From Bacteroidota bacterium (GTDB lineage Bacteria > Bacteroidota > Bacteroidia > Flavobacteriales_D > Sanyastnellaceae), in contig JBDKGG010000002.1 of the NCBI GenBank assembly GCA_039798325.1, positions 4,640 to 68,639 of the forward strand: 64,000 nt of DNA, in the 5' to 3' direction. Shown piece after piece: positions 1-64,000 of the stretch (positions within the stretch are counted from its first letter, which is position 1; each line of letters begins with the position of its first letter). The notes under the pieces were generated by a model. It worked only from the letters and a program-made list of their open reading frames with translations. It did no database searches and was not told the DNA's origin. A program made the translations under genes and the position numbers.

Positions 1-1989
1 ACCGTCAACAATCAACTGAGGGTAATCACGCTGTAAAATCTCAGCCGCTTTTGCCATTTTCATGGGGTCTTTTCCTTTGGCCGAACCAAAATTGGAGTAA
101 CTCAACAAAGCAATGCGCGGCGTGATTTTCATCTTACTAATGGCCTCGGCAACCCGCAAAGTAATCTCCACAATATCTTCGGCACTGGGGTCTTCATTGA
201 CCGTGGTATCCGCAATGAAAAGCGGACCTTTTAGGGTTTGTACGATGTACATTCCGCACACTTTCTTCACTCCTGCTTCTGGACCAATGACCTGTAAACC
301 GGGACGAATCACTTTGGAATAATTGCGGGTCATTCCACTGATCATTGCATCGGCCATGCCCGTTTCCACCATCATCGCTCCAAAATAATTCCGCTCTCGC
401 ATGGAGCGCACTGCATCGGTAAACGTAACTCCCCTGCGCTGTTTTCTCTCAAAGTAAATTTGTCCAAAGCGCTCGCGGTTGGCGTCATTGGCTTCTACAC
501 GTGGATCAAAAATTTGAGCGTCGCGCAAATCAATGTCCCACTCTTCCATCAACTCTCGGATGCGCTTTTCATCTCCCAACAAAATCGGGATGGCACAACC
601 CTCATCCTTGGCGGCTTCTGCAGCCTTCAATATTTTAATGTTCTCCCCCTCTGCAAAAACCACCCGCTTGGGCGACTTTCTTGCGCGCTCTGCAATACCT
701 CTGGATAAGGCATTGTCGCGACCAATTCGGTTCAGCAATTCTGCCTTATACGCTTCCGCGTCCTTCATTGGCAATTTGGCCACCCCACTGTCCACTGCAG
801 CCTTGGCTACTGCCGTCGATACAACATAAATCAATCTTGGATCCAATGGTTTGGGTATGATGTAATCACGACCAAAACTCAAAGATTGCAAGTTGTACGC
901 TTGTACAACTTCTTCTGGCACCGATTCCTTGGCCAATGCAGCCAATGCATGCACCGCAGCCAACTTCATTTCATTGTTGATGCAACGTGCTCGAACATCC
1001 AATGCGCCTCGGAAAATGAAAGGAAATCCCAAAACGTTGTTCACCTGATTGGGATGATCACTACGTCCCGTTGCCATGATGACATCTGTACGAGCAGCTA
1101 AAGCGTCATCATAAGAAATTTCCGGATTGGGATTGGCCAAAGCAAAAACAACGGGGTTGTCATTCATGGCAACAATCATTTCTTGAGAAACAATATTCCC
1201 TTGCGACAAACCCAAAAACACATCCGCCCCCACCATGGCTTCTGCCAAGGTTCCCAAATTATTTTCTGTTGCAAACCTTCTCTTGCGGTGATCCAAATCT
1301 TCACGATCCGCCGTAATCAATCCTTTGGAATCGTACATGTACACATTCTTGGGATCGGCACCCAATTGAATCATCATGTCCACACAACTCAATGCCGCAG
1401 CTCCTGCGCCGCTCACTACAATTCTAACCTCACCTATTTTCTTTTCAGCCAACTCCAATGCATTGATCAAGGCCGCACTGCTGATGATGGCCGTTCCATG
1501 TTGGTCATCATGCATGATGGGAATATCCAACTCGGCCTTCAATCGCTCCTCAATTTCAAAAGCCTCTGGGGCTTTTAAATCCTCCAGATTGATTCCGCCA
1601 AATGTGGGGGAAATATTCTTTACCGTATTGATGAAATCATCCACGTCGGTGGCTTTCACTTCAATGTCAATGCTGTCGATGTCGGCAAAAATTTTGAACA
1701 GCATGCACTTCCCTTCCATCACGGGTTTGGAAGCTTCCGGTCCCAAATTCCCCAATCCCAAAATGGCTGTTCCATTGGAAATAACCGCTACCAAATTTCC
1801 TTTGGCCGTATAGCGATACACATCGTCCGGATTCTCAGCAATGGCCAAAACAGGCTCTGCCACTCCCGGTGAATAAGCCAACGCCAAATCGCGTTGCGAA
1901 CTGTGCGGTTTGGTAGGAATAATTTCCAACTTGCCCGGTCTTCCTTGCTCATGATAATCCAGAGCGTCTTTCTTCTTGATGGCTTCCAT
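1..1989 (-). CDS. maeB: NADP-dependent malic enzyme (malic enzyme + PTA-like C-terminal domain), 3' end cut by window edge
   Basis: Reverse-strand translation from the ATG at 1989..1987 reads MEAIKKKDALDYHEQGRPGKLEIIPTKPHSSQRDLALAYSPGVAEP...GNLGPEASKPVMEGKCMLFK. At the window edge it reads ...MAKAAEILQRDYPQLIVDG (PTA-like domain). It is absent from the ORF track because no stop lies in the window. The plus-strand ORFs at 113-1813 are antisense artefacts. Confidence 0.9.
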   Translation of the reverse strand, partial: MEAIKKKDALDYHEQGRPGKLEIIPTKPHSSQRDLALAYSPGVAEPVLAIAENPDDVYRYTAKGNLVAVISNGTAILGLGNLGPEASKPVMEGKCMLFKIFADIDSIDIEVKATDVDDFINTVKNISPTFGGINLEDLKAPEAFEIEERLKAELDIPIMHDDQHGTAIISSAALINALELAEKKIGEVRIVVSGAGAAALSCVDMMIQLGADPKNVYMYDSKGLITADREDLDHRKRRFATENNLGTLAEAMVGADVFLGLSQGNIVSQEMIVAMNDNPVVFALANPNPEISYDDALAARTDVIMATGRSDHPNQVNNVLGFPFIFRGALDVRARCINNEMKLAAVHALAALAKESVPEEVVQAYNLQSLSFGRDYIIPKPLDPRLIYVVSTAVAKAAVDSGVAKLPMKDAEAYKAELLNRIGRDNALSRGIAERARKSPKRVVFAEGENIKILKAAEAAKDEGCAIPILLGDEKRIRELMEEWDIDLRDAQIFDPRVEANDANRERFGQIYFERKQRRGVTFTDAVRSMRERNYFGAMMVETGMADAMISGMTRNYSKVIRPGLQVIGPEAGVKKVCGMYIVQTLKGPLFIADTTVNEDPSAEDIVEITLRVAEAISKMKITPRIALLSYSNFGSAKGKDPMKMAKAAEILQRDYPQLIVDG

Positions 1990-1990
1990 T

Positions 1991-2998
1991 CTAATTTTTT
2001 TCGATTGGCAAAGGTAACTGCGGAAAGAGGTTACACGCTGTTTGCTGAATAACATCTTCCATAGCGGCAAATTTCCATTGCAATTGTTTGGCTACTTTAT
2101 CATTGCTAAATCGCTTCACCACCGCAGTATTTCGGATGGTTTCAGCTGTTACTTTGGCGCGTTTCCCAGAAATCAATTCTTTCATCGCATCCAAAAAATA
2201 AATGAAATTCAACATGCCTTGCGTTAGTGGCTTCTGCGGAATGCGCAGGTTCAACGCTTTGGCCATTTTGGAAAAAGCCCATTGCATGGATTGATTCTCC
2301 GCTACAAGGACAAATCGCTCTCCCCAGCAGCCTTGATCCACCAAGGCAATCATGATTTGCGCGACATCATGGGCTCCAATCCAACCCGTTCCGCCTAGAG
2401 GATAATAATTGTATCCTCTGGCAACGGTATCAAACAGCTGACCCGAACTTTGGTTCCGATGACCATCTCCGATGATGACTCCTGGGTTTACAATCACCGC
2501 TTTCAATCCTTCTTCTATTCCCCGCCAAACTTCCATCTCACCCAAAAACTTTGTTCGAGAATACTCGGTGTGCTCCTTGGAGGGCTGCCAAAAACAATGC
2601 TCATCTATGGGGGCTTGCTCTTCTGACTTTCCCAATGCGGCTATGGAACTCACATGACAAAAATCCACGTCCCATTCCATGGCCCAATCCACCCATTCTG
2701 CCGTTTGATGCACATTCACCTCCATCATGCGCGCATGGTCTTTTTCATGATAACTCACCACCGCAGCACAATGATATACCACTTGATATTGAGAAAAATC
2801 GGATTGATTCCAAAATGATGCGGTTGTCATCCAATGCAACTGACTGTCCGACCAACTCACCCCCTTGCTGCGCAACCAACTTTCCGTTTCTTTTGGACTA
2901 CGCTGATGGTACAATGCCGTCACTGGCACACCCTTTTTCAATAGGTACAACAACACATGTGAACCCACCAAACCCGTTGCTCCTGTGATCAATTGCAT
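1991..2998 (-). CDS. NAD-dependent epimerase/dehydratase (extended SDR) family protein
   Basis: 335-aa ORF with N-terminal Rossmann motif ITGATGLVGSHV. The stop abuts the maeB start. Confidence 0.8.
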   Translation of the reverse strand: MQLITGATGLVGSHVLLYLLKKGVPVTALYHQRSPKETESWLRSKGVSWSDSQLHWMTTASFWNQSDFSQYQVVYHCAAVVSYHEKDHARMMEVNVHQTAEWVDWAMEWDVDFCHVSSIAALGKSEEQAPIDEHCFWQPSKEHTEYSRTKFLGEMEVWRGIEEGLKAVIVNPGVIIGDGHRNQSSGQLFDTVARGYNYYPLGGTGWIGAHDVAQIMIALVDQGCWGERFVLVAENQSMQWAFSKMAKALNLRIPQKPLTQGMLNFIYFLDAMKELISGKRAKVTAETIRNTAVVKRFSNDKVAKQLQWKFAAMEDVIQQTACNLFPQLPLPIEKN

Positions 2999-3038
2999 GC
3001 CGCTAAGTTAAACCACATTCGCATTAACTTAGCCACGT

Positions 3039-4865
3039 TTGAAAACCAGTGCGCACATAGAGAACATCCTGAAAACATTGCCAGATAAACCCGGTGTGTA
3101 TCAATATTATGATGATCAAGGCCAATTGCTCTACATCGGAAAAGCCAAAGTGCTCAAAAATCGGGTCACCAGCTATTTCAGCAAAATCAAATTTGAAAAT
3201 GCCAAGACTTTTCAATTGGTCAAGCGCATCGCCGACATCAAATTCATTGTGGTCGCCAATGAGTCCGACGCCCTTTTGCTCGAAAATTCGCTCATCAAAA
3301 AATTCAAACCCAAGTACAACATTGCATTAAAAGACGACCGGACTTATCCCAGTATCGTCATCAAGAACGAAAAATTTCCCCGTGTTTTTGCGACCAGAAA
3401 AATCTTGAAAGATGGATCCACCTACCTAGGTCCATTCACCAGTGTCAAAGCCATGCACCAAGTATTGGAATTGGCCAAAACACTGTATCCCATTCGCACT
3501 TGCAATCTTCCATTAAACCAGGAAAACATTGAAAAAGGGAAGTTCCGCGTTTGCCTGGAATACCACATTGGAAACTGCATGGGGCCTTGCGATGCGAAAC
3601 AATCACAAGAAGATTACGACCAACATATTTTTCAAATCAAACGCATCATTCGGGGATACTACGGCGATGTGTTGCGGGATCTGAAACAAGAAATGCTTCA
3701 GCGCGCCACTGCCTTGGAATTTGAAGCGGCCCAAAAAATCAAAGAGAAAATCGAAGCGTTGGAGAGCTTTCAAACCAAGAACACCATTGTACATCCTTCG
3801 ATCTCGCACATAGACGTTTTCACGATGGTGGCTGATGAGCACACATCGTTCGTCAACTACCTGCAAATCATGAATGGCACCATTTCCATTGGATACAACA
3901 TGGAATTGAAAAAAAGAATGGATGAATCAGATGCGGAAGTATTGGCTTTTGCGGTCACCCATATTCGGGATAAGTTTCAATCCAAGTCCATTGAAGTGCT
4001 GGTTCCATTTGAAATAGAATGGCCCTGGGAGAAAATCAAACTGACAGTCCCATTGCGTGGAGACAAACGCAAACTATTGGAACTCTCTGAACGCAATGCC
4101 AAGCAAAGCCTGCTTCAATCGCATAAGCAAATAGAATTGACGGATCCAGCGCGCCATGTGGAGCGCATTTTGTCTACCCTACAAAAAGATTTACACCTCA
4201 CAGAAATTCCAAGACACATTGAATGTTTTGACAACTCCAACATTCAAGGAACCAATCCCGTAAGTGCCTGCGTGGTATTCAAAGAAGCCAAAGCGAGTAA
4301 AAAGGACTACCGCATTTTCAATGTGAAAACAGTGCAAGGTCCTGATGACTTTGCCACCATGCGAGAAGCCATTTTCAGGAGATACCATCGGGTGATGGAG
4401 GAAAATGAACCGATGCCCCAATTAATCATCATCGATGGTGGAAAAGGGCAATTGAGTGCCGCAATGGAAAGCTTGGCGCAATTGCAATTGGTGGGAAAAG
4501 TAGCCGTCATTGGCATTGCCAAAAAATTAGAGGAAATCTACTTTCCAGGAGACTCGGATCCGCTGTATTTGGACAAACGATCTGAATCTTTAAAACTGAT
4601 TCAACAGCTGCGCGATGAAGCCCACCGATTTGGTTTATCCAAACACCGCAATCGCCGGAGCAAGGAGGCCCTGCAAACTGAGCTAACCCAAATTCCCGGT
4701 TTGGGAATCAAGAGTGCGCAAAAATTATTGATTCAATTTGGCAGTGTAGACAACATCAAGGCCCAAAGCATCGCATCATTAACCGCTTGTGTTTCCGCTC
4801 CTGTGGCCAAAAAGATTCATGCTTACTTTCATGCCACCGCACCCGCAGAAGGGGAAGAGAAATGA
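3039..4865 (+). CDS. uvrC: excinuclease ABC subunit C
   Basis: 608 aa with GIY-YIG N-terminus (PGVYQYYDDQGQLLYIGKAKVLKNRVTSYF) and a C-terminal HhH region. The start is a TTG in the ORF track, so the exact start is uncertain. Confidence 0.93.
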   Translation: MKTSAHIENILKTLPDKPGVYQYYDDQGQLLYIGKAKVLKNRVTSYFSKIKFENAKTFQLVKRIADIKFIVVANESDALLLENSLIKKFKPKYNIALKDDRTYPSIVIKNEKFPRVFATRKILKDGSTYLGPFTSVKAMHQVLELAKTLYPIRTCNLPLNQENIEKGKFRVCLEYHIGNCMGPCDAKQSQEDYDQHIFQIKRIIRGYYGDVLRDLKQEMLQRATALEFEAAQKIKEKIEALESFQTKNTIVHPSISHIDVFTMVADEHTSFVNYLQIMNGTISIGYNMELKKRMDESDAEVLAFAVTHIRDKFQSKSIEVLVPFEIEWPWEKIKLTVPLRGDKRKLLELSERNAKQSLLQSHKQIELTDPARHVERILSTLQKDLHLTEIPRHIECFDNSNIQGTNPVSACVVFKEAKASKKDYRIFNVKTVQGPDDFATMREAIFRRYHRVMEENEPMPQLIIIDGGKGQLSAAMESLAQLQLVGKVAVIGIAKKLEEIYFPGDSDPLYLDKRSESLKLIQQLRDEAHRFGLSKHRNRRSKEALQTELTQIPGLGIKSAQKLLIQFGSVDNIKAQSIASLTACVSAPVAKKIHAYFHATAPAEGEEK

Positions 4866-4920
4866 GCAAACCATTGTTAAAACAAGGTCAACTCCACCGG
4901 TGAGCGGGGTGTCAGGGTTT

Positions 4921-4928
4921 TATCTTTG
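4921..4928 (+). promoter_or_regulatory. Bacteroidota-type -7 box TATCTTTG (TAnnTTTG) upstream of PBP1A
   Basis: Exact match to the TAnnTTTG consensus, 6 nt before the ATG at 4934. Confidence 0.5.
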
Positions 4929-4933
4929 CAAGA

Positions 4934-7354
4934 ATGGAAAAATTGAGCCCAGAGCAAATCAAGAAATACAACAAGCGCATCATTTGGATTGGAGCCAGTC
5001 CCGTATTGTTGGTCTTCCTTATTCTTCTCATCACCTTATTCAGTGGATTGCCCAACGTAGAAACATTGGCCAATCCCAAAGTGAGTTTGGCTTCCTCTAT
5101 TTATTCTGCCGATGGAAAAATGATTGGTTCCTATTTCAAGGAAAATCGCGCCGATGTTAAGTTTCAAGAAATCCCCAAGCATGTGGTAGATGCCTTGGTG
5201 GCCACTGAAGATGAGCGTTTCTACCAACACAGCGGAGTAGATTACTTGGGGTTATTCAGAGCCATGTTCAGTCTGGGACAAGATGGCGGTGGTTCTACCA
5301 TCACGCAGCAATTGGCCAAACAACAATTCACCAAGAATTTTGAAAAGGTTGGAAAAGTCAGACGGGCCTGGCAAAAAATTCGGGAATGGATTATCGCTTG
5401 CAAACTGGAGCGACTTTATACCAAAGAAGAAATCATCACCCTTTACTTGAACCAATACGACTTTTTGAACCAAGCCGTCGGAATCAAGTCCGCTGCATTG
5501 GTGTACTTTAATACAACGCCGGAAAAACTTACTGTTGAGCAGGGGGCCATGCTGATTGGCATGTTGAAAAATTCATCCCTGTTCAACCCCATCAAACGTG
5601 AGGAAAAAGTCACCAAACGCCGAGAGGTTGTGCTGAAGCAAATGGTTAAAAACAAATACCTCACGGATCAGCAATATGACAGCTTGCGCGTTTTACCGCT
5701 GGGATTGGATTTTCAAAAAATTAGCCACACAGAAGGAATGGCACCCTATTTCCGAGAGGTATTGCGTTTAAAAATTCAAGAAATTTTTGAAGAGAAAAAT
5801 GCGGACGGTAATTTGAAATATGTCAAGGCAGACGGCACGCCCTACAACATTTACAAGGATGGACTAAAAATATACACAACACTCGATGCCAAAATGCAAG
5901 AGTATGGGGAATGGGCCGTTGAGGAGCACCTAAGCAAAGAGTTGCAAAAAGCTTTTACGCAAGATTTAAAATCGCGCAAGAAAGAAAACTTCCCTTTCTA
6001 CAATGGCATCTCGGAAAGCGATCGCAAGAACATCATCGACCAAGCTTACAAACAAAGTGAACGATACAAATTCTTGGCTGGGACGATGTGTCCGGAATGT
6101 AAGCGACCCAAAAGTTATATTTCACGAGAAGGAAAAGAATATGTATGCGATGCTGAAGCCGGTGGATGCGGGGAACATTGGGCTGCGCATGATGAGAAGG
6201 AGATCGAAAAAATATTCGGCACCAAAACCAAAATGAAGGTATACACCCACAAGGGACCAAAGGATACACTGATGAGTCCCATGGACAGCATATTGTACCA
6301 CAAATCCATTCTTCATGCAAGCTTGATGTCCATGGATCCAAAAACAGGACACATCAAAGCTTGGGTTGGTGGCATAGATTACAACTATTTCAAATATGAC
6401 AATGTTTACCAATCGCGCCGCCAAGTAGGTTCAACCTTCAAGCCCATTGTGTATGCTACTGCTTTGCGCATGGGTAAAAAACCATGTGATCCGATTGTGG
6501 TAGCCTCGCCATGTTTCAATCTTCCCACCGGAGAGCGTTGGTGTCCAAGAGGAGGAAGTGCCGGAAGATATGTGATGAACAAGGCCTTGGCCGCGTCTGT
6601 CAATACTGTAGCCGCTCAGTTGATTAGTGATTACGGCATTGATGCGGTCATTGCATTGGCCCGCAACCTGGGCATCAAAAGCGACATTCCCAGAACGTAT
6701 TCCATCGCGCTTGGGGTAGCCCAATTGTCCTTGTACGAAATGGTCGGTGCCAATTCTGCTATGGTCAATCATGGCATGTTCATCGAGCCCACTTATTTAT
6801 TGCGCATCGAAGACCGAAACGGAAACATGATCTACGAAGCCGATCCACAAATCAGCCAAGCACTGGATCCCAGTGTCTCCTATGCTCTGGTGGACATGAT
6901 GAAAGGCGTTTGCAACTTTGGAACAGCTGCCCGAATCCGAAGTGGCCGACCTTATGGAAATCTGCGCTATCCACTGGCCGGAAAAACCGGAACTACCCAA
7001 AGCAATACCGATGGTTGGTTCATTGGAATGACGCCCGACTTGGTAACCGGCGTATGGGTTGGTGCCCAGGATCCCACCATTCGATTCAGCAGCACCAACC
7101 TGGGCCAAGGGGCCAATACCGGACTGCCGATTTTTGGGTACTTCATGAATAAAGTATACGCCGATCCCAATATCAAAATTTCCAAAGGCGACTTCCCTCG
7201 ACCCGATAACTATGATACACTCCGATTTGATTGCAATGTCCACGAACCAGATGCTATTTTTGCCGAGGATGTATTCTCCGATGATGGGGATGAAGATTTG
7301 TACAACAATGGAGAATTGTACATGGGAGGAGCTGATTCAATTCTAAAAAAATAA
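4934..7354 (+). CDS. class A penicillin-binding protein (transglycosylase GT51 + transpeptidase), PBP1A
   Basis: 806 aa with an N-terminal TM segment. GT51 motifs EDERFYQHSGVD and GGSTITQQL are present, as are the transpeptidase motifs STFKP and KTGTT. Confidence 0.9.
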   Translation: MEKLSPEQIKKYNKRIIWIGASPVLLVFLILLITLFSGLPNVETLANPKVSLASSIYSADGKMIGSYFKENRADVKFQEIPKHVVDALVATEDERFYQHSGVDYLGLFRAMFSLGQDGGGSTITQQLAKQQFTKNFEKVGKVRRAWQKIREWIIACKLERLYTKEEIITLYLNQYDFLNQAVGIKSAALVYFNTTPEKLTVEQGAMLIGMLKNSSLFNPIKREEKVTKRREVVLKQMVKNKYLTDQQYDSLRVLPLGLDFQKISHTEGMAPYFREVLRLKIQEIFEEKNADGNLKYVKADGTPYNIYKDGLKIYTTLDAKMQEYGEWAVEEHLSKELQKAFTQDLKSRKKENFPFYNGISESDRKNIIDQAYKQSERYKFLAGTMCPECKRPKSYISREGKEYVCDAEAGGCGEHWAAHDEKEIEKIFGTKTKMKVYTHKGPKDTLMSPMDSILYHKSILHASLMSMDPKTGHIKAWVGGIDYNYFKYDNVYQSRRQVGSTFKPIVYATALRMGKKPCDPIVVASPCFNLPTGERWCPRGGSAGRYVMNKALAASVNTVAAQLISDYGIDAVIALARNLGIKSDIPRTYSIALGVAQLSLYEMVGANSAMVNHGMFIEPTYLLRIEDRNGNMIYEADPQISQALDPSVSYALVDMMKGVCNFGTAARIRSGRPYGNLRYPLAGKTGTTQSNTDGWFIGMTPDLVTGVWVGAQDPTIRFSSTNLGQGANTGLPIFGYFMNKVYADPNIKISKGDFPRPDNYDTLRFDCNVHEPDAIFAEDVFSDDGDEDLYNNGELYMGGADSILKK

Positions 7355-7356
7355 AA

Positions 7357-8061
7357 ATGGGATTCAATAAAGTTGTAAAAAATGCCAATGAAGCCTGTCA
7401 AGGCATAGAAAGCGGAATGACGCTGATGCTCGGGGGATTTGGCCTATGCGGCATTCCGGAAAACTGCATCACCGAACTGGTGAATATGAAAGTAAATAAC
7501 CTTACTTGCATATCCAACAATGCAGGAGTGGACGATTTTGGACTTGGTCTTTTATTACAAGGAAAGCAAGTCAAAAAAATGATCAGCTCTTATGTTGGCG
7601 AGAATGAAGAATTTGAAAGACAAATGCTCAGCGGTGAATTGGAAGTGGAGTTGATTCCTCAAGGTACCTTGGCCACACGATGTATGGCTGCTGGATACGG
7701 AATGCCTGCCATCTTTACACCAGCCGGTGTAGGCACTGAAGTGGCCGAAGGCAAAGAAATGCGCGTATTCAATGGAAAAAAATACCTCATGGAATATGCC
7801 TTTGATGCCGATTTTGCCATCGTCAAAGCGTGGAAAGGAGATACCATGGGCAACTTGATTTTTAGAAGCACTGCCAGAAATTTCAATCCAATGATGGCCA
7901 TGGCAGGGAAAATCACCATTGCCGAAGTAGAAGAATTGGTGCCTGCAGGAGAGCTAGACCCTGATCACATCCACACCCCTGGTATATACGTTCAACGCAT
8001 CTTCGAAGGAGAACGTTACGAGAAAAGAATAGAACAAAGAACTACCCAAAAGCGCGCTTAA
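7357..8061 (+). CDS. scoA: 3-oxoacid/acetate CoA-transferase subunit A
   Basis: 234 aa with LMLGGFGLCGIPE and the typical subunit-A layout. It lies immediately upstream of subunit B. Confidence 0.88.
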   Translation: MGFNKVVKNANEACQGIESGMTLMLGGFGLCGIPENCITELVNMKVNNLTCISNNAGVDDFGLGLLLQGKQVKKMISSYVGENEEFERQMLSGELEVELIPQGTLATRCMAAGYGMPAIFTPAGVGTEVAEGKEMRVFNGKKYLMEYAFDADFAIVKAWKGDTMGNLIFRSTARNFNPMMAMAGKITIAEVEELVPAGELDPDHIHTPGIYVQRIFEGERYEKRIEQRTTQKRA

Positions 8062-8063
8062 TC

Positions 8064-8714
8064 ATGTTGGATAAAAATGGAATTGCAAAAAGAATTGCAT
8101 TAGAAGTCAAAGACGGCATGTACGTCAACTTGGGGATTGGTATCCCTACGCTAGTGGCCAATTATGTTCCCAAGGACATCGAGGTAGTGCTTCAATCAGA
8201 AAACGGATTATTGGGAATGGGACCTTTCCCTTTCGAAGGAGAGGAAGATGCCGACTTGATCAACGCTGGTAAACAAACCGTCACCACATTGCCGGGTTCG
8301 TCCATCTTTGACAGCGCCATGAGCTTTGGAATGATTCGCGCTCAAAAAGTAGATTTAACCATTTTGGGAGCCATGGAAGTGAGTGAAAATGGCGACATCG
8401 CCAATTGGAAAGTGCCCGGAAAAATGGTCAAAGGAATGGGTGGCGCGATGGATTTGGTGGCCTCTGCCAAAAACATCATCGTGGCCATGCAGCACTGTGA
8501 CAAAGCAGGGAATTCAAAATTGTTGCCCCATTGTACCTTACCCCTCACTGGCATTCATTGCATCAAGAAAGTAGTGACCGATTTGGGTGTCTTTGATATC
8601 CATGACGGCTCCTTTGTTTTGTTGGAAAGAGCGGCTGATGTGACCATAGAAGAAATTCAAGCAAAAACAGCCGGAAAACTCATCATTCCCAACTTCGTAA
8701 GCGTTATTCATTAA
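8064..8714 (+). CDS. scoB: 3-oxoacid/acetate CoA-transferase subunit B
   Basis: 216 aa containing the catalytic-glutamate motif LQSENGLLGMGP. Confidence 0.88.
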   Translation: MLDKNGIAKRIALEVKDGMYVNLGIGIPTLVANYVPKDIEVVLQSENGLLGMGPFPFEGEEDADLINAGKQTVTTLPGSSIFDSAMSFGMIRAQKVDLTILGAMEVSENGDIANWKVPGKMVKGMGGAMDLVASAKNIIVAMQHCDKAGNSKLLPHCTLPLTGIHCIKKVVTDLGVFDIHDGSFVLLERAADVTIEEIQAKTAGKLIIPNFVSVIH

Positions 8715-8762
8715 GGGGGGTTACCCCTTCCCTCGCATCACCTTTTTGCTTATCATTGCAAG

Positions 8763-11700
8763 ATGCGAAAAATGATATTGTTTGCTGTTTTGTTCCAATC
8801 CATTTGGACGCAAGCACAGCCCACTTTCCCCGTCAATGGCGCGCGTGAAAAAGAGGTGGTCAACACCGCCATTGTCCATGCCACATTGCACATTGATGAT
8901 CAACAAGTACTCAATGATGCTACCCTGCTTTTCTTCAAAGGACGCATTGTTCAGGTTGGCACCGAATTCACCTTGCCAGCGGGAACATTGATTTTGGATT
9001 ATAGCGGTAAACACATTTACCCATCATTTGTTGACTTATATACCCACTACGGTCTTCCTGCTGTGGAGTATTCTTCTTGGTCGCCCTTTCCCAATCCAGA
9101 TAGAAACAGAAAAGGAGCGTTTGGATGGAATGACGCCATTCACGCTGACTTCCAGGCCAGTTATCATTTCAGCTATGACGAAGGTGCTGCCAATGCACTA
9201 ATCAAAGCGGGTGTTGGCGCTGTAGTTACCCATCAGAAGGATGGAATCGTTCGTGGAAGCGGAGCATTGGTTGCTCTAAATGACAACGAAAATATGGCCA
9301 TGCTCAAGTCCAATGTTACCACGCATCTTTCATTCGACAAAGGAAGCAGCAAACAAGAATATCCTTCCAGCCTAATGGGGTCAATAGCATTATTGAGACA
9401 AACCTATTTCGACGCTGAATGGTACAAGTCGCAAGGCATCAAGGAAGAACGCAATTTGAGTTTGGAATCATTCCTACAATTGCAGCAATTCCCCACCATA
9501 TTTGAAACAGACGACAAATGGAATGTTTTGCGCGCGGATAAAATCGGCGATGAAATGAAAGTGCAATACATCTTCAAAGGATCCGGGAATGAATACCAAA
9601 GAGCCAAGGATATCGCTCAGACCAAAGGCGCGTTTATCCTCCCCGTGAACTTCCCTGGACCTTATGACTTGATTGATCCCCTTTTGGCCCGTCAAGTCCC
9701 CCTTGAAGAATTAAAGCACTGGGATTGGGCACCCTCCAATGCCGCGGTTCTGAAACAATCTGCCGTTCCTTTTGCCTTTACCACGGATGGGCTAGAAGAT
9801 AAATCCAGTTTTTTAAGCAACATTAAAAAAGCCTCCAAGTACGGATTAACAGAATCTGATGTCATTCAAGCCCTTTGCAAGAACCCCGCTCAATGGATTC
9901 AGGCCTATGACCAAATCGGCAGCTTAGAAAGCGGCAAATGGGCCAATTTCATCGTGACCAATGAACCCTTGCTTTCCAAGAAATCCAAGATTGAAGAAAA
10001 CTGGGTCATGGGGAAAAAGCATGAAGTCAACGTCACCAAAACCAACCCTTGGCTTGGTACATACAATCTCACTGCAGAAAACAAACAAGAAATAAAAGTG
10101 GTCATTGAAGACAAACCGCAGGGAATTGTCGCCACCTGGATTCAGGGAAAAGATACCCTTTCACAAAACAGTGTGGTGAAGACAGACGATGTTCGTATTT
10201 CCATTTCTTTGACTCCCAAAAACGATAGTTTGTCGGTCACGCAACAATACATCAGTTTGCAAAAACTCAACAACGGTGTTGCCGGATGGTTGCTTTTGGG
10301 ACAACAGGGAGATAGCCGAAACATCAATGTCAGCGGGCAATTCGAGGCCTATGTTCCCGCCAAAGACAGCACCGAGGAGGAGGTTGAAGAGTGGATCAAC
10401 CCCATCACTGAAATGACCTATCCCTTTGGTGCTTATGGCAGAACCGCATTGCCTGCGCAAGAAACGGTTTGGATCAAAAACGGAACTTTGTGGACCAATG
10501 AAAAAGAAGGTATCATCAAAGGTGATCTTTTAATACAAAACGGAAAAATCTTACAAGTAGGTAAAGTAACCCCTCCATCTGGTGCAAAAATTACCACCAT
10601 TGATGCCCAGGGAAAACATGTGACTTGCGGCATTATCGACGAGCACAGTCACATCGCATTGATGTCCGTCAATGAACATGCCCAAACATCAAGCGCAGAA
10701 GTGGAAGAAGCTCGTGTAGTTTGGCCCGAGGACATTGACATCTACCGCCAACTGGCCGGAGGAGTAACCGCTTCTCAATTGTTGCATGGCAGTGCCAACG
10801 CCATTGGAGGTCAAAGTGCGTTGATCAAATTGCGTTGGGGGGTCAATCATGACGAAATCCTCATTGAAAATGCTCCTGGCTTCATCAAGTTTGCTTTGGG
10901 TGAAAATGTAAAACACAGCAACGCAGGCGATTTCAACAACGTGCGTTTCCCGCAAACCCGCATGGGAGTAGAACAAGTCTATTACGATCATTTCCATCAG
11001 GCCAGAGAATATGGCAACGAATGGAAAAATTATGAGTTGTCTTTAAAATCAAAGACAAAACTTCCCAAACCAAGAAGAGATTTAGAAAAAGATGCCTTGT
11101 TGGAAATCTTGCAAGGAAAACGATTCATTACTTGCCACAGTTATGTGCAGAGTGAAATCAACATGTTGATGCACATGGCGGACAGCATGGGAATCAAGAT
11201 CAACACTTTCACCCACATTTTAGAAGGGTATAAAGTAGCGGACAAAATGAAAGCCCATGGCGCCGCAGCATCATCATTCAGTGATTGGTGGGCCTATAAA
11301 ATGGAAGTTCGAGATGCCATTCCTTACAACGGGGCATTGATGCACCAACAAGGTGTTTTGGTAGGCTTCAATTCCGACGATGCGGAAATGGCCAGAAGAT
11401 TGAACCAAGAAGCCGCTAAGGCTGTGAAATATGGGAATGTCCCCGAAGAAGAAGCTTGGAAATTTGTCACCCTCAACCCCGCAAAAATGCTCCACTTGGA
11501 CAATAAAATGGGCTCCTTGAAAGTGGGCAAAGATGCAGATGTTGTCATTTGGAACACCAGCCCTTTGAGCGTCTATGCGATGGCTGAGAAAACTTTTGTA
11601 GATGGACGTTGCTATTTTGACCGAGAGGAAGATGGCTTTCTGCACCAAGAAGAATGGAACGATCGCAAAGCATTAATGGATGCCATGCAAAAAGCCATTG

Positions 11701-11813
11701 TCAATGGAGAAACACCCCAGAAACCTAAAGGAAGAAAGCGCCGTCACTTCCATTGCGACAGCACCGGAGATTTGTATCACTTTGAAGAACACGACCATGA
11801 AAACCACCATTAA
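8763..11813 (+). CDS. secreted amidohydrolase family protein (two-module, 1016 aa)
   Basis: Signal peptide MRKMILFAVLFQSIWTQAQP. The C-terminal module carries a canonical metal motif (GIIDEHSHIAL). The N-terminal module has only a degenerate version (SFVDLYTHYG). Confidence 0.8.
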   Translation: MRKMILFAVLFQSIWTQAQPTFPVNGAREKEVVNTAIVHATLHIDDQQVLNDATLLFFKGRIVQVGTEFTLPAGTLILDYSGKHIYPSFVDLYTHYGLPAVEYSSWSPFPNPDRNRKGAFGWNDAIHADFQASYHFSYDEGAANALIKAGVGAVVTHQKDGIVRGSGALVALNDNENMAMLKSNVTTHLSFDKGSSKQEYPSSLMGSIALLRQTYFDAEWYKSQGIKEERNLSLESFLQLQQFPTIFETDDKWNVLRADKIGDEMKVQYIFKGSGNEYQRAKDIAQTKGAFILPVNFPGPYDLIDPLLARQVPLEELKHWDWAPSNAAVLKQSAVPFAFTTDGLEDKSSFLSNIKKASKYGLTESDVIQALCKNPAQWIQAYDQIGSLESGKWANFIVTNEPLLSKKSKIEENWVMGKKHEVNVTKTNPWLGTYNLTAENKQEIKVVIEDKPQGIVATWIQGKDTLSQNSVVKTDDVRISISLTPKNDSLSVTQQYISLQKLNNGVAGWLLLGQQGDSRNINVSGQFEAYVPAKDSTEEEVEEWINPITEMTYPFGAYGRTALPAQETVWIKNGTLWTNEKEGIIKGDLLIQNGKILQVGKVTPPSGAKITTIDAQGKHVTCGIIDEHSHIALMSVNEHAQTSSAEVEEARVVWPEDIDIYRQLAGGVTASQLLHGSANAIGGQSALIKLRWGVNHDEILIENAPGFIKFALGENVKHSNAGDFNNVRFPQTRMGVEQVYYDHFHQAREYGNEWKNYELSLKSKTKLPKPRRDLEKDALLEILQGKRFITCHSYVQSEINMLMHMADSMGIKINTFTHILEGYKVADKMKAHGAAASSFSDWWAYKMEVRDAIPYNGALMHQQGVLVGFNSDDAEMARRLNQEAAKAVKYGNVPEEEAWKFVTLNPAKMLHLDNKMGSLKVGKDADVVIWNTSPLSVYAMAEKTFVDGRCYFDREEDGFLHQEEWNDRKALMDAMQKAIVNGETPQKPKGRKRRHFHCDSTGDLYHFEEHDHENHH

Positions 11814-13095
11814 TTTATTGACCATTTGTTTTGCCTTGATCTGCAGCAGCAGCATGGCACAGTATGCACCTGCACCTGCACAAAGCAAATCCATCCTCAT
11901 CATGAATGTGGTGGCACACCTGGGCAATGGTCAAGTGTTGGAAAATGCAGCGATTGGGTTTAAACAGGGAAAAATTGAATTGGTGGCAGATGCCAAAACC
12001 ATCCGATTGGCACCCAACGCCTACGATGAGGTTATCCCAGCCAATGGTCAACATTTGTATCCAGGTTTCATTGCACCAGCCATCAATCTTGGATTGATTG
12101 AAATGGAGGCCGTTCGTGCCACCAGCGATTTTTACGAAGTGGGAGATTACAACCCGCACATCCGATCACTGATTGCCTTCAATACCGATTCAGAAATTCT
12201 ACCAACAGTGCGCAGCAATGGTGTACTCATTACCCAAGTCACCCCAAAAGGTTCAACGATTGCAGGAACTTCTTCGGTAGTGCATTTGGATGCCTGGAAT
12301 TGGGAAGATGCTGTCGTACGCGCCAACGACGGTCTGCATGTCAACTGGCCTTATCCCTATCGCCGTTCCTCTGGTGGATTGGAAACCAATGCTTCCTACC
12401 ATGATGAAATCGATCAATTGGGTGCTTACTTCGAAGCTTCACGCGCCTATTGCAGCATGCCCCATCACGACGAAGTGGATCCCAGAATGGAAGCCATGTG
12501 CCCTGTGATTGAAGGCAAGGCCACTTGGTACGTTAACGCCAATGAGGAAAGACAAATCACTGAAGCGGTAGCCTTCAAACAAAAACACAAGATCCAAGAA
12601 ATGGTCTTAGTGGGAGGATATGATGCTGCTTGGGTTGCTCCTCTTTTGAAAGAAAACAATGTCTCCGTGATGATTCCTCGTGTTCACAGCCTCCCACGTT
12701 ATGCAGGAGACGAGATTGATGCGCCCTTCACGCTGGCAAAAAAACTATTTGATGCGGGCATTACTTTCTGCTTTCAAAATGCCGGAGACATGGAAGCCAT
12801 GAATGCCAGAAATCTTCCCTTCCTTGCAGGAACAGCGGTTGGATTCGGCCTGCCTTATGAAGCAGCTGTTCAAGCGTTAACATTGGATGCTGCCAAAATC
12901 CTCAAGATTGATGCGCATTACGGAAGCATCGAATTGGAAAAAAGCGCCACCTTTTTCATTTCAGAAGGAGATGCGTTGAACATGCAAACCAATCATGTCG
13001 TGCGTGCTTTCATTGATGGACGTGACATCACGGTCCGCAACAAGCAGGTAGATTTGTACGAGAAATACCAAAAGAAGTACGGTCAAATCAAGTAA
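11797..13095 (+). CDS. amidohydrolase-like protein (metal-binding HxH motif absent)
   Basis: The ORF track starts at 11680, but the in-frame ATG at 11797 gives the signal peptide MKTTINLLTICFALICSSSMAQ. It overlaps the upstream gene by 17 nt. The amidohydrolase-like segment LYPGFIAPAINLGL lacks histidines. Confidence 0.72.
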   Translation: MKTTINLLTICFALICSSSMAQYAPAPAQSKSILIMNVVAHLGNGQVLENAAIGFKQGKIELVADAKTIRLAPNAYDEVIPANGQHLYPGFIAPAINLGLIEMEAVRATSDFYEVGDYNPHIRSLIAFNTDSEILPTVRSNGVLITQVTPKGSTIAGTSSVVHLDAWNWEDAVVRANDGLHVNWPYPYRRSSGGLETNASYHDEIDQLGAYFEASRAYCSMPHHDEVDPRMEAMCPVIEGKATWYVNANEERQITEAVAFKQKHKIQEMVLVGGYDAAWVAPLLKENNVSVMIPRVHSLPRYAGDEIDAPFTLAKKLFDAGITFCFQNAGDMEAMNARNLPFLAGTAVGFGLPYEAAVQALTLDAAKILKIDAHYGSIELEKSATFFISEGDALNMQTNHVVRAFIDGRDITVRNKQVDLYEKYQKKYGQIK

Positions 13096-13196
13096 AACAC
13101 TTCGCTTGCGTTAACGTACCAGTGTTGATTATTCTCTAAAGAGTTCGAACAAGCAAAGGCCTTGTGGATTTTCTTTGGTACAGCTAATTTTTACGC

Positions 13197-14201
13197 ATGA
13201 ACGTCATAGTACCCATGGCGGGCATGGGCAAACGCCTTCGCCCCCATACATTAACCACCCCTAAACCCTTGATTCATGTGGCTGGAAAGCCCATTGTACA
13301 AAGATTGGTGGAGGAGATTTGCAAGGTGAGCGATCAAAAAGTAGAACACATTGCCTTCATCACGGGTCGCTTTGGAGAGGCGGCTGAGCAACACCTGTTG
13401 GAAGTTGCCCATACCCTAGGAGCCAAGGGCAGCATCCATTACCAAGATCAAGCACTGGGAACAGCCCACGCCGTTTTGTGCGCCGCTGAGCACTTGGAAG
13501 GGTCTGTAACCGTGGCCTTTGCGGACACCCTTTTCAAAGCCAATTTTGAATTGGACCAAAATGCAGACGGCGTATTGTGGGTTCAAAAAATTGACGATCC
13601 AAGACAGTTTGGTGTCGTTGTTACAGATGACAACGGAAAAATATTGGAATTCGTAGAAAAACCTCAGCAATTCGTTAGCGACCTCGCCATGATCGGCATC
13701 TATTTTTTCAAGGATGGAAAATGGCTAAGAAGAGAGTTGCAGCATTTGATTGATAACAACATCACCAACGGAGGAGAATACCAATTGCCCGATGCATTGC
13801 GCAACATGATGAAGCAAGGCGCCATATTCACTCCAGGAACAGTCAATGACTGGATGGACTGCGGCAACAAGTCGGCTGTGGTCGAAACCAATCAGAAAAT
13901 CTTGGGCTATGAGCCGCAATATGCCCAAGCCCAAAATATCGGAGAAAACAGCCAAGTTATTCCACCCTGCTTCATTGCAGACGATGTTGTCCTCAAAAAC
14001 GCTATCGTTGGACCTTATGTCTCTTTGGAAAAAGGCGTAAAAATCTTCAACACGAAAATCGAAAACGCCATCGTCAATGCACAAACGGTGATTGCCGAAT
14101 CCAACATCGAAAATGCCATGATTGGCGCACACTGCCATGTTAGACATTACAACGGCGATTTAAATATCGGAGATTACTCAACTGTAGGAAACATTGAATA
14201 A
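13197..14201 (+). CDS. sugar-phosphate nucleotidyltransferase with C-terminal left-handed beta-helix
   Basis: 334 aa with N-terminal motif VPMAGMGKRLRP and a C-terminal hexapeptide-like repeat region. Confidence 0.8.
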   Translation: MNVIVPMAGMGKRLRPHTLTTPKPLIHVAGKPIVQRLVEEICKVSDQKVEHIAFITGRFGEAAEQHLLEVAHTLGAKGSIHYQDQALGTAHAVLCAAEHLEGSVTVAFADTLFKANFELDQNADGVLWVQKIDDPRQFGVVVTDDNGKILEFVEKPQQFVSDLAMIGIYFFKDGKWLRRELQHLIDNNITNGGEYQLPDALRNMMKQGAIFTPGTVNDWMDCGNKSAVVETNQKILGYEPQYAQAQNIGENSQVIPPCFIADDVVLKNAIVGPYVSLEKGVKIFNTKIENAIVNAQTVIAESNIENAMIGAHCHVRHYNGDLNIGDYSTVGNIE

Positions 14202-15879
14202 GTCCGTTCTACATATCATCGTCGCCTTGCTTTTGGTTTGGAGTAGTTGTGCTAAAAAACAAAACAGCATTTTTCTAACCAAGGAAAAAGCCAAAGAGGC
14301 CAATGACCTTTTCTTCAAGGGTGTCGAAATGAAGAACAATGCCAAATGGGATTTGGCGGTTAAAAGTTTTGATGACTATCTGCTCATTTTACCCAACGAG
14401 GCCGCTGCCCATTATGAAATCGCACGAATCCAAAGGGAACAACTGCTGAACCCTGAAGGGGCTTTGGTTCATGCCAAAAGAGCCGTAGAATTAGACAAAA
14501 ACAACAAATGGTATGGTCTTGAATATGCCCGCTGTTTGGGTGCCAACAGCCAATGGTCGGCCAGTGTGAAGCAATACGAAAACCTGATCAAACAAGACCC
14601 GTCTTGGACCCTTCCCCTTTTGGAAGTTTCTGAAACCTGCGCGCGCAATGGTGAACTCCGACAAGCCATTGAAGCCTTGAATCAATTGGAAAAGATCAGC
14701 GGGGTTGACCCCTATTTCAGTCAGCTCAAGCAAGAATTGTACATTCAGTTAAATGATCAGCAATCCGCTGCAAATGAATTGGAAAAATTGGCTTTGGCTT
14801 TCCCGGAAGAAACCAACTTTACCTTGCAAGCAGCAGAATTTTATGTTGGTATCGGAGAACCGGAAAAGGCAATGGCCTTGCTCAACAAAAATCCACACAC
14901 GCCAGAAAGCCAAAAAGCCTTTTTCCAGTACCGAATATTAAGCAAAGATCCCAAGGCGCATCCCCAGGATATTTTAATCGCGTTGGACAAAGCATTGGAC
15001 ATGCCCGATATCGGCATCGACCAAAGAATCAATGCCCTGGCTCCATTTGTATACAGCGATCAAATTCAAGACAATTGGAAATCCGTTATCGCGCGTTGCA
15101 TTGAAAAAACACTGAAGGCCTTTCCTGATGAGGCCAAAGCCTACTCTATTGCTGGCGATTTCTATGCTCTGAACAACCAATTCACCCAAGCCATTGAAGC
15201 CTATCAAAAGACCGTTCAATTGGATCCATCCAAAAAAGTGGTTTGGACCGCTCTATTGGGACTATATGAAGAAGACCCCACTACCTCGCCCATGCAATAC
15301 TATGCCGTTGCACAAGAGGCCTACAATCTTTTTCCTTTTGCCGCTGAATTCAGAAACCAAGCAGGTCAGGCCTTATTTAGAATGGGCGAGTTTCAATCGT
15401 GCATTGAGGAGTGCAATGCCGGCTTGGCCATCGTGGTGGACGATGCCGAAAATGAGTCAGGTCTTCACCTCATGAAGCTATTCTGCTTGGCCGCAATGGG
15501 GGATAAAACCAACGCGCAAAAACAAGGCGAACTCATGATGAGAAAAATGAGTACACTCAGCACCATGACCCTTCTACAAATGGGGTGGATTGATGCCTTT
15601 TTCTCGCTCAACATTCCAGGACTTCAAGATCAAATGATTGTCCTCATCAACAATCAAATTCCCGGATTCGAAATAACGCTTCACGCCATGCGCATGGGCA
15701 AAGGAGAGAACATCGCTGAATCCGAATTCGAAAAAAATAGTTTCTTCGATGCCTTAAACGCAGCGCAGTATTTTTCTCAGAAAAAAGACAATACGGCGGC
15801 CTGTAAATTTTTAACGGAAGCCAAGAAAAAAATGCCCTACAATACTTGGCTCAACCAAATCAATCCAGAATGTCCTTAA
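14194..15879 (+). CDS. TPR-repeat lipoprotein
   Basis: 561 aa with a TTG start and lipobox-like LLVWSSC. TPR-like helical repeats run throughout. It is the first gene of the conserved Bacteroidota TPR/DUF4292/M23 trio. Confidence 0.72.
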   Translation: MNKSVLHIIVALLLVWSSCAKKQNSIFLTKEKAKEANDLFFKGVEMKNNAKWDLAVKSFDDYLLILPNEAAAHYEIARIQREQLLNPEGALVHAKRAVELDKNNKWYGLEYARCLGANSQWSASVKQYENLIKQDPSWTLPLLEVSETCARNGELRQAIEALNQLEKISGVDPYFSQLKQELYIQLNDQQSAANELEKLALAFPEETNFTLQAAEFYVGIGEPEKAMALLNKNPHTPESQKAFFQYRILSKDPKAHPQDILIALDKALDMPDIGIDQRINALAPFVYSDQIQDNWKSVIARCIEKTLKAFPDEAKAYSIAGDFYALNNQFTQAIEAYQKTVQLDPSKKVVWTALLGLYEEDPTTSPMQYYAVAQEAYNLFPFAAEFRNQAGQALFRMGEFQSCIEECNAGLAIVVDDAENESGLHLMKLFCLAAMGDKTNAQKQGELMMRKMSTLSTMTLLQMGWIDAFFSLNIPGLQDQMIVLINNQIPGFEITLHAMRMGKGENIAESEFEKNSFFDALNAAQYFSQKKDNTAACKFLTEAKKKMPYNTWLNQINPECP

Positions 15880-16787
15880 AGCTCTTTTTCCTCTCATTGT
15901 TTTCATTTGCCATCTTAGTGGGTTGTCAAACATCCAAGGGATTAAACGCTGCTGAAGAAAACATTCGCCCCAAACCAGCCATGGCCGTTTTAAAACAAAA
16001 CGAAAAAAGTTGGACCGACTACAAGCAACTGGGCATGAAGATCGAAGGCTTTACAAAAAACAACGAGGACAATATTGAATTCAAGGCCAATGTCAGAATC
16101 AAAAAAGACAGTGCAATCTGGATGAGCATTTCTCCTGCCTTGGGAATTGAAATCGCCCGAGTACTTGTTCTAAAAGACAGTTTAAAAGTACTATCTAAAA
16201 TCCCCGACAACAAGTTTGCCTACGTCAGTGATATTGATTCATTGCAGGAATTCCTGCACTTTGAATTCGACCTCGAGGATTTGGAAAGCATCATGAGTGG
16301 CAGACCCGTTGGAATTGACCGAATAGGAGGGAAATTCAAGTCTGACGTGGACGATAATCAATACTTGATTGCCACCCGCTACAAAAGACGCATCAAAAAA
16401 TCAATGGCCATTCTTAACCAAAACCCTGATACCCTGGAAACCGAAGATGAGCGGATTAAAAACAGGGAAAAAAGAAGGCAACACAGACTGGAAGAAGATG
16501 GACTTATTCTGTCCAAATATTGGTTCGACAACCAACATTTTCATCTCAACAGATGTGTATTTCAAGATCTCATGAACAACAGATTTATTGAAATAAAATA
16601 CAACTCTTGGAGCTTTGATGAAAATGAGGAGAAGCAAAATGCCTATCCCGGTAATGTTGAAATCATCGTAACTGACAAAGAGAAACAATTTGTATTCGGC
16701 TGGAACGTTAACAAATGGGTCACCGACCGCACCTTTGAATATCCCTTTGAGATTCCAGAAGGTTATGAATTGAAAAAGAAATTATGA
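15870..16787 (+). CDS. DUF4292-like (LolB-like) lipoprotein
   Basis: The internal ATG at 15870 gives MSLKLFFLSLFSFAILVGC (lipobox). Its position between the TPR protein and the M23 peptidase matches the conserved trio. The family call is from memory and unverified. Confidence 0.65.
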   Translation: MSLKLFFLSLFSFAILVGCQTSKGLNAAEENIRPKPAMAVLKQNEKSWTDYKQLGMKIEGFTKNNEDNIEFKANVRIKKDSAIWMSISPALGIEIARVLVLKDSLKVLSKIPDNKFAYVSDIDSLQEFLHFEFDLEDLESIMSGRPVGIDRIGGKFKSDVDDNQYLIATRYKRRIKKSMAILNQNPDTLETEDERIKNREKRRQHRLEEDGLILSKYWFDNQHFHLNRCVFQDLMNNRFIEIKYNSWSFDENEEKQNAYPGNVEIIVTDKEKQFVFGWNVNKWVTDRTFEYPFEIPEGYELKKKL

Positions 16788-18098
16788 GAAAACTGCTGCA
16801 CTTTTTTATCATTGTTTCGAGCATCATTACAGGTGTTCTGGTCAGTCAATGGATGCTAGCGCAAAACAAAAAAGAATTGCTCAAAACCCAACGGGATGAG
16901 ATCAGCGCAAAAATCAAAGAGACCAAGGCCATGATTGCCGATTCTGAAAAGAAACAAAAACTAACGGCCAATCAAATAGCCATGCTCAATGAGCAAATCC
17001 GCTACCGCGAAAAAATGATTGAAAACATAGATGGCGAATTGGGCCAATTGGACATGACCATCGTGCAAGAACAGAATCAAATTGCTCAACTGGAATTTCA
17101 GCTTCAATCTTTAAAATCCGAGTATGCGAAAATGGTTTACCAGGCCTACAAGAACAGAAGCACCTACAACAGCATTGTTTTCATTCTAAGTGCCGATGAT
17201 TTTTACCAAGCCTATAAGCGCTACAAGATCATGCAGGCACTATCTGAGGGAAGACAAAAACAAGTGGAAATCATCCAAGAAACAGAAACAACGCTGCAAG
17301 CCAAAATCAATGATTTAAAGTACAGCCGAAACGCAGCCATCGCCCTAAAGAAAGAACAAGAGGTGGTCAAATCAGAAATTGATCAGGATCGTCAAACCCA
17401 ACAAAACAAGTTGGGAAAATTGAAAAAAGAAGAGGGGAAACTGCGTGCGCAACAAAAAAAATTGGATGGTGATCGCAAAAAATTGAACAGCAAAATTCAA
17501 GACATCATCAACAAAGAATTGGCCGCAGAGAGAAAACGTGAAGAAGAAAAACTCAAAAAACTTACAGCAGTCAATACCGTCAAAAAAGCCACCCCCACCA
17601 ATACCACTGAAGCGCCCAAGGCTCCGTTGGCTGTGAAAACTGAATCCAAATCCACTGCCATCACCCTGGCGCCTGAGGTGATTGCCCTCAACAGCAACTT
17701 TGAAACCAACAAAGGAAATTTACCTTGGCCCGTGGCCCAAGGAACCATTACTTCTCATTTTGGAAAGCACAGCCACCCGAGTTTAGAGGACATTGTATTA
17801 AACAACAACGGTGTGGATTTCACTACCAAACAAGGCGAGAATGTTCTCTGCGTGTTTGGTGGAAAGGTAACTTCTGTCTTCAGCATCCCAGGAGCGGGAT
17901 ACAACATCATCGTCACCCATGGAACCTACAAAACGGTCTATTCTGGTTTATCACAAGTGAATGTCAAAGTAGGGGATCAAGTGAATGCCAAACAATCCAT
18001 TGGCAATGTCGGAATGACCGACGATGAGTCCGTCTTGCACTTTGAATTGTGGTCGGTCAATAGCACCAAAGGAACGGCCCAGAATCCTGAATCTTGGA

Positions 18099-18112
<14 letters not shown>
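16784..18112 (+). CDS. coiled-coil M23/LytM peptidase (EnvC-like murein hydrolase activator)
   Basis: 442 aa with a long Q/K/E-rich coiled coil followed by a C-terminal LytM domain (NNGVDFTT...GYNIIVTHG...LHFELW). ATGA overlap with the upstream gene. Confidence 0.85.
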
Positions 18113-19226
<1,114 letters not shown>

Positions 19227-19268
19227 TGGCTGATTTTAGTTAATCAAAGAACAGAATTCTTTAAAATT

Positions 19269-19727
19269 TTATTGATTAGCTTGTTTAAGTGCCAAATTCA
19301 TGATTTCATCTGAAATCCTAAAACCGCTTTCTCTCAGCGCATCCAAAAACTGATTGACATCCGAGATATGATTTTCTTGTTTTGCTTTAATGATTACCCC
19401 CAATGTTCCAGTAAATCTAAGATTCAACTTTTTAGCCTCCTTTCTACCTTTCAAATCATCTAGAATCAATGTTGAATGAGGATTTTCAAGGGCAAGAGCT
19501 ATGGCCGATGATTCTCCTGCATCAAGGTATCCACTCAAAACTCTTTGCAGATTTAAATCCTTAACTGCCTTTATTTCGATGAAATCCGGGATGGGTAATT
19601 CATATTCATCGAGAATCGTCTGAGTAATATACACTTTTCTATAAACGCTTTCTAAAATCCATAGCGCTTTAATATTGGTTAAAGCTATCAAACAACTCGC
19701 ATCCGCAATAATGATTACTTCACGCAT
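19269..19727 (-). CDS. DUF3368 (PIN-like) toxin-type protein
   Basis: 152 aa with IIADASCLIAL...LDAGESSAIALALE...LILDDLKGRKEAKKLNLRFTGTLGVIIKAK, the typical DUF3368 pattern. It overlaps the upstream antitoxin gene by 8 nt. The locus is AT-rich. Confidence 0.75.
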   Translation of the reverse strand: MREVIIIADASCLIALTNIKALWILESVYRKVYITQTILDEYELPIPDFIEIKAVKDLNLQRVLSGYLDAGESSAIALALENPHSTLILDDLKGRKEAKKLNLRFTGTLGVIIKAKQENHISDVNQFLDALRESGFRISDEIMNLALKQANQ

Positions 19728-19944
19728 TTTTTATGTCATTGAGAAGATCATCTTCTGATTGACTAAAAAGAGAAACATTATACTTTCCGAGTATTTCAAT
19801 AAAAGATTTTTTACTGAGGCCCGCCATATCAGCAGCTTGACCTGAACTGAGCAATCCGTCTTCATACAGCTTAGAAGCAAAATAAACTACAAGATCAAAC
19901 TCTCGAAGACCTACATTTTCGGGAATATTTACGGTAACTTTCAT
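19720..19944 (-). CDS. UPF0175 family antitoxin-type protein
   Basis: 74 aa with LYEDGLLSSGQAADMAGLSKKSFIEILGKYNVS, an HTH-like UPF0175 signature. Confidence 0.75.
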   Translation of the reverse strand: MKVTVNIPENVGLREFDLVVYFASKLYEDGLLSSGQAADMAGLSKKSFIEILGKYNVSLFSQSEDDLLNDIKNA

Positions 19945-20007
19945 GTTTCATTGATTAGGCAAGACCAAAGTACAAAATTCTGCAATACCAATGAATCAAA
20001 CAATGCT

Positions 20008-20139
20008 CTAGTATGCTCTCCTCAGTAATCCAACGTCCAATTTTCTTGCTTCACTCAACAAATGAACAATCTCCTCAACCTCCCATTTGAATTGAGGCCA
20101 ATCCGCTTTTTGATGGATGTAAAGATCTATTCGCCGCAT
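20008..20139 (-). pseudogene. remnant of a Fic/DOC-family gene (DUF4172-like N-terminus only)
   Basis: My own translation of the reverse strand gives MRRIDLYIHQKADWPQFKWEVEEIVHLLSEARKLDVGLLRRAY*. The pattern IHQxxDWPxFxW...LLxxxRxLxGxL is the usual N-terminus of Fic proteins. There is no Fic core (HPFxxGNGR) downstream. At 43 codons it is too short for the ORF track. Confidence 0.5.
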
Positions 20140-20190
20140 AATATACAACGAATATAGTGTTTATTCGTTGCATTGTCAAATGGATCGCAT

Positions 20191-21432
20191 TCAATACACC
20201 ACCATCAATACCCCGCCTGCGGTTCGATACATCTCACCTACAGTCAATCCACCCGCAATGGCCGATGCATTATCTGCAAACACAGGTAGTCCTGGATTCT
20301 TGATGGCTCCTGACGTTGCGCTGTGCATGGAGTAAGGTGTAGCCAACAACTGTTGGGTGCCCATATCTACCCAACCACCTCCGGTATCCATTTGAACGTG
20401 GAGGTATTTGTTACCAGCCGACCAATTGATACTGCTGAATGTGCCGCTTACAGAGGTTCCTGCACCAAAGGCTGTTGTAAACAAACCAAACTCATTGGTG
20501 GTCAGCGAATGAGTCTCTGTGTATTCGGCTGTGCCCGTGAGCGAATCCGCCAACAGAGAAAATTGGACTTCCAAGTTGGCATTGGCCAAAGGCGTGCCCT
20601 GTGCATCACGCGCTATGGCTTGGTAGCTAATCGCGCTTGGAACATTAATGGTGGCTGTTTCATTGTTGTTGGAAGAGGCGGTGTAAAGGGAGATGATTTC
20701 TTGTTGGGTTAAGGCGCGATTCCATATGGCGATATCGTCGATACAACCTAACCAATGGCTGGTATAATAGTTCAAACCATTATATTGAATTGGTGATTGA
20801 CATCTTCCAAATTGCATTTTTCTGTTTCCTGAAGCATAGAAGGATGGATTGAATGGAGAAGAATCCAATAAAACCCCATTTTTATAAAGATAAAATAGGT
20901 TAACCTCAGTGTTCAATACGCAACAATAATTTGTCCACTCAAAATAACTAGGATTCAAATCCTCGGAAATATTACCCCACTCCTCTCTGAAGTTAAAGTT
21001 AGGGTTGGTGTAACCACCTGAACCTAATGTTATAAAGCGACCTTTATTTAACCATTGATTAGAGTCGCAATCATCAAATATGGTATATCCATTAGTATAC
21101 TCATCCATAGAGTTAGTTTCTAATTTACACCAAAAATTGATACTGTATGAAGCTGGTGAATTACTTAGAATTACATTTTCGACGACTATTCCACTCGAAA
21201 ACCCATCAAAATAATATGCAGTGTGATTTGCGTCAAATCTATTATTGGTCAAAGTTGCCCCATTCACAGTCCCATTATTCCCATTCCCACTCTCATCATT
21301 GGCATTCCCATTAAATGGCCACCAACCTACAAGTCCGTTTGCTGGTAAATAACTTGGAAGACTTTGTGCCTTTGTTGCAACTGTCCATCCGAGCGTTGCC
21401 ATTGCGAGCAGTAATATCGATTTCATTTTCAT
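20191..21432 (-). CDS. secreted LamG/concanavalin-A-like lectin domain protein
   Basis: The start was moved to the ATG at 21432 (MKMKSILLLAMATLGWTVATKAQ, a signal peptide). The LamG signature is LVGWWPFNGNANDESGNGNNGTVNGATL. The C-terminal half is a different beta-rich module (ISYQAIARDAQGTPLANANLEVQF...). Confidence 0.78.
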   Translation of the reverse strand: MKMKSILLLAMATLGWTVATKAQSLPSYLPANGLVGWWPFNGNANDESGNGNNGTVNGATLTNNRFDANHTAYYFDGFSSGIVVENVILSNSPASYSINFWCKLETNSMDEYTNGYTIFDDCDSNQWLNKGRFITLGSGGYTNPNFNFREEWGNISEDLNPSYFEWTNYCCVLNTEVNLFYLYKNGVLLDSSPFNPSFYASGNRKMQFGRCQSPIQYNGLNYYTSHWLGCIDDIAIWNRALTQQEIISLYTASSNNNETATINVPSAISYQAIARDAQGTPLANANLEVQFSLLADSLTGTAEYTETHSLTTNEFGLFTTAFGAGTSVSGTFSSINWSAGNKYLHVQMDTGGGWVDMGTQQLLATPYSMHSATSGAIKNPGLPVFADNASAIAGGLTVGEMYRTAGGVLMVVY

Positions 21433-21556
21433 GTAAATTGGTATCTTCATTTTGTTCGAATTTATTACTTTTTTTATCATTTCACTACATCTGCATCTTA
21501 GAACGCTATTGTAACCGCAACAAATTTGAACTTCATTTCTCAACGGCCACAAACCA

Positions 21557-21874
21557 TCACCTCACCTCATCCAAAATCTCCAACACCGTCCGAAACGCTG
21601 CGCAGTGTTGCCCAAACTTCTCGTTATGATCCGCCTGCAATGCCGTGGCAAACTCCTCCCGATAGCGGGTCAAATGATCCGCACTTTCACAAACATATTG
21701 CACGGCATAGGTAATACCCCCCTCCTCAAAATCCAATACCCGACAGATCCGATTCTCCAAAAACATTCCCGTTGCCATCACATCTGGTATGTGCACGCGC
21801 TTCATCCAATCCAACCAGGTCTCATGCACCGCCTCATCCACCGAAACCGTGACGTTGTACAATACTTTATTCAT
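21557..21874 (-). CDS. DUF4286-like small protein
   Basis: 105 aa, MNKVLYNVTVSVDEAVHETWLDWMKRVHIPDVMATGMF. The family call is from memory. Confidence 0.65.
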   Translation of the reverse strand: MNKVLYNVTVSVDEAVHETWLDWMKRVHIPDVMATGMFLENRICRVLDFEEGGITYAVQYVCESADHLTRYREEFATALQADHNEKFGQHCAAFRTVLEILDEVR

Positions 21875-21912
21875 TTGTCAAAAATGAGGCATCTTATTGA
21901 ACCGTCAAAGAT

Positions 21913-21920
21913 TATATTTG
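21913..21920 (+). promoter_or_regulatory. -7 box TATATTTG upstream of membrane-protein/cytochrome c pair
   Basis: Exact TAnnTTTG match, 13 nt before the ATG at 21934. Confidence 0.5.
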
Positions 21921-21933
21921 TCTCAAATTAAAA

Positions 21934-22371
21934 ATGATGACTGGTATTCTACACTTACATTCTTTTTTGCGCTACGCCGCAGTGATATTGATCCTTTGGA
22001 CCATCGTTCATGCCTTCATGAACATGAAAAACAAAGATGCCGCCCCCAGCAAATGGTCCATGCTCAGCATGATGGTGCTGCACACCCAACTTATCCTTGG
22101 TCTGGTGCTTTGGTTCCAAAAATATCTCGCTGTCTCTGGAACTCCTGAAATGAAATTGGCTGAAAACCGCTATTTCATCATGGAACACAGCATGATGATG
22201 ATCATTGCCGTTATCCTTATTTCTGTGGGCCACATCAAAGGAAAAAAAGCAACCGACATGTCAGTACGCTACAAAACCATCTTCCGTTTCTTCATCATTG
22301 GGTTCATCATCATGATGGCGATGATTCCATGGCCCTTCTTGTCATTTGCACCTGACCGTGGTTGGTTTTAA
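21934..22371 (+). CDS. integral membrane protein (about 4 TM), unknown function
   Basis: 145 aa with four hydrophobic segments. Its stop lies one nt before the cytochrome c start, suggesting co-translation. Confidence 0.6.
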   Translation: MMTGILHLHSFLRYAAVILILWTIVHAFMNMKNKDAAPSKWSMLSMMVLHTQLILGLVLWFQKYLAVSGTPEMKLAENRYFIMEHSMMMIIAVILISVGHIKGKKATDMSVRYKTIFRFFIIGFIIMMAMIPWPFLSFAPDRGWF

Positions 22372-22372
22372 T

Positions 22373-22681
22373 ATGAAGAGCTGGATTTTACTTGGTTTTT
22401 CCCTCGTTGTCTTTTCATGCAACAACGGATCTCAGCCACATCAAGTGCAAGCCGTTAATGCCAAAGACATTTACACGACCCGCTGCGCAGGTTGCCATGG
22501 TCTGGATGGTCAATTGCAGCTTTCAGGTGCAAAAGCCCTTCCATCGTCCAACCTTTCCAAGGAAGACATCGTTGCCCAAATTCAAAAAGGCAAAGGCAAT
22601 ATGCCTCCTTTCGAAGATCGTCTGAGCCCCGCCGAGATCAAAGCTGTATCCGATTACGTGTTCAAAATGCGTCCACACTAA
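22373..22681 (+). CDS. class I c-type cytochrome lipoprotein
   Basis: The internal ATG at 22373 gives MKSWILLGFSLVVFSC (lipobox). Haem-binding CAGCHG and a distal Met (GNMPPF) are present. Confidence 0.85.
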   Translation: MKSWILLGFSLVVFSCNNGSQPHQVQAVNAKDIYTTRCAGCHGLDGQLQLSGAKALPSSNLSKEDIVAQIQKGKGNMPPFEDRLSPAEIKAVSDYVFKMRPH

Positions 22682-22684
22682 TCC

Positions 22685-23845
22685 ATGGCCAAAACTGTTG
22701 AAACAGCCAAGCCACGGGAGACCTGTGTATTGGTGGGCATCATTACCCAAACGCAAACCAGAAGGCTACTCACCGAATACTTGGATGAATTGGCTTTCTT
22801 GGCCGAAACCGCCAATGCCCTGACATTAGAACGTTTTACGCAATCCCTACCCCATCCGGATTCCCGAACTTTTGTGGGAACAGGAAAGATTGAAGAAATC
22901 AAAAACTATGTGCATGAACACGACGTGGACATGGTCATTTTTGATGATGAATTGGCTCCATCGCAATTGCGCAACTTAGAGCAGGTTTTTAATATTGAAG
23001 ACAAAAAGGTCAAAGTGTTGGACCGCAACAACCTCATCTTGGACATCTTTGCACGCAGAGCGCGCACTGCCCATGCCAAGGTGCAAGTAGAGCTGGCGCA
23101 ATACCAATATTTGCTCCCCCGCCTAACCCGAATGTGGTCGCATTTGGAAAGGCAGAAAGGAGGTATTGGTATGCGTGGTCCTGGTGAACAAGAAATTGAA
23201 ACCGACCGACGTATCGTGCGTGACCGCATCTCCTTCTTGAAAAAAGAATTGGCTGTCATTGATCGCCAAAAGAAAACACAACGCAGCAACCGAGGCGATA
23301 TGCCCCGCTTGGCACTGGTTGGCTACACCAACGTGGGCAAATCCACATTGATGAACGCCCTCAGCAAAAGCGATGTTTTTGCAGAAAACAAACTATTTGC
23401 GACGCTGGATACCACGGTTCGAAAAATTGTACTAGAAAACAAACCATTCTTGCTCACCGATACCGTTGGATTTATCCGAAAACTTCCGCATGATCTGATA
23501 GAATCTTTCAAATCAACTTTGGATGAAGTAAGAGAAGCCGACATCCTCATTCACGTAGTAGATGTCTCCCACCCCCAATTTGAAGACCACATTCGAGTGG
23601 TAAATGACACCTTGAAGGACATTGACTGCGGGGATAAAAAATCGCTTTTGCTCTTCAATAAAATGGATGCTTTTCAACCAGAACATGACGAAGCCAGTTT
23701 GGAAGAGCCGATGAGCAAGGAAGAAACCTTGTTGTATTTAAAGAAAACATGGATGGCCAAAATGCAATCCGATGTTCTCTTTATTTCTGCTCAGAATAAA
23801 ATCAATTTGGATGAATTAAGGGCTTGGATTGTTGATCACATTTGA
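22685..23845 (+). CDS. hflX: GTPase HflX
   Basis: 386 aa with the HflX N-domain followed by G motifs GYTNVGKST, DTVGF and NKMD. Confidence 0.92.
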   Translation: MAKTVETAKPRETCVLVGIITQTQTRRLLTEYLDELAFLAETANALTLERFTQSLPHPDSRTFVGTGKIEEIKNYVHEHDVDMVIFDDELAPSQLRNLEQVFNIEDKKVKVLDRNNLILDIFARRARTAHAKVQVELAQYQYLLPRLTRMWSHLERQKGGIGMRGPGEQEIETDRRIVRDRISFLKKELAVIDRQKKTQRSNRGDMPRLALVGYTNVGKSTLMNALSKSDVFAENKLFATLDTTVRKIVLENKPFLLTDTVGFIRKLPHDLIESFKSTLDEVREADILIHVVDVSHPQFEDHIRVVNDTLKDIDCGDKKSLLLFNKMDAFQPEHDEASLEEPMSKEETLLYLKKTWMAKMQSDVLFISAQNKINLDELRAWIVDHI

Positions 23846-24931
23846 TCACACGGCCTCATCTCCCTTTTTCATTTTGATGTCGTTCACAAAAGTTTTGATC
23901 TTTTGTTCGTCTTCCAACTTGCACACCAAAAGTGTGTTGCCAGAATCCACGACAATGTAACCATTCAATCCGTGCAAGACCACCTGCTTGTTGTCCGGCA
24001 TGTGCACGACATTGTTGCTGCAATGGTACAAACTCACATTCTTTCCTACGACACCATTGCGGTGCTCATCGTGCTTCAATTGTCCATGCAATGAGCCCCA
24101 AGTGCCCAAATCACTCCAACCGAAATCACTCAACACCACATTGACATTCTTGGCCTTCTCCATAATCCCATAATCGATGCTGATGTTCTCACAGGCCGAG
24201 TACATGCCATTGATAAAGGCCTGCTCTTGCGGGGTGCCGTATACGGATTGTCCCTCTGCAAAAGCCTTATTCATGTCGGGTAAAAACTGCTCAAATGCCG
24301 CAACGATGGCACCTACTTTCCAAATGAAAATCCCGCTGTTCCAAGAAAAATCACCACTGGCCAAAAAATCCTTGGCCAACTCCAAATCAGGTTTCTCGGT
24401 AAAGGTTTTCACACGCTTTACACGATCATTGTTGGCCGAGGTATCGTCTGCCCATTGAATGTATCCGTAGCCGGTATCAGGTCGCGTGGGCTTAATGCCC
24501 AAAGTCACCAACTGTCCTTTCTCCGATTGTTCAAAAGCAATCTGAATCGTTTCTTCGAATTGCGTTGTATTTAAAATCAAATGATCCGAGGGAGCCACCA
24601 CCATGCGCGCATCGGGATTGGCTGCTTGAATGCGGTGTGCAGCATAAGCCACACATGGCGCAGTGTTGCGCATGTAGGGTTCACACAATATTTGTTCTGG
24701 CCTCAAATCAGGAAGTTGTTCTTGCACCAATTCGCGGTAACGCTCATTGGTCACAATAAAGATATTCTCTGTAGGACAAAGCGGTTGAAAACGATCAAAA
24801 GTCTGTTGAATGAGGGTTCTTCCAACACCCAATATATCGTGAAATTGCTTGGGAAAAGCCGTGCGGCTCATGGGCCAGAATCGTGAGCCGATTCCACCTG
24901 CCATGATCACACAATAATTGTTCTTGTTCAT
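23846..24931 (-). CDS. mannose-1-phosphate guanylyltransferase
   Basis: 361 aa with MAGGIGSRFWPMSR and the GYGYI motif. Confidence 0.85.
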   Translation of the reverse strand: MNKNNYCVIMAGGIGSRFWPMSRTAFPKQFHDILGVGRTLIQQTFDRFQPLCPTENIFIVTNERYRELVQEQLPDLRPEQILCEPYMRNTAPCVAYAAHRIQAANPDARMVVAPSDHLILNTTQFEETIQIAFEQSEKGQLVTLGIKPTRPDTGYGYIQWADDTSANNDRVKRVKTFTEKPDLELAKDFLASGDFSWNSGIFIWKVGAIVAAFEQFLPDMNKAFAEGQSVYGTPQEQAFINGMYSACENISIDYGIMEKAKNVNVVLSDFGWSDLGTWGSLHGQLKHDEHRNGVVGKNVSLYHCSNNVVHMPDNKQVVLHGLNGYIVVDSGNTLLVCKLEDEQKIKTFVNDIKMKKGDEAV

Positions 24932-24978
24932 TGGTTACTTAAAGGTACAAAAGTAATACATCCCCTCCTTTGAGAGGA

Positions 24979-25383
24979 TCACAGAATCGTCAAGATTCGG
25001 GTGTCCCCTTGGCGCTCAATTTGCCAACGTATGGGATTTTCATAAAAAGGCTCTCCCAAGGTTGGCCATTCGATAAAATGGTAATCCGCCGAGTCCAAAA
25101 GGTCTTGAAATCCTATTTCCATCAACTCCTCCACGCTGTTGATGCGGTACAAATCATAATGGTGGATCCTCTTTCCCCCAGGGGTTGAATAAACATTGCA
25201 AATGCTGTAAGTAGGGCTGCTCACCTCATGGACTCCCCATTGTTTCAACAATTCCGAAATCAGGGTTGTCTTTCCCGTTCCCATTTCTGCCTCCAACAAA
25301 ACTACCGCCTTTTGCGGAAGTCCTTCTGTCAGGGACTGAGCCACTTGGCTGATTTGGTCCAAGGTATATTGCAAACTGCTCAT
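24979..25383 (-). CDS. tsaE: tRNA t6A biosynthesis ATPase TsaE
   Basis: 134 aa with Walker A GTGKTTL and the SPTYSI motif. Confidence 0.85.
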   Translation of the reverse strand: MSSLQYTLDQISQVAQSLTEGLPQKAVVLLEAEMGTGKTTLISELLKQWGVHEVSSPTYSICNVYSTPGGKRIHHYDLYRINSVEELMEIGFQDLLDSADYHFIEWPTLGEPFYENPIRWQIERQGDTRILTIL

Positions 25384-26936
25384 TTGGCTTGTAAGACAAC
25401 AAAGGGAATCAATACTTCTTCCAAACTGATGCCGCCATGCTGAAAAGTATTGCGATAATGGGTAACAAAGTGATTGAAGTTGTTGGGGTAAACAAAATAT
25501 CCTTTTGACTTGGCAAAAACATACGAGCTGCTCAGCTGTGGGCGGGGCAAATGGGCCGAGGCCGGATCTTTCACTTCGAAAACATCCTTTGTATTATAGT
25601 TCAAATTCTTACCCACCTTATACCGCAAATTGGTATTGGTGGCCTTGTCGCCAACTATTTTGATGGGGTCTTCCACCCGAACCGTTCCATGGTCGGTGGT
25701 GATGATGACACGTGCCTTTTGTTCCGCCATCTTTTCCAACATTTCACGCAGTGGACTATGCTCAAACCAGGATTTGGTCAAGGACAAATACGCCGGGGTA
25801 TCTTCTGCCAATTCTTTGATGACCTCCATTTCACTTCGCGCATGGCTGAGCATGTCGACAAAATTGTATACAATGACATTCAAATCATTTTGCTTCAAGT
25901 TGGAGATTTGATCCACCAATTTTTTTCCAAACTGATTCTGCACCACCTTGTGGTAGCTGGTTTTGATGTTCAATCCCAAGCGCTTCAATTGGGCCTGAAG
26001 GAAGTCGTGCTCATGCTCGTTCTTTGAACCCTCTTCGTCCTCCTCTTTCCACCACTGCGGATGCAGCTTCTGCATCTCCGTGGGCAGCAATCCTGAAAAC
26101 ATGGCATTTCGCGCATACATCGTGGCTGTGGGCAAAATGGAATAATAGATGTCTTCTTCCTCTGTTCTATACAAATCCTTCAAGAAAGGCGCAATGATCT
26201 TCCATTGATCATAACGCAAATTGTCAATGACCACCCAATACAAGGGCTGGCCGGGCTGCACCAAAGATTTTATTTTCTTATTGAACAACGTATGCGACAT
26301 GACAGGCGCCTCCGTCTTGGCATTGATCCAATCCAAATAACGCTGCTCGTAAAACTTGACAAATTGTTGATTGGCTTCAATCTTTTGCGTTTGAAGAATC
26401 TCTTTCATGGATTCCTCACTGGTCTGCGACAACTCTGTTGTCCAATAAACCAATTTTTTCATGAACTCCTTCCATTCGTCTGCATTCATGGACTGACCCA
26501 GCTGCATAGAAATTTCGCGAAACTCTTGTCGATAATCTTGGGTGGTTTTCTCCTGAATCAAGCGTTTGTCGTCCAGACTTTTCTTGATGCTCAATAAAAT
26601 TTGGTTGGGGTTGACCGGCTTGATGAGGTAATCAGCGATTTTAGACCCAATGGCATCTTCCATGATGTGCTCTTCCTCGCTCTTGGTGATCATCACCACC
26701 GGGAGGTCGGCATTCAAGGCTTTAATCTCTTGAAGGGCCTGCAAACCGGAGATACCCGGCATGTTTTCATCCAAAAAAACCAAATCGAAAGCGCGTTCTT
26801 TGACCAAGGATACCGCCTCTCTTCCGTTGTTCACTGTAGTCACTTCATATCCTTTTTGCTCTAAAAACAGCACATGCGGTTTGAGCAATTCAATCTCATC
26901 ATCCGCCCACAATATCATTGGTTTCATTGACTTCAT
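25380..26936 (-). CDS. porX: PorX-type response regulator (receiver + PglZ/alkaline-phosphatase-like domain)
   Basis: Receiver domain (ILWADDEIELLKPHVLFLEQKGY...LVFLDENMPGISG) fused to a long PglZ-like domain. ATGA overlap with tsaE. The start is taken at the ATG at 26936, but 26927 and 26918 are also possible. Confidence 0.82.
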   Translation of the reverse strand: MKSMKPMILWADDEIELLKPHVLFLEQKGYEVTTVNNGREAVSLVKERAFDLVFLDENMPGISGLQALQEIKALNADLPVVMITKSEEEHIMEDAIGSKIADYLIKPVNPNQILLSIKKSLDDKRLIQEKTTQDYRQEFREISMQLGQSMNADEWKEFMKKLVYWTTELSQTSEESMKEILQTQKIEANQQFVKFYEQRYLDWINAKTEAPVMSHTLFNKKIKSLVQPGQPLYWVVIDNLRYDQWKIIAPFLKDLYRTEEEDIYYSILPTATMYARNAMFSGLLPTEMQKLHPQWWKEEDEEGSKNEHEHDFLQAQLKRLGLNIKTSYHKVVQNQFGKKLVDQISNLKQNDLNVIVYNFVDMLSHARSEMEVIKELAEDTPAYLSLTKSWFEHSPLREMLEKMAEQKARVIITTDHGTVRVEDPIKIVGDKATNTNLRYKVGKNLNYNTKDVFEVKDPASAHLPRPQLSSSYVFAKSKGYFVYPNNFNHFVTHYRNTFQHGGISLEEVLIPFVVLQAK

Positions 26937-26955
26937 CAACGCAAAGGTATGGGGA

Positions 26956-28173
26956 TTATTGCGCCACAAACCACTTCCGCACTTCGCGGGTCATGGGGGC
27001 CAAGCTCAAATGATCGCTGACTTCTGCCGCATTGCGCACACTGCCGTCTTTCATTTTGATGAGAATGATGTCTCCACTTTGACTGTAAGCACGGTTGGCC
27101 GCTTCTCCGGTCATCACAAAATAGGCTGCCTCGTGCTCGCCAATTCCCCGCTCATTCGCCACTTCCGCTAAGCGCGCTTGAAGCGCCTCAGGCGAAATGG
27201 GCTCGGTAAGAATTTGTATTTTAAACAGCTTTCGTTGCACCAATTTCTGGGACAATTCTTTTAAGACAACATCATCATGGTGTTGCCAAACTTTGAGTGC
27301 GCTCAATACATCTTGATCATCCAATTCCAAAAAGGTGCTCAGTGCTTTGGGGTGCTCGAAAAAAGAAGTTTTGGTAAAGTTTTGTTGCAGGAAAAAAGCC
27401 AATGCCGGCGTACTCCAAACCGATTGACCTTGCTCCACCAACTCCTTGGCCCGCTTGAGCACATTGACCAACATGTATTCTGCGCTCAATACTGTTTTGT
27501 GCAAATACACTTGCCAATACATGAAACGGCGCGCGACAATGAATTTCTCAATGCTGTAAATGCCTTTCTCTTCGACGACCAATTGATTGTCCACCACATC
27601 CATCATCTTGATGATGCGTTCGCTGCCCACTTGACCTTCGACAACGCCTGAGAAGAAACTGTCACGGGCCAGGTAGTCCAATCGATCCATGTCCAATTGA
27701 GAGCTGACCAGGCTGTGCATAAAAGCTTTGGGGTGTTTGTTGTTAAAGATGTCAATGGCCAATTGCAAACCGCCGTGGAGCTCACGGTTCATTTGGTCCA
27801 TCAAACCAGCGCTGATGTCCTCATGGTGCACACCACCGACAATGCTGTGTTCCAAGGCATGACTGTATGGACCATGGCCAATATCGTGGAGTAAAATGGC
27901 GGCCAATAAACCTTCTTCTTCCGCTTTGGTGATTTCCACGCCACGCACGCGCAGCTCATCAACGGCATTTTGCATCAGGTGCATGGCTCCGAGGGCGTGT
28001 TGAAAACGATTGTGAATGGCGCCAGGATAAACCAAGTGACTCAATCCCAATTGGCTGATGCGGCGCAAACGTTGGAAGGCGGGGTGGTTGATGAGTTGAA
28101 AAATAAAAGGATGGCGCACAGTGATAAAACCGTAGACCGGGTCGTTGATTATTTTTCGAAAGAGTTGGGCCAT
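26956..28173 (-). CDS. HD-domain phosphohydrolase (COG1078/SAMHD1-like)
   Basis: The start was moved to the ATG at 28173 (MAQLFRKIINDPVYGFITV...). The motif HNRFQHALGAMHL...LLHDIGHGPYSH is present. The upstream extension in the ORF track merely translates the repeat element. Confidence 0.85.
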   Translation of the reverse strand: MAQLFRKIINDPVYGFITVRHPFIFQLINHPAFQRLRRISQLGLSHLVYPGAIHNRFQHALGAMHLMQNAVDELRVRGVEITKAEEEGLLAAILLHDIGHGPYSHALEHSIVGGVHHEDISAGLMDQMNRELHGGLQLAIDIFNNKHPKAFMHSLVSSQLDMDRLDYLARDSFFSGVVEGQVGSERIIKMMDVVDNQLVVEEKGIYSIEKFIVARRFMYWQVYLHKTVLSAEYMLVNVLKRAKELVEQGQSVWSTPALAFFLQQNFTKTSFFEHPKALSTFLELDDQDVLSALKVWQHHDDVVLKELSQKLVQRKLFKIQILTEPISPEALQARLAEVANERGIGEHEAAYFVMTGEAANRAYSQSGDIILIKMKDGSVRNAAEVSDHLSLAPMTREVRKWFVAQ

Positions 28174-28236
28174 GGTGATAATTGAATCAGCCACAAAGAT
28201 AATGGGAAGTCCGCCACTCCGAAGCCAGCAGCTTAA

Positions 28237-28318
28237 CAGAAAGAAAAACAGAAACAGAGCGGAAAAGAATAACAACTTGACTCCTCATCCCTTCATCACC
28301 TCATCACCTCATCCCCTT
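28237..28318. repeat. direct repeat copy A (62-bp unique part + 8-bp microsatellite, about 4 units)
   Basis: cagaaagaaaaacagaaacagagcggaaaagaataacaacttgactcctcatcccttcatc followed by acctcatc acctcatc ccctt. It matches 28860..28973 apart from 2 single-nt indels, 1 substitution and the number of octamer units. Confidence 0.85.
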
Positions 28319-28372
28319 TATGCGCATAATTTATAGGTTGCCTATTTTGACCAATGGGTTGACTTTTGTAAA

Positions 28373-28801
28373 ATGGAAAATAATCTGGACAACGTCAACA
28401 AAAATATTTCTAAACAAATCCGCCTTATTCAAGGTCAATTTATACTCCTAGACTCAGATTTAGCGCAATTCTTTGGAATAGAAACAAAAGTCCTTAATCA
28501 AGCCGCAACAAGAAATATCAAACGGTTTCCCAAATCATTTCGTTTTCAACTGAGTCAATCTGAGTTCGATCTTTTGAAGTCACAAATTGTGACTTCAAAA
28601 GGAGGGGTAAGAAAACTTCCATGGGCCCAATATCCGTTCACAGAAATCCGCACTTTAAAACACGTTCACGATAGATTTCTCATTCTTGACAATCAATCAT
28701 TGTATCACCTTGGCGCATCGCTCAAAGATTTGGGAAAGCGATGGTTTGCCTTTTCTAGGATGGATGATTTGTTGGATGATGTTTTAAAGCGACTCGCTTG
28801 A
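28373..28801 (+). CDS. ORF6N (KilA-N-related) domain protein with short C-terminal HDRF...GAS module
   Basis: 142 aa. The N-terminus IRLIQGQFILLDSDLAQFFGIETKVLNQAATRNIKRFPKSFRFQLS is a typical ORF6N domain. The C-terminus is HVHDRFLILDNQSLYHLGASLKDLGKRWFAFS. Confidence 0.72.
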   Translation: MENNLDNVNKNISKQIRLIQGQFILLDSDLAQFFGIETKVLNQAATRNIKRFPKSFRFQLSQSEFDLLKSQIVTSKGGVRKLPWAQYPFTEIRTLKHVHDRFLILDNQSLYHLGASLKDLGKRWFAFSRMDDLLDDVLKRLA

Positions 28802-28859
28802 TACCTCACCTGTACATCAAATCAAAAATGATGACGCTCCGCTAGAGTTCGAAAATTTT

Positions 28860-28973
28860 CAGAAAGAAAAAACAGAAACAGAGCGAAAAGAATGACAACT
28901 TGACTCCTCATCCCTTCATCTCCTCATCTCCTCATCACTTCATCTCCTCATCACTTCATCTCTTCATCCCCTT
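28860..28973. repeat. direct repeat copy B (61-bp unique part + 8-bp microsatellite, about 8 units)
   Basis: It has the same unique sequence as copy A, followed by tcctcatc tcctcatc acttcatc tcctcatc acttcatc tcttcatc ccctt. It abuts the stop codon (28975) of the lipoprotein gene. Confidence 0.85.
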
Positions 28974-28974
28974 C

Positions 28975-29487
28975 TCACCAAGAATACGTCACCGCCACAT
29001 CCACGGACATGCTGCCGGAAGTAAAGGTGAGGACACTGGGGAAGTAGGTTCCCGATTGATAGGGCTTGAAAGGAACGACGCCCATTTGATCATCGGGATT
29101 GATGAAAGTTCCACCGTCGTTGTCGTAAAGGACAATGTTATAGGTCATGGTGGGGTAAAGAATATCCACGGGAGTGGTGGGATTGAAACTGTATGAACCC
29201 GTGGCCGACGCATCTTCGTAGTAGGTGGTGGCGCGCCAAATTTCGTTGGTAGTGCTTTCGCCGGTGATGGCGATGTAGATGTCACCGCTATTGCCGATGT
29301 CCCATTGACTACCGTTGGGATCGTTGGCCGCAAAGCTGTTGACCGTAACCTTGGTGATGGTCATTTTCACCGGAGTTTTCTCCACATCACAATTGGAACC
29401 GGTATAGCCTTCTTCACAGGTTTTTTGGCATCCAGAAAAGGATAGTAGGGCAATGATAGCGATAACCAAAAAGTATAACTTTTTCAT
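28975..29487 (-). CDS. lipoprotein, unknown function (EGF-like Cys motif + beta-rich domain)
   Basis: The internal ATG at 29487 gives MKKLYFLVIAIIALLSFSGC (lipobox), followed by CEEGYTGSNC. The acidic loop VLYDNDGGTFINPDDQMG is also present. Confidence 0.6.
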   Translation of the reverse strand: MKKLYFLVIAIIALLSFSGCQKTCEEGYTGSNCDVEKTPVKMTITKVTVNSFAANDPNGSQWDIGNSGDIYIAITGESTTNEIWRATTYYEDASATGSYSFNPTTPVDILYPTMTYNIVLYDNDGGTFINPDDQMGVVPFKPYQSGTYFPSVLTFTSGSMSVDVAVTYSW

Positions 29488-29542
29488 TGTGTAAGGATTT
29501 AGTGTAAAAATAAGGAAGAAAAGGGAATGAAATGAGCGGTAT

Positions 29543-29568
29543 AAAAAAATCCCCAATGAAGGGGATTT
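29543..29568 (-). terminator. rho-independent terminator after 29599..30045
   Basis: On the minus strand: AAATCCCC-ttcatt-GGGGATTT followed by a T-run. Confidence 0.6.
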
Positions 29569-29598
29569 GTAACTCGAAAACAAAATTGACAAAGGGCA

Positions 29599-30045
29599 TT
29601 ACAGATTTAACTCATAGGACGTGCAGCGTTCTCCATCAAAATTAATGGTACCCTCCCACCATGTATATCCATCTTCATCGACAACAGAGAAAGAGTAGCC
29701 TTTGGTTTTGTTCGTTCCCAAATCTTTGGTTACTGTGATAGAACTATTTTGGCCACAAGTTGGGGCGCTTGTCCAATACTGAGAAGCCGCATTGGAACCT
29801 ACGAATTGACCATCCACGTAATACTTAAGGGTTGAAGCCAATCCAGTTGTGGAAATGTAAGATGCGCTAGTCTGATTTACCCAAAACACCACCTCACCTG
29901 AATAGGTGCAACAATTGCAATCCTTTTTTGCATCTTCATTGTAATTGGTTGCTTGGGGATTCATGCAACCTTCTTTTTTTGCACAACCCATGTTGGTCAT
30001 TGCTCCGATGGTCAAAGCCATCATCCATAAAATTGTTTTTTTCAT
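29599..30045 (-). CDS. lipoprotein, unknown function
   Basis: 148 aa, MKKTILWMMALTIGAMTNMGC, followed by a Cys-rich CMNPQATNYNEDAKKDCNCC motif and a beta-rich body. Confidence 0.6.
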   Translation of the reverse strand: MKKTILWMMALTIGAMTNMGCAKKEGCMNPQATNYNEDAKKDCNCCTYSGEVVFWVNQTSASYISTTGLASTLKYYVDGQFVGSNAASQYWTSAPTCGQNSSITVTKDLGTNKTKGYSFSVVDEDGYTWWEGTINFDGERCTSYELNL

Positions 30046-30105
30046 ATGATTTTTGTTTTTAGTTATTTCCTATAAATTGAATATGCTTGATCCTGAGCAA
30101 CTCCA

Positions 30106-30747
30106 TTAAATAATCAATGCTAAGAGCACTATCCAAACTACGATATCAATGACACCAACGATAAGGCCGGCTATTGCCATTCCTTTACCTTTCCATCTTG
30201 AAGAGTCCTTGGCTATCTTTCCAAGACCAATCGCACTGAATATTATCCCCAATAATCCGAGAACGACCCCAAATATTAACAACCCTGCTAGACTGCAAAT
30301 AAACCCAGCTAAAGCCAAACCATTGGTTTTTTGATCATCTGGGGGTGACAAGATCACACTCGCGCCATTTTTAAATTCACTGCGAAAAGAATTGATGTCA
30401 TCTGATAGATTAGCAGATTTGTGTGAAGCAGATTCACTTCTATCAATATCCGTTGTAAAAATCTCATTGTTATCAATACTTGCCACTGCCATTGACTGAT
30501 CAACATTTTCCTCAACTTTTGTTTCGTTCTGAGCTACATCCTTTTTCTCATGAATCAATTCATTACTAGAAATATTCAATTCATCTGATGAAACGCTAGA
30601 TGTAGTTTTCAGGTTCTCCTTTTTTGACTTTCCACCAAACCAATCCACATAGTAGCCTTTGGAGTAAACACACTTTTGCATGGTGCAAGAAGAAAGGAAG
30701 GCGGACATCACAATGCCCAATAAAACGAGGTTTTTTGCTGTTTTCAT
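30106..30747 (-). CDS. DUF4190-like membrane protein with lipoprotein-type N-terminus
   Basis: The internal ATG at 30747 gives MKTAKNLVLLGIVMSAFLSSC. The C-terminus has paired TM helices (GLALAGFICSLAGLLIFGVVLGLLGIIFSAIGL...GLIVGVIDIVVWIVLLALII). Confidence 0.68.
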   Translation of the reverse strand: MKTAKNLVLLGIVMSAFLSSCTMQKCVYSKGYYVDWFGGKSKKENLKTTSSVSSDELNISSNELIHEKKDVAQNETKVEENVDQSMAVASIDNNEIFTTDIDRSESASHKSANLSDDINSFRSEFKNGASVILSPPDDQKTNGLALAGFICSLAGLLIFGVVLGLLGIIFSAIGLGKIAKDSSRWKGKGMAIAGLIVGVIDIVVWIVLLALII

Positions 30748-30799
30748 GTTATTTGGTTTAAAGATTTTCTTTGTCCTAAAAGCCAAATATATACAATAT

Positions 30800-30839
30800 T
30801 TTACACTTTACACATTTTTGAGTATGAACAAAGTGTAAA
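30800..30839. promoter_or_regulatory. 10-bp perfect inverted repeat TTTACACTTT-N20-AAAGTGTAAA in a divergent promoter region
   Basis: The arms are at 30800..30809 and 30830..30839. It lies between the divergent DUF4190 gene (start 30747) and the HTH gene (start 30893). Confidence 0.4.
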
Positions 30840-30892
30840 TTATTTCCACAGTTGTGTACTTATGGAAACAAAATATTTCGCTATTTTGACCT

Positions 30893-31216
30893 GTGAAAGT
30901 TCATGTCGGAAAACAGCTAGAAGACGCGGTGCGCGCATCAGAATGGAGCATTACCGCCCTAGCGCAAAAGCTCAAACTTTCCCGAAAAACCATTTACAAC
31001 TACTTTGAAAACCCTGACTTGGACGAGTTTATTGTAAAACGATTTGAGAACGTTTTACACGTCTATATACTCCCAATACAAAATGAAGGGAATCTGGGAA
31101 ATTCATCCGCTGCCAACCATTCAGAAAATCCAGCAGAACACTCCGCCCAGTTTTGGAAAAACAAATACCTGGAATTGCTGGAGAAATACTCGCAACTCTT
31201 GGAGAAAATGGCTTAA
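30893..31216 (+). CDS. helix-turn-helix (XRE-like) DNA-binding protein
   Basis: 107 aa with a GTG start. The HTH segment is WSITALAQKLKLSRKTIYNYF, and the tail is a coiled coil. Confidence 0.6.
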   Translation: MKVHVGKQLEDAVRASEWSITALAQKLKLSRKTIYNYFENPDLDEFIVKRFENVLHVYILPIQNEGNLGNSSAANHSENPAEHSAQFWKNKYLELLEKYSQLLEKMA

Positions 31217-33090
31217 TTCCTCAGGTTACGCGCCTGATGAACTGGAATTCGAATTCCATTTTGATAAGCCACCATAAAAGCATCTGGATATCCCCTCAGC
31301 CTGATTTGACCAAGCGCCAGCTGAGCCTCAGACTCGTTGACAAAACAACCAGCAATATACCGATTCAATTGCCCATCAACATTCTCGATACGTATTGGTC
31401 CAAATTCCCGGTAGAAATCGTTGGGCAATTCTTTCCTGAATGCTCCCACTTGAATACTAAAAACCACACCCTCAGGCATCACTACATTCTTTGGTATAGG
31501 ATTGCGTCGGCTATATTTAAAATCAGCGCTCATTTTAAAAATACTTTGATTTAGATTTTTGGGGAAATCCTCACCAGTCGTTTTCTCAACCATCTCCGTT
31601 GGCTGCTGATTAGATTTAATTGTCTCATCAAAAACTTCCAAGTTCGATGCCGGTGCTGCACTCAATTGATCCATTCTACGATAACATAACGCTGCGCGAT
31701 AAAGAGTAAGCAATTGCTTACGAAAAATCTGTAAATCCTTATCGCTTTGAATACTCATCTTCAACTCGCTTGGTAGGGTTTTCAAATACTCATTCGCTCT
31801 TATTTCCAGATTACGAATCAAAGTGTTTTTGTTGATATCACCATCTTGAGAATAATCCTTAGAAGACAATTTCACCAATATTGTTTGCATGACGTAAATC
31901 AACTGTTTGGCATTTTGTTTTTCCAATTGGGCAAGTTTCTCATCCAATGAATTGTAATCTTTAGCTGTGGAATTGTTACTAAAGTATACCGATAAAAATT
32001 CATTCTCAAAATAATACAATCTCTCAAAATCTACAAAATCAACGAGCCCTTGCATATCCAATCTTTTAATTAAACTGGCAATAGCAAAATCATGATAAAT
32101 GTATAAATCATCAGAAATATCCTGATCAACACCCGTCACCTTGGCTTCATCATTTTCATTTCCATTGATAACATTCGGCGCATTCTCTTCGCCAGGCTCT
32201 TCTTCCTTATTTGCCTTAATATCCACTTTCTTTTCTTCATTCGCCAGTGACACCCTACTTTGCCTTTGCTCTCCAACAACTATGACCTCATTGCTAGTTC
32301 GGTTATTCGACAACGATTCGCTGGCTTTGGAATCTAACTTCTCATTTGTCTTTAAGGAATCACTCGATAAAAATTCAATGTTGGATTCAGCAACCAATTC
32401 TGGCTTCACCAATATTGAATTTGTAAAATTCACATCATTGATTTCAATCTGATTCTGAATTGTATCCAATTTTTCCAATTGCTTTTGATTGGAAGAATCC
32501 ACAGATTGATTAATACCCAAAATCACTTCATCCTGCAACAAATTATCCTCCAACTTTTTCTCTACATCAACATCGACTGAATGGTTATCAATAACAGATA
32601 CATCAACTATTCTCTCAATTCTAAGATCTGAAAATTGTTGATTGTTCGTATAATCCTCACCCATTATCCACCTCAACTTTTGAATATCTAATTCAGAGAT
32701 ATACCCCATTTGATCAATAGAATCAGACCAAGGTTTCTGTCCACAATAGTTTCCTTGAAATCCTTGAATTTTTGAGCGATACCGGGTAAATAAAAATAGA
32801 ACCCGCTTCGATTGAATTTCAAAAATAGGAGAAACCAAAACATCCGTTTCAGGGGAAGAGAGTAGCGCGTTCCAATAAGCCTCTTCTCTCGATTCTTTTG
32901 GCGACTTTCTCCATTCGGAGTTTGACTGAATGATCTGTTTAAAGTCAATACATAAATTGGCTGATGTTGGAAATGTTTCGACGCTCCGATTGGCCATGTA
33001 TACTATTCTTCCTTGAGAAATCTTCGAGGTACATGCAGAAAGGAACCACACCCCAACGAGTATGGCCAATATGTTCCGAATCAGTCTCAA
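31213..33090 (-). CDS. lipoprotein with C-terminal SPOR-like peptidoglycan-binding domain
   Basis: 625 aa with lipobox VWFLSAC. The acidic/Asn-rich middle is low-complexity. The C-terminus VVFSIQVGAFRKELPNDFYREFG...YIAGCFVNESEAQLALGQIRLRGYPDAFMV fits the SPOR pattern. Confidence 0.62.
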   Translation of the reverse strand: MRLIRNILAILVGVWFLSACTSKISQGRIVYMANRSVETFPTSANLCIDFKQIIQSNSEWRKSPKESREEAYWNALLSSPETDVLVSPIFEIQSKRVLFLFTRYRSKIQGFQGNYCGQKPWSDSIDQMGYISELDIQKLRWIMGEDYTNNQQFSDLRIERIVDVSVIDNHSVDVDVEKKLEDNLLQDEVILGINQSVDSSNQKQLEKLDTIQNQIEINDVNFTNSILVKPELVAESNIEFLSSDSLKTNEKLDSKASESLSNNRTSNEVIVVGEQRQSRVSLANEEKKVDIKANKEEEPGEENAPNVINGNENDEAKVTGVDQDISDDLYIYHDFAIASLIKRLDMQGLVDFVDFERLYYFENEFLSVYFSNNSTAKDYNSLDEKLAQLEKQNAKQLIYVMQTILVKLSSKDYSQDGDINKNTLIRNLEIRANEYLKTLPSELKMSIQSDKDLQIFRKQLLTLYRAALCYRRMDQLSAAPASNLEVFDETIKSNQQPTEMVEKTTGEDFPKNLNQSIFKMSADFKYSRRNPIPKNVVMPEGVVFSIQVGAFRKELPNDFYREFGPIRIENVDGQLNRYIAGCFVNESEAQLALGQIRLRGYPDAFMVAYQNGIRIPVHQARNLRN

Positions 33091-33093
33091 GGA

Positions 33094-33597
33094 CTATTTT
33101 TTAAAGAATCCTAGAATGCCCTTACGGACCTTTGGAGCGCTGCCGAATTCGCCTGACGAAGGCGCACTACCAGCCATAACTAAATTATATTTCTCGATAT
33201 TCTCTTTATCAAGTGTTCCCAAATCATTGATAAAAGTTACCTTACTTCTAGGATTTTCATACATTCCGGCAAATCCATATACTGTAGCTTGACTTCGACG
33301 GAAAAAAAACAAAAATCTTGGTTTTGATTCCACTTTATAAATTGGGTCTACTAAAACATCAATGTTATTTTCAGTGATTGCTTTTAAATAGGCATCTCCT
33401 TTTGCCTCGGAGGTAGTCTTCATCCATGACGAATAAGAAGTCACTTTTTTAGAAAAGTCAATTCTCAAATCAGCAACCATGGGAACTGTTTGAATATTGG
33501 AATTACCAACCTCAACCCTTCTTGAGGTGAATTGAAATGTTCCACAAGCTCCAAACATGATGGAGGCAAGAACAAAGAAAAGAATAGATTTTTTCAT
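33094..33597 (-). CDS. lipoprotein, paralogous to the N-terminal domain of 31213..33090
   Basis: 167 aa with lipobox IMFGAC. The segment VPMVADLRIDFSKKV...AKGDAYLKAI...IDVLVDPIYKVESKPRFLFFFRRSQATVYGFAGMY aligns with FPTSANLCIDFKQII...SREEAYWNAL...TDVLVSPIFEIQSKRVLFLFTRYRSKIQGFQGNY. Confidence 0.6.
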   Translation of the reverse strand: MKKSILFFVLASIMFGACGTFQFTSRRVEVGNSNIQTVPMVADLRIDFSKKVTSYSSWMKTTSEAKGDAYLKAITENNIDVLVDPIYKVESKPRFLFFFRRSQATVYGFAGMYENPRSKVTFINDLGTLDKENIEKYNLVMAGSAPSSGEFGSAPKVRKGILGFFKK

Positions 33598-33647
33598 TAT
33601 CCGTATATTTTCACGAATATAAGAAAAACATCTTATGTATATACAAA

Positions 33648-34307
33648 TTATACCGCTCTTTCCTCCTCCTTTCCCAGCAACCTGCGCTGAAAAAGCAACA
33701 AGACTACTATTCCGACACTAATGGCAGAGTCAGCGATGTTGAAAATGGGAGGGAACAATGGCTTGACCTCGCCACCTATGCCCGGAACCCATTCAGGAAA
33801 ATGAATGTACTTGGTCACATGGATCATGTCCACCACATTGCCCATTAACCAAGGTGCATAACCGTCACTGCTCCACTGGGCGATGTCATGGTAAGGAACA
33901 AAATCCTCATAGGCCTCATCATACACCGACCCCTTATCAAATACAACTCCGTAGAAAACGCTGTCCAAGATGTTGCCCAAAGCTCCCGCCAAAATCAAAG
34001 CCATGCAGGCTACCAATCCTACCTTGGCCTTTTGCTTAATCAGTTGTATCAAATACCACATAATTCCAAAGAAAACCAAGATGCGAAACACAGTCAAGAT
34101 CAATTTTCCGCTCTGACCTGGCAACATCCAGCCAAAAGCCATTCCTGGATTCTCAACAAACTGTATGTGCAACCAATTGGGTATTACCTCAACGGCTTCA
34201 CCGTAATGAAAGGTTGTTTTTATATACAACTTCACCCATTGATCCAACAAGATCACGATCCCAAAAATACCGATTGCCCACCAAGCTCTTTTGTCCCAAC
34301 TCCTCAT
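33648..34307 (-). CDS. lspA: lipoprotein signal peptidase II
   Basis: 219 aa, multi-TM, with the motifs GALGNILD and FNIADSAI. Confidence 0.9.
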   Translation of the reverse strand: MRSWDKRAWWAIGIFGIVILLDQWVKLYIKTTFHYGEAVEVIPNWLHIQFVENPGMAFGWMLPGQSGKLILTVFRILVFFGIMWYLIQLIKQKAKVGLVACMALILAGALGNILDSVFYGVVFDKGSVYDEAYEDFVPYHDIAQWSSDGYAPWLMGNVVDMIHVTKYIHFPEWVPGIGGEVKPLFPPIFNIADSAISVGIVVLLLFQRRLLGKEEERAV

Positions 34308-34316
34308 GGCTGGACC

Positions 34317-35342
34317 TTATTGCATGTTCTTGGCCTCGATGCTCAATGTAGCGTGAGGAACCAATCTCAATCGCTCCTTGGGAATCAATTTACCGGTTAC
34401 TCGGCAAATGCCATAGGTTTTATTCTTGATGCGCAACAAAGCATTTTCCAAAGATTGGATAAACTTTTCCTGACGCGCAGCCAACTGTGCCACCTCCTCT
34501 CTGCTGGTGGTATCTGTACCATCTTCCATCATTTTGAAGGTAGGTGATGTATCGTCTGTACTGTTGTCGCCCTCATGGGACAAACTTTGCTTCAACTCAT
34601 CCAAGTCCGCCTTGGCTTGTACCAATTTCTCACGAATCAAACCCTCAAATTCTTTCAAATCGGCATCAGAATAACGCTGAGAAACGATATTGGCATTCTC
34701 TGCCACTTTGGGAGCCTCTACCTTGACATTGGGAGAAACAACAGGTTTACTTTTAATCGGTGCTTTCACATTCTTCACTGGCTCCGGCTTCTTGACCTCA
34801 GGTTTTTTAACCACTGCCTTTTTTACTTCCACCTTTTTGGGAGCGGCCGCCTTCACCACAGGGGCTGGTTTTGGTGCTGCCTTTTTGACAACAGGCTTGG
34901 CTATGGGTTTGGCTACCACCTTCTTGGCTGCAGGCTTAGCTGCTTTTTTGGCCACTGGCTTAACCACTGGCTTACTTACCGCTTTCTTGGCCACGGGTTT
35001 TACAACTTTCTTGGGCGCTGCCTTAGGAGCCGATTTCTTGGGTGCTGGCTTGGCCACTTTCTTTGGCGCAGCTTTGGCCACAACCTTCTTGGCTGCAGGC
35101 TTAGCTACTGGCTTGGCCACTTTCTTAACGACTGGCTTGGTAGCTGCTTTTTTTGCTACTGGCTTCACTGCTTTCTTAGGAGCGGGCTTCGCCACTTTTT
35201 TGGGCGCAGCCTTGGCCACAACCTTCTTGGCAGCAGGCTTCGCCACTTTTTTGGGCGCTGGTTTTACAACCTTCTTTGCTACTGGTTTTGCTGCCTTCTT
35301 CGCCACTGGCTTAGCAGCCTTTTTTACAACTTTCTTCGCCAT
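34317..35342 (-). CDS. DksA/TraR family regulator with long Lys/Ala/Pro-rich (histone H1-like) N-terminal extension
   Basis: The C-terminal roughly 125 aa resemble DksA/TraR (coiled coil, then KTYGICRVTGKLIPKERLRLVPHATL). The first roughly 215 aa are KKAAKPVAKK-type repeats. An ATG at 35342 directly follows a GTG at 35345. Confidence 0.8.
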   Translation of the reverse strand: MAKKVVKKAAKPVAKKAAKPVAKKVVKPAPKKVAKPAAKKVVAKAAPKKVAKPAPKKAVKPVAKKAATKPVVKKVAKPVAKPAAKKVVAKAAPKKVAKPAPKKSAPKAAPKKVVKPVAKKAVSKPVVKPVAKKAAKPAAKKVVAKPIAKPVVKKAAPKPAPVVKAAAPKKVEVKKAVVKKPEVKKPEPVKNVKAPIKSKPVVSPNVKVEAPKVAENANIVSQRYSDADLKEFEGLIREKLVQAKADLDELKQSLSHEGDNSTDDTSPTFKMMEDGTDTTSREEVAQLAARQEKFIQSLENALLRIKNKTYGICRVTGKLIPKERLRLVPHATLSIEAKNMQ

Positions 35343-35345
35343 CAC

Positions 35346-38300
35346 TTAAGATTTTTGAATGTGAATGTTCAATGTTAGGTTTTCATCCCACTCCACTTGC
35401 ACTCCCTCTTTCAAGTCGTTGACAAATGTTATTTCATCCGCTAAAACTTGATTGCGAATATATTGGGAATTTTTTTCAATTGCATCATTCCAAATTGAAT
35501 TTGCGGTTAAGCTTACCCGAATTCGATCTGTGACCTGCAATTGTGATTCTTTTCTAATGTTCTGTATCCGGTTCACCACCTCACGTGCAATCCCCTCGTC
35601 CTTGAGGGTTTCGGTAATGGTTACATCCAACGCAACGGTCAAATTGCCTTGATTGACCACCTTCCAACCTGGAATATCCACAGGAATAATTTCTACATCC
35701 TCGATAATCAATTCCATCTCGCCAATGGTCGTGGGAACCAACGTTACTCCTTTTTTCTCAATGTCCTCAATCATTTGCTGGCCATTTTGCTCAGCAAACA
35801 ACTGCACTTCCTTCATGGCTTTCCCACATTTTCTTCCCAAGGTTTTGAAATTCAATTTCAAGTTCTTGACAAACTTGGACTCCCCTTCATCGACAAAGAC
35901 CAAATCTTTGACATTGACCTCAGACAAAATCAAATCTTGCACGTGCTTGATTTTCTCCGCCATCTCTGCATGAATGACGGGAATCTTGACCGATTGAAGC
36001 GGTTGTCGTACTCGGATGTTCTCTTTTTTTCGGATAGACAATACCATGGAAGATATGCGCTGGGCCAATTCCATGTTCTCTTCCAAATCGGCGTGAATGT
36101 GAGCTACCTGGGCCTCCGGCCATTGGGACAGGTGAACTGAGTCTTTTTCTTTGCCCAATGTCAATTGCAAATACAACCAATCTGCAAAGAAGGGCGCAAA
36201 GGGTGATATCATTTTGCTCACCGCTGTCATGCATTCGTGCAAGGTTAAGTAGGCCGACAATTTATCACCGGACATCTCTCCATGCCAGAATCTTTTGCGG
36301 CTCAATCGGACGTACCAATTGGACAAATGCACATCGACAAACTCATCAATTGCACGGGCCGCAGGTGTAGGATCAAAGTCAGACAAATGCTTGTCCACGA
36401 ACTGAATCAAAGAATTCAATCTGGAAATGATCCATCGGTCCAACTCAGGGCGATCGGCCACTGGGATGGTATCGTACTTGTATTCAAAGCCATCAATATT
36501 GGCATAGATGGCAAAAAACTGATAGGTATTCAGAAGAGTCCCAAACAATTTGCGTTGGGTCTCCACAATACCCTCTTCATCAAATTTCAAATTGTCCCAT
36601 GGCTGGGCATTGGTCAGCATGTACCAACGTGTCGCATCTGGACCATATTTCGATAGGGTAATGAATGGATCCACTGCATTGCCCAATCGCTTGGACATCT
36701 TATTGCCGTTTTTATCCAAAACCAATCCGTTCGAAACCACGTTTTTGTAGGCAACTGAATCAAAGCAGGCCGTTGCAATGGCGTGCAGGGTATAAAACCA
36801 ACCGCGGGTTTGATCGACGCCTTCTGCAATAAAATCTGCTGGAAAGGCTTTGCGCTCATCGACCAATGCCTTATTCTCAAATGGATAATGCAGCTGGGCA
36901 TAGGGCATCGAACCACTGTCAAACCAAACATCTATCAAATCGCTCTCGCGCTTCATGGGTTGTCCGGTGGAGCTAACCAATACCCATTGATCAACATACG
37001 GCTTGTGCAAATCGAAAGTATCGTAATTCTCCTTGGTGTTGTCACCGGGGGCATAATTGGCCAAAGGATTTTCAGCCATCACGCCAGCGGCAACCGCCTT
37101 GTTCAATTCCTCTTTCAATTGGGCCACAGAGGAAATACAGATGCTTTCTTTTCCATCCTCTGTTCGCCAAATGGGAAGCGGAATTCCCCAGAATCGCGAG
37201 CGAGACAAGTTCCAATCATTGGCACTTTCTAACCAATTCCCAAAACGACCTGAACCTGTAGCCTCTGGACGCCAGTGAATGGTTTTGTTCAACTCCACCA
37301 TGCGGTCACGGATCTCAGGAACCTTGATGAACCAAGAATCCATGGGATAATACAATACAGGTTTGTCCGTGCGCCAGCAATGGGGATAGTTGTGGGCGTA
37401 TTTTTCTTTCTTGAATAATTTCCCTTCCGTCTGCAACTTCAACACAATGCGCTCATCCACACTCAAGTATTTCAACTTGCTGGTATCGGCAATTACACTG
37501 CTCAACTTCTCTTGCTGAATGCTCAATTCATCGGCCTTTTCAGTAACTGCGTAGTAGTCTTCTTTGACAAATTCCTCACCATACAAAAACACACCATCTT
37601 GCACTTCAGGGACAAAACGGCCTCTGCGATCAACCAAGGTCAGGGCAACAATGCCATTCTGCTTGGCCACCCTGAAGTCATCCGCACCAAAAGAGGGAGC
37701 AATGTGCACGATTCCAGTTCCATCTTCGGTAGTAACAAAATCGCCAATGATCACCTCAAAAGCCTTTCCTTCTGGGGTTACAAAGGGCAACAATTGGTGG
37801 TATGATTGACCCGCCAACTCTTTCCCCTTGACTGTTTTTAATACAACATAAGGAAGCGTTTTATCACCGGGTTTAAAATCTTCGAAAGCCAAAGCGGCTC
37901 CTGCCTCAGAGAAGTATTTTCCCATGAGGTTTTGGGCCAAAATCACTATCTGAGGTTGTGCATTGAATGGATTGCAGGTTTTGACAACACAATAATCAAT
38001 ATCAGCACCAACCGCCAAGGCTGTGTTCGAGGGCAAGGTCCAAGGAGTTGTCGTCCATGCCAAAAAATACAAGGGCAATCCAGCGCGAACATCGGCCATA
38101 AATCCATCGTCCTTGACTTGAAACTGAGCCACCGCTGAAGTGTCTTTTACTTCCTTATAACAACCGGGTTGATTCAGCTCATGCGAGCTCAAACCCGTTC
38201 CCGCAGCAGGGCTATATGGTTGAATGGTGAACCCTTTGTACAACAAATTCTTTTGATAAAATTGTCCCAAAAGCCACCAAACAGTTTCAATGTATTTGTT

Positions 38301-38762
38301 GTCGTAGGTGATGTACGGATCCTGCATGTCGACCCAATAACCCATTTCGCGGGTTAGGGACTCCCAGAGGTCGGTGTACTTCATCACCTCTTTGCGACAA
38401 GCCTTGTTGTAGTCTTCTACCGTAATCTTGGTACCAATGTCTTCTTTTTTGATTCCGAGGGTCTTTTCCACTGCCAATTCGATGGGCAATCCATGGGTGT
38501 CCCAACCGGCTTTGCGTTGCACTCTTTTTCCTTTGAGGGTTTGGTAACGACAAAATACGTCTTTGATGGCACGGGCCATCACGTGGTGAATACCAGGAAT
38601 ACCGTTGGCTGAGGGAGGTCCTTCAAAGAATACAAATGAATTGGATGGATCTTTCTCCTCCACACTTCTGCGGAATACATCCTTCTCGTCCCACTGCGCA
38701 ACAATTTCCTTTGCGATGGACGGCAAGTTGATCCCTTTGACTTCACGGTATAGGTTTCCCAT
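35346..38762 (-). CDS. ileS: isoleucine--tRNA ligase
   Basis: 1138 aa with the HIGH-type motif (PSANGIPGIHHV) and KMSKR. Confidence 0.97.
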   Translation of the reverse strand: MGNLYREVKGINLPSIAKEIVAQWDEKDVFRRSVEEKDPSNSFVFFEGPPSANGIPGIHHVMARAIKDVFCRYQTLKGKRVQRKAGWDTHGLPIELAVEKTLGIKKEDIGTKITVEDYNKACRKEVMKYTDLWESLTREMGYWVDMQDPYITYDNKYIETVWWLLGQFYQKNLLYKGFTIQPYSPAAGTGLSSHELNQPGCYKEVKDTSAVAQFQVKDDGFMADVRAGLPLYFLAWTTTPWTLPSNTALAVGADIDYCVVKTCNPFNAQPQIVILAQNLMGKYFSEAGAALAFEDFKPGDKTLPYVVLKTVKGKELAGQSYHQLLPFVTPEGKAFEVIIGDFVTTEDGTGIVHIAPSFGADDFRVAKQNGIVALTLVDRRGRFVPEVQDGVFLYGEEFVKEDYYAVTEKADELSIQQEKLSSVIADTSKLKYLSVDERIVLKLQTEGKLFKKEKYAHNYPHCWRTDKPVLYYPMDSWFIKVPEIRDRMVELNKTIHWRPEATGSGRFGNWLESANDWNLSRSRFWGIPLPIWRTEDGKESICISSVAQLKEELNKAVAAGVMAENPLANYAPGDNTKENYDTFDLHKPYVDQWVLVSSTGQPMKRESDLIDVWFDSGSMPYAQLHYPFENKALVDERKAFPADFIAEGVDQTRGWFYTLHAIATACFDSVAYKNVVSNGLVLDKNGNKMSKRLGNAVDPFITLSKYGPDATRWYMLTNAQPWDNLKFDEEGIVETQRKLFGTLLNTYQFFAIYANIDGFEYKYDTIPVADRPELDRWIISRLNSLIQFVDKHLSDFDPTPAARAIDEFVDVHLSNWYVRLSRKRFWHGEMSGDKLSAYLTLHECMTAVSKMISPFAPFFADWLYLQLTLGKEKDSVHLSQWPEAQVAHIHADLEENMELAQRISSMVLSIRKKENIRVRQPLQSVKIPVIHAEMAEKIKHVQDLILSEVNVKDLVFVDEGESKFVKNLKLNFKTLGRKCGKAMKEVQLFAEQNGQQMIEDIEKKGVTLVPTTIGEMELIIEDVEIIPVDIPGWKVVNQGNLTVALDVTITETLKDEGIAREVVNRIQNIRKESQLQVTDRIRVSLTANSIWNDAIEKNSQYIRNQVLADEITFVNDLKEGVQVEWDENLTLNIHIQKS

Positions 38763-38816
38763 TTTAGGCTAGATTCTGTAAACCCGCGAAGATAACAAAG
38801 GAAAGGCAACTGGCCC

Positions 38817-40235
38817 TTACACCTTGCTGATTTTGACCATATTGGTCATCCCCTGCTCATTGATGGGCATAGAGGCAATATTGATCAAGTACTCGCCATC
38901 CTTGATGTAGCCACGCTTTTTCAACTCGTAGCGAATATCGGCGATGGTTTGATCTGTGCTGACCATTTTGTCATAATAGAAGGCTTTGACACCCCATACC
39001 AAGTTCATTTGGGTCAAGATGCGCTTGTTGCCGGTAAAAACAAAAACATTGGCCTTGGGTCTCCAGCTGGACACTTTGTAACCTGTGTAACCGGAAAAGG
39101 ACATTGCGACAATGGCGGCGGCATGGGTCCGCTGGGCCAAACGGCAGGCAGAGAAACAGACGCTATCGGTCAAAAAACGAGATTCGTCCGTTCCATCTGG
39201 TGCTTCTTCTTTGTGGTAAACATCTTCACAGAGTTCGGCCTGCTCCACAATATTGTTCATCATTTTAATCGCCTCCACTGGATACTTTCCAACTGAAGAC
39301 TCACCACTTAACATCACCGCATCAGCGCCATCGATCACGGCGTTGGCGACATCCGTCACTTCAGCACGGGTTGGTGTCATGCTGGTGATCATGCTCTCCA
39401 TCATCTGAGTAGCCACAATAACAGGCTTGGCATTCTCCACACATTTGCGCACAATCATCTTTTGCACCAATGGAACATTTTGAATGGGAATTTCTACTCC
39501 CAAATCACCACGTGCCACCATCACCGCATCGGTCTCGGCAATGATTTCATCAATTTGATCAACGGCTTCAGGTTTCTCAATCTTGGCAACTACTTTGGCG
39601 TGTTTGCCACTTTCTTGAATAATGGCTTTTAATGCAACCACATCAGCCGCATTTCTGACAAAGGACAATCCAATCCAATCCACATCACAAGACAATGCGA
39701 AGTGCAAATCTTCAATGTCTTTTTGGGACAATGAAGGCAAAGAAACTTTGGTATTGGGGAGGTTCAAACCTTTTTTAGAAGACAATACACCACCTTGAAC
39801 AACACGGGCCATCACTTCTTTTTGACCGTCGGTTGACTCAATCATCATCACCAGTTTTCCATCATCTAACAAAATGGTCTCACCTGGTTTAACATCGGCA
39901 GGAAATTCTTTGTAATTGGTATAAATCACTTCACTGGTACCGATTTGTTTCTCTGTTGTAATTTTTACCAACGCACCAACGGAAAGGTCTACTCCGTTGT
40001 TTTCCATCTCACCCACACGCAGCTTGGGACCTTGTAGGTCGGCCAAAATCGCAGTATGGGTTCCCAATTCCGCATCGATAGAACGAATGTGCTGAACCAC
40101 TTCTTCGTGCACTTCATGCGCGCCGTGTGAAAAGTTTAAACGAGCAACATCCAATCCGGCTTGTACCATGGCTTTCAATGTCTCACGACTTGTGGACGCT
40201 GGTCCAATGGTCGCTACAATTTTTGTCTTTTTCAT
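38817..40235 (-). CDS. pyk: pyruvate kinase
   Basis: The start was moved to the ATG at 40235 (MKKTKIVATIGPAS). Motifs NFSHG and MVARGDLGVEIP are present. Confidence 0.93.
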   Translation of the reverse strand: MKKTKIVATIGPASTSRETLKAMVQAGLDVARLNFSHGAHEVHEEVVQHIRSIDAELGTHTAILADLQGPKLRVGEMENNGVDLSVGALVKITTEKQIGTSEVIYTNYKEFPADVKPGETILLDDGKLVMMIESTDGQKEVMARVVQGGVLSSKKGLNLPNTKVSLPSLSQKDIEDLHFALSCDVDWIGLSFVRNAADVVALKAIIQESGKHAKVVAKIEKPEAVDQIDEIIAETDAVMVARGDLGVEIPIQNVPLVQKMIVRKCVENAKPVIVATQMMESMITSMTPTRAEVTDVANAVIDGADAVMLSGESSVGKYPVEAIKMMNNIVEQAELCEDVYHKEEAPDGTDESRFLTDSVCFSACRLAQRTHAAAIVAMSFSGYTGYKVSSWRPKANVFVFTGNKRILTQMNLVWGVKAFYYDKMVSTDQTIADIRYELKKRGYIKDGEYLINIASMPINEQGMTNMVKISKV

Positions 40236-40672
40236 CTTCTGTCCGTCTGTGGGAAACAGGCTTGTATCAGCCGTTCCAATGTTTTTATTTTGGTTAACTC
40301 TATTTCTAACGCAGCAGCAACTCCCGGTATTGTCTTGATTTTTGGAACCCAAAGCGGGGCAATCGGCTCACGCTCATGATCCAACTTCAAGATATAATCC
40401 CATCGCGCCCAATCCGGAATCAAAGGTCCATTGGGCGATTTGTTCTCAAACAAATTTACCTCCATCTTCTCCTCGTCACTGTTAAAAATGAACCGGGTAT
40501 GATAGGAAAATTCCTTATCTCGTTGAGGTACTTTTATGTCATCTATCCTGCACAAATCCAATTTCAAATGGGTATTGAGCAACCATGCCAAGCGCACCTC
40601 CATCTCGGATGAACTAATGACAATGAACTCCATCGAAGCTCCGTCATATCCCATTTCATCAAGGCTCGACAT
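40232..40672 (-). CDS. IPExxxVDY family protein
   Basis: 146 aa with FIVISSSEMEVRLAWLLNTHLKLDL and LIPDWARWDYIL (an IPExxxVDY-type motif). It sits in the conserved position upstream of pyk. Confidence 0.68.
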   Translation of the reverse strand: MSSLDEMGYDGASMEFIVISSSEMEVRLAWLLNTHLKLDLCRIDDIKVPQRDKEFSYHTRFIFNSDEEKMEVNLFENKSPNGPLIPDWARWDYILKLDHEREPIAPLWVPKIKTIPGVAAALEIELTKIKTLERLIQACFPQTDRR

Positions 40673-40706
40673 AACAATTTCCTACTTAGTGTACTTTCTA
40701 CACTTA

Positions 40707-40714
40707 CAAAGGTA
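40707..40714 (-). promoter_or_regulatory. -7 box TACCTTTG upstream of the IPExxxVDY-pyk operon
   Basis: Exact TAnnTTTG match on the minus strand, 35 nt upstream of the ATG at 40672. Confidence 0.45.
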
Positions 40715-40731
40715 AGCGATAATTTTATAAA

Positions 40732-41658
40732 CTAGACCAATTCCATCGTGAAAGATTGGTTATCATTTTCTTGGCGCCTGATGCGCAATGGACGACCCAG
40801 ATAAACGGCTTCATTTTGTTCCCAATGACCCGATGGAAAATCAAACACAATGGGCAGGTTCAGGGTTTGAGCATAGGATAACAGAATTTCCTCCGCCGTC
40901 TTTCCCCATGGATTGTCCATGGAAAAACCAAATGCCTGGGTATTGTCTTTCATTTGGGTCAATCCACCTACTACTATTCCCTTGACGTTGTTCAACAATC
41001 CCGAACGCATGAGTCCTTGCATCATTCGGTCCAAATGGTACAACATTTCATCGACATCTTCCAACAGTAAAAAACACCCTGCTGTCTTGGGCTGAGTGGG
41101 AGAACCCAACTGTGAATAAATGACGCTCAAGTTTCCACCCACCATGGGTGCTTCAGCATCCTGCCATCTCCATGAAGCTCCCTTCCACGTTCTGCTCTGC
41201 CAATGGCCCATCAACGCGCCTTGCAATTGTGACAAGGCAAGGGGGGTGCATGAAGGAAAGGAAATGGGCATGGTGGAATGTATGGTGGACAAGCCCAGAT
41301 TGTTCCAACGGTTGTGCAATACTGTGACATCACTGTATCCGCAAATCCATTTGTTGCTATTTAAGATAACATCATCTGGAATGGCATCGACGACCCTTAC
41401 CGATCCGTATCCGCCACGTGCAATCATGATTGCCTTGATTTCTACATCCTTCAAACATTGCATCAGACCATCAATACGCTCTTCATCAGTGCCCGCCAAT
41501 TGATCGTTTTGAACAAAAACTTGCGGCATGACAACAGGTATCAGTCCCCAACTTTCCAAAATCAACTGGGCCGGTTCCCACTGCTCTGGCGTCAACCAAC
41601 GTGCTGTGGCACAGATACCGATTTTTTCTCCCTTCTGTAAAAAAGGTGGTTGTATCAT
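40732..41658 (-). CDS. LD-carboxypeptidase (peptidase S66)
   Basis: 308 aa with GGYGS and the typical S66 layout. It overlaps the metG stop by 1 nt (TAATG). Confidence 0.83.
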   Translation of the reverse strand: MIQPPFLQKGEKIGICATARWLTPEQWEPAQLILESWGLIPVVMPQVFVQNDQLAGTDEERIDGLMQCLKDVEIKAIMIARGGYGSVRVVDAIPDDVILNSNKWICGYSDVTVLHNRWNNLGLSTIHSTMPISFPSCTPLALSQLQGALMGHWQSRTWKGASWRWQDAEAPMVGGNLSVIYSQLGSPTQPKTAGCFLLLEDVDEMLYHLDRMMQGLMRSGLLNNVKGIVVGGLTQMKDNTQAFGFSMDNPWGKTAEEILLSYAQTLNLPIVFDFPSGHWEQNEAVYLGRPLRIRRQENDNQSFTMELV

Positions 41659-43727
41659 TAGGCAACGGAATTTCCCGGTTCGGCATTGCGATCAGGCACC
41701 AAAGCTGTCAATTGGCCTTGTGCATTCTCCGCCATTAAAATCATGCCTTGGCTCTCTACTCCCTTGATTTCTCGTGGTGCTAAATTGACCAACATCAAGA
41801 TGGTTTTACCCAAGAGGTCTTCTGGCTCATAATGCTCCGCTATACCACTGATGACGGTTCGTTGATCAAACCCTGTATCTACTTTCAACTTCAGTAACTT
41901 TTTGGTTTTGGGAACCCGCTCGGCTTCCAAAACTTTGACCATGCGCAAGTCCATTCCTTGAAATTGCTCAAAGGAAATGTTTTCTTTTGCTCCTTCCACT
42001 ACGGCCTGACTTTGCGCTTTGGATTGTTCCAGCTTGGATACTTGCAATGCCACCTGCTCGTCAGTGATTTTCTCAAAAAGGATTCCCAAACTTCCAATGG
42101 CATGTCCTGGCGACAAAAGAACTTTGTTTTCCCCATCCTGCCATGTCCATTGAGGCGCCTGCAAAGCCGCTTTGAGTTTGGCCGCTGTAAATGGCAAAAA
42201 TGGTTCAATGGCAATGGACAATCGGGCAATGATTTGCGCACATTGAAAAAGAATGAAAGCCGTTCGCTCCGGCTGGGTCTTCTGTAATTTCCATGGCTCG
42301 GTTTCCGTTAAATATTTGTTTCCCCAACGCGCCATTTGCATGGCTTCTGAAAGGGCCTCTCTAAAACGGAAAGCTGAAATTTTCTCGCCCACTGCGCGGA
42401 AACTTTGCTCCAATCCCAAAACCACTTCTTTGTCCAATTCGTCCGGCTCATAAGCCGTCACATCCGGTAAAACGCCGTTGTAGTATTTGTTATTTAAAAC
42501 AAAAACGCGATTGACAAAATTTCCCAAGATATCAGCCAACTCATTATTCACCCGGTCTTTGAAATCTGTCCATGTAAACTCACTGTCTTTCTGCTCAGGC
42601 ATGATGGAGCAAAGCACATAACGCATCTCATCTTGCTTACCCGGAAACTCTTGAATATACTCGTGCAACCAAACAGCCCAATTTCGCGAAGTAGAAATTT
42701 TGTCCCCTTCTAAATTCATGAATTCATTGGCGGGTACGTTGTATGGAAGAACAAAATCACCATGGGCTTTTAGAATAATCGGGAAGATGATGCAATGAAA
42801 AACAATGTTGTCTTTGCCAATGAAATGAATCAATCTAGAATCGGGGCTTTTCCAATAGTCTTCCCAATTTTTACCATTGGCATCGGCCCATACTTTGGTG
42901 TTGGTGATGTAACCAATGGGCGCATCCATCCAAACGTACAATACCTTGCCATCAGCGCCTTCAACTGGGACGGGGACACCCCAATCCAAATCGCGGGTCA
43001 TGGCGCGACTTTGCAATCCCCCGTCGATCCAACTCATGCATTGCCCCAAAACATGGGCCTTCCATTCTTTGGTGACATGGTGTTGAATGCCATCGAGCTG
43101 ACCGTCTTGAATAAAAGACTTGATCCATCCTTCGTGGCTGGCCATGGGCAAATACCAATGGGAAGTTTCTTTGAGCACAGGAGCGCTTCCCGTCAAAGTA
43201 GACTTGGGTTCAATCAATTCCAAAGGACTCAAGGCGCTTCCACATTTCTCACACTGATCGCCATAAGCGCGATCATTGCTGCATTTGGGGCATGTGCCGA
43301 TGATATAGCGATCCGCCAAAAACTGTTTGGCTTCTGCATCATAATATTGTTGCGACGTCTCTACCTCAAACATTCCCTTTTCCAACAAGCGCTGAAAGAC
43401 AGCCTGACTCATCTCGTGGTGCTCCTTGGCAGACGTGCGGTGATAAACATCAAACTGAATCCCAAAATCTGTAAACGCTTGGTGCATCAATTCATGATAA
43501 TGGTCCACAATCTCTTGGGGCGACTTGCCATCCTTGCGGGCGCGCAAAGTGATGGCCGCTCCATGCTCATCTGAACCGCAAACAAAAACAGCATCCTTCT
43601 GATTGGCCTTCAAATACCGAACGTAAATATCCGCAGGAAGATATGCCCCTGCGATGTGCCCAATGTGTATCGGGCCATTGGCATAGGGAAGCGCTGCAGT
43701 AATTAAATATCTTTTGGGTTGATTCAT
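41658..43727 (-). CDS. metG: methionine--tRNA ligase
   Basis: 689 aa with PYANGPIHIGH, Zn-knuckle CPKC...CEKC, KISTSR, and a C-terminal tRNA-binding domain. Confidence 0.95.
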   Translation of the reverse strand: MNQPKRYLITAALPYANGPIHIGHIAGAYLPADIYVRYLKANQKDAVFVCGSDEHGAAITLRARKDGKSPQEIVDHYHELMHQAFTDFGIQFDVYHRTSAKEHHEMSQAVFQRLLEKGMFEVETSQQYYDAEAKQFLADRYIIGTCPKCSNDRAYGDQCEKCGSALSPLELIEPKSTLTGSAPVLKETSHWYLPMASHEGWIKSFIQDGQLDGIQHHVTKEWKAHVLGQCMSWIDGGLQSRAMTRDLDWGVPVPVEGADGKVLYVWMDAPIGYITNTKVWADANGKNWEDYWKSPDSRLIHFIGKDNIVFHCIIFPIILKAHGDFVLPYNVPANEFMNLEGDKISTSRNWAVWLHEYIQEFPGKQDEMRYVLCSIMPEQKDSEFTWTDFKDRVNNELADILGNFVNRVFVLNNKYYNGVLPDVTAYEPDELDKEVVLGLEQSFRAVGEKISAFRFREALSEAMQMARWGNKYLTETEPWKLQKTQPERTAFILFQCAQIIARLSIAIEPFLPFTAAKLKAALQAPQWTWQDGENKVLLSPGHAIGSLGILFEKITDEQVALQVSKLEQSKAQSQAVVEGAKENISFEQFQGMDLRMVKVLEAERVPKTKKLLKLKVDTGFDQRTVISGIAEHYEPEDLLGKTILMLVNLAPREIKGVESQGMILMAENAQGQLTALVPDRNAEPGNSVA

Positions 43728-43736
43728 GTGGCGAAT

Positions 43737-44675
43737 TTACCGCACAGAAACGCTTGCCCAAACAGGAATGTGATCACTTATGAGCCGCGCGCTTTTCAAA
43801 TCGCCAAACTGCGTGGTAAAGTCAACCGTTCCTTGTGCCCCAATCTGCAATTCCTTTTGCTCAAAATACACGTGATCAAATGGGTTGGCCAAATGCCTTC
43901 CCTCTTTGTCCGGCTTCATTTTGATGGTTGTTCGCACATTGTTCATGGCATCTTTAAATCCATTTTTCATCAGCGTTTCACCGCCATACTCCTCATTGGA
44001 TGCATTAAAATCTCCCACCATAACCAGATGGTCTTCAGCATACCATTTTGGAAAATCTTTGAGCAGTTCAATTTCGGCATTGGGGTATTTGCTCTGCGGA
44101 ACGGCGTGGAAGCTGGCTACTGTAATAACCTGGGACCCCTTCTCAAATCGGGCCATGAACGGTTCTCGATCGATGGCATCTGCCAAGTGTTCATCCAACC
44201 ATGGTTTGCCTTTTATTTTTACCCGAGACGGTTTCCAAAGAAAAGCATACCGCTCCACTCCCTTTCCTCCCGATGTTGGATTGCTCACAACATAATCCCA
44301 TTTGCTGCCCTTTCTATTCAAGGCATCCACCAATCGCGCTACTGCCTGCGCGCCGCCCTCACCCGCTACCACTTCTTGAATGGCAACTACTTCATATGAC
44401 TTCAATACATTGGCCATGACTCCGATCTCCGCATCATCCTTAGACTTGCCCAAATTGGCAATGTTCCATGACAACAGTTGAATCCCATTGGATAAATTGG
44501 TCTGTTGTTCTTCATTGATTTGTTCTTCCTGCGGCGCATCATTGCCTTTCGGTTCGGCATCATTTGAGACAGTGGACAGCCCCCCGGATTGAGGTGTACT
44601 TTGATGGCTGCTATTGGGATTGCAGGCAGCAATCGTCCATATAAAAAGAAAAAACCAACAGCTTAGGCGACCCAT
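43737..44675 (-). CDS. secreted endonuclease/exonuclease/phosphatase (EEP) family lipoprotein
   Basis: 312 aa with lipobox WTIAAC. The EEP pattern is LLSWNIANLG...VAIQEV...GDFN...SDHIPV. Confidence 0.8.
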   Translation of the reverse strand: MGRLSCWFFLFIWTIAACNPNSSHQSTPQSGGLSTVSNDAEPKGNDAPQEEQINEEQQTNLSNGIQLLSWNIANLGKSKDDAEIGVMANVLKSYEVVAIQEVVAGEGGAQAVARLVDALNRKGSKWDYVVSNPTSGGKGVERYAFLWKPSRVKIKGKPWLDEHLADAIDREPFMARFEKGSQVITVASFHAVPQSKYPNAEIELLKDFPKWYAEDHLVMVGDFNASNEEYGGETLMKNGFKDAMNNVRTTIKMKPDKEGRHLANPFDHVYFEQKELQIGAQGTVDFTTQFGDLKSARLISDHIPVWASVSVR

Positions 44676-45652
44676 TTGGCAACGATTTCAGCAATTTGTA
44701 CGGCATTGGTAGCAGCGCCCTTTCTCAAGTTGTCGGAAACCACCCAAGCATTCAAGGAAAAGGGAGCGGTATCATCTCTGCGCAAACGTCCAACAAATAC
44801 GGCGTCTTGATCATGGGCATGAATCAACGGCATGGGATACTCCGCCATGTCCGGGTTGTCCAATAATACAATACCTGGAAAATGAATCAAGGCCTCTCTT
44901 ACTTGTGCCATGTCAAACTCGCGATCAAAAGTTACGTTGATGCTCTCAGAATGTCCCCCCATCACAGGAACACGAACAGCAGTGGCGGTTACGGCAATGC
45001 CCTCATCTCCCATGATTTTCTTGGTCTCCAAGATCATTTTCATTTCTTCCTTGGTATAACCGTTATCCATGAAGACATCAATCTGCGGAATCAAATTCAT
45101 GTCGATGGGATAACGGTAGGCCATCTCACCTTCTACTCCATTCCGCTCATTCATCAATTGATCAACAGCCTTCTTGCCTGTGCCAGTTACACTTTGATAT
45201 GTGCTCACTATGACTCGTTTAATCCCATAAAGGGCATATAAGGGCTGTAAAAACATCACCATTTGAATAGTCGAACAATTTGGATTGGCTATGATCTTAT
45301 CCGCTGCGGTCAATACAGATCCATTGACTTCTGGGACAACCAACTTTTTAGAAGGATCCATGCGCCAAGCACTGCTGTTGTCAATCACCGTACAACCCAT
45401 AGCTGCGAACTGAGGAGCCCACTCCAAACTGGTTGAACCACCTGCTGAAAATAGCGCAATCTGCGGACCCATGGTCAATGCCTGTTGCGGAGTAACAACC
45501 GTATATTCATTGTCTTGAAAAACAATTTTACTCCCGGCTGATTTCTCGGTGGCTACAGGAATCAACTCCGAAATGAGAAATTTTCTTTCTGCCAAAACCT
45601 GCAACATTTTGGTTCCCACCAAGCCTGTTGCTCCTACTACTGCCACTTTCAT
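44663..45652 (-). CDS. asd: aspartate-semialdehyde dehydrogenase
   Basis: 329 aa with VAVVGATGLVG and the active-site region NPNCSTI. Confidence 0.93.
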   Translation of the reverse strand: MKVAVVGATGLVGTKMLQVLAERKFLISELIPVATEKSAGSKIVFQDNEYTVVTPQQALTMGPQIALFSAGGSTSLEWAPQFAAMGCTVIDNSSAWRMDPSKKLVVPEVNGSVLTAADKIIANPNCSTIQMVMFLQPLYALYGIKRVIVSTYQSVTGTGKKAVDQLMNERNGVEGEMAYRYPIDMNLIPQIDVFMDNGYTKEEMKMILETKKIMGDEGIAVTATAVRVPVMGGHSESINVTFDREFDMAQVREALIHFPGIVLLDNPDMAEYPMPLIHAHDQDAVFVGRLRRDDTAPFSLNAWVVSDNLRKGAATNAVQIAEIVAKWVA

Positions 45653-45707
45653 ATATGCGCCTTATGTGTTTCTGTTTAGAGTCACGAAGGTAAAATAGTT
45701 TCGCAGC

Positions 45708-47936
45708 ATGAAAAGCCTATTCACCCCTTTTATTTCATTGTTTTTTTCCATTGGTTATGGCCAATGGATGGAACAATTTTCAGGCACTTGGCCTTCCGCA
45801 GGATGGAATGGAGATGAAGATGCATTCATCATCAATAGCAACCAACAATTGCAATCTCAATTCAATCACCCTGGATTTTTCCAATTACAACATGATTTAA
45901 TTGCACCCGGTAACGTCCAAGAATTTTCCTGTTTCATCCGACAAAATTTTGCGGGTAGTAGCAATAACTTTGGAAGAATCCTACTGTACAATGCTGGTAA
46001 TCCCGATAGTGTGGGTCACAACAACAATGCGCAAGTTCAAGGATGGGTCATCCAATGGGGCAATGCGGGGAGTTCGGATTTGATTCAAATCTTTTGGAAT
46101 GATGGGGCGATTTGGGAACCCATTGCAGAAGCCTTTCCCATTGCCAATGGCGTTTATGGTCATTTCAAAATGGTCCAAGATACGATGGTCCATTTTTACT
46201 TTCAAGACAATGATTCGTCCCAATATCATCCATTATTGCACGTAGCTATTCCCACTGGTTTTTCCGCAACCAAATTGTGCCTGCAAGCACAATGCACCAG
46301 CTCCAATATGGCCAATTTCTTTTGGGATGATGTGTACTTTGGAGCGCCCATCTTTCCTCTGCAAGAGATGAATACGGGCAAAAGAAGTGTGGTCATCAAT
46401 GAGGTGTTGCCCGATCCAGACCCTCCGTCAGCCGCCGGAATCAGTGAATTCATTGAGCTGTATAATCCTTCTCCAGACAGCATACTGCTCATGGGTTGGA
46501 TGTTGTACAATACGTCAACAGCCCATGCCCTACCCCCTCGAATGATCCCTCCAAACGGCTACGCCATTCTCTGCCAAATAGAGGATACCATTCACTACAG
46601 TGGCAGGTGCTGGGGATTCCCGAGTTTCTCAACTTTAACCAATACAGGGGATAGTTTAACCCTCTGCTCTGCTGATGGCAGCATTGTCGATGTTTTTCAA
46701 TATGACTTCCAAACTTATAAGAACGCAGCCAAATCAGATGGTGGTTGGTCTTTGGAGCAACGAAACGCCACCCTTCCTTGCTCTGGAGAATTCAACTGGG
46801 CGGCATGCATTGATCCATCAGGAGCGACACCCGGAGCCATCAACTCCCTAAATGACCCCAACTTTCAAGCTCCGACCATGACCCTCACAGACTGGGGAAT
46901 CGACTTGGAACAACGACTATACTTGTGGTCCAACCTACCGTGGGATCAGGACAGCATTCGGATAAGCATAGAAAACCAATGGACCACTCTGCCCTGCCTC
47001 TCTTCCCACGACAGCCTTATCATTCCCTTACCCAGCCATTCAGAAACCATTCAAATCAGGATAGATTCTGTGTCATTTTGCCAGCAATCCATTCCGTCAT
47101 TCATTGAATTGGATGTTCCTTTCATTCAACCTTATGAAGGTGAAACCATTTCCTTCAATGAGATTCTTTTTCATCCGTCAGAAGGGCAATTTTCTTTTGT
47201 TGAACTATATAACAATGGAGAATCCCACTTCTCCTTGGATCATTTTTGGATTGAAAATCAAAGTGGCTCGTTGTATGGCATTCAAAACCACCACCACTTC
47301 ATCGGAGCGCACCAATACTTGGCTTTATCGGAGGGAGGTCTTTCCAGTCCTTGCGCTGAGGCACATTGTCATCTGGTTAAAAATCTGCCCTATCTCACCA
47401 TTTCAGAAGGCACTGTGTACTTGGGTTACACCTTTTACAAATTGGACACCTTGACCTACAACGAGAACATGCATCACCCTTACTTGTCAGAAACACAAGG
47501 CGTTTCATTAGAACGGGTGGAGGGAGATTTGAGTCAAGAGACTTGGCTATCCTCCAGCGCGCAAGTTGGGGGACAAACGCCGGGTTGTCCCAATTCACAA
47601 CAATGGAATTATTCCATCTCATCATCAACATTTCAATGCACCCCCGAATATTTCAGTCCCAACCAAGACGGGCGGACCGATGTTATTGCATTCACGTATC
47701 AAGGCAGTCAAGTTGGAGTTGAAGCCCATTTAAGGATTCTATCACAAGACGGATACGAGATGGCTCAGCTTTGCCAATCAGAATGGCTGGGGACGTCCGC
47801 ACAGTGGACATGGGATGGGCGCAATCAAGAAGGTTCACTCTGCTCACCAGGTTTGTACTTTGCCCTGCTCGAAATTGCGGACGGTCAAAGTCATCAATCC
47901 GCAAAGACCATTAAATCCTTTGTACTTTCGCCATGA
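45708..47936 (+). CDS. secreted lamin-tail-domain (LTD) protein with possible T9SS type-B-like C-terminus
   Basis: 742 aa with two LTD signatures (VINEVLPDPD...EFIELYNPS and FNEILFHPSEGQFSFVELYNNG). The C-terminal FSPNQDGRTDVIAF resembles the FxPNGDGxND motif. Confidence 0.72.
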   Translation: MKSLFTPFISLFFSIGYGQWMEQFSGTWPSAGWNGDEDAFIINSNQQLQSQFNHPGFFQLQHDLIAPGNVQEFSCFIRQNFAGSSNNFGRILLYNAGNPDSVGHNNNAQVQGWVIQWGNAGSSDLIQIFWNDGAIWEPIAEAFPIANGVYGHFKMVQDTMVHFYFQDNDSSQYHPLLHVAIPTGFSATKLCLQAQCTSSNMANFFWDDVYFGAPIFPLQEMNTGKRSVVINEVLPDPDPPSAAGISEFIELYNPSPDSILLMGWMLYNTSTAHALPPRMIPPNGYAILCQIEDTIHYSGRCWGFPSFSTLTNTGDSLTLCSADGSIVDVFQYDFQTYKNAAKSDGGWSLEQRNATLPCSGEFNWAACIDPSGATPGAINSLNDPNFQAPTMTLTDWGIDLEQRLYLWSNLPWDQDSIRISIENQWTTLPCLSSHDSLIIPLPSHSETIQIRIDSVSFCQQSIPSFIELDVPFIQPYEGETISFNEILFHPSEGQFSFVELYNNGESHFSLDHFWIENQSGSLYGIQNHHHFIGAHQYLALSEGGLSSPCAEAHCHLVKNLPYLTISEGTVYLGYTFYKLDTLTYNENMHHPYLSETQGVSLERVEGDLSQETWLSSSAQVGGQTPGCPNSQQWNYSISSSTFQCTPEYFSPNQDGRTDVIAFTYQGSQVGVEAHLRILSQDGYEMAQLCQSEWLGTSAQWTWDGRNQEGSLCSPGLYFALLEIADGQSHQSAKTIKSFVLSP

Positions 47937-47939
47937 AAG

Positions 47940-48572
47940 ATGTATTTACACCAAACTCCTCGATTGATTCGTGCATTGGGCACCGATTTTTTTTGGCGCA
48001 TTCCGACCGATCAAAAAGAGGTATTTCTAACTTTCGATGATGGGCCAACGCCCATCATCACGGAAAAGGTCTTGGATTTCTTGGCCCAATTTCAAGCCAA
48101 AGCCACATTCTTTTGCATCGGTAAAAATGTGGACAATCACCCTGAATTGTTTCAAAGGATAATATCTGAAGGACATCAAGTGGGGAACCACACCCAAAAC
48201 CATAAAAATGGATGGAAAACAGGATACGCTCAATACCTCCGAGATGTATTAATCGCGAAAAAAAACAACCCTTCCAACTTATTTCGCCCACCCTACGGTC
48301 AAATCAGTAGGACACAAACAAAAGCGTTGCTCAAACATTACTCCATCATCATGTGGGATGTTTTAACGGGTGATTTTGATGCCAACCTATCCGTTGAAAC
48401 CTGCATCGATAAAGTATTACAACTCACCAAACCGGGATCCATTATTGTATTTCATGACAGTCTAAAGGCCAGCCCTGTCATGCTACAGACACTTCCTGTT
48501 ATATTAAAAGAACTCCAACAAAGGGGGTTTCAATTTTCCGCCATTCAAGATTATCATGTACGTCGCTCCTAA
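47940..48572 (+). CDS. polysaccharide deacetylase (CE4) family protein
   Basis: 210 aa with LTFDDGP, HTQNH and RPPYG motifs. Confidence 0.85.
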   Translation: MYLHQTPRLIRALGTDFFWRIPTDQKEVFLTFDDGPTPIITEKVLDFLAQFQAKATFFCIGKNVDNHPELFQRIISEGHQVGNHTQNHKNGWKTGYAQYLRDVLIAKKNNPSNLFRPPYGQISRTQTKALLKHYSIIMWDVLTGDFDANLSVETCIDKVLQLTKPGSIIVFHDSLKASPVMLQTLPVILKELQQRGFQFSAIQDYHVRRS

Positions 48573-49320
48573 AAAACACCTGGGTCAACATTTCTTGACC
48601 AATCCTCAAATTGCTTCAGACATTGCACAAGCACTGACTGGATTTGGGGGATACCAAAAAATACTTGAAATTGGTCCAGGCACAGGTGCTTTGACGCAAC
48701 ATCTGCTGCAACTGCCTTATGAAACCCATGTGGTAGAGGTGGATCAACAATCCATCGTGTATCTGCATCTCCATTATCCACAACTCAAAAACCGCATCCA
48801 CTCCGCTGACTTTTTGAGGATGAATTTGCTCGATTTTTCCAAAGAACCCATCGCGGTTATTGGCAATTTTCCTTACAACATTTCGTCCCAAATCTTGTTT
48901 CATGTTTTGGATTACAAAGACCATGTTCCTGAATTGGTGGGAATGTTTCAAAAAGAAGTCGCCCTCAGGGTGGCCAATGGGCCTGGAACCAGAGATTACG
49001 GCATTCTCAGCGTTCTCATCCAAGCTTGGTATGACGTAGAATACTTGTTCACGGTGAACGAAAATGAGTTCAATCCACCACCAAAAGTAAAGAGTGGTGT
49101 CATCCGAATGAAGCGCAAAAACAACGATTCATTGGGTTGTAATGAACAACAATTTATTCAATTGGTGAAGCTGGCCTTTAACCAACGCCGCAAGACATTA
49201 AGAAATTCCATTAAAAGCCTTATTGCGCACAAAAATTGGGAACACGAGATACTTCAAAAACGACCAGAACAATTGGGCGTAGCGGAATTTATTTGGCTCA
49301 CCAACGAAGTATTTTCCTGA
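48556..49320 (+). CDS. rsmA: 16S rRNA (adenine1518/1519-N6)-dimethyltransferase
   Basis: 254 aa with KKHLGQHFL, EIGPGTGALT and GNFPYNIS. Confidence 0.92.
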   Translation: MYVAPKKHLGQHFLTNPQIASDIAQALTGFGGYQKILEIGPGTGALTQHLLQLPYETHVVEVDQQSIVYLHLHYPQLKNRIHSADFLRMNLLDFSKEPIAVIGNFPYNISSQILFHVLDYKDHVPELVGMFQKEVALRVANGPGTRDYGILSVLIQAWYDVEYLFTVNENEFNPPPKVKSGVIRMKRKNNDSLGCNEQQFIQLVKLAFNQRRKTLRNSIKSLIAHKNWEHEILQKRPEQLGVAEFIWLTNEVFS

Positions 49321-49352
49321 TGAAATTCATTGCCGACATTGGGGTTATCCGT

Positions 49353-49360
49353 TACCTTTG
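49353..49360 (+). promoter_or_regulatory. -7 box TACCTTTG immediately upstream of fbp
   Basis: Exact TAnnTTTG match only 4 nt before the ATG at 49365. This implies a leaderless or very short-leader mRNA, or use of the second ATG at 49371. Confidence 0.4.
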
Positions 49361-49364
49361 AGGC

Positions 49365-50372
49365 ATGAGCATGGTTACTTTGAATGAATTCATCATGGAG
49401 CGCCAAACGGATTTTCCGTTTGCCTCTGGAGATTTGAGTCGATTGTTGGCAGACATCAGCATTGCTGCTAAAATCATCAACCACAAAGTAAACAAAGCTG
49501 GGCTCCAAGACATCTTGGGAGCGGAAAGCACCACCAACATTCAAGGGGAAACCCAAATGAAATTGGATGTTTTTTCAGATCAAGCTTTGCTCAATGCGGT
49601 CAAGTGGGGTGGACAAGTTTGCGGGGCTGGCAGTGAAGAAAACGAAAAGTATTTTGCATTCGACCTGGAGCATTGCCGCAAGGCCAAGTATGTGATATTA
49701 TTTGATCCATTGGATGGCTCGTCCAACATTGATGTGAACGTGAGCATTGGAACCATTTTTTCCATTCACCGCAGAAAAAGCTCATTGGGTGACTTGGCCA
49801 ATGTCAATGATTTTTTACAAAAAGGTTCAGATCAAGTAGCTGCGGGATATGTGATTTATGGATCATCCACCATGTTGGTGTATACCACTGGTCACGGCGT
49901 CAATGGATTTACCCTTGAGCCCAGCATTGGTGAATTTTGCTTGTCACACGCGGACATGAAATTTCCAGAAACCAGTACCATGTACAGCATCAATGAAGGC
50001 AACATGGCCAGCTGTTCCAAAGGAGTTCAGGCCTATGTCAATTACTGCAAAAGCATTGACAAAAAGAACAACTTGCCCTACACCGCAAGGTACATCGGGT
50101 CTCTGGTAGCCGATTTTCATAGAAACCTCATCAAGGGAGGTATCTACATTTATCCAGGAACCAAAAAAAATACAGAAGGCAAATTGCGTTTACAATATGA
50201 ATGCAATCCATTGGCCTTTATCGCTGAGCAAGCCGGAGGAAAGGCTTCTGATGGGAAGAATAGAATATTGGATATACAACCCAAGGACCTGCATCAAAGA
50301 ACTCCCCTGTTCATTGGACCTGTTAAAATGGTAGAAAAGGTGGAAGAATTTATCCGAGAACTGGACGCCTAA
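49365..50372 (+). CDS. fbp: class 1 fructose-1,6-bisphosphatase
   Basis: 335 aa with [11 protein letters not shown] and the [15 protein letters not shown] motifs. Confidence 0.93.
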
Positions 50373-50411
50373 TTGTTTCACCATTCTATATTTGTAACAA
50401 TTCTGCATCTT

Positions 50412-51119
50412 GTGAAAAATCCTTTGGTCATCATACCCACCTACAACGAAAAGGAAAATGTTGTTAATATGATTCATACCGTTATGAATCTCCCTATGGC
50501 ATTTGACATACTGTTTGTAGATGACGGTTCGCCAGATGGAACTGCGCAATTGATTCAGGAACAGCAATCTCATTTTACCGATAGAATTAACTTGTTGCAA
50601 CGCACGGGTAAATTGGGTTTGGGAACCGCCTACATTGCAGGCTTTCAATGGGCCATAGGTGAAAAATATGATTACATCTGCGAAATGGATTGTGATTTTT
50701 CGCACACCCCAAAGGATTTGATTCGATTGGTAGAAGCCTGTCAAGGTGGTGCTGATATGAGCGTAGGGTCAAGATATACCAAAGGTGGAGGCGTCATTGA
50801 TTGGCCATTGAAAAGAAGAATCATGAGCAGAGGGGCTGGTATCTATGTTAATCTGGTTCTTGGGCTAGGTGTCCAGGATGCAACTGCTGGATTTGTTTGT
50901 TACAAAAGACAAGTGTTGGAAAATTTAGATTTGCAAGGCATCCGTTTTATTGGCTATGCTTTTCAAATTGAAATGAAATACAAAACCAAACGTTCCGGTT
51001 TTAGGATAAAAGAGGTTCCCATCATCTTTAAAGATCGTCTTTTGGGAAAAAGCAAAATGAGTCTAAATATTTTCAATGAAGCTTTTATTGGCGTATTGAA
51101 AATGCGTTTCAACGGTTGA
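50412..51119 (+). CDS. polyprenol-phosphate mannose synthase-like GT2 glycosyltransferase
   Basis: The motif is VIIPTYNEKENV...DDGSPDGT...DCDFSH. The ORF track begins at a TTG at 50373. I prefer the GTG at 50412, but the start is uncertain. Confidence 0.78.
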   Translation: MKNPLVIIPTYNEKENVVNMIHTVMNLPMAFDILFVDDGSPDGTAQLIQEQQSHFTDRINLLQRTGKLGLGTAYIAGFQWAIGEKYDYICEMDCDFSHTPKDLIRLVEACQGGADMSVGSRYTKGGGVIDWPLKRRIMSRGAGIYVNLVLGLGVQDATAGFVCYKRQVLENLDLQGIRFIGYAFQIEMKYKTKRSGFRIKEVPIIFKDRLLGKSKMSLNIFNEAFIGVLKMRFNG

Positions 51120-51120
51120 T

Positions 51121-52458
51121 ATGAAAACACTAATACAAAACGTTACTGTTGTCAATGAAGGCAGCTTAACGTTGGCCGATGTTGTTTTGGAAAACGATCA
51201 GATTGCCGATATTCTACCGGCACAAAGTTTATCAAGTGATCATTTCCAAGAGGTCGTGGACGGATCAGGCAAGCATCTGCTTCCGGGGCTTATCGATGAT
51301 CAGGTGCATTTCAGAGAACCTGGTTTAACCCACAAAGGTGAAATCTATACAGAAGCCAAAGCCGCTGTTGCAGGTGGCATCACCAGCTTCATGGAAATGC
51401 CCAACACCGTTCCCAATACGGTGACATTTGAAGAGTTGGAAAAAAAATACCAACGTGCAGCCGATGTTTCTTTGGCCAATTATTCCTTTTATCTCGGGGC
51501 CACGCAAACCAACGCGCATTTGATGGGTGATGTGGACATCCGAAATGTATGCGGCATCAAGATTTTTATGGGTTCCTCAACAGGGAATATGCTTGTGGAC
51601 AATGAAGATAGTTTAAACGCCATTTTCAAAAACGCCAAAACGTTAATTGCCACACATTGTGAAGATGATCAGATGATCGCAGCCAACTTCCAGCGGATTC
51701 AATCCCAATTTCCAGATGGGATTCCAGTGCAACAGCACCCCATCATCCGAAATGCAGAAGCCTGCTATGCATCCTCTTCAAAGGCCATTGCCCTGGCCAA
51801 AAAACACGATGCGCAATTGCACATTCTGCACATTAGCACGGCCAAAGAAATTGATCTCTTTACCAACCAAGACTTAAAGAATAAAAGAATTACAGCAGAA
51901 GCTTGCGTTCACCACCTTTGGTTTTCAGATGAAGATTACAATACACTAGGAAGCCGAATCAAATGGAATCCCGCAGTGAAAACTGCCAATGACCGTGCAG
52001 CCATTCGACAAGCCTTAAAAGATGGATACATCGATGTACTGGCGACCGATCATGCGCCGCATACTTTAGCGGAGAAAGCCAATCCCTATTCTTCGTGTCC
52101 AAGCGGTGGCCCATTGGTTCAACACGCACTTCCCGCTTTGCTGGAAATGTGCCATCAAGGGATTTTTACCATCCATGAAGTGGTTCAAAAGGCTTGTCAC
52201 AATGTTGCACTTTTGTACAATATCTCCAACAGAGGATTCATCAAAAAAGGCTACAAAGCTGATTTGGTTTTGGTGGATTTGAATGCTACATGGTTGGCCA
52301 CCGATGAAAACAGCTTGTACAAATGCCAATGGACTCCTTTTAACAATACCCTTTTTCACAACAGAGTGGAGAAAACATGGGTCAATGGGCATTGCGCTTA
52401 TGACAATGGCGTTTTTGATGAAAAAATAAAAGGAGAACAATTAACTTTCAATCGATGA
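51121..52458 (+). CDS. pyrC: dihydroorotase (long, allantoinase-like type)
   Basis: 445 aa with GLIDDQVHFREPG, the HIxHIST region and ATDHAPH. Confidence 0.87.
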   Translation: MKTLIQNVTVVNEGSLTLADVVLENDQIADILPAQSLSSDHFQEVVDGSGKHLLPGLIDDQVHFREPGLTHKGEIYTEAKAAVAGGITSFMEMPNTVPNTVTFEELEKKYQRAADVSLANYSFYLGATQTNAHLMGDVDIRNVCGIKIFMGSSTGNMLVDNEDSLNAIFKNAKTLIATHCEDDQMIAANFQRIQSQFPDGIPVQQHPIIRNAEACYASSSKAIALAKKHDAQLHILHISTAKEIDLFTNQDLKNKRITAEACVHHLWFSDEDYNTLGSRIKWNPAVKTANDRAAIRQALKDGYIDVLATDHAPHTLAEKANPYSSCPSGGPLVQHALPALLEMCHQGIFTIHEVVQKACHNVALLYNISNRGFIKKGYKADLVLVDLNATWLATDENSLYKCQWTPFNNTLFHNRVEKTWVNGHCAYDNGVFDEKIKGEQLTFNR

Positions 52459-52862
52459 GATTCATTTTCTCCTTAATGGCGATGCTTGTGATCAGCGCAT
52501 GCAGCAATGATCAAAAACCAAAGGTTCAAGCAAAAATGAATGTCCGCGAAACCGCAAAAGTGTTGTTGGAACTAAGATTGGCCAACGCCGCATACAACCT
52601 GTATTACAACCAAATGCCGGACTCCAACCAAAAATGGATGCCCTATCAAACTGAAATCTTCCAACGCCTTAAAATACAACCTGAAGATTTCTCCTCTTCA
52701 ATGAAAATACACGCCGAATCACCTGATAGTATTTTGATGATGGATAGTTTGGTACTCGTGCAGCTTGAACAAAAATCAAGGAAGGAGATTCAACCAAGCA
52801 TTGATGCTCATCATCCCATAAAAAAATACAAGGGAAAGATCTACAAAGAGCGCAGTGAGTAA
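52455..52862 (+). CDS. DUF4296-like lipoprotein
   Basis: 135 aa with lipobox LVISAC and ATGA overlap with pyrC. It sits in the conserved position after dihydroorotase. The family call is from memory. Confidence 0.62.
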   Translation: MRFIFSLMAMLVISACSNDQKPKVQAKMNVRETAKVLLELRLANAAYNLYYNQMPDSNQKWMPYQTEIFQRLKIQPEDFSSSMKIHAESPDSILMMDSLVLVQLEQKSRKEIQPSIDAHHPIKKYKGKIYKERSE

Positions 52863-53573
52863 TTTTTTTTTGGTCCAAAAAACAACAAACGGGATGGTTA
52901 CACACAGCACCATCCAGCCTGGGCCAATCTTCGCCGAAAAGCCCAATTGAATCATTACTTCAGCCAATAGGGCCAATAAAAAAACACCCATCCACCTTGC
53001 GCGCAGCGAATGCTTTATTCTACTTTCATTGATGTCCGTAATCATCACCAATGCCGCGATCAAAAGAATCGAAACGATAAAGGCACTCCAGAAAAAACGG
53101 ACTTCAATAAACATCATGGGAATGGTAGCCCAAACGGACCAACACCACGCTACTGAAAATGTCTTGAGAAAATAAATGTTCCTACTGGACCACTGTATAC
53201 GCTTTAAAAAAGCTTTCGGATAATAAACAAAAGCCACAATGGCCGCTGAGGCAATCATCAAAGTTGGGAGCAACAGCGATTGTTCGGTGGAGCGCAATTG
53301 AGCGCTTTGTACAATGTATGCTCCTGCTGATAACACAAATCCGTATAACGCAGCAAAACGATAAGGGCTGCTGCGCTGATCTTTGGGCCATCGCAATATC
53401 AAATAAAACAAAGCAGAGGACACCGCAGCCATGGACACAATCGTCATCGGCAAATGACCAATGACCAGATTGACCATCCGCTCCGCTGTCATCCAAGCTG
53501 AAATATAAAAAACCATCGCCCCTCCAGAGACCAGGGAATAAATCCACCACCAATTTCTTTGTAACCGCTCCAT
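52776..53573 (-). CDS. polytopic membrane protein, unknown function
   Basis: 265 aa with about 8 hydrophobic helices. Its start overlaps the upstream stop by 1 nt. Its 3' end overlaps the convergent gene at 52455..52862 by 87 nt. Confidence 0.5.
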   Translation of the reverse strand: MERLQRNWWWIYSLVSGGAMVFYISAWMTAERMVNLVIGHLPMTIVSMAAVSSALFYLILRWPKDQRSSPYRFAALYGFVLSAGAYIVQSAQLRSTEQSLLLPTLMIASAAIVAFVYYPKAFLKRIQWSSRNIYFLKTFSVAWCWSVWATIPMMFIEVRFFWSAFIVSILLIAALVMITDINESRIKHSLRARWMGVFLLALLAEVMIQLGFSAKIGPGWMVLCVTIPFVVFWTKKKLLTALFVDLSLVFFYGMMSINAWLNLLP

Positions 53574-54847
53574 TACTTGGTCATCATAAAGAATACAAAA
53601 CCGGACAAGGAACCCAAACTACTCCACACCATCGCCTTGTTCAACCGTCGACCACGAGCAACAGGCTCAAACCCTTCAGCATACAGATCATTGTACTTCA
53701 ATGCATCATTGCTGATGTGATGTGACCTAACCCTTATTCTGCCGGGTATATGGGACAATGTAAAAATCATGGGAGGGCCAATCAGAGACATAATGCCATC
53801 ACCACCCAAATAGCTAATAGCGCCACAAATCATGTAACCCATGATCGCCGTGTGCCTGGCCTTGTATCGTTGCAAAGCATCCTTCTCGCCCAATAAAAAC
53901 ACTCGCATTTCTTCCTGGGTATACCGGTCTCCCAAAGTTATATCCGGGGCATAAAAAACCATTTCCTGACCAGCCTTCGTTACACTAAATATTTCATTTC
54001 GATGCAACTCAACTTCTTTCCACCTTCCGTAAATCCCACGGTAACGCAGACGAACCAAAAGAGTAGAGTCCAAGAAAACCTCCCCTTTCATCTCCCGTCC
54101 ATTCATCAATTGAACCTCATCTTGGAATTGACTCGGATTCACAACACCGTCCTTTCCTTTGGTTGAACTCAATTCTTTTTCCTTCCATCGCTTAAACTGA
54201 TATGCCCAGCCCCCTGTTACCACAAAATCTTGCTGACCCGATTGTTGATCTTGCTGAATCAAATATCCCAATTTCAAGTTCTGATTTTTGGTGACTTCCT
54301 TGCTCAAACCTCCCTGCCATCGCCAACTGGTGTATTCATGATTGATTGAATTAAAAAACAACTCGTGTGAGGTGTAGAGATTTAGCTTTTTCGTTAATCC
54401 GTATTTCAATGAAATTCTTGCTCTGGTTACCGTTCTGATATCCAAATCTACTTTATCCGAAAGATCCAAATTGGACTGACCCCATTGCTGGCGGAGCAAA
54501 AGTCCTAAGTCCAATTTCTTAAAGCTCACTTCTCCCATCATTCCCAAACTCCAACGTTGGCGATAACTCAAATATTCCCAATCCTGCCGAATGCCCGTTC
54601 TCAACTCTCCTTGAAGTTGAACGCCCTTGAATAATTTTTGTAGTACACCAAAATCACTGAAAGCCCCTGCGATACGGGTTCCGTTTTCATCCAATCGCAA
54701 TTCTGGTGCAATGTAAAATACGCGTCCGTCTTTCCCATCAAAACTCACCTTGGTAGAAAACCAACCGCCTGCGTCTTGGGTATATTGGGCATTGGCGCGA
54801 ACGGCCCAAAAGAAAAACAAAAACAGAAACCTACTGCTTTTCATCAT
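53573..54847 (-). CDS. DUF2490-like beta-rich N-domain fused to a C-terminal region with hydrophobic helices
   Basis: 424 aa with signal peptide FLFLFFFWAVRANAQ. The N-terminal half has an alternating beta pattern. The C-terminal half contains AIMGYMICGAISYLGG and VWSSLGSLSGFVFFMM. The family call has low certainty. Confidence 0.5.
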   Translation of the reverse strand: MMKSSRFLFLFFFWAVRANAQYTQDAGGWFSTKVSFDGKDGRVFYIAPELRLDENGTRIAGAFSDFGVLQKLFKGVQLQGELRTGIRQDWEYLSYRQRWSLGMMGEVSFKKLDLGLLLRQQWGQSNLDLSDKVDLDIRTVTRARISLKYGLTKKLNLYTSHELFFNSINHEYTSWRWQGGLSKEVTKNQNLKLGYLIQQDQQSGQQDFVVTGGWAYQFKRWKEKELSSTKGKDGVVNPSQFQDEVQLMNGREMKGEVFLDSTLLVRLRYRGIYGRWKEVELHRNEIFSVTKAGQEMVFYAPDITLGDRYTQEEMRVFLLGEKDALQRYKARHTAIMGYMICGAISYLGGDGIMSLIGPPMIFTLSHIPGRIRVRSHHISNDALKYNDLYAEGFEPVARGRRLNKAMVWSSLGSLSGFVFFMMTK

Positions 54848-55253
54848 AAATCACCATCGGATCAATCGTCTTCTCTTGCGTGCGCTCAGTAATTTTCACA
54901 TTAACTTTCACTGCCATCGGAGACTGCGCCGCCGCTGCAGTTCCCGCAGTATCCAAAGAATAAGTGTAAATGGTGTAATCCCCTTTCCTCAAACCTTTGA
55001 ATTCAAATTTCCCCTCGTAATTGGTTACTACTTTATCGTCTGGGGAAGTGTGATCGCCATAAACGATGTACACCTCCTGATCCACCGCTGGAAATGATTC
55101 TTCCATCGCTGATGCCGGATTACTAAGCACCACACGAACTTCTTTATTGATGACACCACTAATGGAAGCCAATCCGCCATCTCCTGCTTCTTTTTGACAC
55201 TGTGAAAAAAGCAGTGCAGCGCCGATGGCAATGGATAAAATATACTTTTTCAT
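54831..55253 (-). CDS. small lipoprotein with carboxypeptidase-regulatory-like (Ig-like) fold
   Basis: The internal ATG at 55253 gives MKKYILSIAIGAALLFSQC. The beta-sandwich-like body contains GKFEFKGLRKGDYTIY. Confidence 0.58.
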   Translation of the reverse strand: MKKYILSIAIGAALLFSQCQKEAGDGGLASISGVINKEVRVVLSNPASAMEESFPAVDQEVYIVYGDHTSPDDKVVTNYEGKFEFKGLRKGDYTIYTYSLDTAGTAAAAQSPMAVKVNVKITERTQEKTIDPMVIYDEKQ

Positions 55254-55280
55254 ATCTCTTTCAAACATAAACAATTTTTC

Positions 55281-55994
55281 TCAAACCACGAGTCGATTGT
55301 GAACAGGAATTGCCAACGCCGCCATGGACAAGCGCACATTTTTAATTTGACGCAATGCTTGATAACATTGTTCCAAAGTGGCGCCAGTAGTTACCACATC
55401 ATCCAACAACAAAATGTGCTTCCCCTCCCATCGCTCAGGATGTGGTACCTCAAAAGGATTCTCCGCATGCGCGCTTCGCAATATTCTCGATTTCAATGTT
55501 TGACTTTTGTTTCCCTTTTTTCGAATCAATAAAGTTTGCTCCAAAGGAATGCCCCATCGATTCGCCATGGGCTCAGCGATGCAATCGCATTGATTGTATC
55601 CCCGCTTTCTTTTCTTTTCTGCCGTCAACGGAACGGGAATCATCACATCCCAATTCGGTTTTCCGTAAATCAATTCAATTTTTTTTGCCCACCACAAACC
55701 GAGCGCATTGCCAACCTCGGGACTGTGTCGGTATTTCAATTGGTGGAGCGCATCTCGAACTGGTCCGGATTTTTCCATTTTCAAGAAAATCCACTGCTCT
55801 TCCCATGAACATCGTCCGAAAAATATTTTTAACATCTGAGGATGGTTCCGCATCATCTGAGAATAAGGCAATTCATGCAAGCATCGCATGCAAAAAGCCT
55901 GTTCATGTTGATACAAATCCCAACCGCATTGCTGGCAATGGTGCGGGTATACCAACCGAAATACTGATTTGAGGTACAAGAACCATTCTTTCAT
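55281..55994 (-). CDS. comF: ComF family phosphoribosyltransferase-like protein
   Basis: N-terminal Cys4 motif (CQQCG...CMRC) and C-terminal PRT motif ILLLDDVVTTGATL. The start is taken at the ATG at 55994. Confidence 0.8.
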   Translation of the reverse strand: MKEWFLYLKSVFRLVYPHHCQQCGWDLYQHEQAFCMRCLHELPYSQMMRNHPQMLKIFFGRCSWEEQWIFLKMEKSGPVRDALHQLKYRHSPEVGNALGLWWAKKIELIYGKPNWDVMIPVPLTAEKKRKRGYNQCDCIAEPMANRWGIPLEQTLLIRKKGNKSQTLKSRILRSAHAENPFEVPHPERWEGKHILLLDDVVTTGATLEQCYQALRQIKNVRLSMAALAIPVHNRLVV

Positions 55995-56074
55995 TTGCCA
56001 AAGATTAACAGGCCCTTCGCAAAAACCCAACTTCATATAAGGCCCATATATTTTCTCAATTGCCTTGATATGTG

Positions 56075-56082
56075 TACTTTTG
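56075..56082 (+). promoter_or_regulatory. -7 box TACTTTTG upstream of panD
   Basis: Exact TAnnTTTG match, 7 nt before the ATG at 56090. Confidence 0.5.
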
Positions 56083-56089
56083 CGCGCAC

Positions 56090-56449
56090 ATGATGACCAT
56101 CGAAGTCTTAAAATCAAAAATTCACCGGGTAACGGTCACGGAAGCGGACCTGAACTACATCGGTAGCATCACCCTAGATCCGCTTTTAATGGAAGCGGCC
56201 AACATGATTGAGGGAGAGAAAGTGCATATTCTCAATTGCAACAATGGGGAACGTTTCGAAACCTACATCATTACTGGTGAAAGAAATTCTGGCGTGGTTT
56301 GTTTAAATGGTCCCGCTGCCCGTCGTGTGGCTGTTGGAGACATTGTCATTGTTTGTTCATACGCGTCAATGGAATTTGAATCCGCCAAGTTGTTTAAACC
56401 TTGGATTGTTTTCCCAGACACCGCCACCAATAAAATTTCAAAACCATGA
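56090..56449 (+). CDS. panD: aspartate 1-decarboxylase
   Basis: [30 protein letters not shown] contains the GS self-cleavage site. Confidence 0.93.
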
Positions 56450-57447
56450 TGAAGGGCATTAAATACGCCCTTTTTCTTTGCATAGGCATTGGACTCGCAT
56501 ACTATGCCTCTAAGGACGCAGATTTTGATACCATTTGGGATGCGGCTACCCACCTCAATTGGGGTTGGGCTTTTCTATCCATGCTGGCCAGTTATGTCGC
56601 CATGATGTTTCGTGGTTGGCGCTGGCGCATCCTCATTGAGCCTTTGGGTTATACCACTCGTGCCTCAAGTCCCGTCCATGCTGTTGCTTTTGGTTATTTA
56701 ATGAATGATCTTATTCCTCGTTCTGGTGAAGTAGCTCGCTGTGCTGTGCTCAACAAAGCCGAAGAAATTCCCATGGACAAACTCGTGGGCACGGTCATTC
56801 TAGAGCGCTTGGTGGACACCCTAAATTTATTGATGGTCATTGCCCTGGTCTCTTGGCTTCAAGCCGATGCCATTGCTGCATTATGGGACAAAATCACCGC
56901 CGCCAAAGCAGCTACTCCGGGACAACCGCAAGAAAAAAGCTATTTGATCTATTACATCTTGATGATTGGATCCGCTGCTGCGATTTTTGGATGGTGGCTG
57001 CTTAAAAAACTAAAGCACATCGCATTCTTTGGCAAAATCCATCAATTTGCATTGGGGGTTTTGGATGGATTAAAATCCATTTTGGCTTTGAAACAAAAAG
57101 GTTGGTTCACCATTCACACCATCGGCATTTGGGTGTGTTGGCTGTTGATGGCTTATTTCATGATGAAAGCCTTGGCCGATACCAACTACATGAACATGGC
57201 CGATGCCTTGTTCTTCCTCGTGGCCGGTAGTTTTGGCATGGTGGTTCCTACCCAAGGAGGATTGGGCGCTTACCATTTGACCTCCAAATGGGGTTTTGAA
57301 GCCTTGGGTTATGCCGGAACTTTGGGACTAACCTTCGCATGGATTTCATGGGTGGGCAAGACCGTGGTCGAAATCATCGTTGGTGTGCTTGGTTTTATTA
57401 TCTTAGATCAACGAGCCAAAAAGAAAAGCAGTGCTGCCTCAGCTTGA
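56446..57447 (+). CDS. UPF0104 / lysylphosphatidylglycerol-synthase-TM-region-like flippase family membrane protein
   Basis: 333 aa, multi-TM, with the [10 protein letters not shown] motif. ATGA overlap with panD. Confidence 0.72.
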
Positions 57448-57898
57448 ACAATGGAAAAAAGAGGGTAAAAAAATTGTTTTTACCAATGGTGTTTTCGATA
57501 TCCTGCATGTCGGTCATGTCACGTATTTAGAGCATGCCAAATCATTAGGGGACATCCTCATCATCGGATTAAATGATGATGACTCTGTTCGAAAGCTGAA
57601 CAAAGGTCCTGAGCGTCCCATCAACGATGAGTTATCCCGTAAAAAAGTATTGGAAGCTTTGCGTGCAGTAGACGGGGTGGTCATTTTCAAAGAAGAAACT
57701 CCCTTGGCATTAATAGAATCCATTCAACCTGATGTATTGGTCAAAGGAGGCGACTATGATCCCAACCAAACGGATCCGTCAAACAAACAATACATGGTGG
57801 GCTCCAAAGAGGTCAAATCATGGGGCGGATCTGTGCAGGTCATTGATTTTGTCCCAGGATTTTCAACCACTTCCGTAGTCAACAAACTCAAGGCTTAA
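57431..57898 (+). CDS. rfaE2: D-glycero-beta-D-manno-heptose 1-phosphate adenylyltransferase (cytidylyltransferase fold)
   Basis: 155 aa with VFTNGVFDILHVGHVTYL. The start is a GTG. Confidence 0.83.
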   Translation: MLPQLEQWKKEGKKIVFTNGVFDILHVGHVTYLEHAKSLGDILIIGLNDDDSVRKLNKGPERPINDELSRKKVLEALRAVDGVVIFKEETPLALIESIQPDVLVKGGDYDPNQTDPSNKQYMVGSKEVKSWGGSVQVIDFVPGFSTTSVVNKLKA

Positions 57899-58639
57899 TT
57901 ACTGCGCTGAAAAGCGAAAAACAATCGTTCCGTTTTGATTGGGTTTTCCTAAAGCAGCATTGAACCTCCATTTCTTGGCATGCGCCAAACTCTCGTCCAA
58001 CAGACATTCAAAGTTGGTAGATGTTGGATCAATGCTCGCAGACTTTACTTGTCCTTTGTCATCTACAACAACATTCACTTTTACCATTCCTCCTTGTTTG
58101 CAACGATAAGTAGGCTTAGGACCATTGCTGACCGTTCTTCCTGCCAAACTCCATTCGGCCGTTACCGCACCAGCGGTGTTCTTTCCAGAAGGAGGAGTCG
58201 GATCCTTATCCGGATTCGGTTTGGGGTCGGCCAAATTGGTCTGGTTCCGCTCAGGTTTGGGATCATTCTTGTGCTTTTCCTTCAATTCATCAAACGTACG
58301 TTTGGCGTATTCTTCAGGAGACATTTCACTGCGTTGACCCGTATGATCATACACCCCATCCCCCAACTCGGCACCCTCCATGGACATCACGTTGCGCAAG
58401 GGCCCTTCCTGCTGATCTCCATTGGCAGAAGGGGTTTCCTCCTCCAATTGCAACGGAATTTCTTCCATTGCCTCCTCTTGTTGTTCCTGATCCAATGCAT
58501 TGTATCCGTTAGAGGTGGTAAAAAAAACGATGGCCGTCGTAAATACCTGAACAGACACAGCAATCAGCATGGCCTGCATGGCCCACTTCCAACCACCCGA
58601 TGGTCTTTCTGACAATACAAAATCGAGGTTCGTCTTCAC
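57899..58639 (-). CDS. TonB-C-terminal-domain protein
   Basis: One TM segment (AMQAMLIAVSVQVFTTAIVFF), an acidic/Pro-rich linker, and a C-terminus GGMVKVNVVVDDKGQVKSASI...AKKWRFNAA. The start is uncertain. I chose the GTG at 58639 so that the gene does not run across the divergent promoter. Confidence 0.6.
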   Translation of the reverse strand: MKTNLDFVLSERPSGGWKWAMQAMLIAVSVQVFTTAIVFFTTSNGYNALDQEQQEEAMEEIPLQLEEETPSANGDQQEGPLRNVMSMEGAELGDGVYDHTGQRSEMSPEEYAKRTFDELKEKHKNDPKPERNQTNLADPKPNPDKDPTPPSGKNTAGAVTAEWSLAGRTVSNGPKPTYRCKQGGMVKVNVVVDDKGQVKSASIDPTSTNFECLLDESLAHAKKWRFNAALGKPNQNGTIVFRFSAQ

Positions 58640-58689
58640 CCAATAAAGATAACCTGATTTTTGATTGAATAAAAAATCAATTTTCAGCT

Positions 58690-58697
58690 TATATTTG
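58690..58697 (+). promoter_or_regulatory. -7 box TATATTTG upstream of the Cys-rich gene
   Basis: Exact TAnnTTTG match, 17 nt before the ATG at 58715. Confidence 0.5.
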
Positions 58698-58714
58698 TTT
58701 AAATACTGAAAACA

Positions 58715-59059
58715 ATGAAAAAGATTTTTGCATTCGTCGCCTTCATGATGTTGATGGCAGGTGTGGCTTCTGCTCAAACGCAAAATGCAGCCAATACCAA
58801 TACTGAAAAGAAAGAACAAGTCATCAAAGAGAAAAGCTCTTGCGGTAAAGCAGAGAATGGAAAAGCTTGTTGCTCAAAAGACAAAGGGGTAACCGGTTCT
58901 ACAGACAAGGCTGCTTGCTCAGGTGAGAAGAAAGAAGGCGGTTCTTGCTGCTCCAAAGGGGAGAAAAAAGAAGGTGCTGCTTGTTGCTCTAAAGACCAAA
59001 AGAAAGAAGGCGGAAAGTGTTCTGGAGATGGTAAAAAAGAGGGCAATCCTAAGCCTTAA
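58715..59059 (+). CDS. secreted Lys/Gly/Cys-rich repeat protein (KKEG..CCSK repeats)
   Basis: 114 aa with signal peptide MKKIFAFVAFMMLMAGVASAQ. The mature part has 9 Cys, mostly as CC pairs in the repeats EKKEGGSCCSKG / EKKEGAACCSKD / KKEGGKCSGDG. The gene has its own -7 box and terminator. Confidence 0.65.
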   Translation: MKKIFAFVAFMMLMAGVASAQTQNAANTNTEKKEQVIKEKSSCGKAENGKACCSKDKGVTGSTDKAACSGEKKEGGSCCSKGEKKEGAACCSKDQKKEGGKCSGDGKKEGNPKP

Positions 59060-59080
59060 TGCTTCTAAAATATTGAAATG

Positions 59081-59107
59081 AAAAAGCCGCAAGTTGCGGC
59101 TTTTTTT
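59081..59107. terminator. bidirectional rho-independent terminator
   Basis: AAAAAGCCGCAA-g-TTGCGGCTTTTTTT. The A-run and T-run flank a perfect 7-bp GC-rich stem between convergent transcription units. Confidence 0.8.
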
Positions 59108-59140
59108 ATGCTCCTCTTTGATGAAATTCTTGAACCTTTT

Positions 59141-59235
59141 CCGGCTATCCGTTTCAAGTCCTCGGGCAGCTGCGCCGCCCTGCGGGCTTTCCACTGCTAT
59201 CCGGGGTATGGCGTCCCTATTCGGGTATATCCGTC
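59141..59235. repeat. GC-rich intergenic element with reiterated CTATCCG(G) motifs
   Basis: Positions 59161..59220 are 41/60 G+C in an otherwise roughly 40% GC context. The motif ctatccg / ctatccgggg-tat / ctattcgggtat / atatccg recurs four times. No ORF is credible here. Confidence 0.3.
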
Positions 59236-59249
59236 TTTGACTGATTTTT

Positions 59250-59939
59250 TTAAAAACCAAAACCAATGTTCAGGTCACGCTGCACTTGTTCAATGGCTGG
59301 ACTTTTTCCTTGACTGTCCAAGTATTTCAAAGCAAACTGGGCAATGTCATTTCGATTCCATTGGTCCATGTTACAATCAAAAATTTGCAACAGCGCTTTA
59401 AGATCCTTCTGCGACAATTTTGCCCTCTTTTCTGCATCGTAAAGAAAAACCGAAATGACCGCTAGGGAGGCAAGAGAGGGTTTGGTCAACAAATCTTTGA
59501 GTGATGGATCGGCATCAATCAAACTCCAAATGGCGGGCAACAAGGAGGTCGATTGATTATTGCTTTGGTATTTCTCGACAGCATTTTTCAAACAAATACG
59601 CAAATCGTGCTCATCCCAAGGCTTGGCCACGTAACGATAAATCTCCCCCTTATTGATGGCATTCACCACGGCTTCAATATCTGCATAACCCGTCACCAAG
59701 ATGCGCACGGATCGAGGGAAATCAGGCAGAATCATTTCAAAAAATTCTACTCCTGAAATGTCAGGCATTTTCTGATCGGACAAAATCACTGGAACCTCAT
59801 GCTGATTGAGATACTCCACTGCTTCTCGTGCAGAGGTAGTGGTAAAAACATCATACTCTCTTCTGAACAATGCCTTGAAAGCTACCAGGTTATTTTCCTC
59901 GTCATCGAGATAGAGGATTTTAATTTTTTCTTCGCTCAT
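59250..59939 (-). CDS. response regulator: receiver domain + unassigned roughly 100-aa C-terminal domain
   Basis: The receiver is ILYLDDEENNLVAF...ILSDQKMPDISG...AKPWD. The C-terminal part has no motif I recognise. ATGA overlap with the kinase gene. Confidence 0.85.
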   Translation of the reverse strand: MSEEKIKILYLDDEENNLVAFKALFRREYDVFTTTSAREAVEYLNQHEVPVILSDQKMPDISGVEFFEMILPDFPRSVRILVTGYADIEAVVNAINKGEIYRYVAKPWDEHDLRICLKNAVEKYQSNNQSTSLLPAIWSLIDADPSLKDLLTKPSLASLAVISVFLYDAEKRAKLSQKDLKALLQIFDCNMDQWNRNDIAQFALKYLDSQGKSPAIEQVQRDLNIGFGF

Positions 59940-62008
59940 AGATCTTTATGATTTGTATTTAAAGGCAATAAAATGGTAAAACTGGTTCCTTTGTTCCATT
60001 CGCTATCAATGCGGATATCACCTCCATGTTCTTGAACAATGCCGAGAACGATGGAGAGACCCAATCCGGTTCCCTCTCCCACTTGTTTGGTCGTAAAGAA
60101 GGGGTCAAAAATCTTTTTACGCACCTCTTCTTTCATTCCTGTTCCATTGTCTTTAATGACAATCTTAACGTTATCATTTTCCTTTGTGGTGGACACATCG
60201 ACCAAGCGTTCTTGAATGGTGCGATTATCCATTTTGGTGGCATGCACGGCGTTGGAAATCAGGTTCATGAGGACTTGATTCAACTTACCGGGGTAGCAAT
60301 GAATTTGGGGCAGAGCCAAATCCAGGTGGGTCGTGAGGGTGACTTCTTTCGAGGTGATGTTTTTCATCACCATCAAAGTTGAAGTGATGCATTCATTGAC
60401 ATCGGCAAGGACCAGGGCGTCTCTGTCCATTCGGGAGAAAACGCGGAGGGACCTCACGATATCAGCGGTTCTTTTGGACCCTTCATCAATTCCTTGGAGG
60501 AGTTGATAGATTTCTTTTTGGAGATAGTCGACGTCCAATTCTTTGTATTTGAGTTGAAGGGCGTTCCATTTGGATTGCAGGTCCGTAACAGGGAGGTTGG
60601 GGTTGATTTCAGCGATGATTTCGATCAACTCATCGACATCGCGTTTAAGGGGTTGAACATTGGAGCGGACAAAGTTGACGGGGTTATTGATTTCATGGGC
60701 TATACCTGCCGTCATTTGCCCGAGGGAGGCCAGTTTCTCAGATTCAACGAGTTGTTTTTGGGTCAACTGCAGGTTGGAGAGGGTTTGTTCTAGGTTATGA
60801 TTGGCGGAAGTGATTTCGCGGGTTCTGGATTCGACTTCTTTTTCCAAAAGGGCATTTTGCTCATGAATCAGGCGTTGATTCTCCTCCATCATCAGGATGG
60901 CTTGAGCTTGTGAGGCTTCCTTCTCTCTTTTGAGGATATTAATCCGATCGGCCAGCGCGAGAGAGAGGAGGATGGCTTCTATAGCGGAACCAATTGGCAT
61001 AGCATAATTCGTGACGGCGTTAAATGGAATCAGTCCTAGATTTCGTAAGGCATACATTGTAACTCCTACTAGAAAGAACATCCAGGCTATCAAATAATAC
61101 TTCGCTGGTCTATATCCACCTTTTATGGCTCTGAGCGCTGCAGGAATCAATATTAACGCACATGCTGCATTAAAATTAATAATGTATTGAGATAATGTAG
61201 CGAAATCAAAAAACAGTAAAACTAATGCGACAAAATATGATGCTAAAAAAATATTCAATAATTTATGAATTGTATTAGAGTAAAGCTTTGTTCTAATAAA
61301 ATCTATTGAAAAAATCACTGTAGCTATACCACTCAAAATAGGTATAAAACTCGACATAAATTGACTAATAGATCCGGAATTTGGCCAAAAATACTTATCG
61401 GCATAGCCACTAATTACAAATTGAGTAAGTAAAACAGTGCCTACATAAAAAACATATCTGAGATAGGTCTTGTCTTTAACTGTCCAATAAATGAATATAT
61501 TGTACAATATCATCACCACCATTATTCCCAAATAAAAAAAATAGAAAGACCTCTTGGTTATTTCAGCCTTTATAAAATCTAAAAAATCATAATGAACCTT
61601 TATTGGAATTATTAATTGTTCATCGCTGCTTGCTTTAAAATAAAATGTCGATTTGCCATCTAAATTTGGTAATTGAAAACTATAACCCGTATTGTCTAAA
61701 AACGAAGGGTATTTTTGACCCCCTTCATAGATTTTTACTCGAAATGTTGAATCCTTGTAAACCACAAATTCATCTAATAGAGAATTATCTATTTGAATGG
61801 TGAACATGCCAACTGACAAATCCAAATTGTTTATTGCAATCTTACCATAACAAGTATCATTACTTATTCCAAGGCTCAATGTGTTCCCATTAAACTTTTT
61901 AAATTCAATATCCGACCTTAAACCCCTGTAATATTCTATACTAATATCTTGACAATGGAATATATGCGACGATAGGATAATAAATAATACAGAAAACAAT
62001 TTTTTCAT
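59936..62008 (-). CDS. 7TMR-DISM-type sensor histidine kinase
   Basis: 690 aa. It has a signal peptide, a roughly 150-aa extracellular beta-rich domain and 7 TM helices ([32 protein letters not shown]). These are followed by a coiled coil, an H-box ([13 protein letters not shown]) and N/G boxes (GTGLGLSIV). Confidence 0.87.
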
Positions 62009-62751
62009 TTTGATAAACTATATTCTATTGTAAGGTTTACTTTATTTCTTGACTCTTCAACAATTTGGTTAGGATTGCTTGACAACGACTGTATTCTTAA
62101 TTTCTCATTCTCATCTGAATTGGCTAGTTCTTGAAGAGCATCTTGAATCGTAATATGTGCATTTTGCTTAGCCCCTTCGTAATAAAGAATTCCATTTTCA
62201 CCTATCCCTTTTACTAAACTGAAACCAAAATTAGAGGCCATTTTAAATGAATGAACTGAGCACAGTGCTAAAATCTGATCAAAACCAAGTCTAGTAGCAA
62301 CAGCTAATGCAGATCTAATACTGTATACACTCCCTATTCCCAAGCCTGCAACCGCAACTGAATTCCATAATCCACAAAGCTCTCCAAATTTCTTTCCTGC
62401 TCTTTGGTTTACATATTCATCTATCTTCGGATCTAAATAAGAAATTGCTGATTGCACTGGGAGAGGTCTTCCCTTGTTAGCCTCTTCGATACGAGCTCCA
62501 CCATAAATTTTCCTGCCATCCTCTGATTCGACAATAACAACATGGACAAATTCAGATGTCATCCAATCCTCCTTAGAGGACGAAACCTGAAAGCCAAAAG
62601 ACCTCAGTACATCAAGATGTCCCTCTTGAAATTTCATACAAGAATCTAGATCATCAATTGCCTTGAATGATCGTATCCGAATAAATTCAACCCTTTCCCT
62701 TGAATTCTCGAGTAATTGCGTTATGTCAACTGATTTGTGACTCAATGTCAA
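62005..62751 (-). CDS. hypothetical protein, GNAT (acyl-CoA N-acyltransferase)-like fold suspected
   Basis: 248 aa. The pattern HVVIVESEDGRKIYGGARIE ... LWNSVAVAGLGIGSVYSIRSALAVATRLGFDQILALCSVHSFKMASNFGF resembles GNAT beta4-(G-x-G)-alpha3-beta5-alpha4. The TTG start overlaps the upstream gene by 26 nt, and the next ATG is at 62637. ATGA overlap with the kinase gene. Confidence 0.45.
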   Translation of the reverse strand: MTLSHKSVDITQLLENSRERVEFIRIRSFKAIDDLDSCMKFQEGHLDVLRSFGFQVSSSKEDWMTSEFVHVVIVESEDGRKIYGGARIEEANKGRPLPVQSAISYLDPKIDEYVNQRAGKKFGELCGLWNSVAVAGLGIGSVYSIRSALAVATRLGFDQILALCSVHSFKMASNFGFSLVKGIGENGILYYEGAKQNAHITIQDALQELANSDENEKLRIQSLSSNPNQIVEESRNKVNLTIEYSLSK

Positions 62752-63802
62752 AATAGATTCGTTGACTTTTTAGCGATTGCCCCAAAAGTATCTTTCTAGC
62801 CGCAGCACATGCAGAACCTCCCCCAATAATTACGTCACTTGCTAATTGTGGCCATGACCTTAATTCAGTGCCTACTTTTGACATTGATAAACGTCCTCTC
62901 TCTGAAACCTTTGAAAAGTCTATACACCGCATTAATACATCACGACTCGTCAAGATATTTCTGTCAATACCTTCCAACATTCCATGTAATAATGGGTAAT
63001 TAGGATCCAAATCATATCTTTCAATATCCAGAACACTCCTATCGCTTGTTTCCATAACAACCGGTACTGACTTTTCTCTGGCTTGCTCACGAATCAATAA
63101 TTTAATAAAACCATTATCGCATTCATCTATTACCAAATCCAACTTTCCTTTTTCGTTATCGAAGAAATAATCAATATTATCACCCGAGACTCCATCATTA
63201 AAAATCTCTACTTTCAAATATGGATCTAGCTCTAAGACTTTACGTTTCGCTATTACAGCCTTATTACTTTCCAAATCGAAAATGGAATGAAATATCCTGT
63301 TCAGATTACTCAAATCCAATGTGTCAAAGTCTGCTATACGAATAGTGCCCGCAATTCTCTCTAATGCAATTGACATCAAGACAGAATATCCGACGGACAA
63401 ACCAACAATACCAATCGTTTTATTCAACAAACTATTTTGCTCTTCTTCGGTAATTTTATCCCTATTTCTGATTGTCCTTAAAAAAACAAAATCCTCTTCG
63501 TCCAAAATTCTAACAAGGTTTTTTCTCCAAGGATAATAAATCCAAACACCATTGACTCTCGTAACTTTCTCACTCAACAACTCGTTTCTTTTCCTAGAAA
63601 AATCTAAAGAAAATCTATCACTCAAATTAGGGAACTTATTCAAGGTTAACTCATCTAACATTCCATCTAATAAATCTACTTTCAGAATATCATTTGAGTT
63701 GAATAGACTCAGGAATTGATCAGAATCGTGGTGATAAAAAAGTACAACATTCTCTTCCATACGTAATAACTCAAATATCCAATATTCAAGTTCTATTTTC
63801 AT
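62726..63802 (-). CDS. E1/ThiF-like adenylyltransferase-fold protein (resembles the ThiF half of Rv1355c/MoeY-type proteins) with a roughly 125-aa N-terminal extension
   Basis: 358 aa. The nucleotide-binding region is KTIGIVGLSVGYSVLMSIAL...IRIADFDTLDLSNLNRI (DxDxxxxSNLNR). No CxxC zinc pairs are present. The gene is AT-rich. Confidence 0.65.
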   Translation of the reverse strand: MKIELEYWIFELLRMEENVVLFYHHDSDQFLSLFNSNDILKVDLLDGMLDELTLNKFPNLSDRFSLDFSRKRNELLSEKVTRVNGVWIYYPWRKNLVRILDEEDFVFLRTIRNRDKITEEEQNSLLNKTIGIVGLSVGYSVLMSIALERIAGTIRIADFDTLDLSNLNRIFHSIFDLESNKAVIAKRKVLELDPYLKVEIFNDGVSGDNIDYFFDNEKGKLDLVIDECDNGFIKLLIREQAREKSVPVVMETSDRSVLDIERYDLDPNYPLLHGMLEGIDRNILTSRDVLMRCIDFSKVSERGRLSMSKVGTELRSWPQLASDVIIGGGSACAAARKILLGQSLKSQRIYFDIESQIS

Positions 63803-63864
63803 ATGAATGTTTTTTGTATTTTAACAGCGTAAAGTTGAAACCTTAATTAAAACCCATCCCACCA

Positions 63865-64000
63865 ATGGAAAAATTAACTGACTCCAAAAACGGAGCTCTT
63901 TCGTTTCCTTCATGGAAACAAGTCATTTCAGAATTGCTAATTTTTGAAAGTAAATTCTCTCCTCACCTTACAATGCCTGTTGGCCAATTCTTGGGTCAAT
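63865..64000 (+). CDS. hypothetical protein, 5' fragment (runs off window)
   Basis: An open frame from the ATG at 63865 reads MEKLTDSKNGALSFPSWKQVISELLIFESKFSPHLTMPVGQFLGQ. It is divergent from the E1-like operon. No motif was recognised. Confidence 0.3.
   Translation, partial: MEKLTDSKNGALSFPSWKQVISELLIFESKFSPHLTMPVGQFLGQ

Follow-up and report, generated by a model that had tools for sequence, protein, structure and literature searches.

A ThiF-like enzyme and a predicted N-acyl amino acid synthase encoded together with a 7TMR-DISM sensor kinase in Bacteroidota

Oxazolone pathways and the four-gene operon

In the published oxazolone pathways OxzAB, TyzACB and TrzAS, a ThiF-like enzyme is paired with a FeeM-like N-acyltransferase. 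TrzS, which is Rv1355c, has been characterized biochemically as an enzyme that cyclises and then desaturates N-acyl-Trp, with cyclisation occurring first and a saturated cyclised intermediate forming when the oxidase is disabled (PMC12856293). Formation of oxazolones from N-acyl amino acids by TrzS uses ATP. The physiological role of oxazolones is termed a major unresolved question in the oxazolone papers. Oxazolones and the related N-acyl amino acids form a lipid class that was discovered only recently. Signalling has been proposed on the grounds that the molecules are labile and AHL-like and that trzAS adjoins c-di-GMP genes.

The window that we analysed is a stretch of 64,000 nucleotides from a Bacteroidota bacterium. 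Two of its genes, g1 and g2, resemble trzAS and oxzAB but differ in having no flavin oxidase, and they are followed by genes for a sensor kinase (g3) and a receiver protein (g4). All four minus-strand open reading frames described in an earlier note on this DNA were found again, and the locus comprises the following features:

62726-63802, minus strand: g1, 358 aa, predicted ThiF-like ATP-dependent adenylating enzyme / cyclase
62005-62751, minus strand: g2, 248 aa, TTG start, GNAT-fold, predicted N-acyl amino acid synthase
59936-62008, minus strand: g3, 690 aa, 7TMR-DISM sensor histidine kinase
59250-59939, minus strand: g4, 229 aa, receiver protein
59081-59107, minus strand: intrinsic, bidirectional-looking terminator hairpin (A-run, GCCGC-loop-GCGGC, T-run), read from the sequence
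63803-63864, between the g1 ATG and the D368 start: divergent intergenic region of 62 nt, from the ORF coordinates
63865-64000, plus strand: start of the D368 gene (45 codons inside the window; the complete soluble protein has 368 aa)

The genes overlap by 26 nt at the g1/g2 junction and by ATGA at 62005-62008 (g2/g3) and 59936-59939 (g3/g4), as had been read earlier. The only plausible start codons of g2 are the TTGs at 62751 and 62745, both within the end of g1, and the NCBI gene call for an identical protein (P0001) likewise gives 248 aa. These overlaps, and the recurrence of the same gene order and short junctions in other loci (below), support the earlier claim that g1-g4 form one tightly coupled operon. 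The hairpin (-14.6 kcal/mol, z = -3.83, with none of 200 shuffles folding as well) ends both the operon and a convergent gene at 58715-59059. At the other side, g1 possibly starts at Met15 (63760), given that its nearest relatives have 344 aa and that the first 20 residues of its structural model have low pLDDT; the divergent spacer would then be 104 nt long. This spacer presumably holds the promoters of both sides; a sigma-70 scan, the model for which is unsuited to Bacteroidota, identified none in it.

The enzymes encoded by g1 and g2

A Pfam ThiF match at residues 115-249 (69 bits) agrees with the earlier assignment of g1 as an E1/ThiF-type adenylating enzyme. Its best NCBIfam match is NF005901, the 'Rv1355c family' (E 7.4e-112, 375 bits, model positions 22-339 of 722), with the second-best family only at 1e-15; the score is below the equivalog cutoff of NF005901 (375 vs 476 bits). 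The protein is equivalent to the ThiF half, at the N-terminus, of Rv1355c/TrzS family members and lacks their flavin-dependent oxidase (FDO) domain; it retains all family-invariant adenylation residues (G131/G134/S136/G138, D158, D160, N166, N168, R169, K181, C228 and D229). For its AF2 model (pLDDT 91.4) the top Foldseek matches are AclA, ThiF, MoeB, PaaA, UBA5, TcdA and MccB. The translation lacks a CxxC motif, as noted before. The N-terminal extension had been regarded as an orphan, a view that no longer holds since the Rv1355c family model covers the extension and the aligned full-length homologues share it. Likewise, the E1/GNAT pair that the earlier note took to be without a described counterpart does have one, the same pairing being found in the three published pathways. 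At the same locus position other Bacteroidota encode full-length ThiF-FDO fusions that score above the curated cutoff (738 vs 476 bits in Algoriphagus). No flavin oxidase occurs in the 64-kb window or in L007, which spans the end of the window and is identical over g1 and the sensor half of g3; the end product may therefore differ from the oxazolone natural products described so far.

Searches with g2 gave no match in Pfam, NCBIfam, PADLOC or PDB sequences and detected no sequence homology to any named acyltransferase. Its AlphaFold (AF2) model (pLDDT 88.1, pTM 0.87) has a GNAT fold, for which the best Foldseek match is FeeM (2g0b, E 8e-8, TMt 0.75-0.80), followed by the CoA- and ACP-dependent AHL synthases TofI, MesI, BjaI, EsaI, LasI and RpaI. 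The GNAT-like character proposed earlier is thereby confirmed at the level of the model, and the structural type is that of FeeM and LuxI. In this g2 is like TyzA, the acyltransferase of an oxazolone pathway, whose published top structural matches are FeeM and BjaI. The protein has an invariant E124-x-C126-G-L-W-N-S131 on the central strand and then an A-G-x-G138-I-G140 loop ahead of a helix. With 599 clusters at 50% identity among 1.84e9 representatives, this is a Bacteroidota family that has no Pfam or NCBIfam model; no relationship to it was detected for the gene in the acyltransferase position beside the short E1 of Brevibacillus (hhalign E 0.06). Based on its modelled structure, g2 is predicted to be an N-acyl amino acid synthase in the role of TrzA, TyzA or OxzA.

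We consider it highly probable that g2 acts as an N-acyl amino acid synthase and g1 as an oxazolone cyclase of the Rv1355c/TrzS type. In such a pathway g2 would use acyl-CoA or acyl-ACP to acylate an amino acid on its amino group, after which g1 would adenylate the free carboxylate of the N-acyl amino acid with ATP and close a 5(4H)-oxazolone. As this lineage has no flavin-dependent oxidase either fused or near, the pathway would end at the saturated oxazolone, which is more reactive, or already at the N-acyl amino acid, and its product would not be of the desaturated type of tyrazolone and tryptazolone.

Conservation of the module across Bacteroidota

Relatives of g2 occur in the genomes of at least 497 Bacteroidota species. 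We surveyed the neighbourhood in 80 species-representative loci, 76 of which are not cut by a contig end. A 7TMR-DISM kinase lies downstream of g2 on the same strand in all 76 uncut loci, and receiver proteins then follow. The accessory enzyme is a short E1 in 43 of these loci, an E1 carrying the oxidase as a fusion in 21 and a methyltransferase in place of the E1 in 6; the other 6 have neither, so g2 occurs without any E1 in 12 of 76. The median junctions in the 80 loci are -4 nt from E1 to g2 and -4 nt from g2 to the kinase, values that derive from longest-ORF starts and may somewhat overestimate the overlaps. Adjacency of the E1-like and GNAT genes, on which the earlier note had made its proposal depend, recurs, with an E1 present in 64 of the 80 g2 loci, and searching from the E1 side recovered the same module in Cyclobacterium and Negadavirga. 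The recurring gene order is far beyond chance. Comparative genomics thus shows an acyltransferase gene that is predicted to be co-transcribed and translationally coupled with a 7TMR-DISM kinase and receivers across Bacteroidota.

The persistence of g2 without E1, together with replacement of E1 by a SAM methyltransferase in six loci, suggests as the substrate an N-acyl amino acid whose carboxylate is free. The E1 and the methyltransferase would then be alternative tailoring steps on that carboxylate. Among ORFs of at least 90 aa within ±8 kb in the 80 loci only the module's own genes recur, and no precursor peptide, Ubl, JAB, E2, transporter, exporter, resistance gene or other enzyme is conserved nearby; partners of several of these kinds had been anticipated in the earlier note. 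Fusions of g2 to the kinase (P0316) and of ThiF to g2 were each seen as singletons and may be assembly errors.

We found no mention in the oxazolone literature of enzymes linked to a 7TMR-DISM two-component system, nor of the four-gene architecture, which the earlier note had also considered undescribed. Linkage of oxazolone-type enzymes to signalling appears to be new. Their co-translation with a sensor kinase, here and across hundreds of species of Bacteroidota, suggests a signalling role for the lipids.

Kinase, receiver and the direction of coupling

The assignment of g3 as a 7TMR-DISM sensor kinase is upheld by Pfam matches to each of its parts:

61595-61924, minus strand: DISMED2, aa 29-138 (7TMR-DISMED2, 35.8 bits)
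60944-61549, minus strand: 7TM bundle, aa 154-355 (7TMR-DISM_7TM, 157 bits)
59957-60724, minus strand: HisKA (H438) and HATPase, aa 429-684 (HisKA 27.4 bits, HATPase_c 91 bits)

Across 70 orthologues the H-box His438, N-box and G-boxes are at least 90% conserved. Mean pairwise identity is 25% in DISMED2, 41% in the 7TM bundle and 58% in the juxtamembrane linker, and DISMED2 has a single column conserved at 90% or more vs 23 in the 7TM bundle. In g4, a receiver domain (Response_reg, aa 8-114, 63 bits) with canonical D12/D13, D55, T83 and K105 precedes about 100 aa without a match, consistent with the earlier description. This tail is His-less, helical by inspection and limited to a narrow clade, with only five fragmentary homologues in 5.8e9 proteins. 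The receiver domain is 72-75% identical to that of the REC-HisKA-HATPase protein which the sister clade encodes at this position and at most 57% identical to the small single-domain RECs, and g4 therefore descends from the former by loss of the kinase part. No receiver protein of these loci has a DNA-binding output domain.

Regarding the role of the lipid, we tentatively favor its being the cognate signal of the co-translated kinase. The lipid would partition into the membrane and be detected by the conserved 7TM bundle of g3, and the kinase would phosphorylate the receivers, g4 here and a REC-HisKA-HATPase protein and small RECs elsewhere. The output would probably include the divergent D368-HTH-REC unit and the operon itself, giving a self-contained make-and-sense loop similar in layout to agrBDCA or comQXPA. 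Two hints favor membrane sensing: DISMED2 is the least conserved part of g3 while the 7TM bundle and juxtamembrane linker are well conserved, a weak argument because periplasmic domains usually evolve fastest, and no transporter, precursor peptide or other enzyme accompanies the module. The small-molecule make-and-sense module proposed in the earlier note therefore stands as the leading reading, with the direction of coupling not settled by gene linkage.

Gene linkage gives no direction, and the same architecture thus fits a kinase that senses something else and has the lipid as its output. With the same enzymology, the kinase could respond to a cue from outside or from the envelope that is unrelated to the lipid, perhaps via DISMED2, which is a bona fide extracellular sensor domain kept in all orthologues, and the lipid could be an antimicrobial, surfactant, membrane-remodelling or stress effector. 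Its synthesis would then simply share the expression of the two-component system and be under autoregulation by it. In Proteobacteria, antibiotics induce the production of oxazolones, tyz genes are tied to oxidative-stress phenotypes, and the related N-acyl tyrosines have antimicrobial activity. However, effector biosynthesis genes are usually regulon targets and are not usually placed upstream of a sensor and translationally coupled to it across a phylum, and both the lack of a conserved exporter or resistance gene and the low conservation of the periplasmic domain speak against this reading. We regard this alternative as somewhat less likely than the make-and-sense loop.

It is improbable that no free lipid is made and that g2, by itself or together with the E1, attaches an acyl group or another modification to the kinase or receiver, or that the E1 activates a protein C-terminus. 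The tight coupling of g2 to the kinase (ATGA overlap, short median junction) would fit such a role, as would the metagenomic g2-kinase fusion, and acyl groups could come from a reactive donor such as a saturated oxazolone or an acyl-adenylate. Yet that fusion is known from one contig and could result from a 1-nt error at the ATGA overlap, the nearest folds to g2 are small-molecule N-acyl synthases and not protein acetyltransferases, the g1 family is biochemically a small-molecule cyclase, and the neighbourhoods show no conserved Ubl, E2 or JAB. The earlier suggestion of a RiPP-like or adenylated peptide of the MccB/PaaA type, with the GNAT as immunity or tailoring enzyme, is very improbable: MccB and PaaA are among the structural matches of g1 and also have a domain ahead of the ThiF core, but they align poorly (rmsd 11-16 Å), the Rv1355c/TrzS model includes that domain of g1 and the substrates of TrzS are N-acyl amino acids, the overlapping genes leave no space for a precursor gene inside the operon, only module genes recur around it, g2 occurs without E1 in 12 loci, and there are no PADLOC or immunity-type matches.

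The divergent D368 gene, identified by a tblastn match of 100% over 45 aa at the window end, has no Pfam, NCBIfam or PDB-sequence match. As read on L007, it is followed in the source genome by an XRE-type HTH gene (Pfam HTH_3) and a small degenerate REC gene, and D368 is conserved with the operon in 11 loci, all in the clade of the window.

The operon and its four products

Four genes on the minus strand make up the operon, at coordinates that match those of the earlier note exactly, and both of the ATGA overlaps described there are present in the sequence.

Genes of the operon and its terminator
62726-63802, minus strand: g1, ThiF-like E1 enzyme, 358 aa
62005-62751, minus strand: g2, GNAT-fold protein, 248 aa, TTG start
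59936-62008, minus strand: g3, 7TMR-DISM histidine kinase, 690 aa
59250-59939, minus strand: g4, receiver protein, 229 aa
59081-59107: terminator hairpin with T-run, ~150 nt past g4, -14.6 kcal/mol, z -3.8

Both TTG codons that could start g2 fall within the final codons of g1, and an identical protein in NCBI is also called at 248 aa. The true start of g1 may instead be Met15, because its closest relatives are 344 aa long. The terminator, which was missed by the promoter/terminator scan and confirmed by folding, is common to the operon and the convergent gene at 58715-59059. At the other end, the gap between the g1 ATG and a divergent gene (D368) that extends beyond the window is 62 nt. Sigma-70-like promoter matches were fewer than in shuffled sequence, the sigma-70 scan being unsuited to Bacteroidota. 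The convergent plus-strand gene at 58715-59059 encodes a 114-aa secreted protein with the signal peptide MKKIFAFVAFMMLMAGVASA; it is rich in Lys, Cys and Gly, repeats CCSK and EKKEGG motifs and has no Pfam match.

The assignment of g1 as an E1/ThiF adenylation enzyme is borne out by Pfam, NCBIfam and structure prediction. Pfam ThiF covers residues 115-249, and NCBIfam NF005901 (the Rv1355c family) matches with E 7.4e-112 over model positions 22-339 of 722, with the runner-up family at about 1e-15 to 4.6e-15. The score of 375 bits lies below the curated equivalog cutoff of 476, and g1 spans only the ThiF half of the 722-position model; a short homologue from Brevibacillus (511) passes the cutoff, as do the full-length homologues that occupy the position of g1 in other Bacteroidota loci (738). 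Alignment with the full-length homologues places the C-terminus of g1 at the end of the ThiF domain, and all invariant residues are kept (GxxGLSVG, ADFD, NLNR, K181 and C228-D229). The earlier note had seen an N-terminal extension of roughly 125 aa with no recognizable motif, but the ~115-aa region ahead of the ThiF core fits the Rv1355c model, and the N-terminal motif WxYYPW…LRTxRNRxKIT is common to short forms, long forms and the Brevibacillus homologue. The AlphaFold model (pLDDT 91.4) predicts an E1/ThiF fold that matches AclA of Tenacibaculum, ThiF, MoeB, PaaA, UBA5, TcdA and MccB. The CxxC zinc pairs are absent from g1, as had been noted. Homology puts g1 in the TrzS-type ThiF clade, although it scores below the equivalog cutoff.

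The structure nearest to g1 is PDB 9egb/9egc, released in 2025, of AclA from Tenacibaculum discolor in complex with its substrate. AclA is a 250-aa ThiF-type enzyme from another member of the Bacteroidota, and a literature search on it returned nothing. We ruled out a defence system, since PADLOC gave only marginal matches to the E1 core (E>=0.001). In Brevibacillus (L090 5115-7128), a stand-alone short E1 of the Rv1355c family (511 bits, above the cutoff) lies 3' of an unannotated 283-aa gene, with a PAS histidine kinase 2 kb upstream. This E1 lacks the flavin-dependent oxidase domain (FDO) that forms the C-terminal half of Rv1355c, so that short E1s of this kind also exist outside Bacteroidota. 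The Brevibacillus locus was rejected as a bridge to g2, as the match of the 283-aa gene to the g2 profile is insignificant (hhalign E 0.06). A short Rv1355c-like E1, 41-44% identical to g1, also occurs in Naegleria lovaniensis (PYSW02000021.1; L093 6001-7317), where the contig is eukaryotic and 663 kb long and the surrounding genes are of eukaryotic type (PIP5K, Zn2Cys6 factor). Its DNA does not translate directly to protein and may contain introns, and no homologue of g2 or FDO lies near it. This setting suggests horizontal transfer into the amoeboflagellate.

By sequence, g2 alone has no match in Pfam, NCBIfam, PADLOC or PDB sequences, and its family profile gave only chance-level matches against PDB sequences. 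Among 44 scanned family members, six have weak Acetyltransf_1 matches (best E 0.0011) and none matches the Pfam Autoind_synth or FeeM-type models at E<=1. The GNAT-like character proposed for g2 is thus weakly supported by sequence (Acetyltransf_1, 6/44) and confirmed at the level of the fold by the AlphaFold model (pLDDT 88.1, pTM 0.87), which predicts a GNAT fold. Foldseek returned 124 PDB matches to the model at E<=0.001, and the best 50 of the 124 are all GNAT-fold enzymes. The best match is FeeM (2g0b, E 8e-8), followed by six AHL synthases including TofI, MesI and BjaI; BjaI ranks 10th. FeeM is an N-acyl amino acid synthase.

The cofactor-site elements of a GNAT enzyme are present in g2 as a strand (122-130), an AGLGIGS loop and a helix (142-154). 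The residues invariant across the family are E124-x-C-G-L-W-N-S in the central strand and A-G-x-G-I-G in the Gly-rich loop that follows. The GNAT cofactor-binding arrangement is common to g2, FeeM and LuxI: the central strand carries an invariant Glu and leads through a Gly-rich loop into a helix. Unlike FeeM and LuxI, g2 has an extra C-terminal helix and beta-hairpin (residues ~214-245), and the invariant ExCGLWNS is found only in the g2 family. We rejected a LuxI-type AHL synthase, as Autoind_synth gives no match and the likeness is one of fold only, ranking below FeeM. The relation of g2 to the oxazolone-pathway acyltransferases TrzA, TyzA and OxzA was assessed at the level of the fold.

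An exhaustive profile search gave 599 clusters of the g2 family at 50% identity. Five proteins (P0383, P0316, P0256, P0266 and P0257) are apparent G2 fusions, namely ThiF-G2 (632 aa), G2-7TMR-DISM kinase (897 aa), TIR-x-G2 (570 aa), LRR-G2 (662 aa) and a tandem G2. Given the ATGA overlaps, such fusion proteins may be frame errors, and we set them aside as Rosetta-stone evidence since all are singletons from one or two contigs.

The kinase g3 has the complete domain set expected of the 7TMR-DISM histidine kinase that had been called here: DISMED2, 7TMR-DISM_7TM, HisKA and HATPase, all above Pfam gathering cutoffs. Its phospho-acceptor H438 and its N- and G-boxes are at least 90% conserved in 70 orthologues, and g3 is a competent kinase. 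Conservation is far higher in the 7TM bundle and juxtamembrane linker than in the periplasmic DISMED2 domain. RetS and LadS of Pseudomonas are also 7TMR-DISM sensor kinases, and g3 shares with them a sensor of DISMED2 and 7TM bundle joined to a kinase core. Unlike them, it is a plain HisKA-HATPase kinase with no fused receiver or Hpt domain. We know of no described case in which a 7TMR-DISM protein is genetically tied to a lipid-biosynthesis pair.

The receiver (REC) domain of g4 is likewise competent, with a canonical acidic pocket, phospho-acceptor Asp, Thr and Lys. Its C-terminal ~100 aa, which the earlier note did not recognize, matched no family in our searches either. This tail contains no His, is helical by inspection and has five homologues in the protein collection, all fragmentary. 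The gene at this position encodes a REC-HisKA-HATPase protein in most other loci, and the REC of g4 is 72-75% identical to that of the sister-clade protein. From this similarity we regard g4 as a REC-HisKA-HATPase protein cut down, in the window's clade, to its REC and a short tail. Derivation from another receiver of these loci, the ~154-aa REC, was indicated by tblastn and rejected, because the sister-clade REC proved clearly closer in the survey. We also set aside the tail as a relic of HisKA dimerisation, as it contains no His and cannot be aligned reliably with the HisKA region.

Conservation of the module across Bacteroidota

As far as seen, the g2 family is confined to Bacteroidota, where it ranges over Flavobacteriales, Cytophagales, Chitinophagales and Sphingobacteriales and occurs in at least 497 species-representative genomes, some of them from cultured species. 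Loci labelled Comamonadaceae (L025) and Beijerinckiaceae (L074) carry a typical Bacteroidota module and are probably mis-binned MAG contigs.

The survey covered 80 species loci, compared by BLAST with the window proteins and reference domains. A 7TMR-DISM kinase lies 3' of g2 on the same strand in all 76 loci where the contig is uncut. The E1 and GNAT genes, whose pairing the earlier note had proposed to check, adjoin each other in 64 of the 80 loci; 43 of these E1s are short like g1 and 21 are ThiF-FDO fusions, with the Algoriphagus fusion scoring 738 bits, over the Rv1355c cutoff. In six loci the E1 is missing and a gene for a SAM methyltransferase separates g2 from the kinase gene; six have neither enzyme, and four are cut at the 5' edge. 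The gene order is E1>G2>HK, with Sphingobacteriales showing G2>E1>HK instead. The junctions have medians of -4 nt for E1>G2, -4 nt for G2>HK and +8 nt for HK>REC; each gene was taken to begin at the first start codon in its longest ORF, which may somewhat overestimate the overlaps. Most loci continue with the REC-HisKA-HATPase protein, often a ~133-aa REC, and the ~154-aa REC on the opposite strand. A reciprocal search from E1 homologues recovered the same module in Cyclobacterium and Negadavirga. The operon is thus tightly coupled across the phylum.

Unbiased clustering of all ORFs >=90 aa within +/-8 kb of the 80 loci found no widely conserved neighbours beyond the kinase and RECs, and no transporter, Ubl/E2/JAB protein or second enzyme.

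The states of the accessory enzymes are scattered on the g2 tree while the pair of g2 and kinase is constant. Repeated loss of the FDO is probable, as are several losses or replacements of the E1. A tblastn search with the FDO half of the Algoriphagus protein found no homologue in the 64-kb window or in L007, the source-genome sequence overlapping the window end. Judging from gene content, most lineages can do without the oxidase step, for which a methyltransferase can stand in.

Oxazolone pathways and the proposed function

Rv1355c is TrzS, which performs ATP-dependent cyclisation and then O2-dependent desaturation to convert N-acyl-tryptophan, made by TrzA (Rv1356c), into N-acyl tryptazolones in Mycobacterium tuberculosis, M. 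smegmatis and Rhodococcus jostii; with a disabled oxidase, it still yields the saturated cyclised intermediate (PMC12856293). The present locus resembles this system in several respects. The enzyme g1 is homologous to the cyclase half of TrzS, N-terminal domain and adenylation residues included, and sister Bacteroidota loci have the complete ThiF-FDO fusion above the NCBIfam Rv1355c cutoff. The E1 adjoins an acyltransferase-type gene of ~230-280 aa in a putative operon, and signal-transduction genes are adjacent, these being c-di-GMP genes in M. tuberculosis and a two-component system here. Unlike TrzS, however, the E1 has no FDO in the window's lineage, nor in 43 of the 64 E1-bearing loci, and g2 has no detectable sequence similarity to named acyltransferase families. 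The acyltransferase lies 3' of the E1 here, whereas in actinobacterial trzAS a tyzA homologue lies 5' of trzS (PMC12856293). Here the E1/acyltransferase pair shares translational coupling with a 7TMR-DISM kinase, the host belongs to Bacteroidota rather than Actinomycetota, and substrate and product are putative.

Tyrazolone and phenazolone pathways are encoded by OxzAB of Pseudoalteromonas rubra and TyzACB of M. tuberculosis (Rv2336-2338c); the published closest structures of TyzA are FeeM 2G0B and BjaI 5W8C, and the acyltransferases of oxazolone pathways are very divergent among themselves (bioRxiv 10.1101/2020.06.11.147165; PMC10404671). The window locus shares with these systems an N-acyltransferase of FeeM/AHL-synthase-like fold and a ThiF-type enzyme for ATP-dependent cyclisation of the N-acyl amino acid. 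Like TyzB, g1 is a stand-alone ThiF, and like those of TyzA, the structural matches of g2 include FeeM 2G0B and BjaI. In contrast to this locus, OxzAB and TyzACB always include a nitroreductase-superfamily oxidase, either fused (OxzB) or adjacent (TyzC), their ThiF proteins fall in a different SSN subcluster from TrzS (PMC12856293), and no histidine kinase linkage has been described for them.

The locus misses one defining feature of oxazolone clusters, the FDO. Together g1 and g2 are best read as a homologue or analogue of the pathways leading from N-acyl amino acids to oxazolones, so that the E1/GNAT pair, for which the earlier note knew no described system, has counterparts of the same logic in TrzAS, OxzAB and TyzACB. 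Term searches of the primary oxazolone papers gave no mention of a histidine kinase or two-component system, and where searched they name Bacteroidota only in reference lists. Literature searches pairing 7TMR-DISM with ThiF/N-acyl, and oxazolone with histidine kinase, returned nothing relevant, and a prior description elsewhere is possible.

From knowledge of these families, g2 would N-acylate an amino acid from acyl-CoA or acyl-ACP, g1 would adenylate the carboxylate and close the oxazolone ring, and with no FDO the product would stay saturated. We consider acylation by g2 followed by closure by g1 to be quite probable. That the E1 gives way to the methyltransferase in the same position suggests a common task for the two, namely tailoring of the g2 product at its free carboxylate.

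As to what the lipid does, we lean, with some hesitation, toward a make-and-sense loop in which the kinase would detect the lipid within the membrane. The constant pairing of g2 with the kinase, the upstream overlapping genes, the putative tailoring of the carboxylate and the conservation of the 7TM bundle and linker argue for this loop. A more specific form of it, possible but on the doubtful side, is that the operon is a lipid autoinducer circuit in which the 7TMR-DISM kinase would have as its cognate ligand an oxazolone derived from an N-acyl amino acid or, in other lineages, a methyl-ester or free-acid variant, with the receptor and the lipid-making enzymes co-translated. Such a circuit would resemble agrBDCA and comQXPA, where signal-making genes, a membrane histidine kinase and a receiver protein share one operon. 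It has no homology to those systems, its proposed signal is a lipid and not a peptide, its receivers lack DNA-binding domains, and its autoinduction is putative.

The main alternative, which we think rather unlikely, is that the same enzymology supplies an output, the lipid being an effector under the control of a kinase that senses something else. In our judgement both the constancy of the g2-kinase pairing and the position of the biosynthetic genes, 5' of the kinase gene and overlapping it, would be unusual for a mere regulon target.

Protein modification appears very unlikely. A RiPP-type product, which the earlier note had raised as a regulated adenylated peptide, is more improbable still: g1 lacks the Zn-binding CxxC pair present in many E1 enzymes of the Ubl and MccB/PaaA kinds, ORFs >=90 aa within +/-8 kb of the 80 loci include no conserved partner, whether Ubl, precursor peptide, E2/JAB or export/immunity gene, and the operon genes overlap, leaving no space for a gene between them.

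N-acyl oxazolones were discovered in 2020-2021 and their M. tuberculosis pathways worked out in 2023-2025; the oxazolone papers call their physiological role unresolved and treat signalling as speculative only. Here, an oxazolone-type enzyme pair is wired to a sensor kinase and receivers through overlapping genes in at least 497 Bacteroidota species. This makes the question of role directly testable, since gene position already names a candidate receptor and some carriers are cultured, and gives 7TMR-DISM receptors a candidate class of ligand. The analysis also defines a FeeM-like acyltransferase sequence family for which neither Pfam nor NCBIfam has a model. The dispensable oxidase and the methyltransferase swap predict saturated oxazolones and N-acyl amino acid methyl esters as variants. 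If the lipid is indeed an autoinducer, oxazolone lipids would gain a first physiological role, the 7TMR-DISM class a lipid ligand defined by its own operon, and Bacteroidota their own widespread system of cell-cell or self-signalling. If the linkage is mere co-regulation of a stress lipid, the implication is more modest and would still provide a regulator for the pathway.

Features of the window's own clade

The window belongs to a group of freshwater Flavobacteriales MAGs in which the E1 is short. Upstream of g1, a divergent plus-strand unit (63865-64000, continuing at L007 1516-3811) encodes D368, an XRE-type HTH protein and a small degenerate REC. It occurs in the window's clade only (11 loci), and no DNA-binding candidate other than its HTH protein lies near the operon. 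D368 is a soluble 368-aa protein of which the window holds the first 45 codons; it has no NCBIfam, Pfam or PDB-sequence match, and on these grounds we ruled it out as a split-off FDO half of Rv1355c.

Between the g4 stop and the terminator lies a full-length Flavo-1 RNA motif (Rfam RF01705; 59134-59211, minus strand), whose 45 bits exceed the gathering score of 42 (E 2e-6). It is placed identically in the closest relative (L010, 9267-9344) and is absent from 12 other scanned loci, and is therefore lineage-specific and outside the conserved module.

Third-position GC (GC3) changes within the operon. It is 0.31 in g1, 0.27 in g2 and 0.29 in codons 1-360 of g3, and rises to 0.53 in the kinase half of g3 and 0.46 in g4, the switch falling near 60930 within the g3 gene. 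The same switch is common to L010, L012, L013 and L015-L019, loci of the clade in which GC3 is 0.25-0.33 across the E1, g2 and the sensor half of the kinase and 0.40-0.53 across the catalytic half and g4. It is absent family-wide (mean difference 0.003, sd 0.07). The break persists across species with saturated third positions, and identity to the closest relatives climbs gradually from g1 to g4. A check for pherotype-like recombination gave no callable breakpoint, third positions being near saturation. Pherotype cassettes of com and agr break at the boundary between the sensor and catalytic parts of the kinase, and by analogy the composition break hints at exchangeable cassettes of synthase plus sensor. 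The lowest-GC 2 kb of the window is 62001-64000, and a second low-GC stretch lies at 30001-34000 (0.38, against a window mean of 0.44).
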